Shown: positions 1 to 1,983 of the stretch, piece after piece | Numbering within the stretch: the stretch's first letter is position 1 | How the letters are laid out: every line of letters starts with the position of its first letter | NCBI RefSeq assembly: GCF_044324875.1 | Contig: NZ_CP172192.1 | Origin: Escherichia coli | GTDB lineage: Bacteria; Pseudomonadota; Gammaproteobacteria; Enterobacterales; Enterobacteriaceae | Length of the DNA stretch: 1,983 bases | Reading direction: 5' to 3' (one strand) | The notes under the pieces: generated by a model | Told to the model about the DNA's origin: nothing | Databases searched by the model: none | The model's input: the letters and a program-made list of their open reading frames with translations, nothing else | Position numbers and translations under genes: made by a program

Positions 1-33
1 TGCGCGGTCCGACATTCCCACATCCTGTCCCGA
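1..33 (-). repeat. Inverted-repeat arm, proximal 33 bp (reverse complement of 289..321), truncated by the window start
   Basis: Exact 33/33 reverse-complement match to 289..321. Together with 1933..1983 it reconstitutes the full 84-bp arm if the window ends are joined. Confidence 0.95.
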
Positions 34-288
34 AAATTCCCGCCGTTTCTCGGTTTTTTGAGCGTCGCAGACCGCACGACAAACGAAACGAAGTGTAGTT
101 TGTATGAGTGCGCACTTCGTGAGATTCCCCGACTGCCAGTTTGTCGATCGCGCGGAACAGCTGTGGCACGAAAACGGCAGAATGATTTGCTGTCCGGTTG
201 CCAGAACTGCGCGCTTACGTGGAGGGCGGCGCGGCGCAAAAAACTGCCGACATTGCGCCAGTGTTCCGGTGACACAAACCCGCAGAAA

Positions 289-372
289 TCGGGACAGGAT
301 GTGGGAATGTCGGACCGCGCACGCTCGCTCAGACATTCCCCACCTGGTCAGGGCTTCGCCCCGACACCCCGC
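289..372 (+). repeat. 84-bp arm of a perfect inverted repeat (internal copy)
   Basis: Compared by eye base by base: reverse complement of 322..372 equals 1933..1983 and reverse complement of 289..321 equals 1..33, with no mismatches. Identity stops at 373 versus 1932 and at 288 versus 34. Confidence 0.95.
301..343. other. Nested stem-loop inside the repeat arm
   Basis: GTGGGAATGTC (301..311) pairs with GACATTCCCCAC (332..343), one extra C as a bulge, around a 20-nt GC-rich loop. The same structure exists in the other arm across the window junction (1964..1973 with 11..19). Confidence 0.6.
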
Positions 373-513
373 CAACGCCTCACGGCACGCGAAAAAATTC
401 CGCGTACCGCTCACCGTTCTTGAACTCGTCAAACAGAAAATCGCGGGGCCCCGCGCCTCCGGCGTGGGTTCCGATTTTGTGATTGACGACGGCACGGGGA
501 AAACGCTGGGTAT

Positions 514-568
514 GGTGGTTGGTGTCACGGAGTGAGGCCAACCACCTGCAAGACGGTTTTTTGTTGTT
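514..568 (+). other. Stem-loop followed by a T-rich tract
   Basis: GGTGGTTGG (514..522) pairs perfectly with CCAACCACC (538..546) around a 15-nt loop. TTTTTTGTTGTT (557..568) follows after a 10-nt gap. Confidence 0.3.
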
Positions 569-601
569 CACAAAATTGGGGTGAAAGTCTGTGGATGAGA
601 T

Positions 602-634
602 GGGTGTAAGTGGGTGGGGTTGGGAGGTTTTGGG
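602..634 (+). other. G-run cluster fitting a G-quadruplex motif
   Basis: GGG 612..614, GGGG 616..619, GGG 622..624, GGG 632..634 with loops of 1, 2 and 7 nt, plus extra G-runs at 578..581 and 602..604, within a GT-rich stretch 577..640. Confidence 0.3.
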
Positions 635-675
635 TTACTGAAAATCCAGCTCAAAATTCAAGCAAATCTCGCGCG

Positions 676-711
676 CGATCCTTGTATTTATACTTAAGGG
701 ATAACTCTAGG
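676..711 (+). promoter_or_regulatory. AT-rich island with a second nick-site-like motif; alternative dso or rep promoter region
   Basis: CTTGTATTTATACTTAAGGGATAACTCTAGG (681..711) is the only AT-rich stretch in an otherwise GC-rich window. CTTGTAT resembles CTTGATA, and TAAGGGATAACT resembles the TAAGGGTAACT that I recall downstream of the pC194 nick; that recollection is unverified. Confidence 0.2.
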
Positions 712-843
712 ATTCAAATTGGCCTCCAGCCCTTGTCCCGCAAGGCTTGAGGGCACATTTGCTCCGAAATGGGTTTAGAAGTATTCTGTCGGAAGTGGTC
801 GCGTTAAAAGCGACCCCCGCAACGAGGGCAATCGTTCGGGGGC

Positions 844-907
844 GTGACCACCTGTAGAAATTCGAATTAGTGACACGACAACACAGGTGATATGGCAATG
901 ATAACAC
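844..907 (+). promoter_or_regulatory. Candidate double-strand origin (dso) and nick region of the rolling-circle replicon
   Basis: 7-bp stem CACCTGT (849..855) with ACAGGTG (883..889) enclosing a loop that holds the perfect 10-bp palindrome AATTCGAATT (859..868). Immediately 3' are tandem TGATAT (888..893) and TGATAA (899..904), then ATAACAC (901..907). pC194-class origins are nicked at G/A within CTTGATA, and the phiX174 origin, as I recall it, contains TGATATTAATAACAC. Lies 40 to 100 bp upstream of the rep start. Assignment is by motif resemblance only. Confidence 0.35.
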
Positions 908-943
908 GTCAGATGAGCCATCGCCCACAATCGGGTGGTGCGC

Positions 944-1933
944 ATGAAAAACCCTAAACTCCAGTACCTCACTGATTATTCCCCCTCTGACGCGCCCTGG
1001 GACGCACACAGAAGCGTTTCTGACGACGTGGGAGGGATTTACCTGCTTGCGGCCGAATATGAGCGCTACGGGGCTCGTATGGCCTCCTGTGGCGGTTTAC
1101 TGCGTTTCGGGTGGTCTACCCTCAAGGAAACCGGAGAAACGCGTCTGAGGCTGCGTGAGGCGCATTTCTGCCGTGTCCGGCACTGTCCTGTCTGCCAGTG
1201 GAGGCGCTCCCTGATGTGGCAAGCCCGTTTCTACCAGTCCCTGCCGCGTATCGTGGCGGATTACCCTGATGCCCGCTGGATGTTCCTGACCCTGACCGTG
1301 CGCAACTGTGCGATTGGGGAACTGGGCGAGATGCTGAACCGGATGAATGCAGCTTTTCAGCGTATGAAGGTTCGCAAGGAGTTCCTGCCTGTTCAGGGCT
1401 GGATCCGCACAACGGAAGTTACCCGCGGCAGCGACGGCAGCGCGCATCCCCACTTCCACACCCTGATGATGGTGCCGCCCTCAATGCTATCTGGTGACGG
1501 GTACGTAAAACATGCTCGCTGGGTTGAACTCTGGCGGGAGTGCCTGCGGGTCAGTTACAACCCGAATGTTGATGTCCGGGCAGTAAAACCCCGTAAGCCA
1601 AAGGATGGCGAGTCCTTAGCCTGCGCGACCGCTGAACTGGTGCGCGGCGCAGTGGCCGAAACCCTGAAATATTCCACGAAGCCGGCTGACATGGTGGCCG
1701 ATCCTGAATGGTTCCTCGAACTGACCCGCCAGACGCACAAGCGCCGCTTTGTGGCGACCGGCGGCGCACTCAAAGACGTGCTGAAACTCGATCAGGAAAC
1801 CGACGCCGACATGGTGATCGGGGATGATATTTCCGAGGGCGACGATGACGGTTCACGCATCGCGTTCGAGTGGAAAACCGAGGTCAGAAAGTACCGTCGC
1901 TCACCGACGAAAGATAAAACTGAATCAGGCTAG
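944..1933 (+). CDS. rep: Rolling-circle replication initiator protein, HUH endonuclease of the pC194/pUB110 (Rep_1) class
   Basis: 332-codon ORF 935..1933 in the supplied track. Translation carries motif I FLTLT (nt 1283..1297), motif II HPHFH (nt 1445..1459, the HUH metal-binding motif) and motif III ETLKYSTK with Glu four residues before Tyr (Tyr codon 1670..1672), the arrangement known for pC194 RepA. Start is ambiguous: GTG at 935 or 938, or ATG at 944 preceded by GGTGG (934..938) at Shine-Dalgarno spacing; I chose 944. Stop TAG 1931..1933. Confidence 0.9.
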   Translation: MKNPKLQYLTDYSPSDAPWDAHRSVSDDVGGIYLLAAEYERYGARMASCGGLLRFGWSTLKETGETRLRLREAHFCRVRHCPVCQWRRSLMWQARFYQSLPRIVADYPDARWMFLTLTVRNCAIGELGEMLNRMNAAFQRMKVRKEFLPVQGWIRTTEVTRGSDGSAHPHFHTLMMVPPSMLSGDGYVKHARWVELWRECLRVSYNPNVDVRAVKPRKPKDGESLACATAELVRGAVAETLKYSTKPADMVADPEWFLELTRQTHKRRFVATGGALKDVLKLDQETDADMVIGDDISEGDDDGSRIAFEWKTEVRKYRRSPTKDKTESG

Positions 1934-1983
1934 CGGGGTGTCGGGGCGAAGCCCTGACCAGGTGGGGAATGTCTGAGCGAGCG
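1933..1983 (-). repeat. Inverted-repeat arm, distal 51 bp (reverse complement of 322..372), truncated by the window end
   Basis: Exact 51/51 reverse-complement match to 322..372. Begins at the last base of the rep stop codon. Confidence 0.95.

Follow-up and report, generated by a model that had tools for sequence, protein, structure and literature searches.

The closest described relative of the plasmid studied here is pBuzz of E. coli 838B (NZ_MF156267.1), a cryptic rolling-circle plasmid of 1982 bp. It carries two inversely oriented origins of transfer (oriTs) and is efficiently mobilised by a B/O conjugative plasmid with the relaxase acting in trans (Moran & Hall, Plasmid 2019;101:10–19, as cited in PMC9282650 and PMC11389934). 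The oriT of pBuzz is stated in PMC11389934 to have been acquired from the conjugative plasmid p838B-R, and two putative oriTs have been noted in pBuzz-like plasmids (PMC7448864, PMC8765060). Two other members of the family are pVCM01 (NC_019127.1), the ColpVC reference of PlasmidFinder and MOB-suite, and pB of Salmonella Enteritidis (NC_005002.1). The latter is presumably the plasmid of Gregorova et al. (Can J Microbiol 2004;50:107). That article stands in the reference list of PMC5841774. The plasmid is already known: pB was sequenced in about 2003–2004, and the two-oriT design of pBuzz was characterised in 2019. The family is a textbook case of the minimal "oriT-only" hitcher, which makes use of the relaxase encoded by large I-complex resistance plasmids.

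The window, that is, the whole stretch of 1,983 nucleotides of E. coli DNA that was analysed, is compared here with these systems. We are highly confident that it is best explained as one whole by pB of the pBuzz / ColpVC family, a Rep_1 rolling-circle replicon with two I-complex oriTs used in trans, and no result contradicts this explanation. The data below give direct support for circularity, for identity with pB/pBuzz, for the Rep_1 domain, for the homology between the repeat and the oriT upstream of nikA, and for the paired layout as a recurrent feature of the family. The precise nick sites, the dso and sso and the rolling-circle mode of replication of this plasmid are inferred. The features are collected in Table 1.

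Table 1. Coordinates of features in the 1983-bp window, as annotated or predicted.
Feature	Position	Strand	Description
rep	944..1933	+	329-aa Rep_1 (pC194/pUB110-class) HUH rolling-circle initiator
143-aa ORF, probably not a gene	104..535	+	"hypothetical protein" in some records; shorter form 299..535
Structured non-coding region, candidate single-strand origin (sso)	373..670	+	hairpins at about 427–488 and 514–546
Candidate double-strand origin (dso; Rep nick region)	671..705	+	block GCGCGCGATCCTTGTATTTATACTTAAGGGATAAC, upstream of rep; core at about 679–704, TCCTTGTATTTATACTTAAGGGATAA
oriT copy 1, outer part	1933..1983	+	8-bp inverted repeat GTCGGGGC/GCCCTGAC and left arm of NikA-type repeat; continues over the junction into 1..33
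oriT copy 1, inner part	1..33	+	right arm of NikA-type repeat, GACATTCCC, and nick region CACATCCTG/TCCCGA (slash, predicted nick)
oriT copy 2, complete 84-bp unit	289..372	-	nick region reads on - strand
oriT copy 2, NikA-type repeat arms	303–320 / 323–340		perfect core GGGAATGTC ... GACATTCCC
oriT copy 2, 8-bp repeat	347–354 / 358–365		
Segment between nick sites	34..288		255 bp; predicted leading region for transfer from either oriT

Identity and circularity of the plasmid

The window represents, in full, a circular cryptic plasmid of 1983 bp from Enterobacteriaceae that belongs to the pB, pBuzz / ColpVC family. It is a rotation of pB with 0 mismatches, window position 1 being record position 1124, so that the two differ in linearisation point only. 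It is likewise a rotation, again with 0 mismatches, of E. coli pPSJ-42_12 (NZ_AP027664.1), where window position 1 is record position 840. Both are independently deposited circular records of 1983 bp, and the pB record was deposited as complete. The 80-mer spanning the junction of positions 1983 and 1 lies inside both of them, at 1084 in NC_005002.1 and at 800 in NZ_AP027664.1. The start coordinate of rep varies among records CP063730.1, CP093146.1, NZ_AP039438.1 and others, which shows that these independent deposits were linearised at different points. Nucleotide identity with pBuzz is 99.5% over the whole length, the two differing by a few substitutions and a single 1-nt indel, and identity with pVCM01 is 98.6–99.8% over the collinear parts. 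All close matches are of the MOB-suite replicon type ColpVC.

Positions 1933..1983 followed by 1..33 are the perfect reverse complement of 289..372 (84/84 nt in direct string comparison). A repeat search returned this match as two perfect arm pairs, 322–372/1933–1983 (51 nt) and 1–33/289–321 (33 nt). The expected number of perfect 84-nt inverted repeats in 1983 nt of random sequence is (1983^2/2) x 4^-84, or about 1e-44, and the repeat is thus not due to chance. The split point, 321/322, coincides with the centre of an internal imperfect palindrome whose arms (303–320 and 323–340) are 83% matched. Transposon-like terminal inverted repeats (2–19/1965–1982, 83%) were also considered and rejected, since they result from the linearisation point falling between the two arms of a single oriT's NikA-type repeat.

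A preliminary description had claimed that the ends of the window join into one copy of the repeat and that the window is a complete circle of about 1983 bp. The first claim is borne out by the 84/84 match and by the junction being internal in two records, and the second by identical complete circular records with other start points. A circular rolling-circle replicon was correctly inferred there from the raw sequence alone, which makes the window a clean positive control.

The rep gene and candidate replication origins

Of the ORFs, only rep is conserved across all relatives, and there is no relaxase gene. In NC_005002.1 rep is annotated as "protein rep" (WP_011117490.1) at 84..1073, corresponding to window 944..1933. 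The product matches Pfam Rep_1 (PF01446) with E=1.1e-84 over model positions 2–252 of 253, and two motifs are read from its sequence: HPHFH (HUH) at aa 168–172, and A-E-T-L-K-Y with E239 and Y243 (E-x-x-K-Y). The spacing of E239/Y243 is presumably that of E210/Y214 in RepA of pC194. The rolling-circle plasmids pC194, pUB110 and pKYM likewise have a Rep_1 initiator with an HUH and a catalytic Tyr motif. Scanning Rep against NCBIfam gave no matching model, and a PDB sequence search gave no relative of solved structure. No consensus promoter for rep was returned by a sigma-70 scan, and terminator-like sites are not more frequent than in shuffled sequences.

The ORF at 104..535, or its shorter form, was rejected as a second gene: it overlaps oriT copy 2 and is broken or absent in pVCM01, pRGI01198, pSH14-028_2 and L/M-type relatives. 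By these comparisons it is probably not a gene. The earlier claim that the sole gene encodes a pC194-class Rep is therefore upheld by the Pfam match, by the two motifs and by the lack of conservation of the other long ORF. That the whole is a minimal cryptic rolling-circle plasmid, as also proposed, agrees with the description given for pBuzz, 99.5% identical, in PMC9282650 and PMC11389934, which cite Moran & Hall (2019).

The candidate dso lies in the block upstream of rep. Its core is identical in all sampled ColpVC relatives and in a Col(BS512)-type plasmid with only 71% identical rep DNA, and the flanking GCGCGCGA part of the block shows single-position variation. A pB/pJ-like fragment integrated in the IncF plasmid p2005FS026 ends inside the block, after window position 693. 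The block may resemble the nick region of pC194, CTTG/ATA...AAGGGTAAC. The Col(BS512)-type 2.1-kb E. coli plasmids, which are probably pKYM-like, have the short conserved block upstream of rep in common with the window (95%), but differ in their rep DNA, are typed non-mobilizable and give no match to the oriT units.

By analogy with pC194, pUB110 and pKYM, rolling-circle replication would start with a nick made by Rep at this conserved candidate origin shortly before rep, and the structured non-coding region at about 373–670, the candidate sso, would serve to restore the displaced strand to duplex form. Folding of this region as single-stranded DNA gives z-scores of -2.99 (+ strand) and -2.93 (- strand) against 200 shuffles, and an inverted repeat (514–528/532–546) lies within it. 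The window, this region included, has no Rfam match at E<=1, so that no known antisense or ctRNA family is indicated.

The 84-bp arms as I-complex origins of transfer

Judged by homology, each 84-bp arm is an I-complex (IncK/B/O/Z-type) oriT. Positions 1933..1983 align with the oriT region upstream of nikA in I-complex plasmids. Window 286..371 is about 95% identical to pO113 (NC_007365.1) and pSH267-2, in both of which mobA/nikA and the relaxase gene follow directly downstream of the matched sequence. In pO113, pND11_107, pWS1933D and pSH267-2 the match stops 13–15 bp short of the start of mobA/nikA, after which the relaxase gene follows. About 1,900 further plasmid records are matched by the 84-bp unit; of 2273 matching records, 1663 are typed as conjugative. 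The conjugative plasmids inspected among them (MOBP relaxase, MPF_I) again have the match just before mobA/nikA and the NikB relaxase gene. Identity of the unit is about 95% to K/Z-type plasmids and about 80% to the IncI1 type.

The nick region is identical in 6/6 aligned sequences (pO113, pSH267-2, pWS1933D and pND11_107 among them), and the region of the 8-bp repeat is conserved in the alignment. The arms of the central repeat vary by plasmid type yet stay complementary, being GGGAATGTC/GACATTCCC here versus GCAATTGTAATA.../...TATTACAATTGC in the IncI1 type. The window units thus share with the I-complex oriTs (R64/IncI1; IncK, B/O and Z types such as pO113 and pSH267-2) the nick region CACATCCTG/TCCCG, the central inverted repeat and the GGTCAGGGCTTCGCCCCGACACCCC hairpin. 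Large I-complex plasmids have one copy of oriT adjoining nikA-nikB, whereas the window has two inverted copies and is without nikA, nikB or any other transfer gene. The exact 84-bp inverted match given in the preliminary description stands, but the identity of the repeat was missed there: by homology it is no generic repeat unit but a known pair of inverted I-complex oriT copies, derived from large conjugative plasmids.

The same pairing is widespread among the relatives. With the exception of pSH14-028_2 (2.09 kb), whose second unit is only partial, every sampled ColpVC relative has two inversely oriented oriT-like units, also where the two share only 73–82% identity or are of L/M-like type. 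In the diverged relatives, with arms of 73–82% identity, each arm keeps the full anatomy of an oriT.

From its sequence, the central repeat is a putative binding site of NikA. The nick was placed at CATCCTG/T after the R64/RP4-type nic sites (YATCCTG/Y). It is predicted between G27 and T28 on the + strand for oriT copy 1, and between 295 and 294 on the - strand for copy 2. Since the oriTs are inverted, one predicted nick site is on the + strand and the other on the - strand, each directed towards the 255-bp segment 34..288; export could therefore involve either strand, with this segment always leading. After nicking at 27/28, for instance, the + strand would be transferred 5′ to 3′ and 34..288 would enter first. 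In the mechanism proposed, a co-resident I-complex plasmid would provide both NikA and NikB in trans ("relaxase-in-trans") for the window plasmid, which has neither a relaxase nor an accessory gene. NikA and NikB would bind the central repeat, nick at CATCCTG/T and export one strand.

The two inverted I-complex oriT copies would thus render the plasmid mobilisable in trans. pBuzz agrees with it in the single rep, in the two inverted oriTs and in how the 255-bp segment is oriented. Since the 84-bp units of the window are identical to those of pBuzz, the mobilisation result obtained with pBuzz very probably applies, and by this analogy the window plasmid is very probably mobilised by a co-resident I-complex (B/O) plasmid.

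Two orientations of the segment between the oriTs

pVCM01 has a rep that is 99.9% identical and the same perfect 84-bp oriT pair, but its 255-bp inter-oriT segment is oppositely oriented. The segment is inverted in pVCM01, p11-0230.2 and pEC332_09, and has the orientation of the window in 10 other records; these counts are small: the plasmid collection gives 10 records versus 3, and pEC332_09 is added from the genome collection of E. coli. Plasmids whose rep is 99.8–99.9% identical differ in orientation (pB versus pVCM01 and pEC332_09), and both orientations are also seen in a lineage of 91% rep identity (p11-0230.2), so that orientation does not follow the divergence of rep. The segment is more conserved than rep, being 98.8–100% identical even where rep is only 90–91% identical.

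These observations bring up the reading that the inverted oriTs, besides serving transfer, are crossover sites that invert the 255-bp segment, through homologous recombination across the 84-bp arms or relaxase-mediated strand exchange, and that the two isomers have some functional difference. Both the occurrence of the two orientations at high and at 91% rep identity and the better conservation of the segment speak for it. However, the records are few, some assemblers can mis-assign orientation across an 84-bp repeat, and inversion may be a neutral consequence of having such repeats in inverted arrangement. Nor is a function of the segment evident, as it has no conserved ORF, no special single-stranded structure and no Rfam match. 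Its folding as single-stranded DNA is not better than that of shuffles on either strand (z -0.96 and -0.12), which gives no support to the segment as an sso. On balance we regard this reading as unlikely. Still, a core that is more conserved than rep and would always enter the recipient first might carry a strand-specific function. That the oriT pair is a recurrently flipping module, whose core has such a function (a priming or establishment signal) and whose orientation affects replication or transfer, is a speculation to which we give slightly less weight again.

Alternative readings of the inverted repeat

The arms could instead be mainly a replication element and not transfer origins: in the displaced single strand they would fold into a long hairpin serving as sso. 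When single-stranded, they would pair into an 84-bp stem, and structured single-stranded DNA serves lagging-strand priming in rolling-circle plasmids. Nevertheless, over its whole length the arm is homologous to the oriT found next to nikA in I-complex plasmids, and this homology covers the invariant nick region (bases CATCCTGT). The arms of relatives at 73–82% identity are too diverged for a perfect stem, yet the oriT anatomy is complete in each, and a better-structured region exists elsewhere, at 373–670. Mobilisation of pBuzz is moreover reported in PMC9282650. Such a role as the main function of the arms is very improbable.

The remaining alternative, that the repeat is a chimeric or hairpin artefact of assembly or linearisation and the real molecule not a 1983-bp circle with two copies, has a negligible probability: the ends of the window fall precisely on the midpoint of the imperfect palindrome, which could resemble an assembler breakpoint, and the 1593-bp record pLH50-c-i is without the segment between the outer hairpins of both arms, but the same architecture appears with different start points in >10 independent records across laboratories, hosts and years, relatives hold two inverted units at only 73–82% identity, which repeat collapse could not produce, and pBuzz with the same layout was studied experimentally according to PMC9282650. 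The permuted independent records and the relatives with diverged repeat pairs effectively refute both an assembly artefact and a linear molecule, and the recurrence of the paired-oriT layout across the sampled ColpVC relatives, even at 73–82% likeness, likewise argues against an artefact.

Distribution and typing

Some relatives are typed non-mobilizable by MOB-suite, which probably reflects oriT types missing from its database. At least 80% of the plasmid sequence is found in 45 of 5,426 complete E. coli genomes.

Circular form and identity of the plasmid

The reverse complement of 289..372 is 1933..1983 followed by 1..33 at 84 of 84 bases in a direct string test on the 1983-base window, and a repeat finder recovered the same repeat in the form of two perfect arm pairs, 51 and 33 nt long. 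By our own arithmetic, the chance expectation of a perfect 84-nt inverted repeat in 2 kb is ~1e-44, and such a repeat cannot have arisen by coincidence. An internal imperfect palindrome (303-320 / 323-340) is centred on the 321/322 split point. A megablast search of the plasmid collection with the window retrieved 1.98-kb records that were deposited as complete circular plasmids and match it full-length. NC_005002.1 (pB of Salmonella Enteritidis) and NZ_AP027664.1 (pPSJ-42_12 of E. coli) equal the window after rotation with 0 mismatches, window position 1 lying at record positions 1124 and 840, respectively; further near-identical records are linearised at yet different points. Since an 80-mer across the 1983|1 junction is interior to both of these independent records, the window ends join. 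The exact repeat across the ends and the circular molecule claimed in the preliminary description are both borne out; its reading of a circular rolling-circle replicon was right but incomplete, in that the identity of the repeat as an oriT was missing.

The plasmid is already known, having been sequenced and functionally characterised. The pB record belongs with a group of small plasmids from S. Enteritidis, reportedly called 'rolling-circle-like' by Gregorova et al. in 2004. pBuzz of E. coli 838B (NZ_MF156267.1) is 99.5% identical to the window; its highly efficient mobilisation by a B/O plasmid residing in the same cell is described in a passage of PMC9282650, and the acquisition of its oriT from the conjugative plasmid p838B-R in a passage of PMC11389934.

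The repeated unit as an I-complex oriT

Searched by itself, the 84-bp unit hits ~1,900 further plasmid records, the majority of which are large conjugative plasmids from E. coli, Salmonella, Shigella and Klebsiella. Its genomic context was inspected in four of these, pO113, pND11_107, pWS1933D and pSH267-2, which are typed as MOBP relaxase and MPF_I and carry IncI-gamma/K1 or K2/Z replicons. The match stops 13-15 bp upstream of the mobA/nikA start in each of them, and the NikB relaxase gene comes after it. In the oriT alignment, the nick region CGGGACAGGATGTG, which reads CACATCCTG|TCCCG on the other strand, is invariant. The central inverted repeat is GGGAATGTC...GACATTCCC in the window and K/Z-type plasmids and GCAATTGTAATA...TATTACAATTGC in the IncI1 type, so that its arms vary between plasmid types yet remain mutually complementary; a hairpin region with GGTCAGGGCTTCGCCCCGACACCCC is conserved as the third aligned element. 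We take this succession of nick site, NikA-binding repeat and 8-bp repeat to be the oriT anatomy of R64. The window units share about 95% identity with the K/Z-type oriT, as against about 80% with the IncI1 type.

In conjugative transfer the relaxase takes the 5′ end into the recipient ahead of the rest of the strand. Because of this, and because the two predicted nicks are both oriented towards the 255-bp segment 34..288, export of either strand would be possible, with that segment as the leading DNA in each case. This two-nick geometry follows directly from the sequence and the known polarity; the nick positions themselves are predicted.

Features of the plasmid in window coordinates
Feature	Position	Nick region strand	Predicted nick	Product	Remarks
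oriT copy 1	1933..1983 + 1..33	+	27|28		
oriT copy 2	289..372	-	295|294		
Candidate Rep nick region (dso)	671-705				GCGCGCGATCCTTGTATTTATACTTAAGGGATAAC; core ~679-704 identical in every sampled relative
rep	944..1933			329 aa	annotated 'protein rep' in pB

The same I-complex unit occurs in unrelated 1.5-kb plasmids, at 94% and 81% identity: NZ_CP130069.1 (1538 bp, Col(MG828)), with a copy at 377..474, and NZ_CP103520.1 (1551 bp). As these plasmids are unrelated and of another replicon type, other minimal plasmids have acquired the I-complex oriT independently.

Paired units among ColpVC relatives

Thirteen close and five more distant relatives of the ColpVC replicon type were rotated and compared. 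The unit pair is 100% identical in eight records, including pB, pBuzz, pVCM01, p11-0230.2, pMS10860D and p2015AM-0511_6, and 97.6% identical in pEC332_09. The pairs of pRGI01198, pR15.2267_p1.9k and pNMEC-O75E are only 77-82% identical, with a different central repeat at one position; these plasmids carry two oriT variants that agree in their flanks and differ by a swap of the central NikA-type repeat alone. A K-type unit is combined with either a GTAATCGTATAA variant or an IncI1-type unit (pNMEC-O75E has the IncI1-type central repeat), and the variant is found at either position. With two different oriT variants, a plasmid may be able to use a broader set of helpers. Three more distant relatives (1.79-2.06 kb; E. 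coli, Klebsiella, Citrobacter) have pairs of another type, with GGACAAGATGTG nick regions and 73-79% identity within a pair; for a 2,058-bp relative, L/M-like oriTs are described in a passage of PMC7448864. The exception is the common 2.09-kb pSH14-028_2 type (2094 bp), which has one full IncI1-type unit and, at the second position (rotated ~260-520), a G/T-rich insert GTGTGGGTTGTTTTGTGGGGTGT...GGGTTAAAGTGTGGG and, after it, no more of an oriT unit than its hairpin part. The insert presumably resembles F-like oriT sequence.

The paired inverted arrangement is kept in most of the ColpVC family. An assembly artefact is ruled out, as inverted pairs persist in relatives whose copies differ. Since the layout is maintained across most relatives despite such differences, the comparison speaks for selection to keep two oriTs.

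In pLH50-c-i (NZ_CP100509.1, 1593 bp), whose rep is 99.9% identical, 390 bp are missing, namely 34..288 together with the nick regions of both oriTs, and the outer hairpin half of one arm is joined directly to that of the other (…GTCGGGGCGAAGCCCTGAC|ACCCCGCC…). Either the record is a mis-assembly or the plasmid arose by snap-back deletion and has lost oriT function.

The segment between the oriTs

Queries built for both possible orientations of 34..288 found the window orientation in 10 records of the plasmid collection and the inverted one in 3 (pVCM01, p11-0230.2 and pSTEC2018_553-j); the E. coli genome collection adds one more record of the inverted type, pEC332_09. The rep genes of the inverted forms are 99.9%, 99.8% and 91.1% identical to that of the window, and those of the window-type forms 90.6% to 100%. 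Orientation is independent of rep divergence. Because it does not track rep identity, the segment has been flipped or exchanged more than once; the distribution suggests recurrent inversion across the 84-bp arms. The segment is 98.8-100% identical even where rep identity drops to 90.6-91.1% (p11-0230.2, pNMEC-O75E), which would reflect either a stronger constraint than that on rep or exchange as a module. It contains no ORF conserved among the relatives and has no Rfam match, and its single-stranded DNA folds no better than shuffles.

The rep gene and candidate replication origins

The rep product matches Pfam Rep_1 end-to-end (E=1.1e-84); NCBIfam and PDB searches gave no match. HPHFH lies at residues 168-172, and E239 and Y243 belong to the motif A-E-T-L-K-Y, a metal-binding/catalytic arrangement as in pC194-class initiators. 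With the Rep_1 match and no second conserved ORF among the relatives, the initial proposal of a pC194-class Rep as the only gene holds. A 143-aa ORF (104..535) is probably not a gene: it crosses an oriT, and relatives have it in broken form or lack it. In several RefSeq records a 'hypothetical protein' is annotated at 104..535 or 299..535 (WP_148689360.1, WP_000263637.1, WP_153227304.1). Since these ORFs start within, or pass through, the oriT nick region and are unconserved in relatives, the annotation is probably an artefact.

The 671-705 block is likely the Rep nick region, and we take it to resemble that of pC194. The core is common to a Col(BS512)-type 2.1-kb plasmid with rep DNA only 71% identical. 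Around CCTTGTATTTATACTTAAGGGATAA, ColpVC plasmids and Col(BS512)-type 2.1-kb rolling-circle plasmids (NZ_CP076316.1 718..760) agree at 95% over 43 bp, as would be expected if they have a Rep nick region in common. For either strand, single-stranded DNA of 373-670 has a better fold than its shuffles (z about -3), which makes this region a candidate single-strand origin. An Rfam search returned no family, and a promoter scan found no consensus promoter.

The conjugative 150-kb IncF plasmid p2005FS026 (NZ_OK236218.1) carries near IS26, at 2277..3201, a rep-less, non-coding pB/pJ-like fragment similar to window 62..693, with an oriT, the inter-oriT segment and the structured region. The fragment ends within the 671-705 block, after window position 693, and this end may mark a Rep-nick-related junction.

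Follow-up and report, generated by a model that had tools for sequence, protein, structure and literature searches.

The transfer origin (oriT) that the IncI1 plasmid R64 carries was characterized by Furuya and Komano (1991, 1997 and 2000, cited here through later accounts). The minimal R64-type oriT spans about 85 bp immediately upstream of nikA and contains 17-bp and 8-bp imperfect repeats, the former belonging to the NikA site and varying among plasmids with different NikA (PMC3817090); NikA itself is a ribbon-helix-helix protein (PDB 2BA3). According to one account, the nick region together with 'repeat A' forms the core needed for transfer (PMC4743918, citing Furuya and Komano 1997) and, according to another, the inner arm of the repeat is enough for initiation and the whole repeat is required for termination (PMC5863519, citing Furuya and Komano 2000). 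The closest described replicon is the Escherichia coli plasmid pBuzz, which, according to papers that cite Moran and Hall (Plasmid 2019;101:10-19), is a 1982-bp plasmid with two inversely oriented oriT copies, without relaxase or accessory genes, that is mobilised efficiently by a co-resident B/O plasmid; the rolling-circle relatives of pBuzz are described there as carrying oriTs of other Inc types.

The sequence analyzed here (the window, 1,983 nucleotides) is a whole circular plasmid whose start point differs from that of the database record, and is 100% identical to both the Salmonella Enteritidis plasmid pB (NC_005002.1) and the E. coli plasmid NZ_AP027664.1; below, we refer to it as pB. 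When the whole plasmids were compared, the window was 99.5% identical to pBuzz (MF156267). The two represent the same replicon, in which both 84-nt arms of the inverted repeat described below are identical, the oriTs have the same inverse orientation and the spacer has the same orientation; they differ by a few substitutions outside the arms and by host (E. coli for pBuzz, Salmonella Enteritidis for pB), and pB was deposited earlier. Because the arms of pBuzz are identical to those of the window and have already been described, the twin-oriT feature was already known and the present result is a rediscovery; given that the twin oriTs were published in 2019 and that the anatomy of R64-type oriTs has been known since the 1990s, it carries little weight as a discovery.

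The sole convincing gene in the window is rep (944-1933, + strand), which encodes a rolling-circle initiator of the Rep_1 / pC194-pUB110 family (Pfam PF01446, E = 1.1 × 10−84), is annotated as 'protein rep' in NC_005002.1, and ends in a stop codon that abuts the first of the two oriTs (oriT-A); mobilisation genes are absent. A search of NCBIfam gave zero matches for Rep or for the two spacer-spanning ORFs. In the PLSDB record of pB, only rep and a hypothetical ORF are annotated, and MOB-suite typing via PLSDB assigns the replicon to ColpVC and labels the plasmid 'mobilizable'. RefSeq includes a 78-aa 'hypothetical protein' (WP_000263637.1, window 299-535, + strand) that crosses the second oriT (oriT-B) and has no family match; this call and the other ORFs overlapping oriT-B are probably spurious. 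Separately, a 150-kb conjugative E. coli plasmid (NZ_OK236218.1, 83348-84048) matches window positions 62-693 at 90% identity, which suggests, judging from the alignment, an integrated fragment of a pB-like plasmid.

When the window was compared by megablast with 72,556 plasmids, 2273 records matched, most of these being large conjugative plasmids aligned only over positions 286-371. This segment matches more than 1600 conjugative I-complex plasmids with 79-95% identity, and in all 10 conjugative or large relaxase-encoding plasmids that were examined (including pO113, pND11_107, PDM02, pMTY1881, p14EC033g, pSH267-2, an IncK2/Z plasmid, and Leclercia and Enterobacter plasmids), the matched site is found between a mobC-like gene and nikA/mobA-nikB, 14-16 nt before the nikA/mobA-like gene. 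The arms were identified as an IncI-complex oriT because the match sits at the oriT position upstream of nikA-nikB, and they contain the other hallmarks of such an oriT, namely, the nick core, a repeat of about 17 bp located 8 nt from the nick, and the 8-bp repeat. A cis-encoded accessory protein and relaxase, which accompany the oriT in the IncI complex, were not found in the window, where only rep is encoded; the arms of pB are orphan oriTs that depend on a relaxase in trans, rather than a full mobilisation module. Thus, in all probability, the 9-mer GACATTCCC, which recurs in the arms, is the outer half of the repeat arms of a B/O-type (IncI-complex, MOBP) oriT that is carried twice in inverse orientation and is mobilised by a helper.

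Across the circular junction, the two arms form a perfect 84-nt inverted repeat, with arm A at 1933-1983 plus 1-33 and arm B at 289-372, such that the repeat I1 (322-372 / 1933-1983) is joined to the repeat I2 (1-33 / 289-321) and 255 nt separate the arms. Each arm holds an 18-nt imperfect palindrome with 83% complementarity (303-320 / 323-340 and 1965-1982 / 2-19), and the 9-mer makes up the outer half of either palindrome arm. The outer part of oriT-A (1933-1983, + strand), which aligns with the oriTs upstream of nikA, consists of the 8-bp inverted repeat, GTCGGGGC (1940-1947) and GCCCTGAC (1951-1958) with GAA in between, followed by the distal arm of the 18-nt repeat (1965-1982). The inner part (1-33, + strand) contains the nick-proximal repeat arm (2-19), the presumed counterpart of 'repeat A' of R64, as well as the nick region CACATCCTG|TCCCGA, with the nick predicted by homology at G27|T28 (+ strand); the distance of 8 nt between the repeat and the nick was read off the sequence (from C19, the last position of the proximal arm, to the nick after G27). 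On the opposite strand, oriT-B (289-372, − strand) is a complete inverse copy, with the 18-nt repeat at 303-320 / 323-340, the 8-bp repeat at 347-354 / 358-365 and the homology-predicted nick at 295|294 (− strand). Accordingly, the nick core CACATCCTG|TCCCG is present at 20-33 (+) and at 289-303 (−), and, on the nicked strand, each arm reads GGGGTGTCGGGGCGAAGCCCTGACCAGGTG-GGGAATGTCTGAGCGAGCGTGCGCGGTCCGACATTCCC-ACATCCTG|TCCCGA. As a single strand, the arm folds into exactly the 8-bp and 17/18-nt hairpins (−25.3 kcal/mol, z = −4.9). The two predicted nicks face each other, so that the spacer (34-288) would be the leading segment in transfer from either oriT.

The exact 9-mer, GACATTCCC or its complement GGGAATGTC, occurs four times in the window, compared to 0.016 occurrences expected from base composition, and with up to one mismatch allowed there are 5 matches compared to 0.61 expected, a number reached in none of the 200 shuffles. 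The sequence-only reading had reported four inverted copies, two per arm, and these are real and far above expectation; two of its coordinate ranges were off by one, with the copy placed at 1964-1972 actually located at 1965-1973 and the degenerate stretch placed at 122-140 located at 121-139. In oriT-A, the 9-mer forms the end of the nick-proximal arm (11-19, + strand), 8 nt 5' of the nick, and recurs in the distal arm (1965-1973, − strand, reading GGGAATGTC on the + strand); in oriT-B, it is found in the nick-proximal arm (303-311, − strand, where the nicked strand reads GACATTCCC) and in the distal arm (332-340, + strand). The four copies are not independent but represent one palindrome duplicated once (two arms by two halves). 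That reading did not include the identity of the arms as oriTs, the nick site CATCCTG|T or the homology to conjugative plasmids. As for the degenerate copy GAGATTCCCCGACTGCCAG (121-139, + strand), it lies outside both I-complex oriTs, contains a one-mismatch version of the 9-mer, GAGATTCCC, at 121-129, and begins exactly at the end of a region of MOBQ4-type oriT homology discussed below. The 121-129 match is the single one-mismatch match in the window and is within chance expectation, and a fifth motif site at this position was rejected given that the stretch is retained in the sister plasmid L006 and in pPM18, the oriTs of which lack the 9-mer.

Compared to the R64 oriT, the arms of pB show the identical CACATCCTG|TCCCG, a 17-bp repeat 8 nt from the nick, the same GTCGGGGC/GCCCTGAC 8-bp repeat and a similar length of about 85 bp, whereas the long repeat differs, with GCAATTGTAATA... 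in R64 and GGGAATGTCGGA... in the window, the changes being compensatory on both arms. Furthermore, R64 has one oriT located next to nikAB, whereas the window contains two copies and no nik genes. The B/O-K-Z conjugative plasmids of the 'IncB p3521' type (pO113, p14EC033g, pSH267-2) are closer, with the same 9-mer pair and 95.3% identity over 86 nt; in these plasmids, the oriT occurs once, upstream of a nikA-like gene (WP_001291058.1), and shows four changes in the distal arm and loop and one in the loop of the 8-bp repeat. From the closest conjugative-plasmid oriT, the arms differ at 4-5 positions, which are situated in the distal arm and loop. More distantly, the oriT of IncP plasmids (RP4) and the T-DNA borders have in common with the pB oriT the nick core ATCCTG|Y and a repeat located 5' of the nick, whereas the repeat itself, the accessory proteins (TraJ/TraK) of RP4 and the flanks are different. 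To our knowledge, there is no detectable nucleotide homology between the pB oriT and either IncP oriTs or T-DNA borders outside the nick core.

To characterize the variation of the repeats, 22 distinct oriTs from conjugative and small plasmids were aligned. The nick-region columns are invariant in all 22 oriTs, there is hardly any change in the 8-bp repeat, and the variation is found in the 17-nt repeat. Across the two-repeat structure, 94.2% of the cells are standard pairs; for the 8-bp repeat, this fraction is 98.9%, although the repeat hardly varies. In the long repeat, both sides change in 8 of the 17 pairs, and for the 9-mer, 6 of the 9 pairs covary, as illustrated by GGGAATGTC/GACATTCCC vs. 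GCAATTGTA/TACAATTGC vs. GTAATCGTA/TACGATTAC. Double-sided changes were found in 52 cells, compared to 17.6 ± 2.9 in shuffled alignments (this number was reached in 0 of 500) and to 3-11 in slid controls, where the partner was shifted by 1-3 columns. At the level of the alignment, the compensatory changes across the 22 oriTs support selection for pairing. Among the NikA proteins encoded beside different repeat types, the C-terminal half is conserved and the N-terminal (ribbon-helix-helix) half, which binds DNA, is divergent, and the B/O-type NikA is 58-59% identical to the I1-type overall. Because the repeat covaries and tracks the N-terminal half of NikA, the repeat, together with the 9-mer, acts like a determinant of helper specificity that needs self-complementarity, and we infer from these sequence comparisons that the 9-mer-bearing repeat sets which helper's NikA recognises the oriT. 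The suggestion in the sequence-only reading of a site for a dimeric DNA-binding protein or a conserved single-stranded stem thus pointed in the right direction, given that the motif belongs to an oriT repeat that corresponds to the NikA site by analogy with R64 and forms a covarying hairpin; the part that failed is the choice of the plasmid's own Rep as the candidate binder.

This choice comes down to an alternative under which the 9-mers are iterons or a double-strand origin (dso) element bound by Rep. Short repeats near rep genes are often initiator sites, and arm A abuts the rep stop codon; nevertheless, the distribution of the motif leaves this reading with virtually no credence. The 9-mer is present in 2+2 copies in pB, pBuzz and pVCM01, in 1+1 copies in three sister plasmids with 94-99% identical Rep (L007, L008 and L009), and in zero copies in seven replicons whose Rep is 92-97% identical (L005, L006, L011, L012, L013, L014 and L017), which shows that the motif is not a Rep site. 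Conversely, two unrelated Col(MG828) theta plasmids (L015 and L016), which do not encode this Rep, carry the motif in the one copy of this oriT that they possess, and a pC194-like nick motif, CTTG|TA...AAGGGATAAC, is located elsewhere in the window, at 681-706. The motif does not co-occur with the Rep type among these replicons, as a Rep_1 site would; the count in related replicons, which the sequence-only reading had proposed as a check, gives 0, 1 or 2 pairs in accordance with the oriT type and not with Rep similarity.

In the sister plasmids, the two oriT slots vary in family, with the combinations B/O+B/O, I1+B/O, K/Z-like+B/O, or I1 alone; L012-L014 have a different oriT type in the slots, which the literature describes as L/M-like. 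The three ColpVC sisters with mixed pairs, I1 + B/O or K/Z-like + B/O, are L007, L008 and L009, and, judging by oriT type, such a mixed-pair 2-kb plasmid could be mobilisable by two helper types. Among the sisters, the repeat is exchanged as a unit while the flanks stay constant. The sequence-only reading held that its motif would be refuted if it were not conserved in homologous replicons in which the surrounding arm is; this is the pattern that was observed, but here repeat variation with constant flanks marks a specificity determinant swapped as one block, not a lack of function.

Under another alternative, the 84-nt inverted repeat with its 255-nt loop would be a single-strand origin (sso), where one or more hairpins of the displaced + strand prime the lagging strand and the 9-mers are stem elements. 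With a Rep_1 rolling-circle initiator encoded, the plasmid needs an sso at some position, and the arms would pair perfectly in single-stranded DNA. However, in the most common sister plasmids, the pJ-like plasmids of about 2096 bp with a 96% identical Rep, all of arm B except its outer 31 nt is missing, which precludes a long hairpin, and in other sisters, with two different oriT types in the slots, the centre of the stem is broken; a structure conserved among replicons sharing Rep and the dso, as in ssoA/palA-like origins, was not found. Moreover, the arms begin and end where the oriT unit of conjugative plasmids does, a search for promoter-like sites was negative, and an Rfam scan of the whole window at E ≤ 1 returned nothing. 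The spacer does not fold significantly better than shuffled sequences on either strand (z = −1.4 and −0.6), and a structured sso in the spacer was therefore rejected. Taken together, these observations make an sso formed by the arms very unlikely. A single-stranded promoter of the Frpo/ssi type, which would be expected in the leading region ahead of ssb/psiB/ardA-type genes with its -35/-10 elements formed in the stem, was rejected as well, given that the matches sit at the oriT beside nikA and not at leading-region genes; in this check, no promoter-like hexamers were found.

It could also be supposed that the arms were left over, without function, from an earlier recombination with a B/O plasmid and that the motif recurs only by duplication; indeed, one palindrome duplicated once explains the four copies arithmetically. 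We consider this extremely unlikely: the arms are 100% identical over 84 nt, and those of pVCM01 share a T-to-C change; twin oriTs are also seen with other oriT types and in pPM18, with a Rep only 73% identical; and pBuzz is reported to be efficiently mobilised (Moran and Hall 2019). The change in pVCM01 (L010, NC_019127.1) is found in both arms, at 1073-1156 and 1412-1495, which read CCAGGCGGGG as opposed to CCAGGTGGGG in pB. At the sequence level, this shared substitution, along with the 100% identity of the arms in pB, indicates concerted evolution, or gene conversion, of the two oriTs.

With the arms read as helper-dependent oriTs, a scenario of transfer can be outlined; the homology, architecture, covariation and distribution come from this analysis, whereas the mechanism is that of the R64 and pBuzz literature, projected onto pB. 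A co-resident B/O-type conjugative plasmid would supply the ribbon-helix-helix protein NikA, which, by analogy, would bind the nick-proximal arm with GACATTCCC and bring in the relaxase NikB. NikB would then be expected to cut within CATCCTG|T, at G27|T28 on the + strand of oriT-A and at 295|294 on the − strand of oriT-B, and the cut strand would leave in the 5'->3' direction via the type IV secretion system of the helper. After one round, the 17/18-nt and 8-bp repeats would form single-strand hairpins, upon which the relaxase would terminate and recircularise the strand; the two orientations would permit transfer of either strand. The repeat of pB contains 3 mismatches in 18 positions compared to 1 in 17 in R64, a caveat for the analogy.

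The same strategy of a relaxase in trans and a helper-derived oriT is known for orphan R64-type oriTs (pEC156 and the pCERC7/NTP16 family) and for the staphylococcal oriT mimics. The orphan-oriT small plasmids differ from pB in that they carry one copy each, and those of the pCERC7 type keep their own nikA, whereas pB has two inverse copies on a rolling-circle replicon. The plasmid pB is a clean natural example of a cryptic plasmid of less than 2 kb, with one gene, that spreads by copying only the oriT of its helper, and the 17-nt repeat appears as a swappable specificity module, with B/O, I1, K/Z or L/M-type repeats held in the same slots of the sister plasmids. It also demonstrates why annotation misses such oriTs, which are marked as 'none' or overlaid by a hypothetical ORF.

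The spacer contains a third oriT-like element, of the MOBQ4 type (44-120, + strand), in which an inverted repeat, ACAAAC (79-84) / GTTTGT (98-103), is followed by TGAGTGCGCACTT. This core agrees with the MOBQ consensus TAAGTGCGCCCTY in 11 of 13 positions, and about 500 small MOBQ plasmids show homology to the element between mobA and mobC (81-90% identity, E down to 2 × 10−15), so that it combines the two features of MOBQ4-type oriTs, the mobA-mobC intergenic homology and a repeat with the TAAGTGCGC nick core behind it. A compensatory change is seen in the repeat, ACAATC/GATTGT vs. ACAAAC/GTTTGT. In pIGWZ12, the match falls inside the 178-bp mobA-mobC intergenic region, which, according to the literature, was shown experimentally to be a MOBQ4 oriT. 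Because MOBQ4 relaxases, again according to the literature, prefer cis substrates at least 500-fold, the function of the 44-120 element in trans is uncertain.

The orientation of the spacer varies: relative to pB, it is inverted in pVCM01 (1157-1411 of NC_019127.1) and in NZ_CP039590.1, and junction counts yielded 67 records of the pB type and 2 of the inverted type. To judge from these junctions, the inversion implies recombination between the inverse oriT copies. The same cassette layout was observed in pPM18 (L030, NC_013652.1, 1714-2290), a Rep_1 plasmid with the replicon type Col(MP18) and a Rep 73% identical, where two inverse K/Z-like I-complex oriTs flank a MOBQ4-like element and a GAGATTCCCCGAC.GCCAG stretch. 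Conceivably, although we regard this as unlikely, the 460-bp block as a whole is a compact multi-helper mobilisation cassette with three oriTs, the inner segment of which is flipped by RecA- or relaxase-driven recombination; if so, flipping would change which strand of the rolling-circle replicon carries the inner oriT and any strand-specific priming signal of the spacer.

Outside the arms and the spacer, candidate replication signals were observed. A candidate rolling-circle double-strand origin, TCCTTG|TATTTATACTTAAGGGATAAC, is located at 662-706 and resembles the pC194-type nick motif, CTTGATA...AAGGGTAAC; otherwise unrelated plasmids of about 2.1 kb (H67-H70) show 95-97% conservation of positions 662-704. 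Between this stretch and oriT-B, a strong hairpin, GGTGGTTGG.../...CCAACCACC, precedes a T-run, beyond which the sequence is G/T-rich (window 514-563 and 580-640); this region may be an sso or a priming region. In the pJ-like plasmids (L006, 1327-1450), a longer TGTGGG-rich repeat tract takes the place of the centre of oriT-B.

Follow-up and report, generated by a model that had tools for sequence, protein, structure and literature searches.

The plasmid analyzed here belongs with pBuzz, which reportedly comes from E. coli 838B and is said to have been described by Moran and Hall (2019, Plasmid 101:10). In the parts of the published accounts that bear on it, pBuzz is a cryptic rolling-circle plasmid, reported in 2019, that carries two inversely oriented oriTs, lacks a relaxase and is efficiently mobilized by a co-resident B/O plasmid (PMC9282650, PMC11389934). 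The replication origin of pKYM spans 173 bp and consists of a core and a downstream enhancer bound by HU (PMC4439123). In the Ff phages, gpII nicks at 5781/5782 and RNA polymerase primes the + strand (PMC11765958).

The DNA under study, a complete circle of 1983 bp to which we refer as the window, is an element that is already known. It is 100% identical to plasmid pB of Salmonella Enteritidis (NC_005002.1) and 99.5% identical to E. coli pBuzz; it shares with pBuzz/pB the Rep, the two inverted 84-bp oriTs and the non-coding half, and it has no material sequence difference from pBuzz. The rep product matches positions 2-252 of the 253 in the PF01446 profile, and both the HUH motif (HPHFH) and the stretch with the catalytic Tyr (LKYSTK) are visible in its translation. 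Outside rep there are 993 nt, or 50% of the circle, with 34-934 included, in agreement with a sequence-only reading that had judged half of the replicon to be non-coding. The same reading had the region act through DNA or RNA structure, and this is borne out by its oriT, single-strand origin (sso), double-strand origin (dso) and leader elements. We consider it probable that the plasmid is a minimal, hitch-hiking rolling-circle replicon and that 34-934 is its cis-acting half, which encodes no protein, with the parts and the working proposed below. In this proposal, a spacer with a MOBQ-like oriT mimic would be followed by oriT-B, the sso, a G/T tract, the dso, the rep promoter and a structured leader of ~150 nt (Table 1). 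A search of the whole plasmid against Rfam, with E-values up to 1, gave no match.

Table 1. Features of the window in circle coordinates; a slash marks a predicted nick.
Feature	Coordinates	Strand	Details
oriT copy A, first part	1933-1983, continuing as 1-33 over the circular junction	+	I-complex (B/O, K2/Z type); perfect inverted repeat with 322-372
oriT copy A, second part	1-33	+	18-nt inverted-repeat arm and nick region CACATCCTG/TCCCG; perfect inverted repeat with 289-321
Spacer between oriTs	34-288		two modules breaking near 200/201; inverted in some isolates
Candidate third oriT, MOBQ type	54-122	+	inverted repeats and TGTATGAGTGCGCACTTCG
oriT copy B	289-372	-	reverse complement of copy A; within the gene-free stretch
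sso module, 5' part	373-425	+	CAACGCCTCAC, hairpin 'a' 382-410, TCACCGTT
sso core	426-565	+	homologue of Ff phage (M13/f1) minus-strand origin; hairpin B 426-489, hairpin C 514-546
sso, predicted primer template start	T547; T-run 556-561	+	
G/T-rich tract	567-660	+	variable sequence upstream of dso; GC skew +0.37
dso core	676-704	+	GATCCTTGTATTTATACTTAAGGGATAA; pC194-type; unchanged in relatives with Rep identity as low as 69%
Conserved hairpin between dso core and rep promoter	722-757	+	stem GCC(C)TTG...CAAGGC kept, loops and arms changed in relatives
rep promoter	759-787	+	-35 TTGCTC 759-764, 17-nt spacer, -10 TATTCT 782-787
Leader, structured	794-943		
Candidate countertranscript, ~85 nt	805-891	-	complementary to rep mRNA leader; deduced from promoter and helix 1/2 positions
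Leader helix 1	814-842		all 11 pairs form (100%) in each of 13 sequences, 5 with compensatory changes; found independently by RNAalifold
Leader helix 2	849-889		CACCTGT...ACAGGTG; RNAalifold; 3' arm holds upstream-ORF Shine-Dalgarno (SD)
Upstream ORF, candidate leader peptide, 19 codons	898-957	+	SD AGGTGAT 885-891, dG -9.8; runs over the first 14 nt of rep, out of frame
Candidate antisense-RNA promoter	898-927	-	-35 TGGGCG 927-922, 18-nt spacer, extended -10 TGTTATCAT 906-898
Leader helix 3	919-940	+	hairpin sequestering rep SD GGGTGG, 932-937
rep	944-1933	+	Rep_1 (pC194/pUB110 family) rolling-circle initiator; Pfam PF01446, E 7.5e-85

The conservation of the dso core, the position of the rep promoter and the leader helices are all read from sequence comparison. 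The 25-mer at 680-704 occurs exactly in 23 genome contigs, including ones from Acetobacter, Legionella and Salinivibrio, and each time a Rep_1 gene follows on the same strand, 145-370 nt downstream; IMG/VR was scanned with this 25-mer and yielded nothing. On the rep-sense strand the dso (ATCCTTGTAT...TAAGGGATAAC) resembles that of pC194 (ATCTTGATAATAAGGGTAAC), with its CTTGATA-like sequence. Rep is predicted to nick the + strand at CTTG/TA, between 684 and 685, which would displace that strand. The hairpin between the core and the promoter may, by analogy, correspond to the 'enhancer' of the pKYM origin. The tract upstream of the core has been swapped for other G/T-rich sequence in related plasmids L007, L011, L013, L014 and L017 (L numbers are our labels), and no single-stranded DNA structure was detected in it (z +0.18). 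A potential G-quadruplex at 604-626 (GGG-N7-GGG-N1-GGGG-N2-GGG) was rejected as its motif is not conserved in relatives.

Promoters were called by a relaxed score and by conservation across lineages; a strict sigma-70 consensus scan of the whole plasmid returned no promoter. The rep promoter had the best or second-best + strand score in every lineage scanned (the best except in enteric L008 and L032), it lies at a constant distance from the dso core, and in relatives its -35 is the consensus TTGACA. Another + strand candidate near rep, GTGACA/TATGGC at ~870-897, was discarded with its lower score and lack of conservation. The plasmid has three terminator-like sites, no more than expected by chance.

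Across the leader helices 94.8% of cells are paired, with eight covarying pairs, and 0 of 500 shuffles reached the covariation score. The pairs of helix 2 are invariant and thus uninformative for covariation. Helix 3 has eight pairs (95% paired, three with compensatory changes) and includes U.G/G.U pairs that form in the + sense only, because of which we regard it as an RNA-sense or + strand structure. The upstream ORF may be translated into a leader peptide with a regulatory role. Its start (-46), length and stop are kept in window-type (pB-like) and L015-type plasmids, where the peptide sequence has diverged; its length is 20 codons in L017, which is pKYM-like, and eight in Legionella plasmids. 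An open frame of 19 codons is not improbable by chance.

We hypothesize that translation is probably the step at which Rep synthesis is limited: a hairpin would keep the rep SD locked until it is opened by translation of the 19-codon upstream ORF. In addition, the conserved minus-strand promoter would give rise to an antisense RNA of ~85 nt that pairs with the leader over the upstream-ORF SD, which the 5' end of this RNA would overlap; helix 1, read on the minus strand, would be its terminator stem. By the relaxed score, that promoter, with the extended -10 TGTTATCAT, is the top minus-strand candidate in each of four diverged lineages, where it lies 42-46 nt before the rep ATG, the strict scan finding none; its variants (TGTTATCAT, TGGTATATT, TGTTAGAAT) all have the TG, the TA and the final T and differ in other letters. 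The stem at 814-842 is followed by a minus-strand T-run in L015, L016 and L035; the tail in pB is weak, consisting only of TCGCTTTTAA, and the T-tail is absent in the pKYM-like L017 and in the Legionella lineages. The invariant block at 883-908 can be explained by the upstream-ORF SD and ATG alone. Taken together, the antisense RNA, which the sequence-only reading had named as an example, is plausible, and the leader features suggest antisense-RNA copy control. We know of no antisense RNA and leader-peptide control of rep in Gram-negative Rep_1 plasmids, and, if confirmed, the circuit would offer a tunable control point for small high-copy vectors.

There is a real, if minor, chance that copy number is instead set by Rep, which would repress its promoter through dso binding or be inactivated after every round, as happens in other rolling-circle plasmids, the leader hairpins then serving mRNA stability, translation or an origin 'enhancer'. 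The dso core adjoins the promoter, lying ~55 nt upstream of the -35, and a span like that of the pKYM origin (173 bp with its HU-bound enhancer; PMC4439123) could extend as far as the promoter and helix 1. Control by Rep would also suit the short-leader relatives in Acetobacter and Salinivibrio, which have no minus-strand promoter, and the weak or absent antisense terminator in several lineages. However, the minus-strand extended -10 is best at one and the same place in four lineages and varies only in non-critical letters, and the G.U pairs of helix 3 denote a structure in RNA sense, or on the + strand, that hides the SD, which fits translational control.

The sequence-only reading had wrongly denied this region a mobilization function. 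The denial is refuted by the I-complex oriT at 289-372, which belongs to a pair of 84-bp copies in perfect inverted repeat, and by the mobilization of pBuzz by a B/O plasmid. Homology and context identify this site. Copy B is 95.3% identical to IncK2/Z plasmids and 79.5% identical to IncI-gamma/K1, with the match stopping at the nikA Shine-Dalgarno; 286-371 was matched in >1,600 conjugative plasmids, and in NZ_CP013024.1 and NC_022742.1 the homologue lies 15 bp upstream of mobA/nikA-nikB. The nick-region letters (YATCCTG/Y, with the R64-type flank CACATCCTGTCCCG) are identical in pB, IncK2/Z and IncI-gamma/K1. The proximal inverted-repeat arms of copy B are at 303-320 and 323-340, a distal 8-bp inverted repeat (GTCAGGGC..GCCCCGAC) lies near the nick region, and the distal inverted repeat of copy A reads GTCGGGGC..GCCCTGAC; the arms covary from oriT type to oriT type. 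By analogy with R64/RP4, the predicted nick of oriT-A falls between 27 and 28 (+ strand) and that of oriT-B between 295 and 294 (- strand). Relaxosomes of co-resident I-complex plasmids (B/O, K, Z, I1) would act in trans on both oriTs.

For transfer from either oriT, the leading segment would be the spacer. Its module 34-200 accompanies the rep end and oriT-A in pJ-type plasmids, and module 208-288 accompanies oriT-B in other backbones. Its orientation is reversed in NC_019127.1 and NZ_CP039590.1, as scored with the outer flank in the query; junctions bounded by the repeats occur in both isomers. No coding signature by codon position was found in the spacer, and a structured minus-strand priming signal was rejected, as the single-stranded DNA folds of 28-200 (+) and 201-294 (-) were no better than those of shuffles. 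The segment 54-122 resembles a MOBQ-type oriT and is a candidate site of that kind. It has 80-90% identity to ~600 small MOBQ plasmids, and in pEC8-7 the homologue at 1013-1086 lies between the divergent starts of mobQ (986, -) and mobC (1165, +). The core TAAGTGCGC, which is common to small MOBQ plasmids and the RSF1010 oriT, reads TGAGTGCGC in pB, and the nick-region core TAAGTGCGCC appears as TAAGTGCGCAC in small MOBQ plasmids, TAAGTGCGCCC in the RSF1010 type and TGAGTGCGCAC in pB. The RSF1010 oriT sequence used in this comparison was checked by BLAST.

The arrangement beyond one working oriT could also be a by-product of recombination or assembly, with 34-288 as junk and the third oriT as a decayed remnant, and we regard this as unlikely. 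The lack of significant structure in the spacer would fit, as would the substituted MOBQ-like core (TGAGTGCGC vs TAAGTGCGC) and the shorter or different spacers of relatives (L013; L014, with only ~75 nt), and orientation between 84-bp repeats is hard to resolve by short-read assembly. Against it, 34-200 is ~91% conserved in pJ-type plasmids, and inverted oriT pairs recur throughout the family with different types (B/O, I1-like, L/M-like), which argues for repeated selection for the arrangement.

The minus-strand origin of the Ff phages is a pair of hairpins on single-stranded DNA that is recognized by host RNA polymerase for primer synthesis. The primer is made by RNA polymerase holoenzyme on SSB-coated single-stranded DNA, and its synthesis is rifampicin-sensitive. 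The suggestion of an sso-embedded promoter in the sequence-only reading came close, in that 426-565 is homologous to this origin. By BLAST, it matched positions 5655-5750 of M13/f1/fd as well as Erwinia inoviruses, and an HMM built from plasmids only (nhmmer) matched M13 5625-5750 with an E-value of 2.2e-19 and PEar1 with 5.6e-25 (Z=2300 Mb). In M13 the matched region lies on the upstream side of the gpII nick, ~30 nt away from it (PMC11765958). The adjoining segment 373-425 recurs in other tiny plasmids and is conserved in the pKYM-like L017 and in L013-L015, where stem letters are swapped and the pairing is kept.

The structure of the sso is specific to one strand. Its consensus fold has 35 pairs, ten of them with double changes, 98.2% of cells are paired, and 0 of 500 shuffles were as good; in slid controls only 32-43% of cells were paired. 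The invariant G.T pairs can form on the + strand only, and the z-score of the single-stranded fold is -4.09 for the + strand vs -2.97 for the - strand. The dso nick sequence likewise reads on the + strand, so the two elements agree in orientation. Region 426-565 is, from this homology and folding, likely an sso primed by RNA polymerase. Once the + strand is displaced, its two Ff-type hairpins would recruit host RNA polymerase and provide a primer for the complementary strand. As the + strand is also the one that would be transferred from oriT-A, conversion to duplex could take place in the recipient; no sso in active orientation is present on the minus strand, the one that would leave from oriT-B. 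No Ff plus-origin or packaging hairpin was found in pB. Some relatives additionally have a look-alike of the Ff plus-origin, which raises the possibility of natural phagemids.

It is quite improbable that these hairpins are a signal dependent on primase or PriA (of the G4/phiX174 type) or a terminator of read-through from the oriT side. A T-run, at 556-561, does follow hairpin C by 9 nt, as in a terminator. In R1/R100 a primase-dependent G-site lies downstream of repA, and a homologue of the pB element occurs downstream of repA in IncFII pSLT-like plasmids. The profile homology, however, falls exactly over the Ff minus-origin hairpins in viral-strand orientation, the + strand-specific G.T pairs fit an element that works as single-stranded DNA in the displaced strand, and the phage search returned nothing like microvirus origins. 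An RNA-polymerase-primed sso of Ff type would give a testable answer to a neglected question, namely how single-stranded DNA is converted to duplex in Gram-negative rolling-circle plasmids, and the homology ties the plasmid to the replication modules of filamentous phages.

Region 34-934 has no coding signal. That it holds no credible gene, as had been judged earlier, is confirmed by flat substitutions across codon positions, by frameshifting indels and by the lack of family matches, none having been found in Pfam and NCBIfam for any ORF of at least 30 aa in this region. All candidate frames are flat by codon position (e.g., 20:14:14 for ORF 104-535 vs L013, and also 23:19:21 and 13:15:14), whereas rep has a strong third-position bias (14:11:67 vs L013). 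Indels that are not multiples of three occur inside ORFs, with 1-nt deletions in L011 and L012 and 8-, 2- and 1-nt indels in L007. Two other earlier statements hold for most ORFs only. The ORFs are largely Arg-rich (9-17%), the 35-aa ORF 215-322 being the exception with 5.7%; and most lack a ribosome-binding site (a Shine-Dalgarno was counted as lacking where the duplex dG was weaker than -5.5 kcal/mol), save for the 19-codon 898-957 and the minus-strand ORF 775-972. The latter has an SD-like GAGGGGGA (dG -11.1), shows no third-position bias and contains a 1-nt deletion in pVCM01. That a small protein for copy control or another role is encoded after all, by the 143-aa ORF 104-535 or its 78-aa C-terminal part 299-535, is very improbable: although ORF 104-535 is open in the present plasmid, pBuzz and pNMEC-O75E and is annotated, as is its C-terminal part, as a 'hypothetical protein' in some RefSeq records, its substitutions are flat where those of rep are not, close relatives have 1-nt and 8-nt indels, the frame is split in pVCM01 by the inversion whose junction it crosses and broken in pJ-type plasmids by replacement of 201-341, neither start has an SD (dG -1.0 and -4.3), Pfam and NCBIfam gave no match, and it is superposed on one oriT copy and the phage-type origin, each of which is separately conserved.

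Overall, the window appears as a single-gene replicon that is still able to move, its oriT mimics being served by relaxases in trans. Small plasmids without mob genes are usually scored as non-transmissible, and gene-based tools overlook such elements, which is relevant to forecasting the spread of plasmids and resistance genes. Related segments of the pBuzz-like kind were also found fused into resistance plasmids. More tentatively, the non-coding half may have been built from unrelated mobile elements (an Ff minus-strand origin captured to serve as the sso of an entire Gram-negative family of Rep_1 plasmids, two I-complex oriTs, and a MOBQ-type oriT in the leading segment that these two have in common), or rep may be under an IncB/IncFII-like circuit of antisense RNA, leader peptide and SD hairpin. 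If the collection of hijack sites is true, a 2-kb plasmid would be transferable by two unrelated relaxase families.

Each of these parts can be set beside a known system. The I-complex plasmids (R64/ColIb-P9 IncI1, B/O, K, Z; MOBP NikA/NikB) share the nick region and the proximal and distal inverted repeats with pB, whereas pB has no nikA/nikB, so that a relaxase is needed in trans, and has two inverted copies, so that either strand could be nicked. MOBQ oriTs (RSF1010/R1162 and small mobQ-mobC plasmids such as pEC8-7) have like inverted repeats and a (T/A)AAGTGCGC nick-region core; pB differs in one substitution in this core (TGAGTGCGC) and in having no mob genes. The IncFII CopA/tap-repA and the IncB/IncI1 Inc RNA/repY-repZ systems would be matched by a short upstream ORF that overlaps the initiator start and by an initiator SD in a hairpin. 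They, and the countertranscripts of other rolling-circle plasmids (pMV158 RNAII, pT181), would also be matched by a candidate countertranscript of ~85 nt with two stem-loops over the upstream-ORF SD, although no sequence or Rfam relationship links these systems to pB. The pKYM-type plasmids (Shigella sonnei; Col(BS512) replicon, e.g., L017) have a Rep_1 initiator with 69% identity and a dso core that is identical to that of pB; their sso hairpins are homologous, the rep promoter is in the same position, and an extended -10 on the minus strand is equally far from rep. The L017 record, in contrast, is typed as non-mobilizable, lacks an I-complex oriT, and has other leader hairpins and no T-tail after the antisense stem. 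The Ff phages (M13/f1/fd) use gpII, whereas pB replicates with a Rep_1 protein at a nick site of pC194 type. The two long imperfect hairpins of the phage origin correspond to hairpins B and C of pB, with their order kept and on the strand that is single-stranded; 56 columns are invariant across plasmids and phages, and the stems carry compensatory changes.

The window is a complete circular plasmid of 1983 bases, 100% identical to Salmonella Enteritidis pB (NC_005002.1) and to one E. coli plasmid, and 99.5% identical to E. coli pBuzz (NZ_MF156267.1). Among 5,426 complete E. coli genomes, 45 (~0.8%) carry a plasmid that covers 80% or more of it, and PLSDB types pB/pBuzz-type records as 'mobilizable' with a ColpVC replicon. 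Both the plasmid and its type were already known. Citing papers describe pBuzz as 1982 bp long, with two oriTs and with relaxase and accessory genes absent (PMC9282650, PMC11389934), and one of them reports that a co-resident B/O plasmid mobilised it at high efficiency (PMC9282650); according to citing papers, oriTs of other Inc types are present on related plasmids. The paired oriTs and their mobilisation are already published, and the Ff-type origin homology, MOBQ-like site, putative upstream ORF/antisense layout and orientation isomers described here are extensions of known mechanisms.

The rep gene (944-1933) encodes a Rep_1 protein of the pC194/pUB110 family (E 7.5e-85), and the 993 nt outside it, half of the circle, include the stretch 34-934. 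The sequence-only reading that this kilobase holds no credible protein gene was borne out. No ORF listed in 34-934 had a match in Pfam or NCBIfam. Substitutions were counted by codon position in the aligned non-coding halves of ten family members; rep, compared with that of the relative L013, showed the expected third-position excess (14:11:67), and this excess was absent from every candidate ORF of 34-934, where counts were flat (Table). Indels of 1, 2 and 8 nt also interrupt candidate ORFs in close relatives. A 143-aa ORF annotated in some RefSeq records overlaps an oriT and the single-strand origin; we rejected it as a gene based on its flat counts (20:14:14), indels in relatives, and the inversion in the related plasmid pVCM01 that splits it in two. 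The description of the ORFs as Arg-rich and without ribosome-binding sites stood for most, a Shine-Dalgarno sequence (SD) being missing from nearly all, but ORF 775-972 on the minus strand has an SD-like sequence and ORF 898-957 has a strong SD. The former lacks a coding signature, and pVCM01 carries a 1-nt deletion inside it.

Positions of features in the window
Feature	Position	Strand	Details
oriT copy A	1933-1983 and 1-33		84-bp inverted repeat
oriT copy B	289-372		84-bp inverted repeat; inside 34-934
Candidate MOBQ-type oriT	54-122
ORF	104-535		20:14:14 by codon position; flat
ORF	380-571	-	23:19:21 by codon position; flat
ORF	707-1009	-	13:15:14 by codon position; flat
Single-strand origin hairpins	426-489 and 514-546	+
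G/T-rich interval	567-660	+
Double-strand origin core	676-704	+	GATCCTTGTATTTATACTTAAGGGATAA
rep promoter	759-787	+	TTGCTC-17-TATTCT
Leader helix 1	814-842		11 pairs, 5 compensatory, 100% paired
Leader helix 2	849-889		invariant, hence uninformative
Leader helix 3	919-940	+ sense	3 compensatory pairs; U.G/G.U pairs only in + sense
Upstream ORF	898-957	+	19 codons; SD AGGTGAT

A repeat finder reported arms at 322-372/1933-1983 and at 1-33/289-321, each 100% complementary; on the circle the two pairs run together as a single perfect inverted repeat, the two I-complex oriT copies. Copy B has matches in >1,600 conjugative plasmids, with identities of 95% to an IncK2/Z plasmid and 79.5% to an IncI-gamma/K1 plasmid, and in both the match stops at the nikA SD, leaving 15 bp to the relaxosome genes nikA-nikB. 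These homologues refute the earlier claim that the stretch has no mobilisation function; the idea that came with it, of function through DNA or RNA structure, was broadly right. The nick-region letters CACATCCTGTCCCG are unchanged across the window and both of these plasmids, and the arms of the inverted repeat beside them vary by oriT type with complementarity kept. By analogy with the nick sites of R64 and RP4, nicks are predicted on the plus strand between 27 and 28 in copy A and on the minus strand between 295 and 294 in copy B. Transfer from either oriT would bring the 255-bp spacer in first.

This spacer (34-288) is modular. The rep end, oriT copy A and 34-200 are common to the related 2.1-kb pJ-type plasmids, and 208-288 with copy B is found in further backbones (2.3 and 2.7 kb), with 89-93% identity. 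Codon-position counts gave no coding signature in the spacer, and its single-stranded DNA fold was not significant. Its two orientations occur among plasmids otherwise 99% identical: with a query that included the outer flank, 74 PLSDB records have it as in the window and two have it inverted (pVCM01, NC_019127.1, and NZ_CP039590.1), possibly joined by NZ_AP039438.1. The inversion could be caused by recombination between the 84-bp repeats, whether relaxase- or RecA-mediated, or could reflect assembly ambiguity. Within the spacer, 54-122 has matches in ~600 small MOBQ plasmids, which carry a nick core of the TAAGTGCGC type there, and its homologue in pEC8-7 sits between divergent mobQ and mobC, the usual location of a MOBQ oriT. 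The core reads TGTATAAGTGCGCACTTCG in pEC8-7 and TGTATGAGTGCGCACTTCG in the window, a single core substitution, and TAAGTGCGC is the RSF1010 oriT core as well (the RSF1010 sequence was checked against the plasmid collection). Based on these similarities, 54-122 is a candidate third oriT, of MOBQ type, within the segment that both I-complex oriTs would transfer first.

Relatives whose Rep is as little as 69% identical retain the region 373-565, the likely single-strand origin, and its stems show compensatory changes. A sensitive search of phage genomes gave matches in the intergenic regions of M13/f1/fd (5655-5750) and Erwinia inoviruses, all on the viral strand and at weak BLAST E-values. A profile built from plasmid sequences alone, with E-values scaled to a 2.3-Gb database, matched M13 5625-5750 at E 2e-19 and Erwinia phage PEar1 at E 6e-25. 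M13 5625-5750 is the minus-strand origin of Ff phages and comprises hairpins [B] and [C], which host RNA polymerase recognises on SSB-coated viral DNA to make the primer. The gpII nick, at 5781/5782, lies just downstream (PMC11765958). RNAalifold analysis of eleven plasmid and phage sequences gave exactly two hairpins (Table), with 35 pairs, 98.2% of cells paired and double changes at 10 pairs; none of 500 shuffles matched this pairing, and sliding the partners reduced it to 32-43%. Two invariant G.T pairs would be A.C mismatches on the opposite strand, and the fold is better on the plus strand (z -4.09 vs -2.97). The nick sequence of the double-strand origin (dso) also reads on the plus strand, thus the element lies on the displaced strand, as required of a single-strand origin. 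By alignment to the f1 primer start, priming would begin opposite T547. Window 373-421, consisting of CAACGCCTCAC, a hairpin and TCACCGTT, is also found at 85-94% identity in tiny plasmids (1.3-5.2 kb) that are otherwise unrelated, and this part of the origin module may be mobile on its own.

The dso core was invariant in all relatives. Within the species-representative genome set, 23 contigs contained an exact copy of its 25-mer, including small ones (mostly ~2 kb) of Acetobacter, Gluconacetobacter, Legionella, Salinivibrio and Vreelandella, with Rep proteins only 57-69% identical; the Gluconacetobacter contig is a tandem dimer (L018). The core always lies 145-370 nt upstream of a same-strand Rep_1 gene, except in a Xenorhabdus contig (L031) with the core and no Rep_1 match. 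On these comparisons, the putative nick site is conserved far more than the Rep that cuts it. The core resembles the pC194 origin ATCTTGATAATAAGGGTAAC, which suggests a Rep nick at CTTG|TA (684/685). Between the two origins, the sequence is G/T-rich on the plus strand in all lineages and has been repeatedly replaced; it has no single-stranded DNA structure, and a G-quadruplex-type motif at 604-626 of the window is not conserved in relatives. By an unbiased score, the rep promoter position is the best or second-best plus-strand site in each lineage (the best in all except enteric relatives L008 and L032), at a constant distance from the dso core, and relatives carry consensus TTGACA where the window has TTGCTC.

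Related elements were observed in other replicons. Four relatives (L015, CP057265.1; L016, NZ_CP149281.1; L032; L035) carry GAGTCCACTCTGTTTAATAGTGGACTCTTGTTGC between the two origins, adjoining the Ff-type minus origin. It shares ~85% identity with the plus-strand origin of M13, gpII nick hairpin and binding repeats included; the window has no such element. Filamentous phage might replicate or package these four, which would then be natural phagemids. A minus-origin homologue also occurs in a pSLT-like IncFII/FIB plasmid (L042, NZ_CP027413.1, 2983-3115; profile E 1e-20); in Salmonella virulence-type plasmids it lies ~630 bp downstream of repA, possibly as a lagging- or leading-strand priming site of a theta replicon. 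At 4001-4701 of a large conjugative IncF plasmid of 150 kb (L006, NZ_OK236218.1), a fragment corresponding to window 62-693 (90% identity) is inserted between IS26 and ISKpn26; this pBuzz-like remnant introduces oriT-like sites into a resistance plasmid. Short contigs in genome assemblies of the marine or environmental bacteria Kineobactrum, Marinobacter, Rhodosalinus and Vogesella (L022, L023, L027, L028, L039) have Rep 93-97% identical to enteric 2058-bp/1934-bp plasmids and leaders identical to theirs, and seem more likely to represent laboratory or reagent contamination than true hosts.

The rep mRNA would start near 794, giving a leader of ~150 nt. RNAalifold and separate pair counts on 13 distinct leaders agreed on three helices (Table), and the rep SD lies within helix 3. 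The upstream ORF begins 46 nt ahead of rep and terminates 14 nt past the rep ATG in both window-type and L015-type plasmids, its position conserved and its peptide different; equivalents have 20 codons in pKYM-like and 8 in Legionella plasmids. It may encode a leader peptide that regulates rep by translational coupling. In every long-leader lineage, the minus-strand promoter with the highest score is 42-46 nt from the rep ATG, with an extended -10 of TGTTATCAT, TGGTATATT or TGTTAGAAT that varies only in non-critical letters. Its transcript would begin near 891, span the upstream ORF SD, and continue through helix 2 and then helix 1, which in several relatives is followed by a T-run where the window has only TCGCTTTTAA. 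A strict scan of the whole plasmid found no promoter, and Rfam had no match in the whole window. By analogy, we infer control of rep by antisense RNA, leader peptide and SD hairpin; a viable alternative to antisense control is that Rep regulates its own synthesis at the adjacent dso. We propose only tentatively that a mosaic of hijack sites and an IncB-like control circuit are combined in one Rep_1 plasmid, which, if confirmed, would be of moderate interest. In IncFII and IncB/I1 plasmids, antisense RNA blocks the leader peptide, whose translation opens the initiator SD hairpin; with antisense control, the inferred arrangement of the window leader would work like these systems.

Follow-up and report, generated by a model that had tools for sequence, protein, structure and literature searches.

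The perfect 84-bp inverted repeats of the 2-kb rolling-circle plasmid pB as probable inverse copies of an I-complex oriT

Introduction

The closest described relative of the plasmid analyzed here is pBuzz, a 1982-bp rolling-circle plasmid that, according to PMC9282650, carries two copies of oriT and no relaxase and is mobilized efficiently by a co-resident B/O plasmid. The title of the report by Moran and Hall (Plasmid 2019;101:10-19) describes these copies as "two inversely oriented oriTs", and PMC11389934 states that the pBuzz oriT was acquired from the conjugative plasmid p838B-R. For a related plasmid, pSZECL_a, two putative L/M-type oriTs have been described (PMC7448864; PMC8765060). The core of the R64 oriT is given as the nick region together with repeat A, the binding site of NikA (PMC4743918; PMC9282650), and NikB-dependent recombination between repeated R64 oriTs was reported by Furuya and Komano in 2003, as cited in PMC5714925. 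For the MOBQ relaxase family, the published oriT consensus is NWACCNNTAAGTGCGCCCTYNN (PMC3832669).

More distant parallels are found among the oriT mimics, such as the pWBG749-dependent plasmids of S. aureus and pCERC7/NTP16, which, like the plasmid studied here, are small, carry a helper-derived oriT, and depend on the relaxase of the helper. Plasmids of the pCERC7 type retain a nikA of their own, whereas pB has none, and most oriT mimics carry a single copy of oriT, whereas the pB family carries an inverted pair, sometimes of two different types.

In this study, we analyzed a stretch of 1,983 nucleotides from an Escherichia coli assembly (contig NZ_CP172192.1), hereafter the window, in which a palindromic module had drawn attention. 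The architecture of two inverse oriTs and its function are already known, having been published for pBuzz in 2019, and the value of the present work for the window lies in its correct annotation rather than in a discovery. What is possibly new is a MOBQ-like site in the spacer between the two oriTs, and explicit evidence for their concerted evolution and for natural flip isomers. The homology, the anatomy, the covariation, the position relative to helper genes, the heterologous oriT pairs, the flipped isomers, and the concerted changes presented below were computed here; the mobilization of pBuzz by a B/O plasmid is taken from the literature.

Results

The window is a complete circular plasmid of 1983 bp, pB of Salmonella Enteritidis (NC_005002.1), to which it is identical (100%) over its full length, as it likewise is to pPSJ-42_12 of E. 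coli. The entry NZ_MF156267.1, which is pBuzz from E. coli 838B, is 99.5% identical to the window, with identical arms. Both plasmids share the Rep_1 gene, two inverse oriTs of 84 nt whose arms are 100% identical, and the spacer, which is oriented alike in the two; pBuzz differs in being 1 nt shorter and by a few substitutions, and pB in its source, Salmonella Enteritidis, and in its earlier deposit as a cryptic plasmid. The sole conserved gene of pB is rep (944-1933, plus strand), which encodes a rolling-circle initiator of the Rep_1 (pC194/pUB110) family (Pfam PF01446, E = 1.1e-84) and is annotated as "protein rep" in NC_005002.1; genes for transfer proteins, nikA, nikB, and a recombinase gene are absent.

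Both of the best-conserved blocks of the noncoding backbone lie outside the palindromic module. Positions 665-708 (plus strand, block AATCTCGCGCGCGATCCTTGTATTTATACTTAAGGGATAACTCT) form the longest near-invariant run in the noncoding backbone of seven relatives, with two variable positions, and are a candidate double-strand origin; we take this block to resemble the nick regions of the pC194 family and of phiX174 (CTTG.../...ATAAC). Positions 471-567 (plus strand) keep a hairpin (514-528/532-546) followed by a T-run and might represent a single-strand origin or a terminator. A scan of the whole window against Rfam at E <= 1 gave zero matches, a scan of the window for sigma-70 promoters found none, and terminator-like sites occurred at chance level. 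Two open reading frames, 104-535 and 299-535, were considered as coding and rejected: relatives carry indels of 1, 2, and 8 nt within 373-470 that break the frame of 299-535, and the longer of the two is split in the flipped isomers described below. In some records, 299-535 is labeled "hypothetical protein".

The palindromic module is real and far beyond chance. Across the 1983|1 junction, arm A (1933-1983 joined to 1-33) and arm B (289-372) are exact reverse complements at 84 of 84 positions, and the match extends by zero further bases at either end; the spacer between the arms comprises the 255 nt from 34 to 288. The repeat finder returned the module as two abutting perfect inverted repeats, 322-372/1933-1983 (51 nt) and 1-33/289-321 (33 nt). 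When the window was shuffled 100 times, no inverted repeat exceeded 16 nt, and the longest averaged 11.5 nt. The first base of arm A, 1933, is also the final base of the TAG stop codon of rep (1931-1933). The extent of the arms, the length of the spacer, and the start at the rep stop codon all agree with what the sequence-only reading had described. Each arm also contains an imperfect palindrome of its own, at 303-320/323-340 in arm B and at 1965-1982/2-19 in arm A. The circular reading of the module is justified because circular GenBank records that are 100% identical to the window start at other points and read through its junction uninterrupted (in NC_005002.1, arm A lies at 1073-1156). The same perfect arms recur in Salmonella and E. 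coli, in eight or more independent records contributed by various laboratories and countries, pBuzz among them. An assembly artifact, whether a hairpin chimera or a contig break at the center of the internal palindrome, is excluded by these independent circular records, in which the arm is uninterrupted; the concern that the arms might differ in the source DNA can be set aside.

The arms are very probably two complete, inverse copies of an I-complex oriT (R64-like, MOBP, MPF_I; B/O-K-Z type), used with a relaxase supplied in trans. A first search with the first 420 bases of the window already returned thousands of plasmids that match in the arm alone, about 1900 of these being large and conjugative. 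With the arm as the only query, matches were obtained in about 3000 plasmids, including 1893 conjugative ones, and always in unannotated DNA. In four of four conjugative plasmids inspected, the match lies 15 to 20 bp upstream of the nikA(mobA)-nikB operon of the MOBP/MPF_I type, and since this position, just upstream of nikA-nikB, is where an R64-type oriT sits, we read the arm as such an oriT. The sequence-only reading, which had proposed such a search of plasmid collections, did not identify the arms as oriTs, and none of the four roles suggested at that stage (single-strand origin, cruciform or replication fork barrier, inversion substrate, and MITE-like insertion) emerges as the primary function. 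Two plasmids typed as IncK2/Z, pECOED and pE16EC0406-2, are identical to the pB arm at 82 of 82 positions, in a stretch 15 bp upstream of nikA-nikB; the oriT of pPK8261 is 95% identical, and that of an IncI-gamma/K1 plasmid is 79.5% identical.

To describe the anatomy of the arms, we aligned 13 distinct oriTs, taken from relatives of pB, from other small plasmids, and from conjugative plasmids, and wrote all of them on the nick strand. Three parts can be distinguished. The left block, GGGGTGTCGGGGCGAAGCCCTGACCAG, is conserved across the aligned oriTs and holds an 8-bp inverted repeat, whose helix is 98% paired in the alignment. It is followed by a variable inverted repeat, of which at least four types occur among the aligned oriTs, including the pB type (GGGAATGTC.../...GACATTCCC) and the I1 type (CAATTGTGATAGCG.../...CGGTATTACAATTG). 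The right nick block, CACATCCTGTCCCG, is invariant, and within it ACATCCTGTCC, a nick region of the RP4/R64 type, is unchanged in all 13 sequences, both pB arms included. This nick region is of the CATCCTG|T type and lies on the strand opposite to nikA, where cleavage is predicted to occur. The variable repeat forms a helix of 15 pairs that ends 8 nt before the predicted nick, and its pairing is retained across sequence change: among the four types, eight helix pairs are changed on both sides, and 92.9% of the cells are paired, compared to 32 to 49% when the partners are slid by one to three columns. In 500 shuffles, neither the percentage of paired cells nor the covariation score ever attained the observed value. 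The anatomy of the variable repeat fits the published R64 oriT core and thereby supports the identity of the arms as oriTs, and the resemblance to R64-type oriTs comprises the homology upstream of nikA-nikB, the nick region, the long repeat, and the 8-bp repeat.

Oriented in this way, oriT copy 1 (arm A, plus strand) consists of an outer part of 51 nt (1933-1983), the perfect complement of 322-372 that aligns to the oriTs upstream of nikA, and an inner part of 33 nt (1-33), the perfect complement of 289-321. Of the variable NikA-type repeat, the left half (1965-1979) falls in the outer part, together with the 8-bp repeat (1940-1947/1951-1958), and the right half (5-19) falls in the inner part. 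The inner part also includes the nick region ACATCCTG|TCCCGA, with a predicted nick between 27 and 28, 8 nt past the variable repeat. In oriT copy 2 (arm B, 289-372, minus strand), the variable repeat lies at 303-317/326-340, the 8-bp repeat lies within 347-365, and the predicted nick falls between 295 and 294. For both copies we take the nick to be CATCCTG|T, 8 nt past the repeat, as in R64 and RP4, and extrapolate it to the pB arms. Both predicted nicks (27|28 on the plus strand and 295|294 on the minus strand) point toward the spacer.

Compared to the oriTs of the IncI1 plasmid R64/ColIb-P9 and of the I complex (B/O, K, Z), each arm shows the same succession of an 8-bp repeat, a NikA-site repeat, 8 nt, and the nick CATCCTG|T. 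The differences lie in the setting and in the variable repeat. Helper plasmids carry oriT directly upstream of nikA-nikB, whereas pB has neither gene and instead carries two inverse oriT copies on a 2-kb rolling-circle replicon. The pB repeat also differs from that of the I1 type (AATTGTAATA...) within an overall identity of 79.5%, a difference that would be expected to set helper specificity. A primosome or G4-type priming site and a Frpo-like single-strand promoter of leading regions were also considered for the arms; both are ruled out by the adjacency to nikA-nikB and by the nick consensus.

The spacer (34-288, 255 nt) is 99 to 100% conserved even where rep is 91% identical, and it probably carries a third oriT, of the MOBQ type, or the remnant of one. 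The MOBQ-like sequence occupies 54-128 on the plus strand and comprises a hairpin (62-75) followed by ACGAAGTG...CACTTCGT (89-121), which encloses GTATGAGTGCG|CACT with a nick-like position at 112|113. Our comparison is based on the published MOBQ consensus and on five MOBQ plasmids, and in all five of the latter, 54-128 is 81 to 90% identical to a segment located about 26 bp upstream of a divergent mobQ, between mobQ and mobC; about 650 mobilizable plasmids match this part of the spacer. The spacer site of pB can in this sense be compared with the MOBQ (RSF1010-type) oriTs, as it shows homology to the stretch that precedes the mobQ relaxase genes. At the site itself, pB reads TGAGTGCGCACT, which agrees with the consensus TAAGTGCGCCCT at 10 of 12 positions; the MOBQ plasmids and the 2.09-kb relatives reach 11 of 12. 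MOBQ plasmids and the 2.09-kb pBuzz relatives have GTATAAGTGCGCACT, whereas the pB clade has GTATGAGTGCGCACT, one extra mismatch at a consensus position. One relative carries a 3-nt deletion at this site. The small hairpin upstream of it shows two compensatory changes (GTC/GAC compared to CCC/GGG). The nick-like site of pB also lies inside a hairpin loop, unlike that of RSF1010, where the nick presumably falls 8 nt 3' of the repeat.

The spacer is not always found in the orientation seen in the window. In two natural plasmids, pVCM01 (NC_019127.1) and p11-0230.2 (NZ_CP039590.1), it is flipped with respect to rep; in both, the change of orientation coincides exactly with the arm boundaries, and the arms are perfect. 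A census of PLSDB with junction queries counted 76 records in the orientation of the window and these 2 in the flipped one, both being deposited assemblies in which an orientation error is possible. About 65 relatives with heterologous arms have one spacer orientation throughout.

The arms themselves differ between plasmids. In three lineages, represented by pB/pBuzz, pVCM01, and p11-0230.2, they are 100% identical within a plasmid and different between plasmids: those of pVCM01 are one substitution away from the pB arms, with a single T-to-C change common to both arms, and those of p11-0230.2 have two changes common to both, on a backbone 88 to 91% identical to that of pB. Identity within plasmids combined with divergence between them indicates homogenization, that is, concerted evolution, and thereby bears out the earlier suggestion that perfect arm identity reflects homogenization or selection on both arms.

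Discussion

Our results place the palindrome of pB among the oriTs of the I complex, and the readings that assign a function to the palindrome as such have to be weighed against this. One of them holds that it is a single-strand origin, a cruciform, or a fork barrier, selected for its hairpin on the displaced plus strand. A Rep_1 rolling-circle replicon must carry a single-strand origin somewhere, and the module of pB, folded as single-stranded DNA, does form a stem of 84 bp without mismatches (-176 kcal/mol, z = -21.9). However, this fold is not a property of the replicon family. Among relatives, the two oriT slots are occupied by different types, for instance a/b in pRGI01198, b/a in pR15.2267, and c (the I1 type)/a in pNMEC-O75E; the 2.09-kb family carries c together with another type, and c/c pairs also occur. 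Relatives with the same backbone and a spacer that is 99 to 100% identical have arms that are only 77 to 82% identical to each other, and such heterologous arms are predicted to fold into their own local hairpins, giving a four-way junction without a long stem. The in silico fold proposed earlier is in this way confirmed for pB itself and lost in the relatives with heterologous arms: the long stem is present only where both slots share an oriT type. Since relatives hold different oriT types in the two slots, the pairing of one arm with the other is not the selected feature; the conserved property, as judged from these sequence comparisons, is a complete oriT in each slot. The arm moreover stands free in about 3000 plasmids that replicate by other mechanisms, it precedes nikA-nikB in every conjugative plasmid inspected, and conservation in the noncoding backbone peaks elsewhere, in the blocks 471-567 and 665-708. 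We consider a role as single-strand origin, cruciform, or fork barrier to be highly improbable, and the heterologous arms contradict it. Even less credible, to the point of being negligible, is the view that the 423-bp unit represents a mobile insertion of the MITE kind, bounded by long terminal inverted repeats. Its 84-bp terminal inverted repeats do surround a short noncoding core, and the arm and part of the spacer recur on several different small backbones of 1.5 to 2.8 kb. Yet, of 5426 complete E. coli genomes, only 8 contain the full unit, as do 34 PLSDB records, and in these two collections neither dispersed copies nor a chromosomal unit were found. In pB, where the flanks are CTA and CCA, the unit is not bordered by a target-site duplication. 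All full-length E. coli matches listed are plasmids of about 2 kb, whereas the 34 PLSDB records were counted as a set rather than one by one. The arms, in addition, occur singly as the oriT of large plasmids, which is at odds with terminal repeats of an insertion. A mobile MITE present at many unrelated sites, the outcome that the sequence-only reading had named as fatal to its own proposal, was not encountered in the E. coli genomes or in PLSDB.

The remaining alternatives concern the recombination of the arms rather than their folding. The module could be an invertible switch in which inversion of the 255-bp spacer is selected, with the arms acting chiefly as sites of recombination. Both orientations of the spacer occur naturally, with perfect arms; the spacer holds a strand-specific MOBQ oriT-like site that inversion would move to the other strand; and NikB is described as able to recombine repeated oriTs (PMC5714925). 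Against such a switch, the flipped form is rare and the relatives with heterologous arms share a single orientation; pB lacks a recombinase gene, rep being the only conserved gene, so that the resemblance to invertible segments of the Hin/Gin or shufflon type ends with the occurrence of both orientations; the arms are complete oriTs, far beyond what a recombination site needs; and any inverted repeat of 84 bp on a multicopy plasmid is expected to give rise to inversion as a side effect. We regard selection for inversion as very improbable. The earlier proposal of an inversion substrate holds insofar as the spacer is indeed found inverted, and fails as an account of the primary function, which lies in the arms as oriTs. 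A different question is whether the identity of the arms stems from independent purifying selection on each arm, or from repeated reacquisition of a helper oriT, instead of mutual conversion. This is a possibility we view with some doubt. The exact agreement of the pB arm with the pECOED-type oriT (82/82) speaks for it, as does the arm variant of p11-0230.2, GAGTGCGCG, which is also present in conjugative plasmids; with this, each of these arm variants exists in helpers. The T-to-C change of pVCM01, located in both arms between the two repeats, is, however, absent from the conjugative plasmids aligned, and it co-occurs with a flipped spacer, two facts that both point to exchange between the arms. 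Recombination or gene conversion between the arms on a multicopy plasmid would explain both the homogenization and the flipped isomers. The two processes are not mutually exclusive, and selection to match the helper oriT probably contributes to arm identity as well, because the pB arm exactly reproduces an oriT that occurs in natural helpers.

Taking the arms as two I-complex oriTs, transfer of pB could proceed as follows. In a cell that also harbors a matching helper, the NikA protein of the helper would bind the variable inverted repeat and place the NikB relaxase, which would nick 8 nt downstream at CATCCTG|T. In conjugation, the transferred strand leaves 5' to 3'. The nicked strand would be led in this direction through the type IV secretion system of the helper and, after a single round, be closed into a circle again at the oriT where it had been nicked. 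Copy 1 would send the plus strand (nick at 27|28) and copy 2 the minus strand (nick at 295|294), so that the spacer would leave first from either nick and occupy the leading position for both oriTs. With each copy initiating and terminating on its own strand, the whole replicon would be moved. We infer that an inverse pair is the only layout of two oriTs that transfers the entire 2-kb replicon, as direct repeats would excise a subcircle, a view consistent with the NikB-dependent recombination reported for repeated R64 oriTs (PMC5714925). The long palindrome would then be a by-product of two identical oriTs placed head to head. Its arms would stay identical through recombination or gene conversion with each other, a process that would also flip the spacer, and through selection for a match to the helper oriT. 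Where precisely pB is nicked, what NikA and NikB do on it, and why its two copies are inverse are points that we infer. By analogy with pBuzz, whose arms are identical to those of pB and for which mobilization has been reported, pB should be mobilizable by a helper.

As for why there are two slots, the oriT pairs of the relatives suggest that members of the family may combine different helper specificities. In pB, where both slots hold the same type, the second copy may, speculatively, simply double the number of targets. A cost is conceivable too, in that the 84-bp stem formed by the single strand could interfere with the formation of the local oriT hairpins on which termination depends.

The MOBQ-like site raises the further prospect that the module is a transfer cassette with three origins, in which two I-complex oriTs flank a functional MOBQ-type oriT and recombination between the arms both homogenizes them and switches the strand of the MOBQ site. 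We put this forward tentatively, as an idea more likely to fail than to hold. If it were true, pB would ride on I-complex plasmids directly and, in addition, on the relaxase of small MOBQ plasmids, a form of second-order hitchhiking.

In a broader perspective, these data illustrate how a one-gene plasmid of 2 kb can spread by conjugation through a copied cis-acting oriT and a helper relaxase that acts in trans. Plasmids that carry only an oriT are usually called nonmobilizable when relaxase genes alone are sought. Within the pB family, oriT types have been swapped slot by slot (I1, B/O-K-Z, and others here, and L/M-type pairs according to PMC7448864), which presumably widens or shifts the range of helpers. 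On other small backbones, of 1.5 to 2.8 kb, the arm and the MOBQ-like part of the spacer travel together.

Inversion of the spacer and identity of the arms

Two relatives of pB, pVCM01 (L005, NC_019127.1) and p11-0230.2 (L018, NZ_CP039590.1), are natural spacer-flipped isomers. In pVCM01 the 255-nt spacer (1157-1411) is reversed relative to rep, with breakpoints that coincide exactly with the arm boundaries, and in p11-0230.2 the spacer (1071-1324) is likewise inverted with respect to rep exactly between the arm boundaries. Across the PLSDB census, the window-like orientation was found in 76 records and the flipped one in 2. In both isomers, the two arms of the pair evolve in concert: those of pVCM01 (1073-1156 and 1412-1495) are 100% identical to each other and carry one substitution relative to the pB arms, and those of p11-0230.2 (987-1070 and 1325-1408) are also 100% identical to each other and differ from the pB arms by two substitutions, on a backbone that shares only 88-91% identity with pB.

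oriT and oriT-like sequences within the module

Among other relatives of pB (L006, L008, L015, L009, L010, and L011), different oriT types share the two arm slots, in the pairings a/b, b/a, I1-type/a, and I1/I1. In the 2.09-kb family, slot 2 retains no more than the first ∼31 nt of an I-complex oriT. The unrelated sequence that comes next has a hairpin of its own (GCAAAGGGGTGTCTCCTTTGGC) and might be another kind of oriT.

The spacer itself contains a MOBQ-type oriT-like sequence (window 54-128, + strand) with a nick-like site at 112|113 (GTATGAGTGCGCACT), enclosed by the hairpin ACGAAGTG...CACTTCGT. This segment, common to ∼650 mobilizable plasmids, is 81-90% identical to a segment located ∼26 bp upstream of the mobQ relaxase gene in all five MOBQ plasmids examined. 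One consensus position of the site is changed from A to G in the pB clade, and the 2.09-kb relatives carry the unaltered TAAGTGCGCACT.

A single arm together with a portion of the spacer also occurs, at 86-92% identity, on further small plasmids of E. coli (1.5-2.8 kb), such as NZ_AP041123.1 (1,530 bp), NZ_CP119010.1 (2,590 bp), and NZ_AP022656.1 (2,739 bp), which are listed with no rep annotated under the match. The matched portion is the first ∼170 nt in some and the distal part in others. These occurrences suggest that an I-complex oriT and adjoining spacer sequence pass together between backbones as units.

Sequences overlapping or outside the module

Several GenBank records annotate "hypothetical protein" ORFs at window 299-535 and 104-535 (+ strand), starting within arm B or the spacer. 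That these are genes is very unlikely, given the indels of 1, 2, and 8 nt that relatives carry in 373-470 and the splitting of the longer ORF (104-535) in the flipped isomers.

On the backbone, the block at window 665-708 (AATCTCGCGCGCGATCCTTGTATTTATACTTAAGGGATAACTCT) is nearly invariant across seven relatives, with two variable columns amid varying surroundings. This block, which may resemble the pC194/phiX174 nick sites, probably serves as double-strand origin and as the region nicked by Rep.

Directly outside arm B lies a segment of ∼45 nt (window 372-418, CAACGCCTCACGGCACGCGAAAAAATTCCGCGTACCGCTCACCG) with a small hairpin, which has matches of 83-95% identity in unrelated plasmids of 2.3-5.2 kb.

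Follow-up and report, generated by a model that had tools for sequence, protein, structure and literature searches.

A two-hairpin element homologous to the minus-strand origins of filamentous phages is the probable single-strand origin of the ColpVC plasmid pB

What is the role of a perfect hairpin, followed at a distance by a run of T, in a plasmid whose one solid gene encodes a replication initiator? The stretch of DNA analysed here, referred to as the window, comprises 1983 bp. It is plasmid pB of Salmonella Enteritidis in its entire circular length, with 100% identity to NC_005002.1 (window position = NC_005002.1 position - 1123, circular), and its replicon type is ColpVC. Plasmids of the ColpVC and Col(BS512) types are carried very commonly, and in many copies, by Salmonella, E. 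coli and Klebsiella, where they count as "cryptic" passengers; copy numbers of ~80-110 per cell have been reported for them (PMC6118388). Their records hold hardly any annotation besides rep. The solid gene of pB is this rep, and its product belongs to Rep_1, the pC194/pUB110 family of rolling-circle initiators. A preliminary description of the sequence had pointed out the hairpin, with the suggestion that it may be a structural element of the single-strand origin (sso) or a priming site.

The stem is perfect over 9 bp, as had been described, with GGTGGTTGG at 514-522 pairing with CCAACCACC at 538-546. Beyond these nine pairs comes a wobble pair, T523-G537, and then an inner helix of 4 bp (525-528/532-535) around a GGA loop. 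The T-tract had been called displaced, and TTTTTT at 557-562 does start 10 nt 3' of the stem. Folding of 500-575, which had been proposed as a check, gave a stable structure both as RNA (-30.6 kcal/mol, z = -3.67) and as ssDNA (-17.1 kcal/mol, z = -3.31), and in both cases none of the 200 shuffles was as good. Taken by itself, a perfect 9-bp stem is not far out of the ordinary: dinucleotide-shuffled versions of the window contained on average 0.18 perfect 9-bp hairpins, and at least one was present in 13% of the shuffles. The decisive argument against chance comes from comparison with homologues.

A hairpin with such a fold could act on RNA, as a transcription terminator or a bidirectional attenuator, for example at the end of the hypothetical gene annotated at 299-535. 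The RNA fold is strong, pairing of the flanks extends to 555, one base before the U-run, and the RefSeq CDS ends at 535, with its stop codon inside the loop of the hairpin. However, the T-run lies 10 nt from the perfect stem and not 0-2 nt, and a terminator scan does not call the site, in agreement with the earlier remark that this is not a canonical terminator. The extra pairing of the flanks is no better than that of shuffled flanks, in pB as well as in its homologues. Furthermore, the upstream ORF (299-535) has no Pfam match and is not conserved: in six related plasmids the frame that terminates at the loop TGA has no more than 16-17 open codons. A search of the window for sigma70-like promoters found none. 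With a negative scan, no conserved ORF upstream and no promoter, the terminator was rejected, and we consider it extremely unlikely.

Comparison with related sequences, described below, revealed that the hairpin is the second half of a two-hairpin element of ~150 nt, the first half being a longer hairpin at 426-489. The features of the window are:

412-570, + strand: Ff/IKe-type minus-strand-origin-like element, the proposed sso of pB, as found with covariance model R1
426-489, + strand: upstream long hairpin, counterpart of Ff hairpin [B] (inverted repeat I1; RNAalifold consensus helix)
490-513, + strand: linker ACGGCACGGGGAAAACGCTGGGTAT between the two hairpins, unpaired in the consensus structure
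514-546, + strand: the reported hairpin, counterpart of Ff hairpin [C] (consensus helix columns 111-120 with 134-143)
546-548, + strand: CTG at the 3' foot of the hairpin, with T547 predicted to template the first nucleotide of the primer (pppA)
547-562, + strand: 3' tail TGCAAGACGG (547-556) plus T-run (557-562), single-stranded and shared with M13 and IKe
685-712, + strand: probable double-strand origin (nick region) ATCCTTGTATTTATACTTAAGGGATAAC, in which TCCTTGTATTTATACTTAAGGGATAA is invariant 5' of rep
944-1933, + strand: rep, the rolling-circle initiator (Pfam Rep_1 PF01446, E 7.5e-85; "protein rep" in NC_005002.1)

A search of PLSDB with window positions 400-640 returned 902 matching records. 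The relatives include close ColpVC plasmids, 2.1-kb Col(BS512) plasmids (77%) and large Salmonella IncFII plasmids (75%). The IncFII copies lie ~630 nt 3' of repA, on the strand where a start of leading-strand synthesis would be expected, and because of this 75% match downstream of repA a primase G site was the first lead. It was demoted to a rival reading by a pattern scan, which put the f1/M13 origin in the same family. The pattern, consisting of GGTTCCGATT, a gap of 40-62 and TCACGNAGTG, left the stem columns of the 514-546 hairpin free, and returned 48 loci from 100,044 species-representative genomes. About half of these were chance matches, as only 19 bases were specified, and were excluded after blastn and inspection. 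The commonest true match was found on tiny low-coverage contigs assigned to unrelated taxa (SAR11, Nitrospira, Streptomyces, Mycobacterium and others). We took this recurrent contaminant to be the f1 origin of phagemid vectors, and the M13 record confirmed the sequence. It was this vector contamination that led to the comparison with phage M13.

The comparison gave 71% identity over 98 nt between pB 466-561 and M13 5655-5750 (pairwise E 7e-8), and this part of M13 belongs to the viral strand of the intergenic region, just 5' of the plus-strand nick. A direct blastn search of 420-575 against a phage collection gave no match at E <= 0.01, so that the relationship came to light through the pattern scan, the pairwise alignment and the covariance model described below. 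The modest identity to M13 and the negative blastn result count against the homology. An alignment of 20 sequences was then based on pB, M13, three further ColpVC-type plasmids, one Col(BS512) plasmid and four IncFII-context copies, together with copies from Brenneria, Enterobacter, Xenorhabdus, Pectobacterium, Kosakonia, Pantoea, Kluyvera and others; the columns of GGTTCCGATT and TCACGNAGTG are invariant by construction in this alignment, because the retrieval pattern fixed both.

The RNAalifold consensus of the 20 sequences has exactly two hairpins, corresponding to 426-489 and 514-546 in pB. Standard pairs occupy 97.6% of the cells in the 36 consensus pairs, compared to 32-45% when the 3' partners are slid by 1-3 columns, and compensatory changes are seen in 14 of the 36. 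The covariation score is 0.303 versus 0.100 in shuffles, with 0.303 reached by none of 500, although such shuffle controls overstate the significance because the aligned sequences share descent, and the slid-partner control is the fairer one. The stem of the 514-546 hairpin accounts for 10 of the pairs (98.5% of cells paired), five of which are compensatory on both sides, exemplified by changes from T-A to G-C, from T-A to A-T, and from G-C through T-G to T-A. The structural conservation in related replicons asked for in the preliminary description is thus present, with pairing kept by compensatory changes. The upstream hairpin, with arms at 426-443 and 472-489 and a G+C-rich tip, corresponds to consensus helix columns 18-45/58-83 and has 24 pairs, nine of them compensatory (97.1% of cells paired). 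In most homologues the linker region (490-513 in pB) contains an A-rich stretch.

Covariance model R1 was built from 19 homologues, leaving out pB. In the window its match covers 412-570 of the + strand and scores 112.5 bits (E 9e-24), against 20-22 bits on the - strand. Phage IKe, which is outside the model, served as a positive control. Its record (X02139.1) has stem-loops at 6333-6385 and 6410-6438 annotated as "minus-strand origin", which align with pB 426-489 and 514-546, and model R1 gives 106.7 bits across both, as against the 112.5 bits for pB. No match to the model was found in positions 44282-94281 of R100 (50 kb, including repA and oriR) or in oriT loci, and phage G4, searched with filters off, gave at best 5 bits (E > 2). 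An Rfam search of the window returned one chance-level match only, located outside the element. In plasmid records the element is unannotated, or overlain by a doubtful ORF.

The IKe record also labels the same stem-loops "pot. transcription termination", which is a further point in favour of termination on RNA. Against this stands that the sequence of the element is kept in phages, Rep_1 plasmids, IncFII plasmids and a mobilisable island, where the upstream genes are unrelated, and that six members of the family are without any T-run.

The sequence 3' of the stem is CTGCAAGACGGTTTTTT in pB, CTGATAGACGGTTTTT in M13 and TTGTTAGACGTTTTTTT in IKe. The tails of pB and M13 have AGACGGTTTTT in common, IKe has TTGTTAGACG followed by a T-run, and in all three the T-run starts exactly 10 nt after the stem. 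In our reading of the alignments, 15 of 21 family members have it at a distance of 9-12 nt from the stem; the six members lacking it are IncFII-context, Brenneria and Enterobacter copies. Judged from these sequences, the T-run is a conserved part of the 3' flank of the proposed origin and not the tail of a degenerate terminator. Pairing of the T-run with an upstream A-run, giving a basal helix around the start site, was also considered and was rejected by a control with shuffled 3' flanks: the energy of flank pairing was no better than with the shuffled flanks in 19 of 20 sequences (best fraction 0.02). At the foot of the hairpin, T547 does not vary among the 20 aligned sequences, and C546 and G548 are conserved in at least 90%. 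The M13 counterpart of T547 is the T of CCCTG.

The element is also oriented. Over 419-565 the ssDNA fold of the + strand (-35.7 kcal/mol, z -3.81) is ~7 kcal/mol more stable than that of the - strand (-28.8 kcal/mol, z -2.93). Two G-T pairs are invariant across the alignment of 20 sequences and several further pairs are often G-T; on the other strand such pairs would become A-C mismatches. Furthermore, the sense of the element is that of rep in all 13 Rep_1 loci inspected, where Rep is 60-100% identical to that of pB.

Downstream of the element, TCCTTGTATTTATACTTAAGGGATAA within 685-712 is invariant 5' of rep in seven plasmids with 69-100% identical Rep proteins, and is unchanged even in the Col(BS512) plasmid where the Rep identity is 69%. 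This block resembles the pC194 nick region, CTTGATAATAAGGGTAAC, on the + strand. Because of this resemblance we take it as the double-strand origin (dso) of pB, so that the nick would fall on the + strand. The element is located ~125 nt 5' of this block.

This arrangement is that of the filamentous phages. The minus-strand origin of M13/f1/fd is, like the pB element, a pair of neighbouring hairpins of similar size, formed by the strand that occurs as ssDNA. In both replicons it is located directly 5' of the plus-strand nick site and the gene for the initiator, and sso, dso and rep follow one another in pB as minus origin, plus origin and gene II do in M13. The two also share the motifs GGTTCCGATT, TCACGNAGTG and CCTG, besides the tail and the spacing of the T-run already described. 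They differ in the replicon, a Rep_1 plasmid versus an inovirus, in the tip of hairpin [B], which is longer in pB, and in the gap to the nick region, which is ~125 nt in pB and ~25-45 nt in M13. The stems differ as well (GGTGGTTGG/CCAACCACC in pB, GGGTGATGG/CCATCGCCC in M13), but are linked by compensatory changes. IKe differs from pB in being a phage genome, and in having TTG at the start site in place of CTG.

Taken together, we consider it probable, at roughly three chances in four, that 412-570 is a homologue of the Ff/IKe minus-strand origin and serves as the sso of pB. The idea of a single-strand origin or priming site in the preliminary description is thereby strengthened, through the homology to M13 and IKe, the location on the strand expected to be displaced, the covariation and the conserved offset of the T-tract. 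No description of, or experiment on, an sso of pB, ColpVC or pKYM-type plasmids was found in the accessible literature. What the analysis demonstrates is that the element is homologous to the phage origins, on which strand it lies, that its pairing and its T547 are conserved, and where it is placed with respect to rep and the nick region. That priming would occur at the element, and by which enzyme, is inferred by homology.

In fd, the primer pppAGGGCGAUGGCCCACUACGU is the complement of hairpin [C], beginning from the T of CTG. The finding that the fd/M13 primer starts at this T reportedly goes back to Geider et al. in 1978. The M13 minus-strand origin has been described as a template for sigma70 RNA polymerase, a promoter-like structure in ssDNA (PMC7948647), and RNA polymerase primes on the + strand, which is nicked at 5781/5782 (PMC11765958). 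For M13, synthesis of the primer by sigma70 RNA polymerase on SSB-coated ssDNA is known to be sensitive to rifampicin (PMC7948647; PMC11765958). Whereas priming by RNA polymerase is thus established in the literature for the phage, for pB it is by homology that host RNA polymerase would probably be the enzyme making the primer of the sso.

The proposed sequence of events in pB would then be as follows. Rep would nick the + strand near 685-712, and leading-strand synthesis would displace the + strand as ssDNA. As the element lies ~125 nt 5' of the nick, it would be displaced last and be exposed only near the end of leading-strand synthesis. On the SSB-coated ssDNA the hairpins at 426-489 and 514-546 would fold, and the host enzyme recognising both would most likely be sigma70 RNA polymerase. 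A short primer would start opposite T547 and copy into the hairpin (predicted primer 5'-AGGUGGUUGGCCUCACUCCG), and extension of this primer by a host DNA polymerase would give the - strand.

The enzyme could alternatively be DnaG primase, priming the + strand directly at an initiation site comparable to the G site of phage G4. In G4, as in pB, a hairpin is followed by CTG, which is the recognition triplet of DnaG primase. The annotated G4 primer (3970-3997) starts at the T of this CTG, and in pB the triplet at 546-548 is at the hairpin foot in the same manner. The tails of pB and G4 have CTGCAA in common, but only this. A stronger resemblance is found in the IncFII-context relatives, where the tail CTGCAAAGCCA(A/G)... 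matches the primer-start region of the primase-dependent G4 over at least 13 nt. Their location ~630 nt 3' of repA, on the strand of a leading-strand start, also fits a primase site, and a G site for primase is located comparably in plasmid R1. However, the homology to M13 and IKe extends over the whole element, in contrast to the 5 bits for G4 and the lack of a match in 50 kb of R100, and the G sites of G4, R1 and R100, whose enzyme is primase, differ from the pB element in the sequences and numbers of their hairpins. The tail of pB (AGACGGTTTTTT) is M13-like, sharing AGACGGTTTTT, and not of the IncFII/G4 type (CTGCAAAGCCA). Moreover, CTG is variable (TTG in IKe, TTA in Xenorhabdus) while the T is invariant, so that a start with A fits better than a strict requirement for CTG. 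The ssDNA of M13, which has the same CTG, is not known to be primed by primase alone. We therefore regard a primase-dependent site in pB as unlikely, and retain RNA polymerase as the probable enzyme.

The role proposed for the pB element is the same as that of ssoA, ssoU, ssoT and ssoW of Gram-positive plasmids, but there is no relationship in sequence, and the pB element is enterobacterial where those types are Gram-positive in host range. The Gram-positive single-strand origins are folded ssDNA, specific for orientation, at which a recruited host enzyme synthesises a single RNA primer for the lagging strand (PMC8860593). The CS-6 motif of ssoA, TAGCGW, is absent from both strands of the whole window. 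All computable tests for a minus-strand origin of the Ff/IKe type gave a positive result for the element, and those for an intrinsic terminator, for a G4-type site spanning the whole element and for an ssoA-type origin gave a negative one.

It could also be argued that the element is an inactive relic of a filamentous-phage origin, acquired through recombination, with the lagging strand of pB primed elsewhere or non-specifically. Many rolling-circle plasmids can do without a single-strand origin, and the minus origin of M13 can be deleted. This dispensability is in favour of a relic. In contrast, compensatory substitutions have preserved the pairing in plasmid lineages whose Rep proteins are 60-100% identical, which points to selection within plasmids, and the orientation towards rep is fixed in 13 of 13 loci. 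In addition, no other candidate for an sso was found in the 1983-bp window. The remaining large inverted repeat, which is perfect over 84 bp (289-372 versus 1933-1983 plus 1-33), was considered and rejected as an sso, being an oriT of the IncI1/IncK type, of the kind found just 5' of nikA/nikB. A relic is accordingly very unlikely in our judgement, and a functional sso remains the preferred reading.

Assignment of 412-570 as the sso would help to complete the map of pB, consisting of oriT, sso, dso and rep, and would account for an unannotated conserved block in ~900 PLSDB records. It also suggests that the annotated hypothetical gene overlapping the element is spurious. It leads to the testable predictions that the primer starts at T547 and that priming is sensitive to rifampicin. 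More broadly, the same signal, probably one for priming, is seen in phages, rolling-circle plasmids and IncFII plasmids, which bears on the exchange of start signals for lagging- and leading-strand synthesis among mobile elements.

A more speculative reading, which is possible but on balance doubtful, is that the Ff-type double hairpin is a modular, mobile priming cassette whose 3' tail decides which host enzyme does the priming. If so, the cassette would move among inoviruses, Rep_1 plasmids, IncFII theta plasmids and mobilisable islands. Tails with AGACGG plus a T-run at +10, as in M13, IKe and pB, would direct RNA polymerase to the site, whereas the G4-type CTGCAAAGCCA tail of the IncFII members would direct DnaG primase, and the double hairpin would mark the leading-strand start in Salmonella IncFII plasmids.

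The small circular plasmid pB contains a perfect inverted repeat, one arm of which is contiguous over the circle junction. The features concerned are:

289-372 and 1933-1983 joined to 1-33: the two arms of the 84-bp perfect inverted repeat
20-29: CACATCCTGT, inside one of the oriT copies
34-288: inter-oriT segment, 255 bp

By sequence homology, both arms are an oriT of the IncI1/IncK type (R64-type, MOBP). In IncK2/Z (95.3%) and IncI-gamma/K1 (79.5%) plasmids, homologous stretches of 86-88 bp precede nikA/mobA-nikB by ~15 nt, and CACATCCTGT agrees with the MOBP nick consensus. pB encodes no relaxase, and plasmid typing classifies it as 'mobilizable'. A pair of inverted oriT copies is unusual on a plasmid of 2 kb.

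The 255-bp segment between the oriT copies is located on the opposite strand in pVCM01 (NC_019127.1), where it matches pB at 99.6%, the full plasmids matching at 99.4%. Despite the flipped segment, the coordinates of rep, the rolling-circle initiator gene, are unchanged in pVCM01 (84-1073), and 34-288 therefore acts as an invertible segment, unless the record of either plasmid is misassembled. Given correct records, the inversion could proceed by recombination between the oriT copies, either homologous or relaxase-mediated. Other ColpVC plasmids have two inverted copies, ~200-260 bp apart, that cover just the initial 25-28 nt of this repeat.

One oriT copy is partly covered by an annotated gene:

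299-535, + strand: RefSeq hypothetical CDS WP_000263637.1

This CDS also covers most of the double-hairpin element (the proposed sso) and terminates in the loop of its second hairpin. A Pfam search with the protein gave no match. The equivalent frame stays open over just 16-17 codons in six related plasmids. WP_000263637.1 is probably a spurious gene call.

Two conserved features are located upstream of rep:

685-712: TCCTTGTATTTATACTTAAGGGATAA
795-851: conserved compound hairpin, ~90-150 nt 5' of the rep start

The first is invariant 5' of rep in seven plasmids with Rep identities of 69-100%, and is likely the nick region (dso) of Rep. The outer helix of the hairpin is formed by GTGGTCGCG/CGTGACCAC in pB and by GTGATCGTG/CGCGATCAC in a Pantoea plasmid. 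Within it lie the helices CCCCCG..CGGGGG and AACGA/TCGTT, of which the second changes to GAGTG/CACTC. The substitutions in the outer helix and in the AACGA/TCGTT helix are compensatory. The hairpin may function as the leader of rep or in copy control.

Copies of the double-hairpin element, or sequences resembling its start region, were also found downstream of repA in other plasmids:

L002 3981-4132 (also in L020, L030 and L055): double-hairpin element of Salmonella-type IncFII plasmids, ~630 nt downstream of repA
L006 (plasmid R100) 46106-46118, - strand: CCCTGCCAGACCA, ~720 nt downstream of repA

The four Salmonella-type copies lack the T-run (TTTTTT) that follows the second hairpin in pB, and their 3' tail, CTGCAAAGCCA(G/A/T)..., is near-identical to CTGCAAAGCCAAAAGGAC, the region of phage G4 where the annotated primer starts. 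Given their strand, priming at these copies would drive synthesis away from repA and oriR. In R100, CCCTGCCAGACCA is similar to the start-region consensus CTG(C/A)NAGAC of pB, M13 and L047, and is located on the strand where a leading-strand priming site is expected. The double-hairpin model gave no match to the surrounding sequence. CCCTGCCAGACCA may be the G-site start region of R100.

A near-verbatim f1 phagemid origin was found on short, low-coverage contigs (L013, L017, L029, L032, L037, L040, L042, L044, L046, L057, L058 and L059) in assemblies of unrelated organisms, among them SAR11, Nitrospira, Paracoccus, Fructilactobacillus, Streptomyces and Mycobacterium. These contigs most likely stem from cloning vectors that contaminate public genome assemblies.

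In two large conjugative IncF plasmids (L003 and L004) the element adjoins fragments of Rep_1 genes with 52-72% identity to the Rep of pB, and the L003 copy is flanked by IS26 elements. Both copies are left over from small rolling-circle plasmids that became integrated, and are not native IncF backbone. A further copy is chromosomal:

L028 2257-2410, - strand: double-hairpin element, chromosome of Enterobacter sp. JUb54

It is located ~1.1 kb from a mobilisation module encoding a NikA-like protein and a relaxase on the opposite strand. This context suggests that the copy is used to prime the complementary strand of a mobilisable element that has integrated.

Follow-up and report, generated by a model that had tools for sequence, protein, structure and literature searches.

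Organization of the plasmid

The window, by which we mean the whole 1983-bp stretch of DNA that was analysed, represents a complete circular plasmid, 100% identical to NC_005002.1 (pB, a plasmid of Salmonella Enteritidis with the ColpVC replicon type) and 99.5% identical to NZ_MF156267.1, a 1982-bp Escherichia coli plasmid from the faeces of a healthy adult, which we take to be pBuzz (Moran and Hall, 2019, Plasmid 101:10). Both pBuzz and pB are termed rolling-circle plasmids in the literature, pBuzz being described as carrying two inversely oriented oriTs, and no difference at the level of the plasmid separates the window from pB or from pBuzz. In the order of the coordinates, an oriT mimic is followed by a predicted Ff-type minus origin, a linker, a predicted nick core, the rep gene and a second oriT mimic (Table 1).

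Table 1. Features of the 1983-bp plasmid, in coordinates of the window
Feature	Position	Strand	Basis or remark
oriT mimic, inverted-repeat arm	289..372	-	- strand would be transferred
Hypothetical CDS	299-535	+	NC_005002.1 annotation, WP_000263637.1
Two-hairpin element, proposed single-strand origin (sso)	425..562	+	Homology to Ff phage (M13/f1) minus-strand origin
Hairpin B	426-489, inner stem 450-468	+	Fold, alignment
Hairpin C	514-546	+	Possible lower stem: A-run 499-504 with T-run 555-562
Variable GT-rich, C-poor linker	563..669 (~107 nt)	+	Separates minus-origin element from plus-origin core
G-run cluster	602..634	+	Canonical G4 motif with one spare run
Predicted plus-strand (double-strand) origin core, CGCGCGCG-ATCCTTGTATTTATACTTAAGGGATAAC	670..705	+	Comparison with relatives, pC194, pUB110
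rep	944..1933	+	Rep_1 rolling-circle initiator, pC194/pUB110 family
Second oriT mimic, inverse orientation	1933..1983, across circle junction into 1-33	+	G-rich + strand would be transferred

The product of rep, annotated as ‘protein rep’ in NC_005002.1, belongs with Rep_1 by its match to Pfam PF01446 (E=7.8e-85; 284.8 bits against a cut-off of 33.2), contains the motifs HPHFHTLMM and ETLKYSTKP, and is 26-29% identical (tblastn) to the Rep regions of pC194 and pUB110. Judged by sequence, the plasmid is a rolling-circle replicon of the Rep_1 (pC194) type. The single other annotated CDS ends upstream of the G-run cluster, leaving the latter in an intergenic region, as the earlier note had placed it. 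This CDS begins within one of the oriT arms and crosses both of the minus-origin hairpins and, as the minus-origin element varies between 130 and 142 nt in length across relatives, with differences that are not multiples of 3, the open reading frame is not conserved and hence is probably not a gene.

In the interval from the nick core to rep (705-860), several hairpins are recognizable, including CCTTGtcccgCAAGG at 732-746, which is retained with altered stem bases in relatives, and CCCCCG..CGGGGG at 814-842. These could possibly represent a pKYM-like enhancer or HU site, or RNA elements controlling rep. An Rfam search of the window returned no RNA gene, even at E values of up to 1.

A perfect 84-nt inverted repeat extends across the junction of the circle and flanks a segment of 255 bp. 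Its arm has matches in 589 conjugative plasmids, and the plasmids matched by the arms are of the I-complex (IncK2/Z, MOBP, MPF_I). When compared to an IncK2/Z plasmid, the arm is 92.5% identical over 53 nt, at a position 12 bp upstream of mobA (nikA-like) and relaxase genes, and thus its similarity lies where that of a mimic of an I-complex oriT should lie. By this similarity, the arms correspond to the pair of inversely oriented oriT mimics reported from pBuzz, and it is because of them that a megablast search with the window matched as many as 1663 conjugative plasmids.

Predicted origins on both sides of the linker

The two-hairpin element upstream of the linker resembles the minus-strand origin of the Ff phages. 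A BLAST search of phage genomes pointed to M13/f1 (positions 5655-5749) and to the intergenic region of the Erwinia inovirus PEar6, with E values of 0.1-0.4 that are weak alone; the alignment of the element with M13 5619-5749 extends across both hairpins and includes long identical blocks (GGGTTCCGATTT, TCACGnAGTG, and CCTG..GACGGTTTTT). Across 21 sequences including those of M13 and PEar6 (alignments A1 and A2), 52 columns are invariant, and 93.8% of cells form the proposed pairs, versus 32-45% in slid controls, these counts leaving out the lower stem of hairpin C, which was read from the sequences. Compensatory changes affecting both sides are found in 8 pairs, and the observed value was reached by none of 500 shuffles. 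With the homology of the hairpins, the compensatory changes and a position 5' of the predicted nick on the strand predicted to be displaced, we conclude from the comparison that the element most likely is an Ff-type single-strand origin. In the Ff phages (M13/f1/fd), likewise, the minus-origin hairpins [B] and [C] are located directly 5' of the plus nick, while the plus origin and the initiator are of the pC194 type in pB and of the gpII type in M13, the distance from hairpin C to the nick is ~135 nt in pB versus ~45 nt in M13, and M13, unlike pB, possesses no G-run cluster in this interval.

The primer of f1 presumably starts at position 5756, 7 nt beyond the T-run, and runs back into hairpin [C]; by analogy, the primer for the complementary strand of pB would start at about 565-570. 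The minus origin of M13 is used by RNA polymerase (PMC7948647), the plus-strand nick being at 5781/5782 (PMC11765958), and priming by RNA polymerase would be expected, by the same analogy, in pB.

Two other interpretations of this element were considered and abandoned. One was that of an intrinsic terminator, formed by hairpin 514-546 and the T-run 557-562, for the open reading frame that ends at 535. However, the T-run starts 10 nt past the stem, the terminator scan made no call, the hairpin is homologous to hairpin [C] of M13, the T-run matches GGTTTTT of M13 and can pair with the upstream A-run, and the open reading frame itself is not conserved. The other, suggested by the presence of the element near repA of IncFII plasmids (see below), was that of a primase site of the phage G4 type (the ‘G site’ of IncFII plasmids), which was dropped once the element had been aligned with the M13 minus origin; the origin of phage G4 was not among the matches of the element. 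No relevant account of an sso or a G4 in these plasmids emerged from searches of the literature.

The element occurs in 53 distinct variants among the small rolling-circle plasmids retrieved, with hairpin C in some (L049, L050, and L081) identical or near-identical to that of M13. Virulence plasmids of Salmonella (IncFII/FIB) likewise contain it, at ~75% identity and 630-740 bp downstream of repA (L162 3001-3112 and L163 3001-3112).

As to the plus strand, 16 related plasmids were compared after being anchored on the near-invariant block CGCGCG-ATCCTTGTATTTATACTTAAGGGATAAC (window 670-705). The nick core is identical in 14 of them, the remaining two (L007 and L011) diverging from ~694 onward. 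The 25-mer CCTTGTATTTATACTTAAGGGATAA (680-704) was found as an exact match in at least 120 metagenome contigs and in 23 genome contigs, the latter including diverse Proteobacteria (Acetobacter, Gluconacetobacter, Legionella, Marinobacter, Rhodosalinus, Salinivibrio, Vogesella, Xenorhabdus, and Vreelandella); a Streptococcus hillyeri contig with the 25-mer has a coverage of 1.2x and looks like contamination.

The plus origins of pC194 and pUB110 have been mapped. Their nick regions (TCTTGATAATAAGGGTAAC and TCTTGATACATATAGAAATAAC, respectively) are located upstream of rep on the rep-coding strand, and the respective sequence of the window (CCTTGTATTTATACTTAAGGGATAAC) is found at the same position and on the same strand. 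Thus, pB has in common with these plasmids the Rep_1 domain, the placement of the predicted nick region, and the pattern CTTG...TAAGGG(A)TAAC, although its core is longer than that of pC194 and its heptamer is CTTGTAT versus CTTGATA of the family type, the position of the nick here being a prediction. From this comparison, we infer that 670-705 is the double-strand origin, with the Rep nick predicted within about 684-695, and that the + strand is the one nicked and displaced; the G-runs would therefore be exposed as single-stranded DNA. That the replicon passes through a single-stranded stage, as presumed in the earlier note, agrees with its Rep_1 type, and the alignment with pC194 and pUB110 points to the + strand as the one displaced.

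Further upstream, the sequence AGCGTAGCG lies ~20 nt before the nick region of pC194, and we take it to be the ssoA CS-6 motif. In both pC194 and pUB110 a single-strand origin is located just upstream of the double-strand origin, and in pB the predicted sso is likewise directly upstream of the nick; it is of the Ff type and not ssoA, and the hosts are Proteobacteria, unlike for the pC194/pUB110 family.

The two divergent relatives, L011 and L007, match the pB type up to ...TATACT and then continue with a different right half, ATAGGCAACAAC, which is closer to that of pUB110 (ATATAGAAATAAC), and their Rep proteins are 44-49% identical to that of pB. Their origin looks like a hybrid produced by recombination at or near the nick site, and the switch point at ~694 may mark the position of the nick.

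The G-run cluster and the composition of the linker

The cluster lies within the linker, in the sequence tGGGtgtaagtGGGtGGGGttGGGaggttttGGGttactg (601-640), and comprises five runs of at least three G (GGG 602-604, GGG 612-614, GGGG 616-619, GGG 622-624, and GGG 632-634) separated by loops of 7, 1, 2 and 7 nt. With a canonical G4 motif defined as at least four runs of at least three G on one strand with loops of 1-7 nt, a regular expression recovers two overlapping motifs, 602-624 and 612-634, and found no other canonical motif on either strand of the whole plasmid. The four runs with loops of 1, 2 and 7 nt on the + strand reported in the earlier note correspond to 612-634, while the start at 602 brings in the fifth run by means of an additional 7-nt loop. 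The surroundings are GT-rich, as also stated there: the 81 nt of 560-640 contain 34 G, 28 T, 15 A and 4 C. Scoring of G4 propensity, which had been proposed as a check, yields G4Hunter values of 1.76 for 602-634, 2.04 for 612-634 and 1.92 for the best 25-nt window, all above the threshold for high propensity, which reportedly lies at about 1.5.

Folding into a quadruplex is thermodynamically plausible by prediction. The + strand of 560-660 has no stable Watson-Crick structure when folded as DNA (-5.5 kcal/mol, z=0.06), and the linker belongs to the least structured 2.4% of the plasmid's windows; it is because such competing base-paired structure is lacking that the five runs may be able to fold into a G4. 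Loops as short as 1 and 2 nt favour the stability of such structures. ViennaRNA run with its G-quadruplex option, the energy model of which is approximate for DNA, places a three-tetrad G4 in the minimum-energy structure, with a gain of ~10 kcal/mol.

Against chance, the cluster is only moderately unusual. When the whole plasmid is shuffled with its dinucleotides preserved, a canonical motif appears on either strand in 8.2% of shuffles and a G4Hunter maximum of at least 1.92 in 7.6%, while shuffles preserving the local composition of 547-680 contain a canonical motif in 1.4%. The linker has 6 runs of at least three G versus 2.4 expected from mononucleotide shuffles (p=0.005) and 4.1 expected from dinucleotide shuffles (p=0.06). 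It is the local richness in G and poverty in C, rather than how the runs are arranged, that gives the strongest signal. As a source of the GT skew, deamination of cytosines in the single-stranded intermediate was considered and rejected, because the GC skew is small in the region immediately 3' of the nick (0.06-0.18 at 700-900 versus 0.65 at 551-650), a rejection that rests on the reasoning that this region should stay single-stranded the longest.

It may be the composition of the linker that is selected, with the G-runs as a side effect. According to one version, a stretch that is rich in G and T and poor in C cannot pair with itself and would provide an unstructured, SSB-coated spacer, letting the hairpins of the minus origin and of the nick site fold independently; according to another, the C-rich, G-poor transcript of the - strand would load Rho and stop antisense transcription into the origins. 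The 100 nt preceding the core in 111 distinct upstream regions do show a bias of this kind (mean fractions of G 0.31, C 0.20, T 0.28 and A 0.21; 2.4 G-runs versus 0.9 C-runs), the linkers of pB, L004 and the pKYM-like plasmids are within the least structured 1-9% of their own plasmid's windows in most variants, and the length from hairpin to core is nearly constant, ~130 nt in 29 long-linker variants. However, the L003- and L006-type linkers fold in an ordinary manner (40th-60th percentile), and a whole class of plasmids has a linker that is shorter by ~65 nt. The version involving Rho is further opposed by the absence of a promoter-like site, as a consensus scan for sigma-70-like promoters found none in the linker on either strand. 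We consider selection on composition to be unlikely.

Distribution of the G-runs and their likely significance

Among the 111 distinct upstream regions sharing the exact nick core, only 12 possess a canonical G4 motif on the strand of the core, and none possesses one on the opposite strand. Ten of the 12 represent a homologous tract of the pB type; the two others come from contigs, L116 and L135, that are G+C-rich and unrelated. Only ~6 other canonical motifs were found in ~302 kb of sequence from the family, on both strands. The G4 tract thus looks like a single event inherited by the pB clade.

The distances between the minus-origin hairpin and the core fall into two classes, of ~130 nt and of ~60-68 nt, and the tract is missing from the latter. 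Even the closest relatives of pB may lack the tract. One example is L003, whose Rep is 97.3% identical to that of pB and whose nick core is the same, but whose linker has one G3 run. Other examples, again with the same nick core, are L012 (Rep also 97.3% identical) and L016 (94.8%), whose linkers are ~65 nt shorter, with the tract absent. Conversely, the pB tract is present in L011 and in L009, with Rep proteins only 44% and 74.5% identical, respectively. As the tract is thus absent beside Rep proteins of 97% identity and present beside those of 44% and 74.5%, it appears to move with the minus-origin cassette, uncoupled from Rep and from the nick site, and a Rep-specific binding site was rejected as its function on the same grounds. 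The effect on lagging-strand priming or on Rep access, proposed in the earlier note, is not borne out by these occurrences, nor by the conservation of individual positions. Among 13 closely related variants of the pB type, a sample that leaves the test underpowered, 1 of 16 G-run columns varies versus 10 of 95 other linker columns (Fisher p=1.0), or 3 of 16 versus 26 of 95 (p=0.55); conservation in the G-run columns does not exceed that elsewhere in the linker.

Other linkers of the long class are variable in their G content. Those of the L003, L005 and L006 types are GT-rich with one or two G3 runs, those of L004 and L048 have at least four G-runs with loops of 7, 1 and 11-12 nt, and that of L008 (pKYM-like) has at least four with loops of 15, 10 and 10 nt and no canonical motif. 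G3 runs exceed the expectation from composition in pB only, and not in the L003, L004, L005, L008, L017, L027 or L048 types. The runs, then, are not kept in relatives that share the neighbouring elements, as those of a functional G4 should be, and the linker that holds them appears, from this comparison, to be dispensable and fast-evolving.

Overall, the G-run cluster is probably an incidental, lineage-specific and unselected feature of a variable linker. Its quadruplex potential is best seen as a by-product of the composition of a linker, rich in G and poor in C, that emerged a single time and passed by descent to the pB clade, because plasmids with the same Rep, nick core and minus origin exist without the G-runs or without the whole tract. 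Weak or lineage-specific selection is not the best reading; it is conceivable because of the density of the runs, which is above chance in pB (at least five runs inside 33 nt in only 0.64% of shuffles), the G-run linkers in sister types, the retention of at least four runs in 9 of 9 pB-subclade variants sampled, where only the spare run 632-634 is hit, and the presence of the tract on differing Rep backbones.

The proposed course of replication also would place the cluster away from the priming site. Rep would nick the + strand, which would be displaced as a single-stranded circle, and the host RNA polymerase, as in f1, would prime at the hairpins, starting at ~565-570 and proceeding towards lower coordinates. 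The linker would be unpaired in this intermediate, where its five G-runs could form a three-tetrad intramolecular quadruplex. Because synthesis of the complementary strand would run to lower coordinates and round the circle, copying of the linker would come last, before the polymerase reaches the 5' end of the primer. The cluster, lying 35-67 nt from the predicted primer start towards the 3' end of the template, would be outside the priming site, and any effect of a G4 would be to delay completion of the complementary strand rather than to alter priming or Rep access.

An alternative is that a G4 in the displaced + strand is regulatory, slowing the completion of the complementary strand or hindering RNA polymerase or Rep at the neighbouring origins, and so tuning the copy number within the pB clade. 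The location of the cluster would suit such a role, at the distance just given from the predicted start of the primer, 47-50 nt 5' of CTTG in the nick core and on the strand predicted to be displaced, and so would the high G4Hunter values, the two short loops, the spare run, the lack of a competing hairpin, the at least four runs in every pB-subclade variant sampled, and the G-runs in the L004-type and pKYM-like linkers. Nevertheless, the motif is absent or deleted in plasmids with Rep proteins of 95-97% identity and identical origins, the G-run positions are not preferentially conserved, no other lineage is enriched in G-runs over its composition, and the cluster lies outside both of the elements that are conserved by homology. 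A regulatory role is therefore, in our estimation, improbable.

Conjugative mobilisation presents another alternative, with the G4 acting as a handle for the coupling protein of a helper plasmid. There is a precedent for this in pIGRK of Klebsiella, which resembles pB in being a small enterobacterial plasmid mobilised in trans with a G-rich, G4-predicted tract in its non-coding control region. The putative G4 in the minimal oriT of pIGRK is required for transfer but not for nicking, and TrwB, the coupling protein of R388, prefers G4 DNA (PMC8152469). The only mobilisation equipment of pB is its two inverse oriT mimics of the I-complex type, and transfer from the copy at the circle junction would involve the G-rich + strand. 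However, while the tract of pIGRK is inside the minimal oriT, that of pB, where the G4 is a prediction, is at least 230 nt from either oriT copy, and the two do not co-occur: 27 oriT-positive upstream types, including L003 and L005, do not have the motif, and the pKYM-like plasmids possess G-runs but no oriT mimic. Coupling of the tract to the oriT mimics was rejected, as no association was found across the upstream types, and a role of the quadruplex in mobilisation seems highly improbable.

If the pB/pBuzz clade did carry a G4 serving as a brake or handle built into the + strand, be it displaced or transferred, which we regard as quite doubtful, the brake would delay the final gap-filling and set the level of the single-stranded intermediate and the copy number, and the handle would be recognised in mobilisation by the coupling protein of the helper plasmid. 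Either would amount to regulation by a DNA structure, specific to one lineage, in a rolling-circle plasmid that has oriT sequences only and no relaxase. It would be a rare case in bacteria of a plasmid controlled by a DNA structure on an intermediate of replication or transfer that is single-stranded, and would be easy to test in a replicon of only 2 kb that is common in Salmonella and E. coli. The comparative evidence, as it stands, suggests that the G4 is not needed, and that a motif of textbook quality in the ‘right’ place can be incidental. A by-product of this work is a map of the non-coding region of pB (oriT mimic, Ff-type minus origin, variable linker, and pC194-type nick core, the origins as predicted here) for studies of plasmids of the ColpVC/pBuzz type, its most useful part being the Ff-type minus origin, which appears to be common to many small proteobacterial rolling-circle plasmids.

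Further observations concern pKYM (Shigella sonnei, RepK), which is, like pB, a small enterobacterial rolling-circle plasmid of the Rep_1 type. Its origin is described as a region of 173 bp, comprising the core and an HU-binding enhancer downstream of the core (PMC4439123); on this account, the plus origin of pKYM does not include the linker located upstream of the core. A 2101-bp Shigella plasmid (L008), which we assume to be a close relative of pKYM on the basis of its host and size, has a Rep 69% identical to that of pB. It has three features in common with pB, namely the nick core, a GT-rich linker containing G-runs, and minus-origin hairpins in which compensatory changes are seen.

Outside the homologous linker, L083 and L116 both carry a separate canonical G4 motif, GGGGAGCGGGTAGGGGTGCAGGGG, ~1.18 kb downstream of the core, at an equivalent position in the two, and an 80-nt poly-G run at -123 in L108 looks like a sequencing artefact. 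The pKYM-like plasmids of Shigella and E. coli (~2.1 kb) have a series of rising G-runs (GGG, GGGG, GGGGG, and GGGGGG) in the linker homologous to that of pB, the last of which varies from 5 to 7 G between isolates, suggesting homopolymer slippage.

Follow-up and report, generated by a model that had tools for sequence, protein, structure and literature searches.

Two regions upstream of the rep gene have been put forward as the place at which leading-strand replication of this small plasmid would begin: an AT-rich island at positions 676-711 and an inverted repeat at 844-907. A first-pass annotation of the DNA had proposed the island as an alternative double-strand origin (dso), and had added that it could equally be a DNA unwinding element or the promoter of rep. 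Here we asked which of the two regions is the likelier nick locus, and at which phosphodiester bond the plasmid's initiator would cut. Throughout, the window is the whole stretch of DNA that was analysed (1,983 nt), and all positions refer to it.

The plasmid, its initiator and the AT-rich island

After rotation, the 1983-bp window was 100% identical to the complete circular plasmid pB of Salmonella Enteritidis (NC_005002.1; record position + 860 = window position), and an E. coli plasmid of equal length (1983 bp) was likewise 100% identical to the window. MOB-suite gave the plasmid type of pB as ColpVC. Together with the related plasmid pJ, pB has been published as a rolling-circle-like plasmid (Gregorova et al. 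2004, as cited in PMC5841774). The sole convincing gene of pB is rep (944-1933, + strand), which carries the name 'protein rep' in RefSeq and encodes a Rep_1 HUH rolling-circle initiator (Pfam PF01446, E = 7.8e-85; 284.8 bits against a cut-off of 33.2), that is, a cognate initiator encoded in cis with the candidate dso. In an alignment of 8 Reps that were 30-69% identical to that of pB, residues H170, H172, E239, Y243 and K246 were invariant, with both the HUH histidines (H170/H172) and the E239-x-x-K-Y243 motif unchanged. We take E239 and Y243 to be the counterparts of the catalytic Glu and Tyr in RepA of pC194.

The two motifs that first drew attention to the island, CTTGTAT and TAAGGGATAACT, had been placed correctly, each occurring once in pB, at 681-687 (+) and 695-706 (+), respectively. 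The island had also been described as the only AT-rich segment. It is the AT-richest part of pB, in that the GC content of 676-711 was 36% relative to 57% for the whole plasmid and the GC minimum at the 30-40 nt scale fell on the 36-nt window 685-720 (25% GC), but it is not the only such part, since 557-592 (33% GC), 628-667 (32.5%) and 855-904 (36% over 50 nt) are AT-rich as well. Because a GC minimum as low as that of pB was reached in 47 of 1000 dinucleotide shuffles, the composition of the island alone was only marginally unusual. The canonical nick heptamer CTTGATA was absent from both strands of the whole plasmid, searches of Rfam and NCBIfam returned no matches, and none of the papers that were searched contained the motif string of the island.

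To assess conservation, the 450 nt upstream of rep were aligned across 13 plasmids. In 11 enterobacterial plasmids, with Reps 69-96% identical to that of pB, the longest invariant run within these 450 nt was the 26-nt stretch 679-704, and the second-longest was 6 nt. Positions 680-696 were also invariant in a twelfth plasmid (L012), with a Rep that was 44% identical, and the core was present as a single copy per plasmid unit in every relative fetched. A search of PLSDB with the intergenic query 560-940 matched 532 records. Among the lower-ranked matches listed, most were 2.07-2.11-kb Col(BS512)-type plasmids of E. coli, Shigella and Klebsiella, which covered only positions 103-145 of the query at 95% identity. 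This segment corresponds to window 662-704 (+), a 43-nt island common to pB and the Col(BS512)-type 2.1-kb plasmids of Shigella and E. coli, around which the rest of the intergenic DNA has diverged. Complete E. coli genomes showed the same pattern, with a match in 354 of 5426.

The contrast between core and flanks was clearest in the Shigella sonnei plasmid pR15.0423_2.1k (L003), a Col(BS512)-type plasmid with a Rep only 69% identical to that of pB. This plasmid carries ATCCTTGTATTTATACTTAAGGGATAA, the same as pB and at the same distance from rep, and matched the window at 41 of 43 positions in 662-704, whereas only 102 of 239 positions (43%) were identical downstream. Across plasmids whose Reps have diverged, conservation was thus higher in the island than in its flanks, and a core shared by the family amid plasmid-specific flanks is the pattern that would be expected of a nick locus.

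Match to Rep_1 origins and rival roles of the island

A position weight matrix was built from 19 canonical CTTGATA origins only, with pB-type sites left out. Scanned over both strands of pB, this profile gave a sole positive site, 678-705 (+), which scored 21.2 bits; the second-best site scored -5.2 bits and none of 200 shuffles reached 21.2 bits (maximum 15.0). When the two halves of the profile were used separately, the 5' half scored best at 679-692 and the 3' half at 693-705, in the same register. The whole ~28-nt nick-region profile of the family was therefore matched by pB, with ATTTATA (686-692) filling the columns equivalent to the literal CTTGATA. The motif is on the + strand, which also encodes rep, at a distance of 263 nt upstream of the ATG. 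Its distance to rep in relatives was ~90-590 nt (~120-330 nt in most), the pUB110 origin lies ~180 nt upstream, and pC194, pUB110 and every relative examined likewise had the motif on the rep strand and upstream of rep. The candidate dso of pB hence has every testable feature of the family except the literal CTTGATA. On the strength of the origin profile and the invariance, we consider it very probable that 676-711, with the core ATCCTTGTATTTATACTTAAGGGATAAC at 678-705 (+), is the nick-region core of the pB double-strand origin.

Relatives at a greater distance link pB to the canonical form. The site of a 1876-bp E. coli plasmid (L024, CP099282; Rep 63% identical) reads CCTTTACTTGATACTTAAGGGATAACT and that of two IMG/VR contigs (L030/L031; Rep 43-45% identical) reads CCTTTTCTTGATAATTAAGGGATAAT, and in both the canonical heptamer stands at the pB spacing from an identical 3' element, TTAAGGGATAA. 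The 3' half of L024, ATACTTAAGGGATAACT, was identical to that of pB over 17 nt and had the same spacing and the same position relative to rep. The site of the Arsenophonus plasmid paNv_CH16 (L026) is TTCTTTACTTGATAATATAGATGGTAAT, and that of a Moraxella bovis plasmid (L027), CCTTGTATTTATAATTAAGATGGTAAT, combines a pB-type 5' half with an Arsenophonus-type 3' half. A scan of viral contigs with the Rep alignment yielded 36 loci; the same scan with a single Rep protein returned no matches.

The nick of the staphylococcal plasmids pC194 and pUB110 is CTTG^ATA (the caret marks the cleaved bond). Like pB, both plasmids have a PF01446 Rep and an origin on the rep strand, upstream of rep. Their recorded origins, ttcttatCTTGATAataagggtaactattgcc in pC194 (NC_002013) and ttcttatCTTGATAcatatagaaataacg in pUB110, share with pB a pyrimidine-rich 5' half and ATA at +1 to +3, and the 3' half is (A)TAAGGG(A)TAAC in pC194 and ATAGAAATAAC in pUB110. 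They differ from pB, which has ATTTATA for CTTGATA, a Rep only 26-30% identical to theirs and pairwise DNA similarity not above chance. The first-pass annotation had noted a resemblance between the island and the pC194 nick region. The sequence it had in view was accurate, and the pC194 origin, aligned locally to the window, did fit best on the island (681-706, +), but 144 of 300 shuffles scored as high. Smith-Waterman placements of the pC194 and L016 origins both fell on the island; pairwise scores for pC194, pUB110 and L016 against the window were equal to the shuffle mean, and we rejected such pairwise alignments as evidence. Judged from the aligned origins, the resemblance to pC194 is significant only at the level of the family, through the profile and the conservation.

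A comparable arrangement is found in phiX174, whose gene-A origin is CAACTTG^ATATTAATAAC. Like pB, phiX174 has an HUH initiator, a nick of the CTTG^ATA type and, on the 3' side of it, AT-rich sequence; unlike pB, it is a phage and its initiator belongs to a different family.

Closer to pB is pKYM, an S. sonnei rolling-circle plasmid of ~2.1 kb (PMC4439123), the origin of which is described there as a 173-bp region upstream of repK, made up of a core and an HU-binding enhancer (Yasukawa et al. 1991, 1997, in PMC4439123). Both pKYM and pB are Gram-negative Rep_1-type rolling-circle plasmids with the origin upstream of rep, and the core-plus-enhancer layout fits pB, in which a conserved core is followed by a more variable 3' segment. 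The 41 of 43 matches to L003 are a comparison with the 2.1-kb lineage and not with the pKYM record itself, and no pKYM or RepK name came up when the cluster of the L003 Rep protein was consulted. A pKYM-type Rep_1 dso is an element of a known kind, and the plasmid that carries it here has already been published.

The same evidence bears on the proposal that rep, or a divergent transcript, has its promoter at or overlapping the island, whose conservation would then stem from transcription signals. The island is AT-rich and upstream of rep, TATACT (689-694) resembles a -10 element when the sequence is read directly, and the scan did not locate the real rep promoter anywhere else. Set against this, a sigma-70 scan of the entire plasmid detected no site where 0.6 would be expected in shuffles, a result of low power given that the scan missed the true promoter, and by manual reading nothing 16-18 nt upstream of TATACT would pass as a -35 element. 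Conservation took the form of one contiguous 26-nt block rather than two hexamers, the motif aligned to origins of Gram-positive plasmids with different promoters, and its distance to rep ranged from ~90 to ~590 nt among relatives. A promoter role for the island, one of those offered at first, is in our judgement very unlikely.

It has also to be considered that the island is a mere melting element or a binding site for HU or IHF, and that the nick lies elsewhere, for example in the inverted repeat of 844-907. In support of a melting or host-factor element, the island has the lowest GC content of pB, and HU binding is reported for the pKYM origin in PMC4439123. An element driven by composition would not need every base to be invariant over 26 nt, and neither iterons nor DnaA boxes were found: no family of direct repeats was detected near 676-711, and the DnaA-box-like matches in pB (3, against 2.3 expected) included none within the island. 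The earlier suggestion of a DNA unwinding element holds insofar as the AT-rich, structure-poor surroundings of the nick should melt easily; as a theta-type element it does not hold, there being no iterons and no DnaA boxes in excess of chance. Easy melting, which would serve an HUH nuclease on supercoiled DNA, is in keeping with the low stability and AT-richness.

As to the nick lying in 844-907 (+), just upstream of rep, this region does carry a conserved inverted repeat, CACCTGT (850-856) and ACAGGTG (884-890). The repeat was conserved in ColpVC-type plasmids, but Col(BS512) plasmids have a different one at that place (GTCACC...GGTGAC). Moreover, 844-907 scored -10 bits on the origin profile and its longest invariant run was 6 nt (883-888), relative to 21.2 bits and 26 nt for the island. 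In the competition between the two regions that the first-pass annotation had set up, the island was clearly ahead. These observations suggest that 844-907 is a plasmid-specific operator or the rep promoter region and not the nick site, and we regard a melting or host-factor element with the nick elsewhere as extremely improbable.

Predicted position of the nick

With the island taken as the probable nick-region core, we examined where within it the Rep protein would cut. At 676-711 no stable hairpin was found (dG -1.2 kcal/mol, z = -0.01), in contrast to what a loop nick of the pT181/pMV158 kind would call for. A hairpin with the nick in its loop (stem CCTT 680-683 / AAGG 696-699) was considered and rejected, as it showed neither stability nor covariation beyond shuffles: for the proposed 5-bp stem, 70.4% of cells were paired as opposed to 69.5% in shuffles (181/500), and a slide by one position scored higher.

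Alignment gave a more definite answer. In a MAFFT alignment of 23 distinct sites the 5' half was ungapped, and CCTTGTATTT^ATAC of pB lay under TCTTATCTTG^ATAC. Because relatives that share the 3' half of pB and have CTTGATA put ATTT^ATAC where CTTG^ATAC lies, the predicted cleavage site of Rep is T689^A690 (689-690, +), the equivalent of the canonical G^A. We infer, as the likelier outcome by some distance short of certainty, a nick at this bond, within ATTT^ATAC. In this register pB departs from canonical origins at two otherwise invariant columns, with C changed to A at -4 and G changed to T at -1. The upstream CTTG of pB falls with its CTT in the conserved columns -9 to -7 and its G in a variable column.

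The island might instead contain the dso core but be cut after the retained CTTG, at G684^T685 (CTTG^TAT), in which case the nick would be 5 nt further from TTAAGGGATAA than in canonical origins. In canonical origins no tetranucleotide 5' of the nick is as well conserved as CTTG, CCTTG is kept by the pB-type origins of three divergent lineages (the window, L012 and L027), and by manual reading a gapped alignment can be made, ATC(C)TTG-[TATTT]-ATAC against ATCTTG-ATAC in L016. MAFFT nevertheless aligned the sites ungapped in the T689^A690 register, and the 5'-half profile scored 7.6 bits at 679-692, while the placement that aligns CTTG with CTTG, 674-687, was not among the best four sites listed (the lowest at -7.1 bits). 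The CTT stands at C/T-rich columns (-9 to -7) and the G at a variable one, such that the CTTG is maybe a coincidence. The island's core had initially been read as a CTTG^ATA with its TA transposed. That reading was disfavoured by every alignment run, and the CTTG^ATA of pC194 overlies ATTT^ATA (686-692) rather than CTTGTAT. Overall, cleavage at G684^T685 is possible but rather unlikely.

One natural rearrangement also bears on the position of the break. In pLAO14 (L017, NZ_OP242228.1), a 145-kb IncF plasmid, the sequence from 2434-3134 onward corresponds to window ~62-693. This pB/pJ-like fragment ends in ...CCTTGCATTTATAC and is followed by sequence of a 4-kb MOBQ plasmid, in which the parental site reads ...GAGCACATACGCACGG; the crossover thus lies within the shared ATAC, that is, window 690-693. 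Since CCTTGCATTTATAC is intact on one side of the junction, the crossover is 3' of T689, which counts against G684^T685. The junction is suggestive of a break at 689^690 and not at 684^685, as a single event with 4 nt of microhomology, and it could also have arisen independently of Rep. The fragment region of pLAO14 carries IS26 and ISKpn26. A 144-kb plasmid of Shigella flexneri shares this junction, and window 560-693, matched by pLAO14, is matched by a 122-kb E. coli plasmid too.

Among the rearranged relatives examined, only pLAO14 had a junction inside the motif. Four others were discarded as markers of the nick: L066, at 4229 bp, is a dimer and near-perfect, L018 is a cointegrate of the IS26 type in which 8 bp are duplicated, L019 has its deletion in the inverted-repeat region and not at the origin, and L023 is a copy in the chromosome between group-II-intron-like repeats. 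L023 is a Col(BS512)-type origin-plus-rep module in the chromosome of E. coli strain 131 (NZ_CP093011.1, 5191912-5198954), with the same group-II-intron-like (reverse transcriptase) terminal sequence on both sides, and could represent either an unusual insertion or an artefact of assembly.

Flanking elements, replication cycle and meaning for the family

Homology between pB and other ColpVC plasmids ran from 662-678 through rep to ~1960, which therefore delimits an origin-plus-rep module. Adjoining the 5' side of the core, direct reading of the sequence revealed an alternating-CG palindrome, TCGCGCGCGA (668-677, no strand assigned). It was present in most ColpVC and Col(BS512) relatives and absent from L004, L012, L024 and L027, and so is not essential to the core. 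On the other side, 706-790 (+) is a candidate Rep-binding or HU-enhancer part of the origin, as judged from its position and by analogy with pKYM. In the pAKI40C group, 678-784 was present at 88% identity with unrelated DNA upstream. The 3' part contains a hairpin at 727-746, AGCCCTTG-tcccg-CAAGGCT, the arms of which appeared to vary in step in relatives, e.g. AAGCCTTG/CAAGGCTT and CCCTTG/CAAGGG, and the single-stranded fold of 710-765 had z = -1.6. This hairpin is a possible Rep-binding element.

Rolling-circle plasmids usually have a single-strand origin just upstream of the dso. At this place in pB, the module 373-568 (+) was ~75% identical to sequence in related rolling-circle plasmids, and within it 439-551 had ~75% identity to DNA that, in pSLT-like virulence plasmids, is situated ~630 nt past the 3' end of IncFII repA, which is presumably about where the primase-dependent G-site of R1-type replicons lies. 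The module also contains a hairpin at 514-546 (dG -13.8 kcal/mol, z = -3.7) with a T-run after it. From the shared module and the hairpin, 373-568 is likely the lagging-strand (single-strand) origin.

Further upstream, a perfect 84-nt inverted repeat has one arm across the circular junction (1933-1983 and 1-33) and the other at 289-372, separated by a spacer at 34-288. The arm at 286-371 was 95% identical to the DNA immediately upstream of a nikA-like mobA/MOBP relaxase operon of an IncK2/Z conjugative plasmid; thousands of IncI-complex and mobilizable plasmids contained sequence that matched the arm at 79-95% identity. Within the 84-nt arm, ACATCCTGTCCCG (20-33) bears what we take to be a resemblance to the MOBP nick consensus YATCCTG^Y. 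On these similarities pB seems to bear an IncI/K-type oriT in two inverted copies, and this would account for its typing as 'mobilizable' without a relaxase. A 1593-bp E. coli plasmid (L019, NZ_CP100509.1), 99.4% identical to pB, keeps 347-1958 and is without the ~370-nt segment 1959-1983 plus 1-346, that is, most of the inverted repeat and the spacer. This natural deletion, which looks from its extent to have been mediated by the inverted repeat, indicates that the oriT-like region is dispensable for maintenance. RefSeq annotates a 78-aa hypothetical protein at 299-535 (+), which overlaps both the oriT-like arm and the candidate single-strand origin. The 78-aa ORF had no NCBIfam match and a longer ORF in the same frame (104-535) had no Pfam match; it may not be a real gene.

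Taken as a working model, replication of pB would begin when its Rep_1 HUH protein (944-1933) attaches to the origin of the supercoiled plasmid and the AT-rich, structure-poor core melts. Rep would then cut the + strand, most likely at T689^A690, and become linked to the 5' phosphate through the conserved Y243, leaving a free 3'-OH that would prime leading-strand synthesis through rep and around the circle. On completion of the round, Rep would cut the regenerated site and reseal the displaced strand, and the displaced single strand would be converted to duplex from the candidate single-strand origin upstream (373-568).

The four relatives L024, L026, L030 and L031, with Reps 43-63% identical to that of pB, keep CTTG^ATA, whereas pB, the Col(BS512) plasmids, L012 and L027 have CCTTGTATTT^ATA. 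The ATTT^ATA form was interleaved with the canonical form among Reps that were 44-69% identical, which points to repeated switching of specificity or to tolerance at -4 and -1. We put forward tentatively, at somewhat less than even chances, that Rep_1 proteins of the pB/Col(BS512)/Moraxella lineage cleave ATTT^ATA (T^A) instead of CTTG^ATA (G^A). The alternative, a nick moved 5 nt upstream to the retained CTTG, would mean an altered geometry between the nick and the binding site. A non-canonical nick would already be known if that of pKYM was mapped earlier.

The analysis decides between the two candidate regions of pB for the leading-strand origin and provides a prediction of the nick at the level of the nucleotide. 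ColpVC and Col(BS512) plasmids are common, and correct annotation of their origin aids replicon typing and vector design and makes small plasmids that are mosaic or cointegrated easier to interpret. The field gains little beyond this, other than that the pB/Col(BS512) lineage is without the textbook CTTGATA; if that departure is borne out at the nick itself, either outcome, a changed cleavage sequence or a shifted nick, would offer a natural test set for how HUH Rep_1 initiators read their nick sites.

Follow-up and report, generated by a model that had tools for sequence, protein, structure and literature searches.

The catalytic logic of replication initiation by pC194 was established in the 1990s. 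In the RepA protein of this plasmid, Tyr214 is the nucleophile, termination by hydrolysis uses Glu210 as its general base, and Glu142 is a metal ligand; the catalytic residues of RepU of pUB110 are E163, E237 and Y241, and for both plasmids nicking, the covalent 5'-phosphotyrosyl adduct and the single-stranded plasmid intermediate are documented (PMC5703833). Both plasmids have CTTGATA as their nick sequence, placed ahead of rep in the rep-sense strand. Site-specific nicking, a covalent adduct and a single-stranded intermediate have reportedly been found for pKYM as well. This plasmid, which represents the Gram-negative side of the family in experimental work, has a 173-bp origin and depends on HU and UvrD (PMC4439123).

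The stretch of DNA considered here (hereafter, the window; 1,983 bp) is a whole circular plasmid, 100% identical from end to end to pB of Salmonella Enteritidis (NC_005002.1). An E. coli plasmid, NZ_AP027664.1, is likewise 100% identical to the window over 1,983 bp, and 108 nucleotide records cover at least 80% of it. In the record of pB, the replicon type is given as ColpVC (a PlasmidFinder/MOB-suite label) and the mobility is typed as mobilizable. The plasmid is already published; a Salmonella publication by the group of its depositors is cited in PMC5841774. The only credible and conserved gene of pB, rep, takes up half of the plasmid, and its product is an exact database entry, RefSeq WP_011117490.1 ("protein rep", 329 aa); exactly this protein is carried by 506 contigs, and its 90%-identity cluster has 3,246 members. 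The rep reading frame, the plasmid and the Rep_1 family are all in the databases already, and nothing in them is new as a discovery. A pB-like fragment also occurs in a 150-kb IncF plasmid (NZ_OK236218.1, positions 4001-4701), where it lies between copies of IS26 and ISKpn26, matches window positions 62-202 and 343-693 at about 90% identity and lacks rep; it is what remains of a small plasmid after its capture by a large one.

The gene that carries our argument is the following:

Positions 944 to 1933, plus strand: rep, read from ATG 944 as a 329-aa protein and assigned as a Rep_1-family HUH rolling-circle initiator on the basis of the open reading frame list, Pfam and the identical RefSeq CDS.

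The initial annotation counted residues from GTG 935. The corresponding reading frame, 935 to 1933 on the plus strand, is as it was described (332 aa in the mechanical list, three codons longer than the CDS from ATG 944), but ATG 944 is likely to be the true start: it is the CDS start in the RefSeq records of the identical plasmid and is preceded, at a distance of 5 nt, by the Shine-Dalgarno-like GGGTGG (933-938), and no purine-rich sequence was found upstream of GTG 935. With the ATG 944 start, residue numbers drop by 3 relative to the GTG numbering, so that FLTLT occupies residues 114-118 and HPHFH residues 168-172, and the two key residues of motif 3 become E239 and Y243; the numbers used below are counted from GTG 935 unless stated otherwise. 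A consensus promoter scan of the window returned no sigma-70-like site, and terminator-like sites occur in it at chance level. A 78-aa reading frame at 299-535 on the plus strand (RefSeq "hypothetical protein" WP_000263637.1) was considered as a second gene; it begins inside arm 2 of the transfer origins described below and crosses the hairpin region, and it is probably not a gene because its frame is broken in plasmids pVCM01 and pRGI01198 and it is missing from the Col(BS512) plasmids.

When the rep product is scanned against Pfam, Rep_1 (PF01446) is matched over almost its entire length (model positions 2-252 of 253, query residues 71-320) with E = 1.1e-84 and 284.3 bits, far beyond chance, so that the profile check suggested together with the initial annotation came out in favor of the family. 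A search of 1.84 billion cluster representatives yielded 3,780 relatives of Rep at 50%-identity clustering. A single PHROGs family, of unknown function, was matched, and in NCBIfam no model reached its cut-off with Rep as query. The sequence search of PDB gave only chance-level matches (STING, TEAD; E > 0.5), with no Rep_1 structure among them. The predicted fold of Rep is that of an HUH nuclease, with a central antiparallel sheet, the HUH motif on a strand and the catalytic tyrosine on a nearby helix.

The residues that would perform catalysis were located in a conservation alignment of 146 sequences (143 near full-length relatives plus the prototypes, pC194 RepA and pUB110 RepU) and are arranged along the gene as follows:

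Positions 1088 to 1195, plus strand: four-cysteine cluster C52...C79-x4-C84-x2-C87, lying ahead of the nuclease core and putatively binding zinc.
Positions 1283 to 1297, plus strand: motif 1, FLTLT, aa 117-121, with F117 to T121 conserved among the 146 homologues.
Positions 1415 to 1417, plus strand: E161, the equivalent of pC194 Glu142 and proposed metal ligand (role from PMC5703833), in 145 of the 146 homologues.
Positions 1445 to 1459, plus strand: motif 2, HPHFH, aa 171-175, with the HUH pair H173 (146/146) and H175 (144/146).
Positions 1655 to 1681, plus strand: motif 3, AETLKYSTK, aa 241-249, with E242 and Y246, aligned with pC194 and pUB110.
Positions 1658 to 1660, plus strand: codon of E242, the proposed general base for termination, in 137 of the 146 homologues.
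Positions 1670 to 1672, plus strand: codon of Y246, the nucleophile by alignment, in all 146 homologues.

A script finds the three motifs, E242 and Y246 at exactly the positions that had been annotated. MAFFT and BLASTP place Y246, E242 and E161 on the known catalytic residues of both prototypes, namely, Y214, E210 and E142 of pC194 RepA (from NC_002013.1) and Y241, E237 and E163 of pUB110 RepU (from NC_001384.1), and H173 and H175 on the HUH histidines of pC194 (NPHFH) and pUB110 (NQHMH), so that the alignment check suggested with the initial annotation bears out the family assignment as well. Motif 3 contains one tyrosine only, and its E-x3-Y spacing is identical to that of Glu210 and Tyr214 in pC194 RepA, which upholds the single-tyrosine architecture. 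The description of the motifs needs amendment in two respects. HPHFH was rightly positioned as motif 2, but the HUH motif proper is H173-F-H175, the position of H171 being occupied by asparagine in pC194 and pUB110. The catalytic signature that was called complete is correct in the motifs listed but leaves out E161 and the four cysteines, which are invariant in a four-way alignment and kept in 143-144 of the 146 homologues; this cluster is probably a zinc-binding element that the IS91 and Helitron enzymes also have. In 4 of the 146 Rep_1 representatives, E242 is replaced by tyrosine, yielding a natural Y-x3-Y as in phiX174 gpA and IS91. The same Glu-to-Tyr change has reportedly been engineered in pC194 RepA.

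The proteins compared differ in their distance from Rep. The Reps of pVCM01 and other ColpVC plasmids have the same sequence as the reading frame analyzed here, the choice of the start codon (GTG 935 or ATG 944) being the sole difference. The Col(BS512)-type Rep (WP_001287824.1), the Gram-negative comparator that stands in here for pKYM RepK, is 69% identical over the full length; we take it to belong to a putative pKYM-like group of Gram-negative rolling-circle plasmids. Col(BS512) constitutes a replicon type of its own; its plasmids have an additional small reading frame and, in contrast to pB, no I-complex oriT. RepU of pUB110, a plasmid of a Gram-positive host, shows 30% identity over 315 residues (BLASTP, E = 2e-49), the C-terminal region included, and all motifs, the cysteine cluster and the catalytic residues align with those of pB Rep, with NQHMH in place of HPHFH. 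Identity to pC194 RepA is 26% (BLASTP, E = 3e-22); the two proteins have in common the E-x3-Y spacing and the FLTLT, (N/H)PHFH and KY..K motifs, whereas RepA, with 229 aa, lacks the C-terminal extension of about 75 residues found in pB Rep and RepU.

Judged by its sequence, then, the product of rep is an ordinary, well-conserved single-tyrosine HUH endonuclease of the Rep_1 (pC194/pUB110) family, and in the alignments none of the catalytic residues defined in pC194 RepA is missing from it. We consider it very probable (roughly 0.93) that the reading frame codes for the protein that initiates replication of pB, a circular ColpVC plasmid of 1,983 bp, and that it does so as a single-tyrosine Rep_1 HUH endonuclease, and we met no evidence contradicting this explanation. 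The rolling-circle mechanism, which was initially regarded as fixed by the motifs, is strongly argued for by this homology, which falls short of a demonstration.

The part of pB outside rep bears directly on the first alternative, namely, that Rep serves also, or instead, as a conjugative mobilisation relaxase nicking for transfer. This part contains the following features:

Positions 1933 to 1983, plus strand: first part of oriT-like arm 1, containing the palindrome GTCGGGGCGAAGCCCTGAC and continuing at 1-33 across the circular junction.
Positions 1 to 33, plus strand: remainder of oriT-like arm 1; it includes CACATCCTGTCCCG (19-32), where oriTs of the IncI/IncP type would be expected to be nicked.
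Positions 34 to 288, no strand assigned: the 255-bp segment between the oriT copies, which two sister plasmids carry reversed.
Positions 289 to 372, minus strand: oriT-like arm 2, which repeats arm 1 exactly in inverted orientation.

The two arms form a perfect inverted repeat of 84 nt, positions 1933-1983 plus 1-33 being the exact reverse complement of 289-372. In I-complex conjugative plasmids such as pO113, the DNA that directly precedes nikA/mobA shows about 95% identity to the arms. The arm sequence matches more than 1,600 conjugative plasmids, and a related oriT subtype lies upstream of nikA in an IncI-gamma/K1 plasmid. By these matches, pB carries two inverted I-complex (IncI/K-type) origins of transfer. 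By analogy with the R64 and RP4 oriTs, the nick presumably falls within ATCCTG/T of arm 1. The 84-bp repeat was also considered as a possible ssi element or single-strand promoter of the F type, which was rejected because the matching sequence in large plasmids lies directly upstream of nikA.

In support of a relaxase function of Rep, it can be mentioned that MOB-suite types the plasmid as mobilizable even though a relaxase gene is absent, that ColpVC plasmids, which are present at about 80-110 copies per cell, have been seen to transfer (PMC6118388), and that in the case of pC194 and pUB110 the Rep_1 proteins are able to support transfer mediated by ICEBs1 (PMC5714925). However, the two oriT copies in a plasmid that has no relaxase or nikA gene of its own already explain the mobilizable typing: mobilisation would proceed in trans, with NikA and NikB of a helper plasmid and without Rep. 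Moreover, no link was found between Rep_1 proteins and the I-complex oriT sequence. We therefore regard a relaxase role of Rep as very unlikely.

Still less can be said for the possibility that Rep is not a plasmid initiator but an HUH transposase resembling those of IS91, ISCR or Helitrons, or what is left of such an enzyme. The resemblance is real to the extent that IS91 TnpA, the Helitron Rep domain and phiX174 gpA have in common with pB Rep the HUH fold, a cysteine-rich N-terminal element and the order of the motifs, and the only other Pfam matches, both marginal, include the IS91 transposase zinc-binding domain (Zn_Tnp_IS91, E = 0.0079) next to a Rep ORF2/G2P model (E = 0.04). However, all three of these enzymes possess two tyrosines in the arrangement Y-x3-Y, whereas pB Rep, like pC194, has glutamate at the first position. 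The sequence of Rep scores far under the family thresholds of the two-tyrosine HUH families; in particular, the IS91 transposase model of NCBIfam (NF033538) gives 12.6 bits, its curated cut-off being 125, compared with the 284 bits for Rep_1. In addition, rep is the sole conserved gene on an autonomous circular plasmid of 2 kb that recurs in hundreds of isolates. The transposase reading, highly improbable on these grounds, is effectively refuted already. Finally, theta or ColE1-like replication with the Rep-like reading frame as an accessory, as hinted at by the "Col" in the label ColpVC and by the grouping of the plasmid with Col plasmids in the literature (PMC6118388), can be given hardly any credence, for neither RNAI/RNAII nor any other Rfam family, and hence no known antisense or ColE1-type RNA, was matched on either strand of the window even at E <= 1, and apart from rep, which is strongly conserved and makes up half of the plasmid, there is no other conserved reading frame.

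The region between the oriT arm and rep offers one candidate for a double-strand origin and one for a single-strand origin:

Positions 373 to 565, plus strand: candidate single-strand origin, with one hairpin at 426-489, another at 511-546 and a T-run after them, directly upstream of the nick region; function putative.
Positions 667 to 705, plus strand: candidate nick region, and as such a candidate double-strand origin, with the sequence TCTCGCGCGCGATCCTTGTATTTATACTTAAGGGATAAC in the rep-sense strand, lying about 240 nt before rep; function putative.

The latter is a non-coding block of 39 nt that is nearly invariant between the ColpVC and Col(BS512) plasmids, despite diverged flanks and a Rep identity of 69%, and it lies in pB at the place equivalent to that of the nick sequence in pC194 and pUB110. 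It is the best candidate, and a likely one, for the double-strand origin, that is, the nick and binding site of Rep. The block lacks the CTTGATA of pC194 and pUB110, and it resembles the nick region of pC194 weakly and without significance (31 of 500 shuffles score as well). Placing the nick by alignment with pC194 and pUB110 was accordingly rejected as not significant and ambiguous in register; the nick could lie at 684/685 or 689/690.

The region 373-565 folds strongly as plus-strand DNA (-52.1 kcal/mol, z = -4.3) and, like the candidate nick region, is conserved with the Col(BS512) plasmids, where both hairpins are kept. The stem at 511-546 shows a compensatory change between the two plasmid groups (GGTGGTTGG/CCAACCACC versus GGTGGATGG/CCATCCACC), and a hairpin tip in the region is variable yet still pairing. 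Owing to the strong fold, the retention of the hairpins and the compensatory change in the stem, 373-565 is a plausible single-strand origin. To our knowledge, it is not among the named Gram-positive sso classes.

By homology with pC194, pUB110 and pKYM, the replication cycle of pB can be envisaged as follows. Rep would bind the conserved region at 667-705, which precedes the rep gene by about 240 nt, with a divalent metal held by H173, H175 and E161. Y246 (Y243 when counted from ATG 944) would then attack a phosphodiester of the plus strand and become joined to the 5' end, leaving a free 3'-OH that would prime leading-strand synthesis, with a host polymerase and a UvrD-type helicase displacing the strand. 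After one round, a water molecule activated by E242 would cut the regenerated site, so that the plus strand would be released as a single-stranded circle; this E242-mediated cleavage would also prevent re-initiation. The structured region at 373-565 would thereupon prime the synthesis of the complementary strand.

The segment enclosed by the two oriT arms, 34-288, is flipped in pVCM01 (NC_019127.1, 99.4% identical to pB) and in p11-0230.2 (NZ_CP039590.1), the sister plasmids being otherwise 98-99% identical, and the pB orientation is common to about ten other records with two arms. The occurrence of opposite orientations in near-identical plasmids indicates that inversion isomers exist; the inversion may be due to RecA, to a NikB-type relaxase or to ambiguity of assembly. 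The arms of the two sisters are located as follows:

NC_019127.1 (pVCM01), positions 1073 to 1156 and 1412 to 1495: twin oriT arms.
NZ_CP039590.1 (p11-0230.2), positions 987 to 1070 and 1325 to 1408: twin oriT arms.

In each plasmid with twin arms, both arms are identical to each other even where they differ from those of pB: the single substitution of pVCM01 and the two substitutions of p11-0230.2 are present in both arms. This pattern points to concerted evolution by gene conversion; alternatively, it may reflect the collapse of repeats during assembly.

Other relatives (NZ_CP030116.1, HG796434.1, NZ_CP065565.1 and NZ_CP016511.1, the last at 1074-1159 and 1575-1605) differ in the arrangement of oriT. 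Some have a pair of inverted I-complex oriTs that belong to different subtypes: an IncI-type-like one adjoins rep, and the other is pO113-like; such mixing may widen the range of helper plasmids. The common 2.1-kb class of ColpVC plasmids has one full oriT and, inverted, only a remnant of the palindrome, the presumed NikA site.

The twin inverted oriTs, together with the 255-bp segment in its two orientations, may conceivably form a functional module rather than a chance duplication, but we hold this to be improbable. If it were true, either strand of the plasmid could be mobilised by the NikA/NikB relaxosome of a helper, relaxase- or RecA-mediated recombination could flip the segment and homogenise the arms, and in the single-stranded intermediate made by Rep, an 84-bp duplex could rebuild a double-stranded oriT or aid lagging-strand priming. 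Such folding of oriT in single-stranded DNA would couple rolling-circle replication to mobilisation.

The ColpVC replicon is widespread: several hundred papers on genomic surveillance report it, often lumping it with the ColE1 plasmids. The label is misleading, inasmuch as the replicon is, by homology, that of a Rep_1 rolling-circle plasmid with rep as its only replication gene, and lacks a ColE1-type RNA. Plasmid pB appears as a hitchhiker that has no relaxase but carries I-complex oriT sequences, and both this and the Rep_1 nature of its initiator bear on the spread of cryptic high-copy plasmids in Salmonella and E. coli.

Follow-up and report, generated by a model that had tools for sequence, protein, structure and literature searches.

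The window analysed here, a stretch of 1983 bp, is the whole of the circular rolling-circle plasmid pB of Salmonella enterica serovar Enteritidis. It is identical (100%, over the full length) to NC_005002.1, of which it is a rotated copy, and the plasmid is also found in E. coli. PLSDB assigns it the replicon type ColpVC, and plasmid pB itself was sequenced two decades ago. Its single large gene, annotated as 'protein rep' in NC_005002.1, encodes the protein that we call pB Rep (Table 1). RefSeq begins this gene at ATG 944, which gives 329 amino acids (WP_011117490.1); the residue numbers used throughout this text count from GTG 935, and the RefSeq numbering is lower by 3.

On the strength of its match to Pfam Rep_1 (PF01446; E = 7.8e-85 and 284.8 bits, with a cut-off of 33.2), which places residues 71-320 on profile positions 2-252 of 253, we identify pB Rep as a rolling-circle replication initiator of the Rep_1, or pC194-pUB110, family. 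Its motif I (FLTLT, residues 117-121), the H173-F-H175 pair of motif II and Y246 of motif III all fall on invariant or near-invariant columns of the family alignment described below. Y246 is the presumed catalytic nucleophile, a role taken from the established mechanism of HUH endonucleases (PMC5714925). The HUH histidines form the catalytic divalent-cation site, which is separate from the cysteine site discussed here. In pC194-type plasmids the double-strand origin carries the nick sequence CTTGATA; unlike those plasmids, plasmid pB does not contain this sequence anywhere. The sole match in pB with at most one mismatch lies on the minus strand within rep, and at least one such match also turns up in 183 of 200 shuffles.

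Ahead of motif I lies the segment HFCRVRHCPVC, which a first-pass annotation had singled out. That annotation described two histidines and three cysteines (H77, C79, H83, C84 and C87) within 11 residues, with the spacing C-x4-C-x2-C, about 30 residues before motif I, and translation of positions 1163-1195 on the plus strand bears it out on each point, FLTLT starting 30 residues past C87. By composition alone, such a cluster is only modestly unusual. pB Rep has 7 cysteines and 8 histidines in 332 residues, and when its own residues are shuffled, at least five Cys or His in 11 residues appear in 486 of 100,000 trials and three Cys in 9 residues in 4,809 of 100,000. The argument that the cluster is not a product of chance comes instead from the conservation of its cysteines, rather than from composition.

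Table 1. Features of the rep gene of plasmid pB, in window coordinates.
Feature	Position	Strand	Remarks
rep gene	935..1933	+	332 codons from GTG 935 (ORF list); single large gene of plasmid pB
Predicted N-terminal module with the four-cysteine set, aa 40-109	1052..1261	+	AF2 model mdc739304abd3
C52 codon, proposed fourth ligand	1088..1090	+	context RMASC52GGLLRF; conserved in relatives
Segment HFCRVRHCPVC, H77-C87	1163..1195	+	from translation; C79, C84 and C87 of the conserved set of four, plus two histidines that are not conserved
H77 and H83 codons	1163-1165, 1181-1183	+	
Family signature F-C-R-V-R-x-C-P-V-C-Q-W-R-R, aa 78-91	1166..1207	+	from column counts and consensus; basic and aromatic residues round the knuckle
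C79, C84 and C87 codons	1169-1171, 1184-1186, 1193-1195	+	
HUH-endonuclease motif I, FLTLTVRN, aa 117-124	1283..1306	+	L118, T119, L120, T121 and N124 at least 90% conserved
Motif II, HUH metal-binding histidines, H171-P-H173-F-H175	1445..1459	+	H171 151/153, H173 152/152, H175 150/152
Y246 codon, motif III (LKYSTKP)	1670..1672	+	Tyr in 150/150

Conservation of the cysteines in the Rep_1 family

We collected relatives of pB Rep by searching 1.84 billion cluster representatives exhaustively with HMMER. Of the 3781 sequences obtained, the best 150 were aligned with the query and with pC194 RepA and pUB110 RepU from Staphylococcus aureus, the two prototypes of Pfam Rep_1. The best 150 are 37-62% identical to pB Rep, except for four short fragments at 82-85%; the diverged set that covers the cysteine region holds 148 sequences with 25-62% identity. 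A separate search with pC194 RepA as the query brought in 120 nearly identical sequences, which left the diversity of the set unchanged.

The alignment separates the cysteines of the segment from its histidines. C79 is retained in 147 of the 148 diverged relatives and C84 and C87 in 146 each, and a further cysteine, C52, roughly 26-27 residues upstream of C79, is also kept in 146. Each of the four is thus conserved to at least 98.6%, on a par with the HUH histidines and the tyrosine of motif III in the aligned set. Between C52 and C79 the spacing runs from 19 to 34 residues, with a mode of 26, and the Cx4CPxC spacing is fixed among the aligned relatives. The remaining cysteines of pB Rep are far less conserved (C125 in 115 of 153, C203 in 67 of 151 and C230 in 3 of 54). 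As for the histidines, position 77 is His in 19 of the 148, with Arg the commonest residue there, and position 83 is His in 46 and otherwise F, L, Y, T or N. Even among the 120 closest relatives, which share at least 67% identity, H83 is present in 108 of 121 sequences and H77 in just 58 of 121, and all four cysteines, C52 included, are present in 121 of 121. Because R, F, L or Y readily take the place of H77 and H83 in diverged relatives, we conclude from the alignment that they are not ligands. The residues round the knuckle are well kept too: counted over the same 148 sequences, F78 is found in 136, R80 in 111 (with 23 H and 11 K), R82 in 127, P85 in 122, W89 in 130, R90 in 144 and R91 in 125 (with a further 21 K).

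The same four cysteines extend to distant parts of the family. A tblastn search across 72,556 plasmids supplied ten hand-picked distant Reps with 24-42% identity, from Lactiplantibacillus, Bacillus, three staphylococci and streptococci, Clostridium perfringens, Pseudonocardia (Actinomycetota), Acinetobacter, Rahnella and Arsenophonus. The four cysteines are present in every one of these ten, which represent Bacillota, Actinomycetota and Pseudomonadota, and the counterpart of C52 is present in 13 of 13 sequences of the cross-phylum set; the two 'His' positions of the ten are occupied by N, W, F, Y, A, H, L or S.

Both prototypes carry the arrangement as well. In pC194 RepA (SCKNRFCPVCAWRK) it reads EDC37NTFLSF and then ANSC60KNRFC65PVC68AWRKA, and in pUB110 RepU (FCKSRLCPMCNWRR) it reads KDC56AEILEY and then WFC79KSRLC84PMC87NWRRA. 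Thus the two proteins, which match Rep_1 with E = 1.5e-58 and 1.8e-87 respectively and so belong to the same family as pB Rep, have the Cx4CPxC of pB Rep at C60/C65/C68 and C79/C84/C87, follow it with W-R-(R/K) as pB Rep does, and place a further cysteine, C37 or C56, 22 residues upstream, where the counterpart in pB Rep is C52. Motif I, the HUH motif and the tyrosine are likewise common to all three, at an overall identity of the prototypes to pB Rep of 25-30%. At the positions of H77 and H83, pC194 RepA has N and F and pUB110 RepU has W and L.

These comparisons alter the first reading of the segment considerably. The proposal of a metal-binding knuckle with flanking histidines finds support as regards the cysteines, and the alignment of Rep_1 homologues that had been suggested as a check comes out in favour of C79, C84 and C87; it comes out against H77 and H83, and the proposed ligand set lacked C52. 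The belief that the cluster is not a standard feature of pC194 RepA is contradicted by C37 and the C60-x4-C65-P-x-C68 of that protein. Nor can the segment mark a distinct subgroup, given that the signature is found family-wide, in both prototypes and in the ten cross-phylum Reps. The segment is the family's own signature, and the clustered cysteines lie within the Pfam Rep_1 model: C79, C84 and C87 are inside it and C52 is outside its boundary at residue 71, so that the Pfam boundary splits the four-cysteine set. The signature is ordinary for the Rep_1 family, and it is neither a subgroup marker nor an added domain. That C52, C79, C84 and C87 make up a family-wide conserved set is, judging by these alignments, close to certain.

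Exceptions to the pattern are few and of some interest in themselves. One relative (P0192), which represents a 26-member cluster found on up to 14 contigs, has Asp in place of C84, as do all full-length members of the cluster, and in this lineage HPHLN replaces the HUH motif. A singleton (P0246) has Asp in place of C87. In a second singleton (P0255), weak evidence for that reason, all four cysteines are gone, replaced by T, S, D and T, while motif I, the HUH motif and the tyrosine are kept. Aspartate can also bind metal. The exchange of Cys for Asp and the joint loss of the four fit the idea that these residues would sit together in one metal site, whereas neither disulfides nor simple packing would account for them. 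Branches of Rep_1 without the cysteines may exist beyond the best 150 of the 3781 relatives.

Predicted structure of the N-terminal region

The structural context of the four cysteines comes from a confident AlphaFold2 (AF2) model of pB Rep built from a 146-sequence alignment, which has a mean pLDDT of 94.3 and a pTM of 0.91, with pLDDT of 93-98 in ten-residue blocks over residues 41-110. The model orders this region as a helix (40-51), a beta-hairpin (55-63 and 69-75), a loop (76-84) and a long helix (85-109) that leads to the motif I strand (114-121). C52 comes directly after the first helix, C79 and C84 are in the loop that follows the hairpin, and C84-P-V-C87 opens the long helix, with C87 in its first turn. 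A ligand at the end of a helix, a ligand in a loop and a CPxC at the N-terminus of a helix together make a familiar zinc-site layout, and the predicted secondary structure is compatible with the four sulfurs meeting at one site.

Searches of the PDB by sequence, with pB Rep alone and with a 140-sequence profile, gave chance matches only (STING, TEAD and TRIM25), and a Foldseek search of the model against the PDB gave nothing at E <= 0.001. By these PDB sequence and Foldseek searches there is no Rep_1 relative with a solved structure. In the viral collection BFVD there were 64 Rep-like matches, mostly unnamed, which are uninformative about the cysteines.

Comparison with IS91/ISCR transposases and Helitrons

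A second family brings a similar pattern of cysteines. pB Rep matches the Pfam domain Zn_Tnp_IS91 (PF14319) with E = 0.0034 and 17.8 bits, below the cut-off of 26.3 bits, and the match covers only residues 76-101 on profile positions 51-76, or 26 of 90 positions; an NCBIfam model of IS91 transposases matches it faintly. The 'zinc-binding' label that Pfam gives to the IS91 domain is itself a prediction. The match, though weak, is repeated in other members: scanned singly, 85 of 140 Rep_1 members hit PF14319 at E <= 0.1 (best 2.6e-5), while outside the Rep/HUH group the families next in rank are hit by at most 6 of the 140, presumably by chance. pC194 RepA gives E = 0.0021. For comparison, the transposases of ISVsa3 (ISCR2) and ISCR1 score 70.6 bits (profile positions 5-89) and 76.6 bits (positions 2-89).

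In the ISVsa3 (ISCR2) and ISCR1 transposases the region reads, in direct succession, LQC64GRLEHGF, LRVRC76ESC79HAEHL and VAFSC89KRRGFC95PSC98GARRM, and the alignment pairs ISVsa3 C64, C89, C95 and C98 with C52, C79, C84 and C87 of pB Rep. The IS91/ISCR motif A-F-S-C-K-R-R-G-F-C-P-S-C-G-A-R-R stands against A-H-F-C-R-V-R-H-C-P-V-C-Q-W-R-R in pB Rep; both lie directly N-terminal to the HUH domain, and both have the upstream cysteine after a helix. An AF2 model of the ISVsa3 transposase, with a pLDDT of 44 and hence unreliable, gives the order helix, hairpin, loop, helix seen in pB Rep, so that the predicted succession of helix, Cys, beta-hairpin, Cys, CPxC and helix is common to both proteins at the low confidence of the former model.

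There are differences too. The spacing is Cx5CPxC in IS91-type proteins and Cx4CPxC in Rep_1. A C-x2-C-H at the tip of the hairpin (ISVsa3 C76, C79 and H80) is invariant in 46 ISCR-type transposases, a narrow alignment at 74-100% identity with ISCR1 at 66%, and is missing in Rep_1, the equivalent tip of pB Rep being KETGET, with neither Cys nor His. Because of the Cx5CPxC spacing and the extra C-x2-C-H, IS91-type proteins may hold a second site or use another ligand set. Quantitative comparison lends the link little weight: the pairwise alignment score of ISVsa3 and pB Rep is reached in 20 of 2000 shuffles, and hhalign, run with the Rep_1 profile on ISVsa3 or on the 46-sequence ISCR profile, yields a local match of 22-38 columns at E = 0.014-0.022 and a probability of 2-3%, too weak for a claim of homology. 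We considered assigning the pB Rep module to PF14319 and decided against it in view of the score below the cut-off, the poor profile-profile support and the missing hairpin-tip C-x2-C-H. Going by the sequences, the Rep module resembles the IS91 domain in form but is shorter as a motif, and the two are probably related.

Relatedness of the two motifs would fit what has been reported for the proteins that carry them: IS91 transposases are akin to Reps of the pUB110 family (Mendiola and de la Cruz 1992, as cited in PMC4778049), and in a network analysis plasmid Reps are connected with the IS91 cluster (PMC6668415). In the Helitron transposase, the N-terminal region has a zinc-finger-like motif and is needed for binding and cleavage of single-stranded DNA (PMC4778049). 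The Helraiser (Helitron) transposase (PDB 7lcc) is 11% identical to pB Rep, with a Foldseek E of 0.19, and unlike pB Rep it is eukaryotic, is fused to a helicase and uses a pair of catalytic tyrosines. An HUH nuclease preceded by a module of the zinc type is a known arrangement, in IS91 (according to Pfam) and in Helitrons, and the module of Rep_1 seems to be a further, unannotated case.

A proposed metal site and its alternatives

In the light of the conserved residues, the segment most likely belongs to a small element that binds metal, in the N-terminal part of the protein. More fully, we consider it likely from the alignments and the model that it forms the core of a family-wide Cys4 structural metal site, most likely of Zn2+, that holds a basic DNA surface. 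The parts of this proposal differ in strength: that the four cysteines bind a metal at all is quite probable given their conservation, that the metal is zinc is a fairly good expectation from the pattern of the ligands, and that the site serves DNA binding, which leans on analogy, has about an even chance. In this mechanism one metal ion, likely Zn2+, would be bound by C52, C79, C84 and C87, whose sulfurs we infer to converge. The ion would clamp the N-terminal helix, the beta-hairpin and the first part of the long helix running into motif I, and it would also fix the surface of conserved R80, R82, W89, R90 and R91 beside the nuclease core. This Arg/Trp surface would then touch the DNA of the origin, serving either to recognise the double-strand origin or to present the single strand to the HUH/Tyr nicking centre. 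We infer the contact with DNA because the basic residues are conserved and because of the analogy to the N-terminal region of the Helitron transposase (PMC4778049).

Could the metal site serve some purpose other than DNA binding? It might stabilise the fold or present a surface to a protein partner, as in dimerisation of Rep or recruitment of a helicase of the PcrA/UvrD type. Zinc sites often merely stabilise small domains, the module packs in the AF2 model directly on the helix leading to motif I, and DNA contact is not among the observed results. We nevertheless hold this to be unlikely in view of the near-invariant R82, R90, W89 and R91 (R or K in 146 of 148) round the knuckle, and in view of the single-stranded DNA binding that depends on the related N-terminal region of the Helitron transposase (PMC4778049).

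The metal itself might be iron, held as an iron-sulfur cluster or as a single ion in the manner of rubredoxin. Four invariant cysteines with no conserved histidine would suit iron, the arrangement of one distant cysteine with three close ones resembles the 'iron staple' of the AddB, Dna2 and Cas4 nucleases, and zinc and iron-sulfur sites are not distinguishable from sequence, the zinc label of the IS91 domain being predicted as well. Set against this, a CPxC at a helix N-terminus and a tight Cx4CxxC are typical of zinc sites, the 26-member cluster tolerates Asp, and coloured preparations of Rep went unmentioned in the literature searched, which is more recent than the older biochemical papers. 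Iron thus seems to us improbable. Were it present, the site could make replication sensitive to oxygen or to iron.

That the cysteines bind no metal, and serve packing, disulfides or a redox switch or reflect chance composition, is very improbable. Three Cys in 9 residues do arise in about 5% of shuffles, yet these cysteines are near-invariant over three phyla and C125, C203 and C230 are much less conserved; a chance cluster was rejected on the strength of this conservation. Stable disulfides are unlikely in the reducing cytoplasm, and together with the Cys to Asp variants this led us to discard them; in addition, the variant cluster with many members has Asp at the altered position, rather than Ser, Ala or Val. 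Finally, a subgroup-specific His/Cys knuckle with H77, H83 or both as ligands, absent from pC194 RepA, is scarcely credible and was rejected: the residues are there and close enterobacterial relatives mostly keep H83, but neither histidine is conserved, H77 falters even in close relatives, substitutes such as R, F, L, Y or T cannot bind metal, both prototypes share the Cx4CPxC but replace the histidine pair by N/F and W/L, and C52 is available as a conserved fourth cysteine.

Significance

A review of rolling-circle initiators describes Rep_1 by motifs I-III and mentions neither cysteines nor zinc (PMC5714925), and a text search of PMC6668415 for 'zinc' found nothing. Across the full-text literature that we searched, no paper on a zinc or other metal site in Rep_1 came up; an earlier mention is possible in older primary papers. 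The value of the finding for the field is modest. More tentatively, at somewhat less than even confidence, we suggest that the Rep_1 cysteines could form an essential, experimentally unstudied metal site (of zinc or possibly an iron-sulfur cluster) in a DNA-handling module of common ancestry with that of IS91/ISCR. If this tentative reading is true, the three-motif description of the large Rep_1 family would omit a fourth essential element, by which both rolling-circle replication and the ISCR-driven spread of resistance genes could come to depend on metal supply or redox state. The likely ligand set of C52, C79, C84 and C87 provides a direct target for mutagenesis and metal analysis in the Reps of pC194, pUB110 or pB, and it offers a link, open to testing, with the IS91/ISCR transposases that move antibiotic-resistance genes and whose cysteine domain is no better characterised.

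A probable inverted pair of oriT-like sequences on pB

A repeat search of the window reveals that pB carries a perfect 84-bp inverted repeat, one arm of which runs across the junction of the circle (see table), with 255 bp separating the two copies. To interpret what this repeat may be, we consider where else it is found. The 86-bp repeat unit matches more than 1,200 E. coli records, nearly all of them plasmids, and it accounts for most of the roughly 2,290 records that match in the plasmid collection, where its carriers are for the most part large conjugative plasmids from E. coli, Salmonella and Klebsiella (79-95% identity). In pCP55-141k, the copy is intergenic, with mobC on one side and mobA/relaxase on the other, the location one would predict for an origin of transfer. 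Furthermore, PLSDB typing classes pB as 'mobilizable', yet the plasmid has no relaxase. Taken together, the conjugative-plasmid matches, the mobC-mobA position and this typing lead us to suggest that pB seems to carry an oriT-like sequence twice, with the copies inverted. The repeat arm also contains CATCCTGT, an RP4/R64-type nick motif.

Coordinates of the inverted repeat and the overlapping small gene
Feature	Window position	Description
Inverted repeat, arm 1	289-372	84 bp, perfect
Inverted repeat, arm 2	1933-1983 joined to 1-33 across the circular junction	Exact reverse complement of 289-372
78-aa hypothetical protein WP_000263637.1	299-535 (record 1422-1658)	RefSeq annotation

The start of the WP_000263637.1 gene overlaps one of the oriT-like arms. 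A 15-nt hairpin (514-528 / 532-546), with a T-run behind it, extends across the stop codon of this gene, an arrangement that looks like a terminator or an element of a single-strand origin.

A candidate double-strand origin

Upstream of rep, the non-coding stretch 662-704 (GCAAATCTCGCGCGCGATCCTTGTATTTATACTTAAGGGATAAC) is found at 95% identity in E. coli plasmids of about 2.09 kb, and it is the sole part of window 1-934 that these plasmids match. We regard it as a candidate for the double-strand origin of pB. A motif search of the whole plasmid for the pC194-type nick motif CTTGATA returned no occurrence.

The cysteine segment and relatives of Rep

The Pfam Rep_1 model begins at residue 71 of Rep (window 1145), between the first and second conserved cysteines (the codon of C52 lies at 1088-1090); it thus includes three of the four proposed metal ligands and leaves out a helix and a hairpin, the remaining parts of the module. 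At the DNA level, the codons of F78-R82 within the cysteine segment (1166-1179) form a 14-nt inverted match, 86% complementary, with non-coding DNA at 169-182. Because this family is short, imperfect and limited to two copies, the match is most likely due to chance.

In the pC194 record (NC_002013.1, positions 114-803, minus strand), the RepA reading frame ends at 229 aa, while database proteins 99-100% identical to this stretch are mostly 311 aa long. The classic record probably has a frameshift or a premature stop codon close to the 3' end of rep.

Among the Rep relatives from the homologue search, P0255 is a single sequence of 348 aa, encoded on one 3.5-kb contig, in which none of the four cysteines remains (T, S, D and T stand in their places) but motif I, the HUH motif and the motif III tyrosine are retained. 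It represents either an oddity of sequencing or a lineage able to dispense with the metal site. In a metagenomic lineage of 26 members (P0192, P0511-P0524), C84 is replaced by Asp, HPHLN stands in place of the HUH motif, and motif I is deviant (AVLTQEN). This lineage may represent Rep proteins with altered metal sites.

Follow-up and report, generated by a model that had tools for sequence, protein, structure and literature searches.

The Rep_1 family comprises rolling-circle initiators with HUH nuclease chemistry, among them pC194 RepA, pUB110 RepU and pKYM RepK. HUH enzymes are metal-dependent (PMC5703833), and the metal ligands known for the family are the HUH histidines together with a glutamate, Glu158 in the numbering of the protein considered here (PMC5703833). 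In pC194 RepA, the catalytic residues are Glu142, Glu210 and Tyr214 (PMC5703833). Rep_1 proteins bind their origins cooperatively in pairs (PMC5703833), and at the pKYM origin the binding of RepK is assisted by HU, with UvrD also implicated in pKYM replication (PMC4439123). In the reviews and the literature searched, no role is given for the ca 85 residues after the catalytic tyrosine, and no function for the segment of RepU that is equivalent to the one discussed below. A literature search on the Rep_1 C-terminus, RepU, RepK and pKYM returned neither work on the acidic segment considered below nor mutational data for the C-terminus of RepK.

Here, we examine an acidic segment in this region of the Rep protein of the small enterobacterial plasmid pB by means of homologue comparison, structure prediction and selection analysis. 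A previous interpretation, made from the DNA letters without database searches (the sequence-only reading), had described it as a low-complexity C-terminal tail of the kind that often mediates host-protein contacts or autoregulation and is usually dispensable for catalysis. We will show that the segment is very likely a folded and selected feature of the family, and that it is probably an integral and conserved part of the C-terminal module in Rep_1 initiators of the pUB110 RepU/pKYM RepK type, with an electrostatic, non-catalytic role. Plasmid, gene and protein family have all been described before, and the acidic segment belongs to the Pfam profile of the family; what is new is only the description of the conserved acidic module.

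Methods

Three sets of homologues were employed, namely the 120 closest sequences (67-98% identical), an alignment of 150 sequences (36-84% identity), and 259 sequences for the charge comparisons. The structure of Rep was predicted with AF2 on the basis of the 150-sequence alignment, as the single-sequence prediction reached a pLDDT of only 33. Covariation was calculated as mutual information with APC. For pN/pS, a codon alignment of nine rep genes was constructed, consisting of that of pB and those of eight other plasmids (ca 70-95% DNA identity); in one further plasmid (CP041058.1), rep is frameshifted, and this record was excluded from the selection analysis.

Results

The window, i.e. the whole stretch of 1,983 bp that was analysed, is a complete small circular plasmid, 100% identical to the S. 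Enteritidis plasmid pB (NC_005002.1) and also to an E. coli plasmid. Its replicon type is ColpVC, and about 100 near-full-length relatives were found in E. coli, Salmonella and Klebsiella. Plasmids of this 2-kb kind are very common in clinical isolates of these three groups. The only large ORF, annotated as "protein rep", is on the plus strand at 944..1933 and encodes 329 amino acids, starting with the ATG at 944 and ending with the stop codon at 1931-1933.

It is important to point out that the sequence-only reading had numbered the protein from an upstream GTG at 935, which gives 332 amino acids. The public annotation and the homologues both place the start at ATG 944, the relatives beginning at this position (MKNP.../MQNP...) or slightly later, as in the Reps of the Col(BS512) type, which are shorter. 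The residues that were called 286-306 are therefore 283-303 in the numbering used here.

That the gene encodes a Rep, as had been stated, was confirmed by the Pfam search, in which Rep_1 (PF01446) is matched with 284.8 bits (cut-off 33.2) and E = 7.8e-85. The match covers residues 71-320 of the 332-aa ORF and profile positions 2-252 of 253. Since it reaches position 252, the acidic segment is located inside the family model. No NCBIfam model matches Rep or the small annotated ORF. The HUH metal-binding motif, H168-P-H170-F-H172 (1445..1459, plus strand), sits on strand E167-177 of the AF2 model; among the 150 homologues there is no variation at H168, P169 and H170, while at least 90% have H172. 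Catalytic motif 3, E239-T-L-K-Y243 (1658..1672, plus strand), is equivalent to Glu210/Tyr214 of pC194 RepA, and in the pC194 ORF E210 and Y214 have the same spacing as E239 and Y243. In the 150-sequence alignment Y243 and E158 are invariant, and E239 is found in at least 90% of the sequences. The predicted fold is that of a Rep_1 HUH nuclease, and each of the sequence and fold features examined for the family is present in pB Rep, its catalytic activity being assigned by homology. Searches of the PDB by sequence and by profile gave no related solved Rep_1 structure. The pC194-type nick sequence TCTTGATA was not found in the plasmid; for the origin there is no more than a candidate, a conserved block of 43 bp at 662-704.

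We now consider the acidic segment itself, D283-G303. The translation of 1790..1852 on the plus strand is DQETDADMVIGDDISEGDDDG, in which 10 of the 21 residues are acidic (8 Asp and 2 Glu), while Lys and Arg are absent. No other 21-residue window of the Rep ORF is as acidic. When Rep was shuffled 20,000 times, an equal acidic count was obtained in 0.7% of the cases (p ~0.007) and an equal net charge in 0.09% (p 0.0009), such that the acidic character noted earlier is real and beyond what is expected from composition. Rep as a whole has a net charge of +8, which rises to +18 when the segment is left out.

The catalytic E239-x3-Y243 motif precedes the segment, which had been described as a C-terminal tail. 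This label is not appropriate, as another 26 residues follow, among them the nearly invariant Tyr317 (98%), and the segment is within the Pfam match. A basic stretch, KYRRSPTKDK, had also been described as following the acidic run. It does exist, at residues 316-325, but it is not adjoining, being separated from the acidic run by 12 residues (SRIAFEWKTEVR).

The AF2 model based on the 150-sequence alignment has a pLDDT of 95.6 and a pTM of 0.91. After the catalytic helix, it contains helices at 247-252 and 254-264, a strand at 270-274 (in R268-F-V-A-T-G273-G274), a helix at 287-294 and further strands at 299-301, 306-311 and 316-319. The C-terminal module opens with the G273-G274 motif on strand 270-274 (1760..1765, plus strand), where G273 is 95% and G274 99% conserved. 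The first half of the segment, T286-D294 (1799..1825, plus strand), is conserved in sequence and, according to the model and the conservation, forms an amphipathic helix (DADMVIGD). Its start, T286..D289, fits an N-capping box, judging from the S/T-x-x-D/E pattern. Next, D295-S304 (1826..1855, plus strand) is predicted to consist of an acidic loop, the short strand 299-301 and a D-D-G-S turn, and here the sequence varies and the acidity stays. The turn leads in the model into an aromatic and basic β-hairpin, R305-R319 (R-I-A-F308-E-W310 ... R315-K316-Y317-R-R319; 1856..1900, plus strand), with strands E306-311 and E316-319, which bears F308, W310, R315, K316, Y317 and R319. The true C-terminal tail is S320-G329 (SPTKDKTESG; 1901..1930, plus strand). 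It is basic, beyond the Pfam match and the least constrained part, with 9-80% gaps in the diverse alignment.

In blocks of ten residues from 281, the pLDDT values are 93, 78, 96, 98 and 80. The lowest internal value is thus that of block 291-300, in which only residues ca 295-298 are uncertain, and the model is highly confident for helix 287-294 and for the strands at 299-301 and 306-311. These high values stem from the deep alignment and are no proof that the loop is ordered in solution. In terms of disorder, what can be said is that the loop half is variable in sequence and that most of the segment is modelled as folded.

Weak covariation was observed between D300 and R305 (z 4.9) and between G299 and R305 (z 4.2), and also between positions 307/309 and strand 52-60, with ca 158 effective sequences, which is too shallow for placing the acidic patch in three dimensions. 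The coupling of 299/300 with 304/305 supports the predicted hairpin turn, and that of 307/309 hints that strand 306-311 may pair with the N-terminal strand 52-60.

Turning to conservation, most of the 120 closest homologues have the pattern ET(D/N)x(D/E)(L/M)(V/I)..D...(D/E)G.DDG(S/K)R.AF.W....(K/R)Y, with unchanged length. In the more diverse alignment, the segment is present and acidic in all 150 homologues, with 20-63% D/E (median 43%, compared to 11% over the remaining residues); its length ranges from 14 to 31 residues. The comparison of length and charge among homologues that had been suggested as a check therefore speaks for a conserved feature, as the segment is lacking in none of the homologues examined. 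Its net charge is between -2 and -14, and -5 or lower in 93% of the 150 sequences. Embedded in it is a conserved motif, (T/S)-(D/N)-x-(D/E)-(L/M)-(I/L/V), with T/S286 at 63%, D/E289 at 91%, L/M290 at 92% and I/L/V291 at 89%. In the hairpin, the corresponding values are 87% for F308, 81% for W310, 67% for K/R315, 80% for K/R316 and 70% for R/K319 (R319 alone 57%). The acidic C-terminal module can thus be recognized by its position, between GG-x-LK and the F-x-W…(K/R)Y hairpin, by its charge and by the (D/E)-(L/M)-(I/L/V) motif. The alignments show that the first half of the segment is constrained by a sequence motif and the second half by net negative charge (ca -8), rather than by sequence or length.

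One option considered for the second half was a divalent-cation loop of the DxDxDG or EF-hand type, formed by E298-G-D300-D-D302-G303. The pB Rep does read ExDxDG here, most homologues at 67% identity or more retain the DDG, and HUH enzymes depend on metals (PMC5703833). However, the ExDxDG reading is confined to this sequence, in the diverse set G303 is conserved in only 23% and D302 in only 28% of the sequences, and RepU reads KADEDG. The canonical EF loop is D-x-[DN]-x-[DN]-G with a hydrophobic residue at position 8, where pB Rep has an Arg, and an acidic one at position 12. Furthermore, the metal ligands already known for the family are those of the HUH site, i.e. the histidines and Glu158 (PMC5703833). 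The lack of ExDxDG in the wider family speaks against a metal-binding loop, which can be regarded as very improbable, and the EF-hand/DxDxDG calcium-loop assignment was rejected on the basis of family conservation.

The charges were also compared over the larger set of 259 sequences. The segment is acidic throughout this set, which reaches down to ca 36% identity; its mean charge is -8.5 ± 2.1, compared to +12.2 for the core, and the overall net charge is ca +7. The two charges do not follow each other (Spearman rho 0.00, p = 0.97), which counts against a finely tuned charge compensation. This result bears on the scenario in which the segment serves only structure or solubility, with the helix and the turn being required for the fold and the surface acids merely offsetting a very basic protein. 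The capping-box pattern and the DDG, which would be a classic Asp-Gly hairpin turn, are in line with it, and so are the overall charges, both the change from +18 to +8 that the segment brings about in pB Rep and the value of ca +7 in the homologues. However, simple balancing predicts a correlation between segment and core charge, and it is disfavoured because the two do not covary. Moreover, an acidic content of 43% over 14-31 positions, recurring in every homologue, far exceeds what capping and one turn call for, and a loop of far smaller size is sufficient for the folding and activity of pC194 RepA (see below). We consider a purely structural role to be rather improbable.

The pooled pN/pS of the acidic segment (283-303) is 0.28, with 0.26 for the helix half and 0.31 for the loop half. 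The core (residues 1-282) has 0.21, residues 304-320 have 0.41, and the last nine residues, in the terminal tail, have 0.49. Purifying selection on the segment is thus comparable in strength to that on the core. The synonymous divergence is ordinary (pS 0.56 in the segment and 0.54 in the rest of rep), which means that the constraint acts on the protein and not on the DNA. This is of relevance for the possibility that 1790-1852 has a further function, be it at the DNA level (for instance an origin, a promoter or an antisense RNA) or as an overlapping ORF in an alternative frame, and that the acidic composition merely results from it. The other plus-strand frames do contain ORFs at 1708-1827 and 1824-1976, and one copy of a 12-nt direct repeat is located at 1805-1816. 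In the diverged plasmids, however, these two ORFs are interrupted or unrelated, and it is at the protein level that the segment is conserved. Scans against Rfam and for promoters gave no matches, and terminator-like matches occurred at chance rate. With the normal synonymous rate, the unconserved ORFs and the empty Rfam and promoter scans, the DNA-level explanation is effectively refuted, and the probability left to it is close to nil.

We then compared the region with that of the described systems. The pUB110 RepU protein belongs to the same family, its PF01446 match extending to the end of the profile, and it is 30% identical to pB Rep overall. RepU is from Gram-positive hosts, whereas pB is from enterobacteria. 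The C-terminal region of RepU, LDDTEEGDLIHTDDDEKADEDGFSIIAMWNWERKNYFIKE, has the same order of elements as pB Rep, namely GG-x-LK, an acidic run with D-L-I, D-G, and an aromatic hairpin ending in K/R-x-Y. The two segments can be aligned without gaps (LDDTEEGDLIHTDDDEKADEDGFSIIAMWNWERKNY). RepU keeps the turn as DEDG and has AMWNWERKNY as its hairpin. It ends 5 residues past the conserved Tyr, whereas pB Rep has an additional basic extension of 12 residues (RRSPTKDKTESG).

The pC194 RepA protein has the same HUH and E-x3-Y chemistry as pB Rep. Its C-terminal part had to be read across two frame changes in the deposited NC_002013.1, and the frame-corrected protein matches Pfam Rep_1 to profile position 246. 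Both the D-L-x-x-L motif of the helix and the aromatic hairpin can still be recognized (YIYQIFYIWKQKEY), but its acidic segment is greatly shortened and only weakly acidic (NGDLDYLKEIDPTE, net charge about -3 to -4). In addition, pC194 RepA has a separate acidic tail (…IDEIEEEQ) beyond the Pfam model, which is truly terminal. As this enzyme is active with its short version, the chemistry itself does not depend on a long acidic loop. The statement that such tails are usually dispensable for catalysis goes further than this, and it is unsupported for the clade of pB Rep; only for pC194 RepA can it be said that a shorter acidic loop suffices.

Among the small Gram-negative Rep_1 plasmids, to which pB belongs together with pKYM and the 2-kb ColpVC, Col(BS512) and Col(MP18) plasmids of enterobacteria, the Reps compared from the 2-kb ColpVC/Col(BS512)/Col(MP18) group (ca 70-95% DNA identity in rep) have the same segment, ET(D/N)x(D/E)(L/M)…DDG…AF.W…(K/R)Y. 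The Col(BS512) plasmids are presumably the same as pKYM.

These comparisons can be used to evaluate the scenario closest to the sequence-only reading, i.e. that of an acidic tail, disordered and of low complexity, which either brings in a host protein (for example the UvrD/PcrA helicase, SSB or HU) or serves the autoregulation of Rep, and which is dispensable for catalysis. The location after the catalytic Tyr, the lower model confidence in loop 295-298, the conservation of the second half by composition rather than sequence, and the fact that pC194 RepA has only a short version are all consistent with this. So is the requirement of pKYM-type plasmids for UvrD and HU (PMC4439123), and the route by which Rep_1 proteins recruit a helicase is unmapped in the literature (PMC5714925, PMC5703833). 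However, the segment is non-terminal and within the Pfam model, the model shows the greater part of it as ordered, with pLDDT above 90, and it has a position-specific motif and is under selection like that of the core. The description as a low-complexity terminal tail thus does not hold with respect to position, and with respect to structure it is doubtful, the segment being mostly predicted as folded apart from the loop at ca 295-298. Furthermore, the layout is shared by plasmids of Firmicutes and enterobacteria, and an intrinsic role accounts for this no less well than an adaptation to some partner in the host. A recruiting or autoregulatory tail of this kind is therefore unlikely, while a non-catalytic contact or regulatory role of the segment as such is possible.

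Discussion

In the preferred interpretation, that of a conserved electrostatic element of the C-terminal module, the predicted helix at 286-294 would be followed by the acidic loop and the Asp-Gly turn at 295-304, and then by the hairpin at 305-319. This arrangement would provide a fixed polyanionic patch on the surface, beside the basic and aromatic hairpin, on a Rep core that is strongly basic (ca +12). The patch could act as a negative-design element, by keeping DNA off that face of the protein or by outcompeting non-specific DNA. In this way, the DNA of the origin would be bound in a single orientation and set free after the cycle. It should be stressed that this specific DNA-steering mechanism is tentative, and we would give it a minority chance.

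As a secondary role, the patch might serve as a docking surface for a basic partner, which could be a second Rep monomer, HU or a UvrD/PcrA helicase. A stronger version of this idea is that residues 283-319 are first of all a protein-protein interface of Rep_1 initiators, with the negative patch docking in the recruitment of UvrD/PcrA, in a contact with HU at the origin, or in the pairing of Rep with Rep on the double-strand origin. We judge this version to be quite improbable.

Acidic tails of DNA-binding proteins are known as intramolecular competitors of DNA or as docking tips, examples being the DDDIPF tip of SSB and the acidic tail of HMGB1. As in pB Rep, a polyanionic stretch is here attached to a basic DNA-binding protein, composition matters in part more than sequence, and the acidic run is followed by hydrophobic residues. 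The tails of SSB and HMGB1 are, on the other hand, terminal and disordered, whereas the pB Rep segment is an internal one, for the most part modelled as folded, with a fixed place in an enzyme fold. The resemblance is thus one of functional analogy only, and no homology is implied.

What the comparisons show is a selected module with a fixed negative charge that extends from plasmids of Bacillus and Staphylococcus to those of enterobacteria and that constitutes, together with Y317, a defined target for mutagenesis.

Finally, among the more distant HUH proteins, the Helitron transposase Helraiser is 11% identical to pB Rep and is a multi-domain protein of 1,369 residues, which carries a helicase. 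The IS91-type HUH transposases are related leads beside it.

The DNA surrounding rep, the gene for the 329-residue Rep_1 initiator, contains an 84-bp inverted repeat, which is perfect and has a spacer of 255 bp when the plasmid is read as a circle. Arm A runs across the numbering origin (1933-1983 and 1-33) and is directly adjoined by the rep stop codon, while arm B lies at 289-372. Arm B was found to match, almost base for base, the DNA directly upstream of mobA/nikA-nikB in conjugative plasmids of the IncK2/Z (about 95%) and IncI-gamma/K1 (about 80%) groups. Judged by this similarity, arm B is oriT-like and of the R64 type. The 2-kb plasmid lacks a relaxase and carries two copies of this sequence in mutually inverted orientation. 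The repeat contains the element CATCCTGT (window 21-28), which fits the MOB-P nick-region consensus. Roughly 2,290 plasmid records match the window, about 1,670 of them conjugative, and most match only the oriT-like stretch.

The public record annotates a hypothetical protein of 78 residues (WP_000263637.1) on the plus strand at 299-535. This putative gene starts within arm B and runs up to a stem of 15 bp (514-528 / 532-546), after which comes a T-run. WP_000263637.1 has no match among the NCBIfam models.

A 43-bp block at 662-704, which starts cgcgatccttgtatttatacttaagggataactctagg, may be the double-strand origin or nick region. The block is 95% identical in the Col(BS512)-type plasmids of 2.09 kb; the rep genes of such plasmids are only about 70% identical to the one considered here. 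The pC194-type TCTTGATA is absent from the window.

The rep gene itself has a mosaic pattern of synonymous divergence. Compared to the closest relatives (L004-L007), the middle of the gene, codons about 134-220 (window about 1343-1603), has pS values of 0.4-0.66, while the flanks on either side are below 0.1. This pattern suggests that recombination has taken place within rep among ColpVC plasmids. Further downstream, a 12-nt direct repeat, GCTGACATGGTG / GCCGACATGGTG, is present at 1685-1696 and 1805-1816, with the copies 120 nt apart. Both copies encode A-D-M-V, and in the AlphaFold2 model they are located at the starts of two predicted helices, 247-252 and 287-294, one at each. The repeat may be due to chance.

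At the protein level, four cysteines around the N-terminal hairpin (C49, C76, C81 and C84; window 1088-1195) are each at least 90% conserved among 150 homologues, and a weak Pfam match to the IS91 transposase zinc-binding domain was obtained for Rep (E = 0.0034). The conserved cysteines probably mark a zinc-binding element in Rep_1 initiators.

Close to the C-terminus, Y317 (window 1892-1894) is 98% conserved in the same alignment, in the motif (K/R)(K/R)-Y-x-R. The Rep_1 family is described as having a single catalytic tyrosine plus a glutamate (PMC5703833). The role of Y317 is probably structural. Counterparts are present in RepU of pUB110 and, in a frame-corrected reading, in RepA of pC194. 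As deposited (NC_002013.1), the latter ORF has 229 residues (114-803, minus strand) and stops 15 residues past Tyr214. If translation is continued downstream of the ORF in two other frames, the C-terminal module of Rep_1 is regained and the Pfam match reaches profile position 246 of 253. The early stop in the deposited sequence is probably the result of old sequencing errors, although pC194 RepA may instead be a truncated prototype.

What the first reader, a model, noticed from the sequence alone, without database searches (positions are those of the whole stretch)
1946..1952. GCGAAGC mini-hairpin motif in each repeat arm, 13 nt after the rep stop
d(GCGAAGC) is described in the literature as an exceptionally stable DNA mini-hairpin and has been noted near phage replication origins. 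It is present on the + strand at 1946..1952 and on the - strand at 353..359. Such a structure on displaced ssDNA could act as a priming or pause signal.
Basis: partly seen in the sequence, partly recalled or inferred. Interest (0 to 1): 0.4.

Follow-up and report, generated by a model that had tools for sequence, protein, structure and literature searches.

The report
Hairpin tip inside a duplicated oriT
The GCGAAGC motif is real, but it is just the tip of a small conserved hairpin in a borrowed conjugative transfer origin (oriT) that this tiny, already described plasmid (pB/pBuzz type) carries twice in opposite orientations, so it is an ordinary part of a known system.

Summary
GCGAAGC lies at 1946-1952 (+) and 353-359 (-), 13 nt after the rep stop. 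Both copies sit in one perfect inverted repeat, so they count as a single event. The heptamer alone is not beyond chance (0.37 expected per window).

The window is a complete 1983-bp rolling-circle plasmid. It is 100% identical to Salmonella Enteritidis pB and 99.5% identical to E. coli pBuzz. Across the circle junction the repeat arms are 84 nt long. They match the oriT that lies about 15 nt upstream of nikA/nikB in thousands of I-complex (I1, B/O, K, Z) conjugative plasmids.

The motif is the apex of the 8-bp inverted repeat GTCGGGGC-GAA-GCCCTGAC. This is the smaller of the two inverted-repeat sets of the R64-type oriT, which the literature ties to termination of transfer.

In 18 distinct related oriTs the 7 outer stem pairs never vary, but the loop does (GAA, GCA, AAA, AAC, TGC). 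The closest conjugative plasmids examined carry GCAAAGC, so the GAA mini-hairpin itself is not required.

A lagging-strand priming role in rolling-circle replication has no support. Once the whole region is single-stranded, the two 84-nt arms pair with each other.

Verdict: already known, low interest.

The parts
1933..1983 (+). oriT copy A, first part (continues at 1-33 across the circle junction). The + strand is the predicted transferred strand.
   Evidence: Perfect inverted-repeat arm. The 84-nt unit is 80-99% identical to the sequence upstream of nikA/mobA-nikB in I-complex conjugative plasmids.
1..33 (+). oriT copy A, second part: proximal arm of the large inverted repeat, then the nick region ACATCCTG|TCCCG (20-32). 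The nick is predicted between G27 and T28.
   Evidence: The block CACATCCTGTCC is invariant or nearly so in 18 related oriTs. The nick position is inferred from the IncP/IncI nick-region consensus (my own knowledge; conserved motifs near nic are mentioned).
289..372 (-). oriT copy B, the same 84 nt in inverse orientation. The - strand is the predicted transferred strand.
   Evidence: The literature on pBuzz (99.5% identical) describes two inversely oriented oriTs.
1940..1958 (+). Small hairpin of copy A: GTCGGGGC-GAA-GCCCTGAC. It has an 8-bp stem with one G.T pair and a GAA triloop. The reported GCGAAGC (1946-1952) is its apex.
   Evidence: DNA folds. 7 of 8 stem pairs are invariant in 18 distinct oriTs.
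347..365 (-). Small hairpin of copy B. Its apex GCGAAGC is at 353-359 on the - strand.
1965..1982 (+). Distal arm of the large imperfect inverted repeat of copy A. It pairs with 2-19. This corresponds to the NikA-binding-type repeat of R64-like oriTs.
   Evidence: I4, 18 nt, 83% complementary. The equivalent 17-nt repeat in ColIb-P9 is 94% complementary. Compensatory changes occur at 6 pairs across relatives.
303..340 (-). Large imperfect inverted repeat of copy B (arms 303-320 and 323-340).
   Evidence: I5.
944..1933 (+). rep, the rolling-circle replication initiator. Its stop codon TAG (1931-1933) abuts oriT copy A.
   Evidence: Pfam Rep_1, E = 7.8e-85. RefSeq 'protein rep' at record positions 84-1073, which equals window 944-1933.
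34..288 (.). 255-bp segment between the two oriT copies. It is found in both orientations in deposited plasmids.
   Evidence: pVCM01 carries it inverted.
662..704 (+). Candidate double-strand origin region of the rolling-circle replicon (not mapped here).
   Evidence: A 43-bp stretch is 95% conserved in otherwise non-matching plasmids of about 2.1 kb (H67-H70). No CTTGATA-type consensus was found. This is inference only.

Best explanation
The motif is the loop plus closing pairs of the small (8-bp) inverted repeat of an I-complex, R64-type origin of transfer. This 1983-bp rolling-circle plasmid (pB/pBuzz type) has no relaxase. It carries the roughly 84-bp oriT twice, in inverse orientation, with one copy directly after the rep stop codon.

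Inferred mechanism, by homology to R64. When a B/O, K, Z or I1 helper plasmid is present, NikA binds the nick-proximal arm of the large repeat and the NikB relaxase nicks after ACATCCTG (+ strand 27|28 for copy A, the - strand for copy B). That strand is then transferred 5' to 3'. The last DNA to leave is, in 5'-to-3' order, the small hairpin, the large hairpin and the nick region. On this strand the small repeat reads GTCGGGGC-GAA-GCCCTGAC and folds next to the large hairpin. The two folded repeats let the relaxase recognise the end of the round and re-join the strand (termination).

The GAA triloop closed by C-G probably makes folding fast and stable, but the exact GCGAAGC heptamer is not required. 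Its distance from the rep stop only reflects where the oriT cassette sits in this plasmid family.

Shown here: the identity of the plasmid and of the oriT, its position next to nikA/nikB in helper-type plasmids, stem invariance with loop variability, and the predicted folds. Taken from the literature: mobilisation of pBuzz by a B/O plasmid, and a termination role for the two R64 inverted-repeat sets. Inferred: that the small repeat of those papers is this hairpin, the nick position, and the folding order.
For: The window is 100% identical to NC_005002.1 (pB) and 99.5% identical to MF156267 (pBuzz), with identical 84-nt arms. pB is typed 'mobilizable' although it has no relaxase.

The arm matches 3451 plasmid records. 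In the conjugative ones examined it ends about 15 nt upstream of nikA/mobA followed by nikB (MOBP relaxase, MPF_I).

Literature: pBuzz has two inversely oriented oriTs, lacks a relaxase, and is mobilised with high efficiency by a co-resident B/O plasmid. The R64 core oriT is the nick region plus repeat A. The whole inverted repeat is needed for termination in R64. [quoted passage not shown]

The transferred-strand sequence of both pB and ColIb-P9 folds into exactly two adjacent hairpins, the 8-bp one and the large one (z = -3.5 and -8.4).

The small hairpin is stronger on the predicted transferred strand (-6.6/-5.9 kcal/mol, with a G.T pair) than on its complement (-4.5/-3.6 kcal/mol, with an A.C mismatch).

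In 18 distinct oriTs, 7 of 8 small-stem pairs never vary, while the adjacent large repeat shows compensatory changes at 6 pairs. Orphan oriTs on small plasmids always retain the block up to its outer edge.
Against: The primary R64 papers and the pBuzz paper could not be read. Equating the '8-bp repeat' with this hairpin, and the details of its termination role, rest partly on my memory and on the two-hairpin fold.

An invariant stem gives no covariation evidence for pairing. It would equally fit a sequence-specific double-stranded binding site.

pBR322/ColE1 bom carries CCATGAC, which adds a G.A mismatch to the stem (my own knowledge; the string was found in vector sequences).

In this plasmid the second, inverted oriT copy can pair with the first over 84 nt on single-stranded DNA and compete with local folding.

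No experiment on this plasmid's small hairpin is known to me.
Confidence: 0.75

Rival explanations
1. First reader's idea. The mini-hairpin forms on the strand displaced during rolling-circle replication and acts as a priming or pause signal (a single-strand origin element) for lagging-strand synthesis.
For: GCGNAGC/GCGNNAGC mini-hairpins occur at primase-dependent complementary-strand origins of G4, St-1 and alpha3, and a related CCGAAGG occurs in RSF1010 ssiA. A CTG (the E. coli primase recognition triplet, my own knowledge) overlaps the 3' side of the stem. No single-strand origin has been mapped in this plasmid. GNA loops (GAA, GCA, GTA) are the commonest apex type in the wider family.
Against: The element is homologous to oriT sequences of conjugative plasmids that do not replicate by a rolling circle. 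It is present on both strands, so it is not strand-specific as a single-strand origin should be. Natural variants lack the G.A loop: AAA, AAC, TGC, and TGCAC in the 2096-bp sister plasmids with the same rep. On single-stranded DNA the 84-nt arms pair with each other. No Rfam family matched and no terminator-like site was called at the motif.
Confidence: 0.07
2. The conserved 25-nt block is a double-stranded, sequence-specific site (protein binding, promoter or leader element of the relaxase operon). It travels with oriT, and hairpin formation is irrelevant.
For: The stem sequence is invariant rather than covarying. In conjugative and mobilisable elements the block lies 15-55 nt upstream of the first gene of the relaxase operon (NikA-like RHH plus Relaxase, or MobA_MobL). 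In ColIb-P9 the nikA Shine-Dalgarno sequence starts right after it.
Against: Orphan oriTs with no downstream mob gene keep the block exactly. In at least one element (L073) the NikA-like gene is on the other side of the nick, yet the block keeps its position relative to the repeat and the nick. Variation is confined to the 3 loop positions and the closing pair, and it preserves C-G, T.G or G-C pairing. That pattern is typical of a hairpin. The asymmetric G.T/A.C position argues against a symmetric dimer site.
Confidence: 0.13
3. It is a 3' stem-loop of the rep mRNA (a terminator or stabiliser), because it starts 7 nt after the stop codon.
For: Position directly after rep. The same arrangement is seen in all ColpVC relatives examined.
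Against: No T-run follows the stem, and no terminator-like site is called there. The second copy (289-372) has no gene upstream. The same block occurs in thousands of plasmids unrelated to rep.
Confidence: 0.05

Closest known systems
pBuzz (E. coli, MF156267; Moran & Hall 2019, Plasmid 101:10) and pB (S. Enteritidis, NC_005002)
   Same: The window is 100% identical to pB and 99.5% identical to pBuzz, with identical 84-nt arms. It is a cryptic rolling-circle plasmid with only rep and two inversely oriented oriTs, mobilised by a B/O plasmid.
   Different: Nothing substantive. The mini-hairpin motif itself is not mentioned in the passages about pBuzz that I could read.
oriT of IncI1 plasmids R64 / ColIb-P9 (NikA/NikB relaxosome, MOBP)
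   Same: Same layout: small 8-bp inverted repeat with a GAA loop, large inverted repeat, 8 nt (ACATCCTG), then the nick. The small-hairpin block and the nick block are identical. In the native plasmids it lies just upstream of nikA.
   Different: The large (NikA-specificity) repeat is of the B/O/K/Z type (GGGAATGTC...), not the I1 type (GCAATTGTAATA...). Overall identity to I1 is 79.5%. Here there is no nikA or nikB in cis, and there are two inverted copies.
ColE1/pBR322 bom (oriT of MOB-HEN plasmids) and some MOBQ (R1162-like) oriTs
   Same: They share the block GGGTGTCGGGGC-NNN-GCC(C/A)TGACC on the 5' side of their own recognition repeat and nick site. Examples are ...TATACTGG|CTTA and ...TAAGTGCGCC|CT.
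   Different: Different nick sites, repeats and relaxase families. pBR322 has CCATGAC (my own knowledge; the string was found in vector sequences).
d(GCGAAGC)/GCGNAGC mini-hairpins at phage G4/St-1/alpha3 complementary-strand origins and RSF1010 ssiA
   Same: Same heptamer class: two G-C pairs plus a sheared G.A pair, and it lies on DNA that becomes single-stranded.
   Different: Those are priming sites for primases. This one lies in a transfer origin, its G.A loop is dispensable in natural variants, and no primase link is shown.

Membership tests
I-complex (R64-type, MOBP) origin of transfer | Sequence homology to the oriT that lies immediately upstream of nikA-nikB in I1/B/O/K/Z conjugative plasmids | tested here: met
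   98.8% identity to pECOED (IncK2/Z), 95.3% to pO113 and others, 79.5% to ColIb-P9. The match ends about 15 nt before nikA/mobA, which is followed by the relaxase gene.
I-complex (R64-type, MOBP) origin of transfer | Conserved nick region (YATCCTG|Y type) 8 nt from a 17-19 bp imperfect inverted repeat | tested here: met
   The repeat arm ends at C19 and ACATCCTG occupies 20-27. CACATCCTGTCC is conserved in the alignment. The consensus and the 8-nt spacing are from my own knowledge. The nick itself was not mapped.
I-complex (R64-type, MOBP) origin of transfer | A second, smaller inverted repeat distal to the large one ('two sets of inverted repeats') | tested here: met
   GTCGGGGC/GCCCTGAC at 1940-1958. 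A two-hairpin fold is predicted for both pB and ColIb-P9. Paper title seen.
I-complex (R64-type, MOBP) origin of transfer | Functions in cis for mobilisation by an I-complex helper plasmid | not testable with these tools
   Reported for pBuzz (identical arms) by Moran & Hall 2019, as cited. The primary paper is not held.
d(GCGNAGC) mini-hairpin | Sequence GCGNAGC (C-G closing pair, G-N-A triloop) | tested here: met
   GCGAAGC at 1946-1952 (+) and 353-359 (-). Definition taken.
d(GCGNAGC) mini-hairpin | The motif itself is conserved or selected in homologues | tested here: not met
   Homologous oriTs carry GCAAAGC, GCAACGC, GCTGCGC, GTGAAGC and a TGCAC apex. All 3 examined members of the 95.3% band have AAA.
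d(GCGNAGC) mini-hairpin | Extraordinary thermal stability, or formation in vivo | not testable with these tools
   Nearest-neighbour folding gives only -5.9 to -6.6 kcal/mol for the 19-mer. The review says such parameters do not capture the mini-hairpin's stability.
Single-strand origin (sso/ssi) of a rolling-circle replicon | Strand-specific element on the displaced strand, belonging to the replicon | tested here: not met
   It is present in both orientations. It is homologous to oriTs of non-rolling-circle conjugative plasmids. The apex differs in sister plasmids with the same rep.
Single-strand origin (sso/ssi) of a rolling-circle replicon | Supports conversion of ssDNA to dsDNA | not testable with these tools
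   Needs ssDNA accumulation and copy-number assays.
Intrinsic transcription terminator of rep | G+C-rich stem followed by a T-run | tested here: not met
   No terminator-like site is called at 1940-1958 on the + strand. The stem is followed by CAGGTGGGG.
Any Rfam RNA family | Covariance-model match | tested here: not met
   No match in the window at E <= 1.

The most novel reading that the evidence does not exclude
The roughly 25-nt block GGGGTGTCGGGGC-NNN-GCCCTGACC may be more than an R64 peculiarity. It may be an almost invariant module shared by oriTs with at least six different nick-site and repeat types, served by both MOBP (NikA-like plus Relaxase) and MOBQ (MobA_MobL) relaxases. It always lies on the 5' side of the specificity hairpin on the transferred strand, with a free triloop and a strand-specific G.T pair. 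It would also point to a role as a fixed recombination joint that lets the specificity repeat be swapped as a cassette, as seen in the ColpVC plasmid family.
Probability: 0.2. Interest if true: 0.5.

Novelty: already known. Interest (0 to 1): 0.2.

Why it matters
As filed, the finding adds little. The plasmid, its two inverse oriTs and their mobilisation by B/O plasmids are published, and the small inverted repeat is a described part of the R64 oriT.

It is useful as a correction. The hairpin belongs to horizontal transfer, not to replication. It explains how a 2-kb plasmid that encodes only Rep spreads among E. coli, Salmonella, Klebsiella and Shigella by using a helper plasmid's relaxase in trans.

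One by-product may deserve a specialist's look: the small-hairpin block is invariant across several oriT classes, while the neighbouring specificity repeat is exchanged like a cassette.

Tried and rejected
- Chance test of the heptamer: it is not significant on its own.
- Rfam scan of the window and six loci carrying the block: nothing at the motif.
- Terminator and promoter scan: no terminator-like site is called at the motif, and no sigma-70-like promoter is called in the window.
- Search for a pC194/phiX-type CTTGATA nick consensus to fix the displaced strand: none on the + strand. The double-strand origin and the displaced strand therefore remain inferred.
- Covariation test of the small hairpin: uninformative, because 7 of 8 pairs never vary. 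Only the closing pair varies: C-G, T.G, and G-C in a few distant hits.
- Reading the primary papers (Furuya & Komano 1997, 2000, 2003; Moran & Hall 2019): not held.
- Literature string searches for the block: only vector sequences were found.
- Genome-wide pattern scan. About 35 chance matches are expected for 17 fixed bases in 298 Gb (my estimate). Many hits in non-enterobacterial assemblies are 0.4-1.7 kb contigs that look like small enterobacterial plasmids. I therefore do not claim a cross-phylum distribution. Only the hits next to mob genes are used.
- Assembly artefact as the source of the inverted repeat: rejected, because more than 100 independent records share the structure, including experimentally studied pBuzz.

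Full report
**Observation.** GCGAAGC is at 1946-1952 on the + strand and at 353-359 on the - strand. The rep ORF ends with TAG at 1931-1933, so the motif begins 13 nt after the stop. Shuffles of the window give 0.37 matches on average, and 6 of 200 shuffles reach two. The two copies are not independent. They lie in a perfect inverted repeat, 322-372 with 1933-1983 and 1-33 with 289-321. One independent heptamer in 2 kb is unremarkable.

**What the window is.** Megablast shows that the window is a complete circular plasmid. It is 100% identical over 1983 bp to Salmonella Enteritidis plasmid pB (NC_005002.1) and to an E. coli plasmid. It is 99.5% identical to E. coli pBuzz (MF156267). The replicon type is ColpVC, and it is typed 'mobilizable' although it has no relaxase. 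The only convincing gene is rep (Pfam Rep_1, E = 7.8e-85). Because the molecule is circular, the two repeats join across the 1983/1 junction into one 84-nt perfect inverted repeat. Copy A is 1933-1983 plus 1-33, and copy B is 289-372.

**What the repeat arms are.**
- The 84-nt arm matches 3451 plasmid records.
- In the large conjugative records examined, the match ends about 15 nt upstream of nikA (annotated mobA in some), which is followed by the nikB relaxase gene. These plasmids are IncI1, IncI-gamma/K1, IncK2/Z or B/O, with a MOBP relaxase and MPF_I. This is the position of the oriT in these plasmids.
- Identity is 98.8% to pECOED (K2/Z), 95.3% to a band of 514 records, and 79.5% to ColIb-P9.
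- The literature states that the 1982-bp pBuzz carries two inversely oriented oriT copies, has no relaxase, acquired the oriT of the B/O plasmid p838B-R, and is mobilised by it with high efficiency.
- The plasmid and the nature of its repeat arms are therefore already known.

**Anatomy of one oriT unit, 5' to 3' on the predicted transferred strand.**
1. GGGGT.
2. The small inverted repeat GTCGGGGC-GAA-GCCCTGAC (1940-1958).
3. CAGGT.
4. A large imperfect inverted repeat (1965-1982 with 2-19).
5. ACATCCTG (20-27).
6. TCCCG.

The nick is predicted after G27, from the IncP/IncI nick consensus (my own knowledge). The finding's heptamer is the two innermost stem pairs plus the triloop of the small repeat. 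Folded as DNA, this strand of pB and of ColIb-P9 forms exactly two adjacent hairpins, and the base of the large one pairs CAGG with the CCTG of the nick region. ColIb-P9 has a 17-nt repeat with one mismatch. The small hairpin contains a G.T pair on this strand and an A.C mismatch on the complement. Its energy is -6.6/-5.9 kcal/mol on this strand and -4.5/-3.6 kcal/mol on the complement.

**Comparative evidence.** I assembled 24 unique related oriTs and aligned 18 distinct ones. They came from conjugative plasmids, from orphan copies on small Col-type plasmids, and from ColpVC sister plasmids.
- The block G-TGTCGGGG....CCCTGAC and the nick block CACAT-C-TG-CC are invariant, while the large repeat between them diverges strongly.
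- In the pair counts, 7 of 8 small-stem pairs never vary. The closing pair is C-G in 16 sequences, T.G in 1 and unpaired in 1. The large repeat has compensatory changes at 6 pairs.
- All variation in the small element sits in the loop and closing pair: GAA, GCA, AAA, AAC, TGC, a T.G closing pair, and TGCAC in the 2096-bp sister plasmids.
- All three members of the 95.3% B/O/K/Z band that I read (pO113, pSH15sh104, pMTY14697) have GCAAAGC, not GCGAAGC.
- The stem therefore matters and the exact mini-hairpin heptamer does not. An invariant stem neither proves nor disproves pairing.

**Mechanism.** The R64 core oriT is the nick region plus repeat A, the NikA site. The whole repeat is needed for termination. 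[quoted passage not shown] The only two repeats in this roughly 90-bp region are the large one and the 8-bp one, so I infer that the small hairpin is the second set. From memory, that paper calls it an 8-bp repeat; I could not read it. The most likely function is therefore a hairpin on the transferred strand that, together with the large hairpin, lets NikB recognise the end of a transfer round and re-join the strand. The position 13 nt after the rep stop only reflects where the oriT cassette sits. All ColpVC relatives examined start an oriT with the same block right after rep, even when the repeat and nick are of another type.

The literature basis is real. GCGNAGC and GCGNNAGC mini-hairpins are described at G4, St-1 and alpha3 complementary-strand origins and near RSF1010 ssiA. 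A role in lagging-strand conversion of the rolling-circle replicon is not supported, for five reasons.
- The element comes from plasmids that do not replicate by a rolling circle.
- It occurs in both orientations.
- Its G.A loop is dispensable in nature.
- No terminator-like site or Rfam family is detected at the motif.
- When the whole region is single-stranded, the two 84-nt arms pair with each other (-178.6 kcal/mol), which would bury the -5.9 kcal/mol hairpin.

The general idea of a signal formed on single-stranded DNA survives, in the context of conjugation.

- Many hits are oriT-like, with other nick types: AYATYYTG|YCC (29), YTACCTTG (8), ColE1-type TATACTGG|CTTA (7), and R1162-type TAAGTGCGCC|CT.
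- These lie 15-55 nt from NikA-like RHH plus Relaxase (PF03432) genes or MobA_MobL (PF03389) genes.
- In these oriT-like contexts the closing pair is almost always C-G (sometimes T.G, and G-C in L102). The loops are GAA, GCA, GTA, AAA, AAC, TTT, TTC, TCT, ATG, ATC and TGC. GNA loops are the commonest but are not universal.
- Caveats: about 35 chance matches are expected in that database (my estimate). Several hits are short contigs in unrelated genomes that look like small enterobacterial plasmids. Multi-copy repeats in rumen Clostridia and Lachnospiraceae MAGs may be unrelated.
- I found no paper text describing this block. That is weak evidence of novelty, because most of the relevant literature is not held.

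**Verdict.** The feature is a known component of a known oriT in a known plasmid. Interest is low. The only mildly novel reading is that the small-hairpin block is a cross-family oriT module with an unidentified reader.

Noticed in passing
window 34-288 (between the two oriT copies); L147 (pVCM01, NC_019127.1) 1157-1411: pVCM01 from S. Enteritidis is the same plasmid with the 255-bp inter-oriT segment inverted (record 1073-1444 matches window 372..1 in reverse at 99.5%). Both inversion isomers across the 84-bp inverted oriT copies are therefore deposited. This suggests recombination between the copies, either homologous or relaxase-mediated.
   Followed up: partly
window 1933-1983 + 1-372: On single-stranded DNA of either strand, the two 84-nt arms are predicted to pair into a long perfect stem that encloses the 255-nt segment (about -178 kcal/mol). 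This giant hairpin could itself matter for ssDNA-to-dsDNA conversion or for termination of transfer.
   Followed up: partly
L141 (2058 bp Klebsiella), L142 (1934 bp Citrobacter), L143 (1787 bp E. coli), L145 (2519 bp), L146 (2096 bp): Sister ColpVC plasmids have an oriT starting with the same hairpin block immediately after the rep stop, but with different specificity repeats and nick types (ACATCTTG type, I1 type). In several of them the two inverse copies differ from each other. The repeat looks like a cassette exchanged between two conserved flanks, the hairpin block and the nick block.
   Followed up: partly
L141 + and - copies; L023, L076, L118 versus L005: Some apex loops are exact complements of others in an unchanged stem (GAA vs TTC, GCA vs TGC, AAA vs TTT). 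The loop appears to have been flipped, as expected from template switching within a hairpin.
   Followed up: no
window 299-535 (+): The RefSeq 'hypothetical protein' WP_000263637.1 (record 1422-1658 of NC_005002.1) starts inside oriT copy B and has no Pfam match. It is probably a spurious ORF call.
   Followed up: partly
L034-L056, L080-L095, L025-L027, L109 (rumen Clostridia/Ruminococcus MAGs): A multi-copy intergenic repeat, often at contig ends, contains the same 22-mer: GGGTGTCGGGGCAACGCCCTGACCCGCACTCCGCAGAGTGCGGAACACCC, flanked by other hairpins. No mob genes were seen next to the two copies whose flanking ORFs I listed (L038, L081), and there was no Rfam match in those two loci. It may be an unrelated REP/MITE-like element.
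   Followed up: partly
L127-L134 (Lachnospiraceae MAG Md513_bin111): Tandem units of about 63 nt each contain GGGGTGTCGGGGGTGTCCCCTGAC, which has the same stem but a G-C closing pair. They occur at several loci of one genome. Their nature is unknown.
   Followed up: no
L030, L097, L112, L115 (Phycisphaerae MAGs): The same hairpin block, followed by GCCCGCCGCGCAGGCG, recurs in four MAGs of one class. In the two loci whose flanking ORFs I listed (L030, L112) no mob-like ORF was evident. It is unexplained and could be a chance match amplified by shared ancestry.
   Followed up: no
H36, NZ_OK236218.1 83348-84048 (150-kb E. coli plasmid): A large plasmid carries a 90%-identical copy of window 62-693 (the inter-oriT segment, oriT copy B and the region up to the candidate origin). 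This suggests a pB-like plasmid fragment or a cointegrate.
   Followed up: no
L063, L075, L113, L122, L139, L066, L103, L106, L123, L124, L138: Contigs of 0.4-1.7 kb carrying enterobacterial small-plasmid oriTs appear in assemblies labelled Streptococcus, Flagellimonas, Clostridium, Micromonospora, Rhizobium, Corynebacterium, Nonomuraea and others. The likely cause is contamination with small E. coli plasmids.
   Followed up: no
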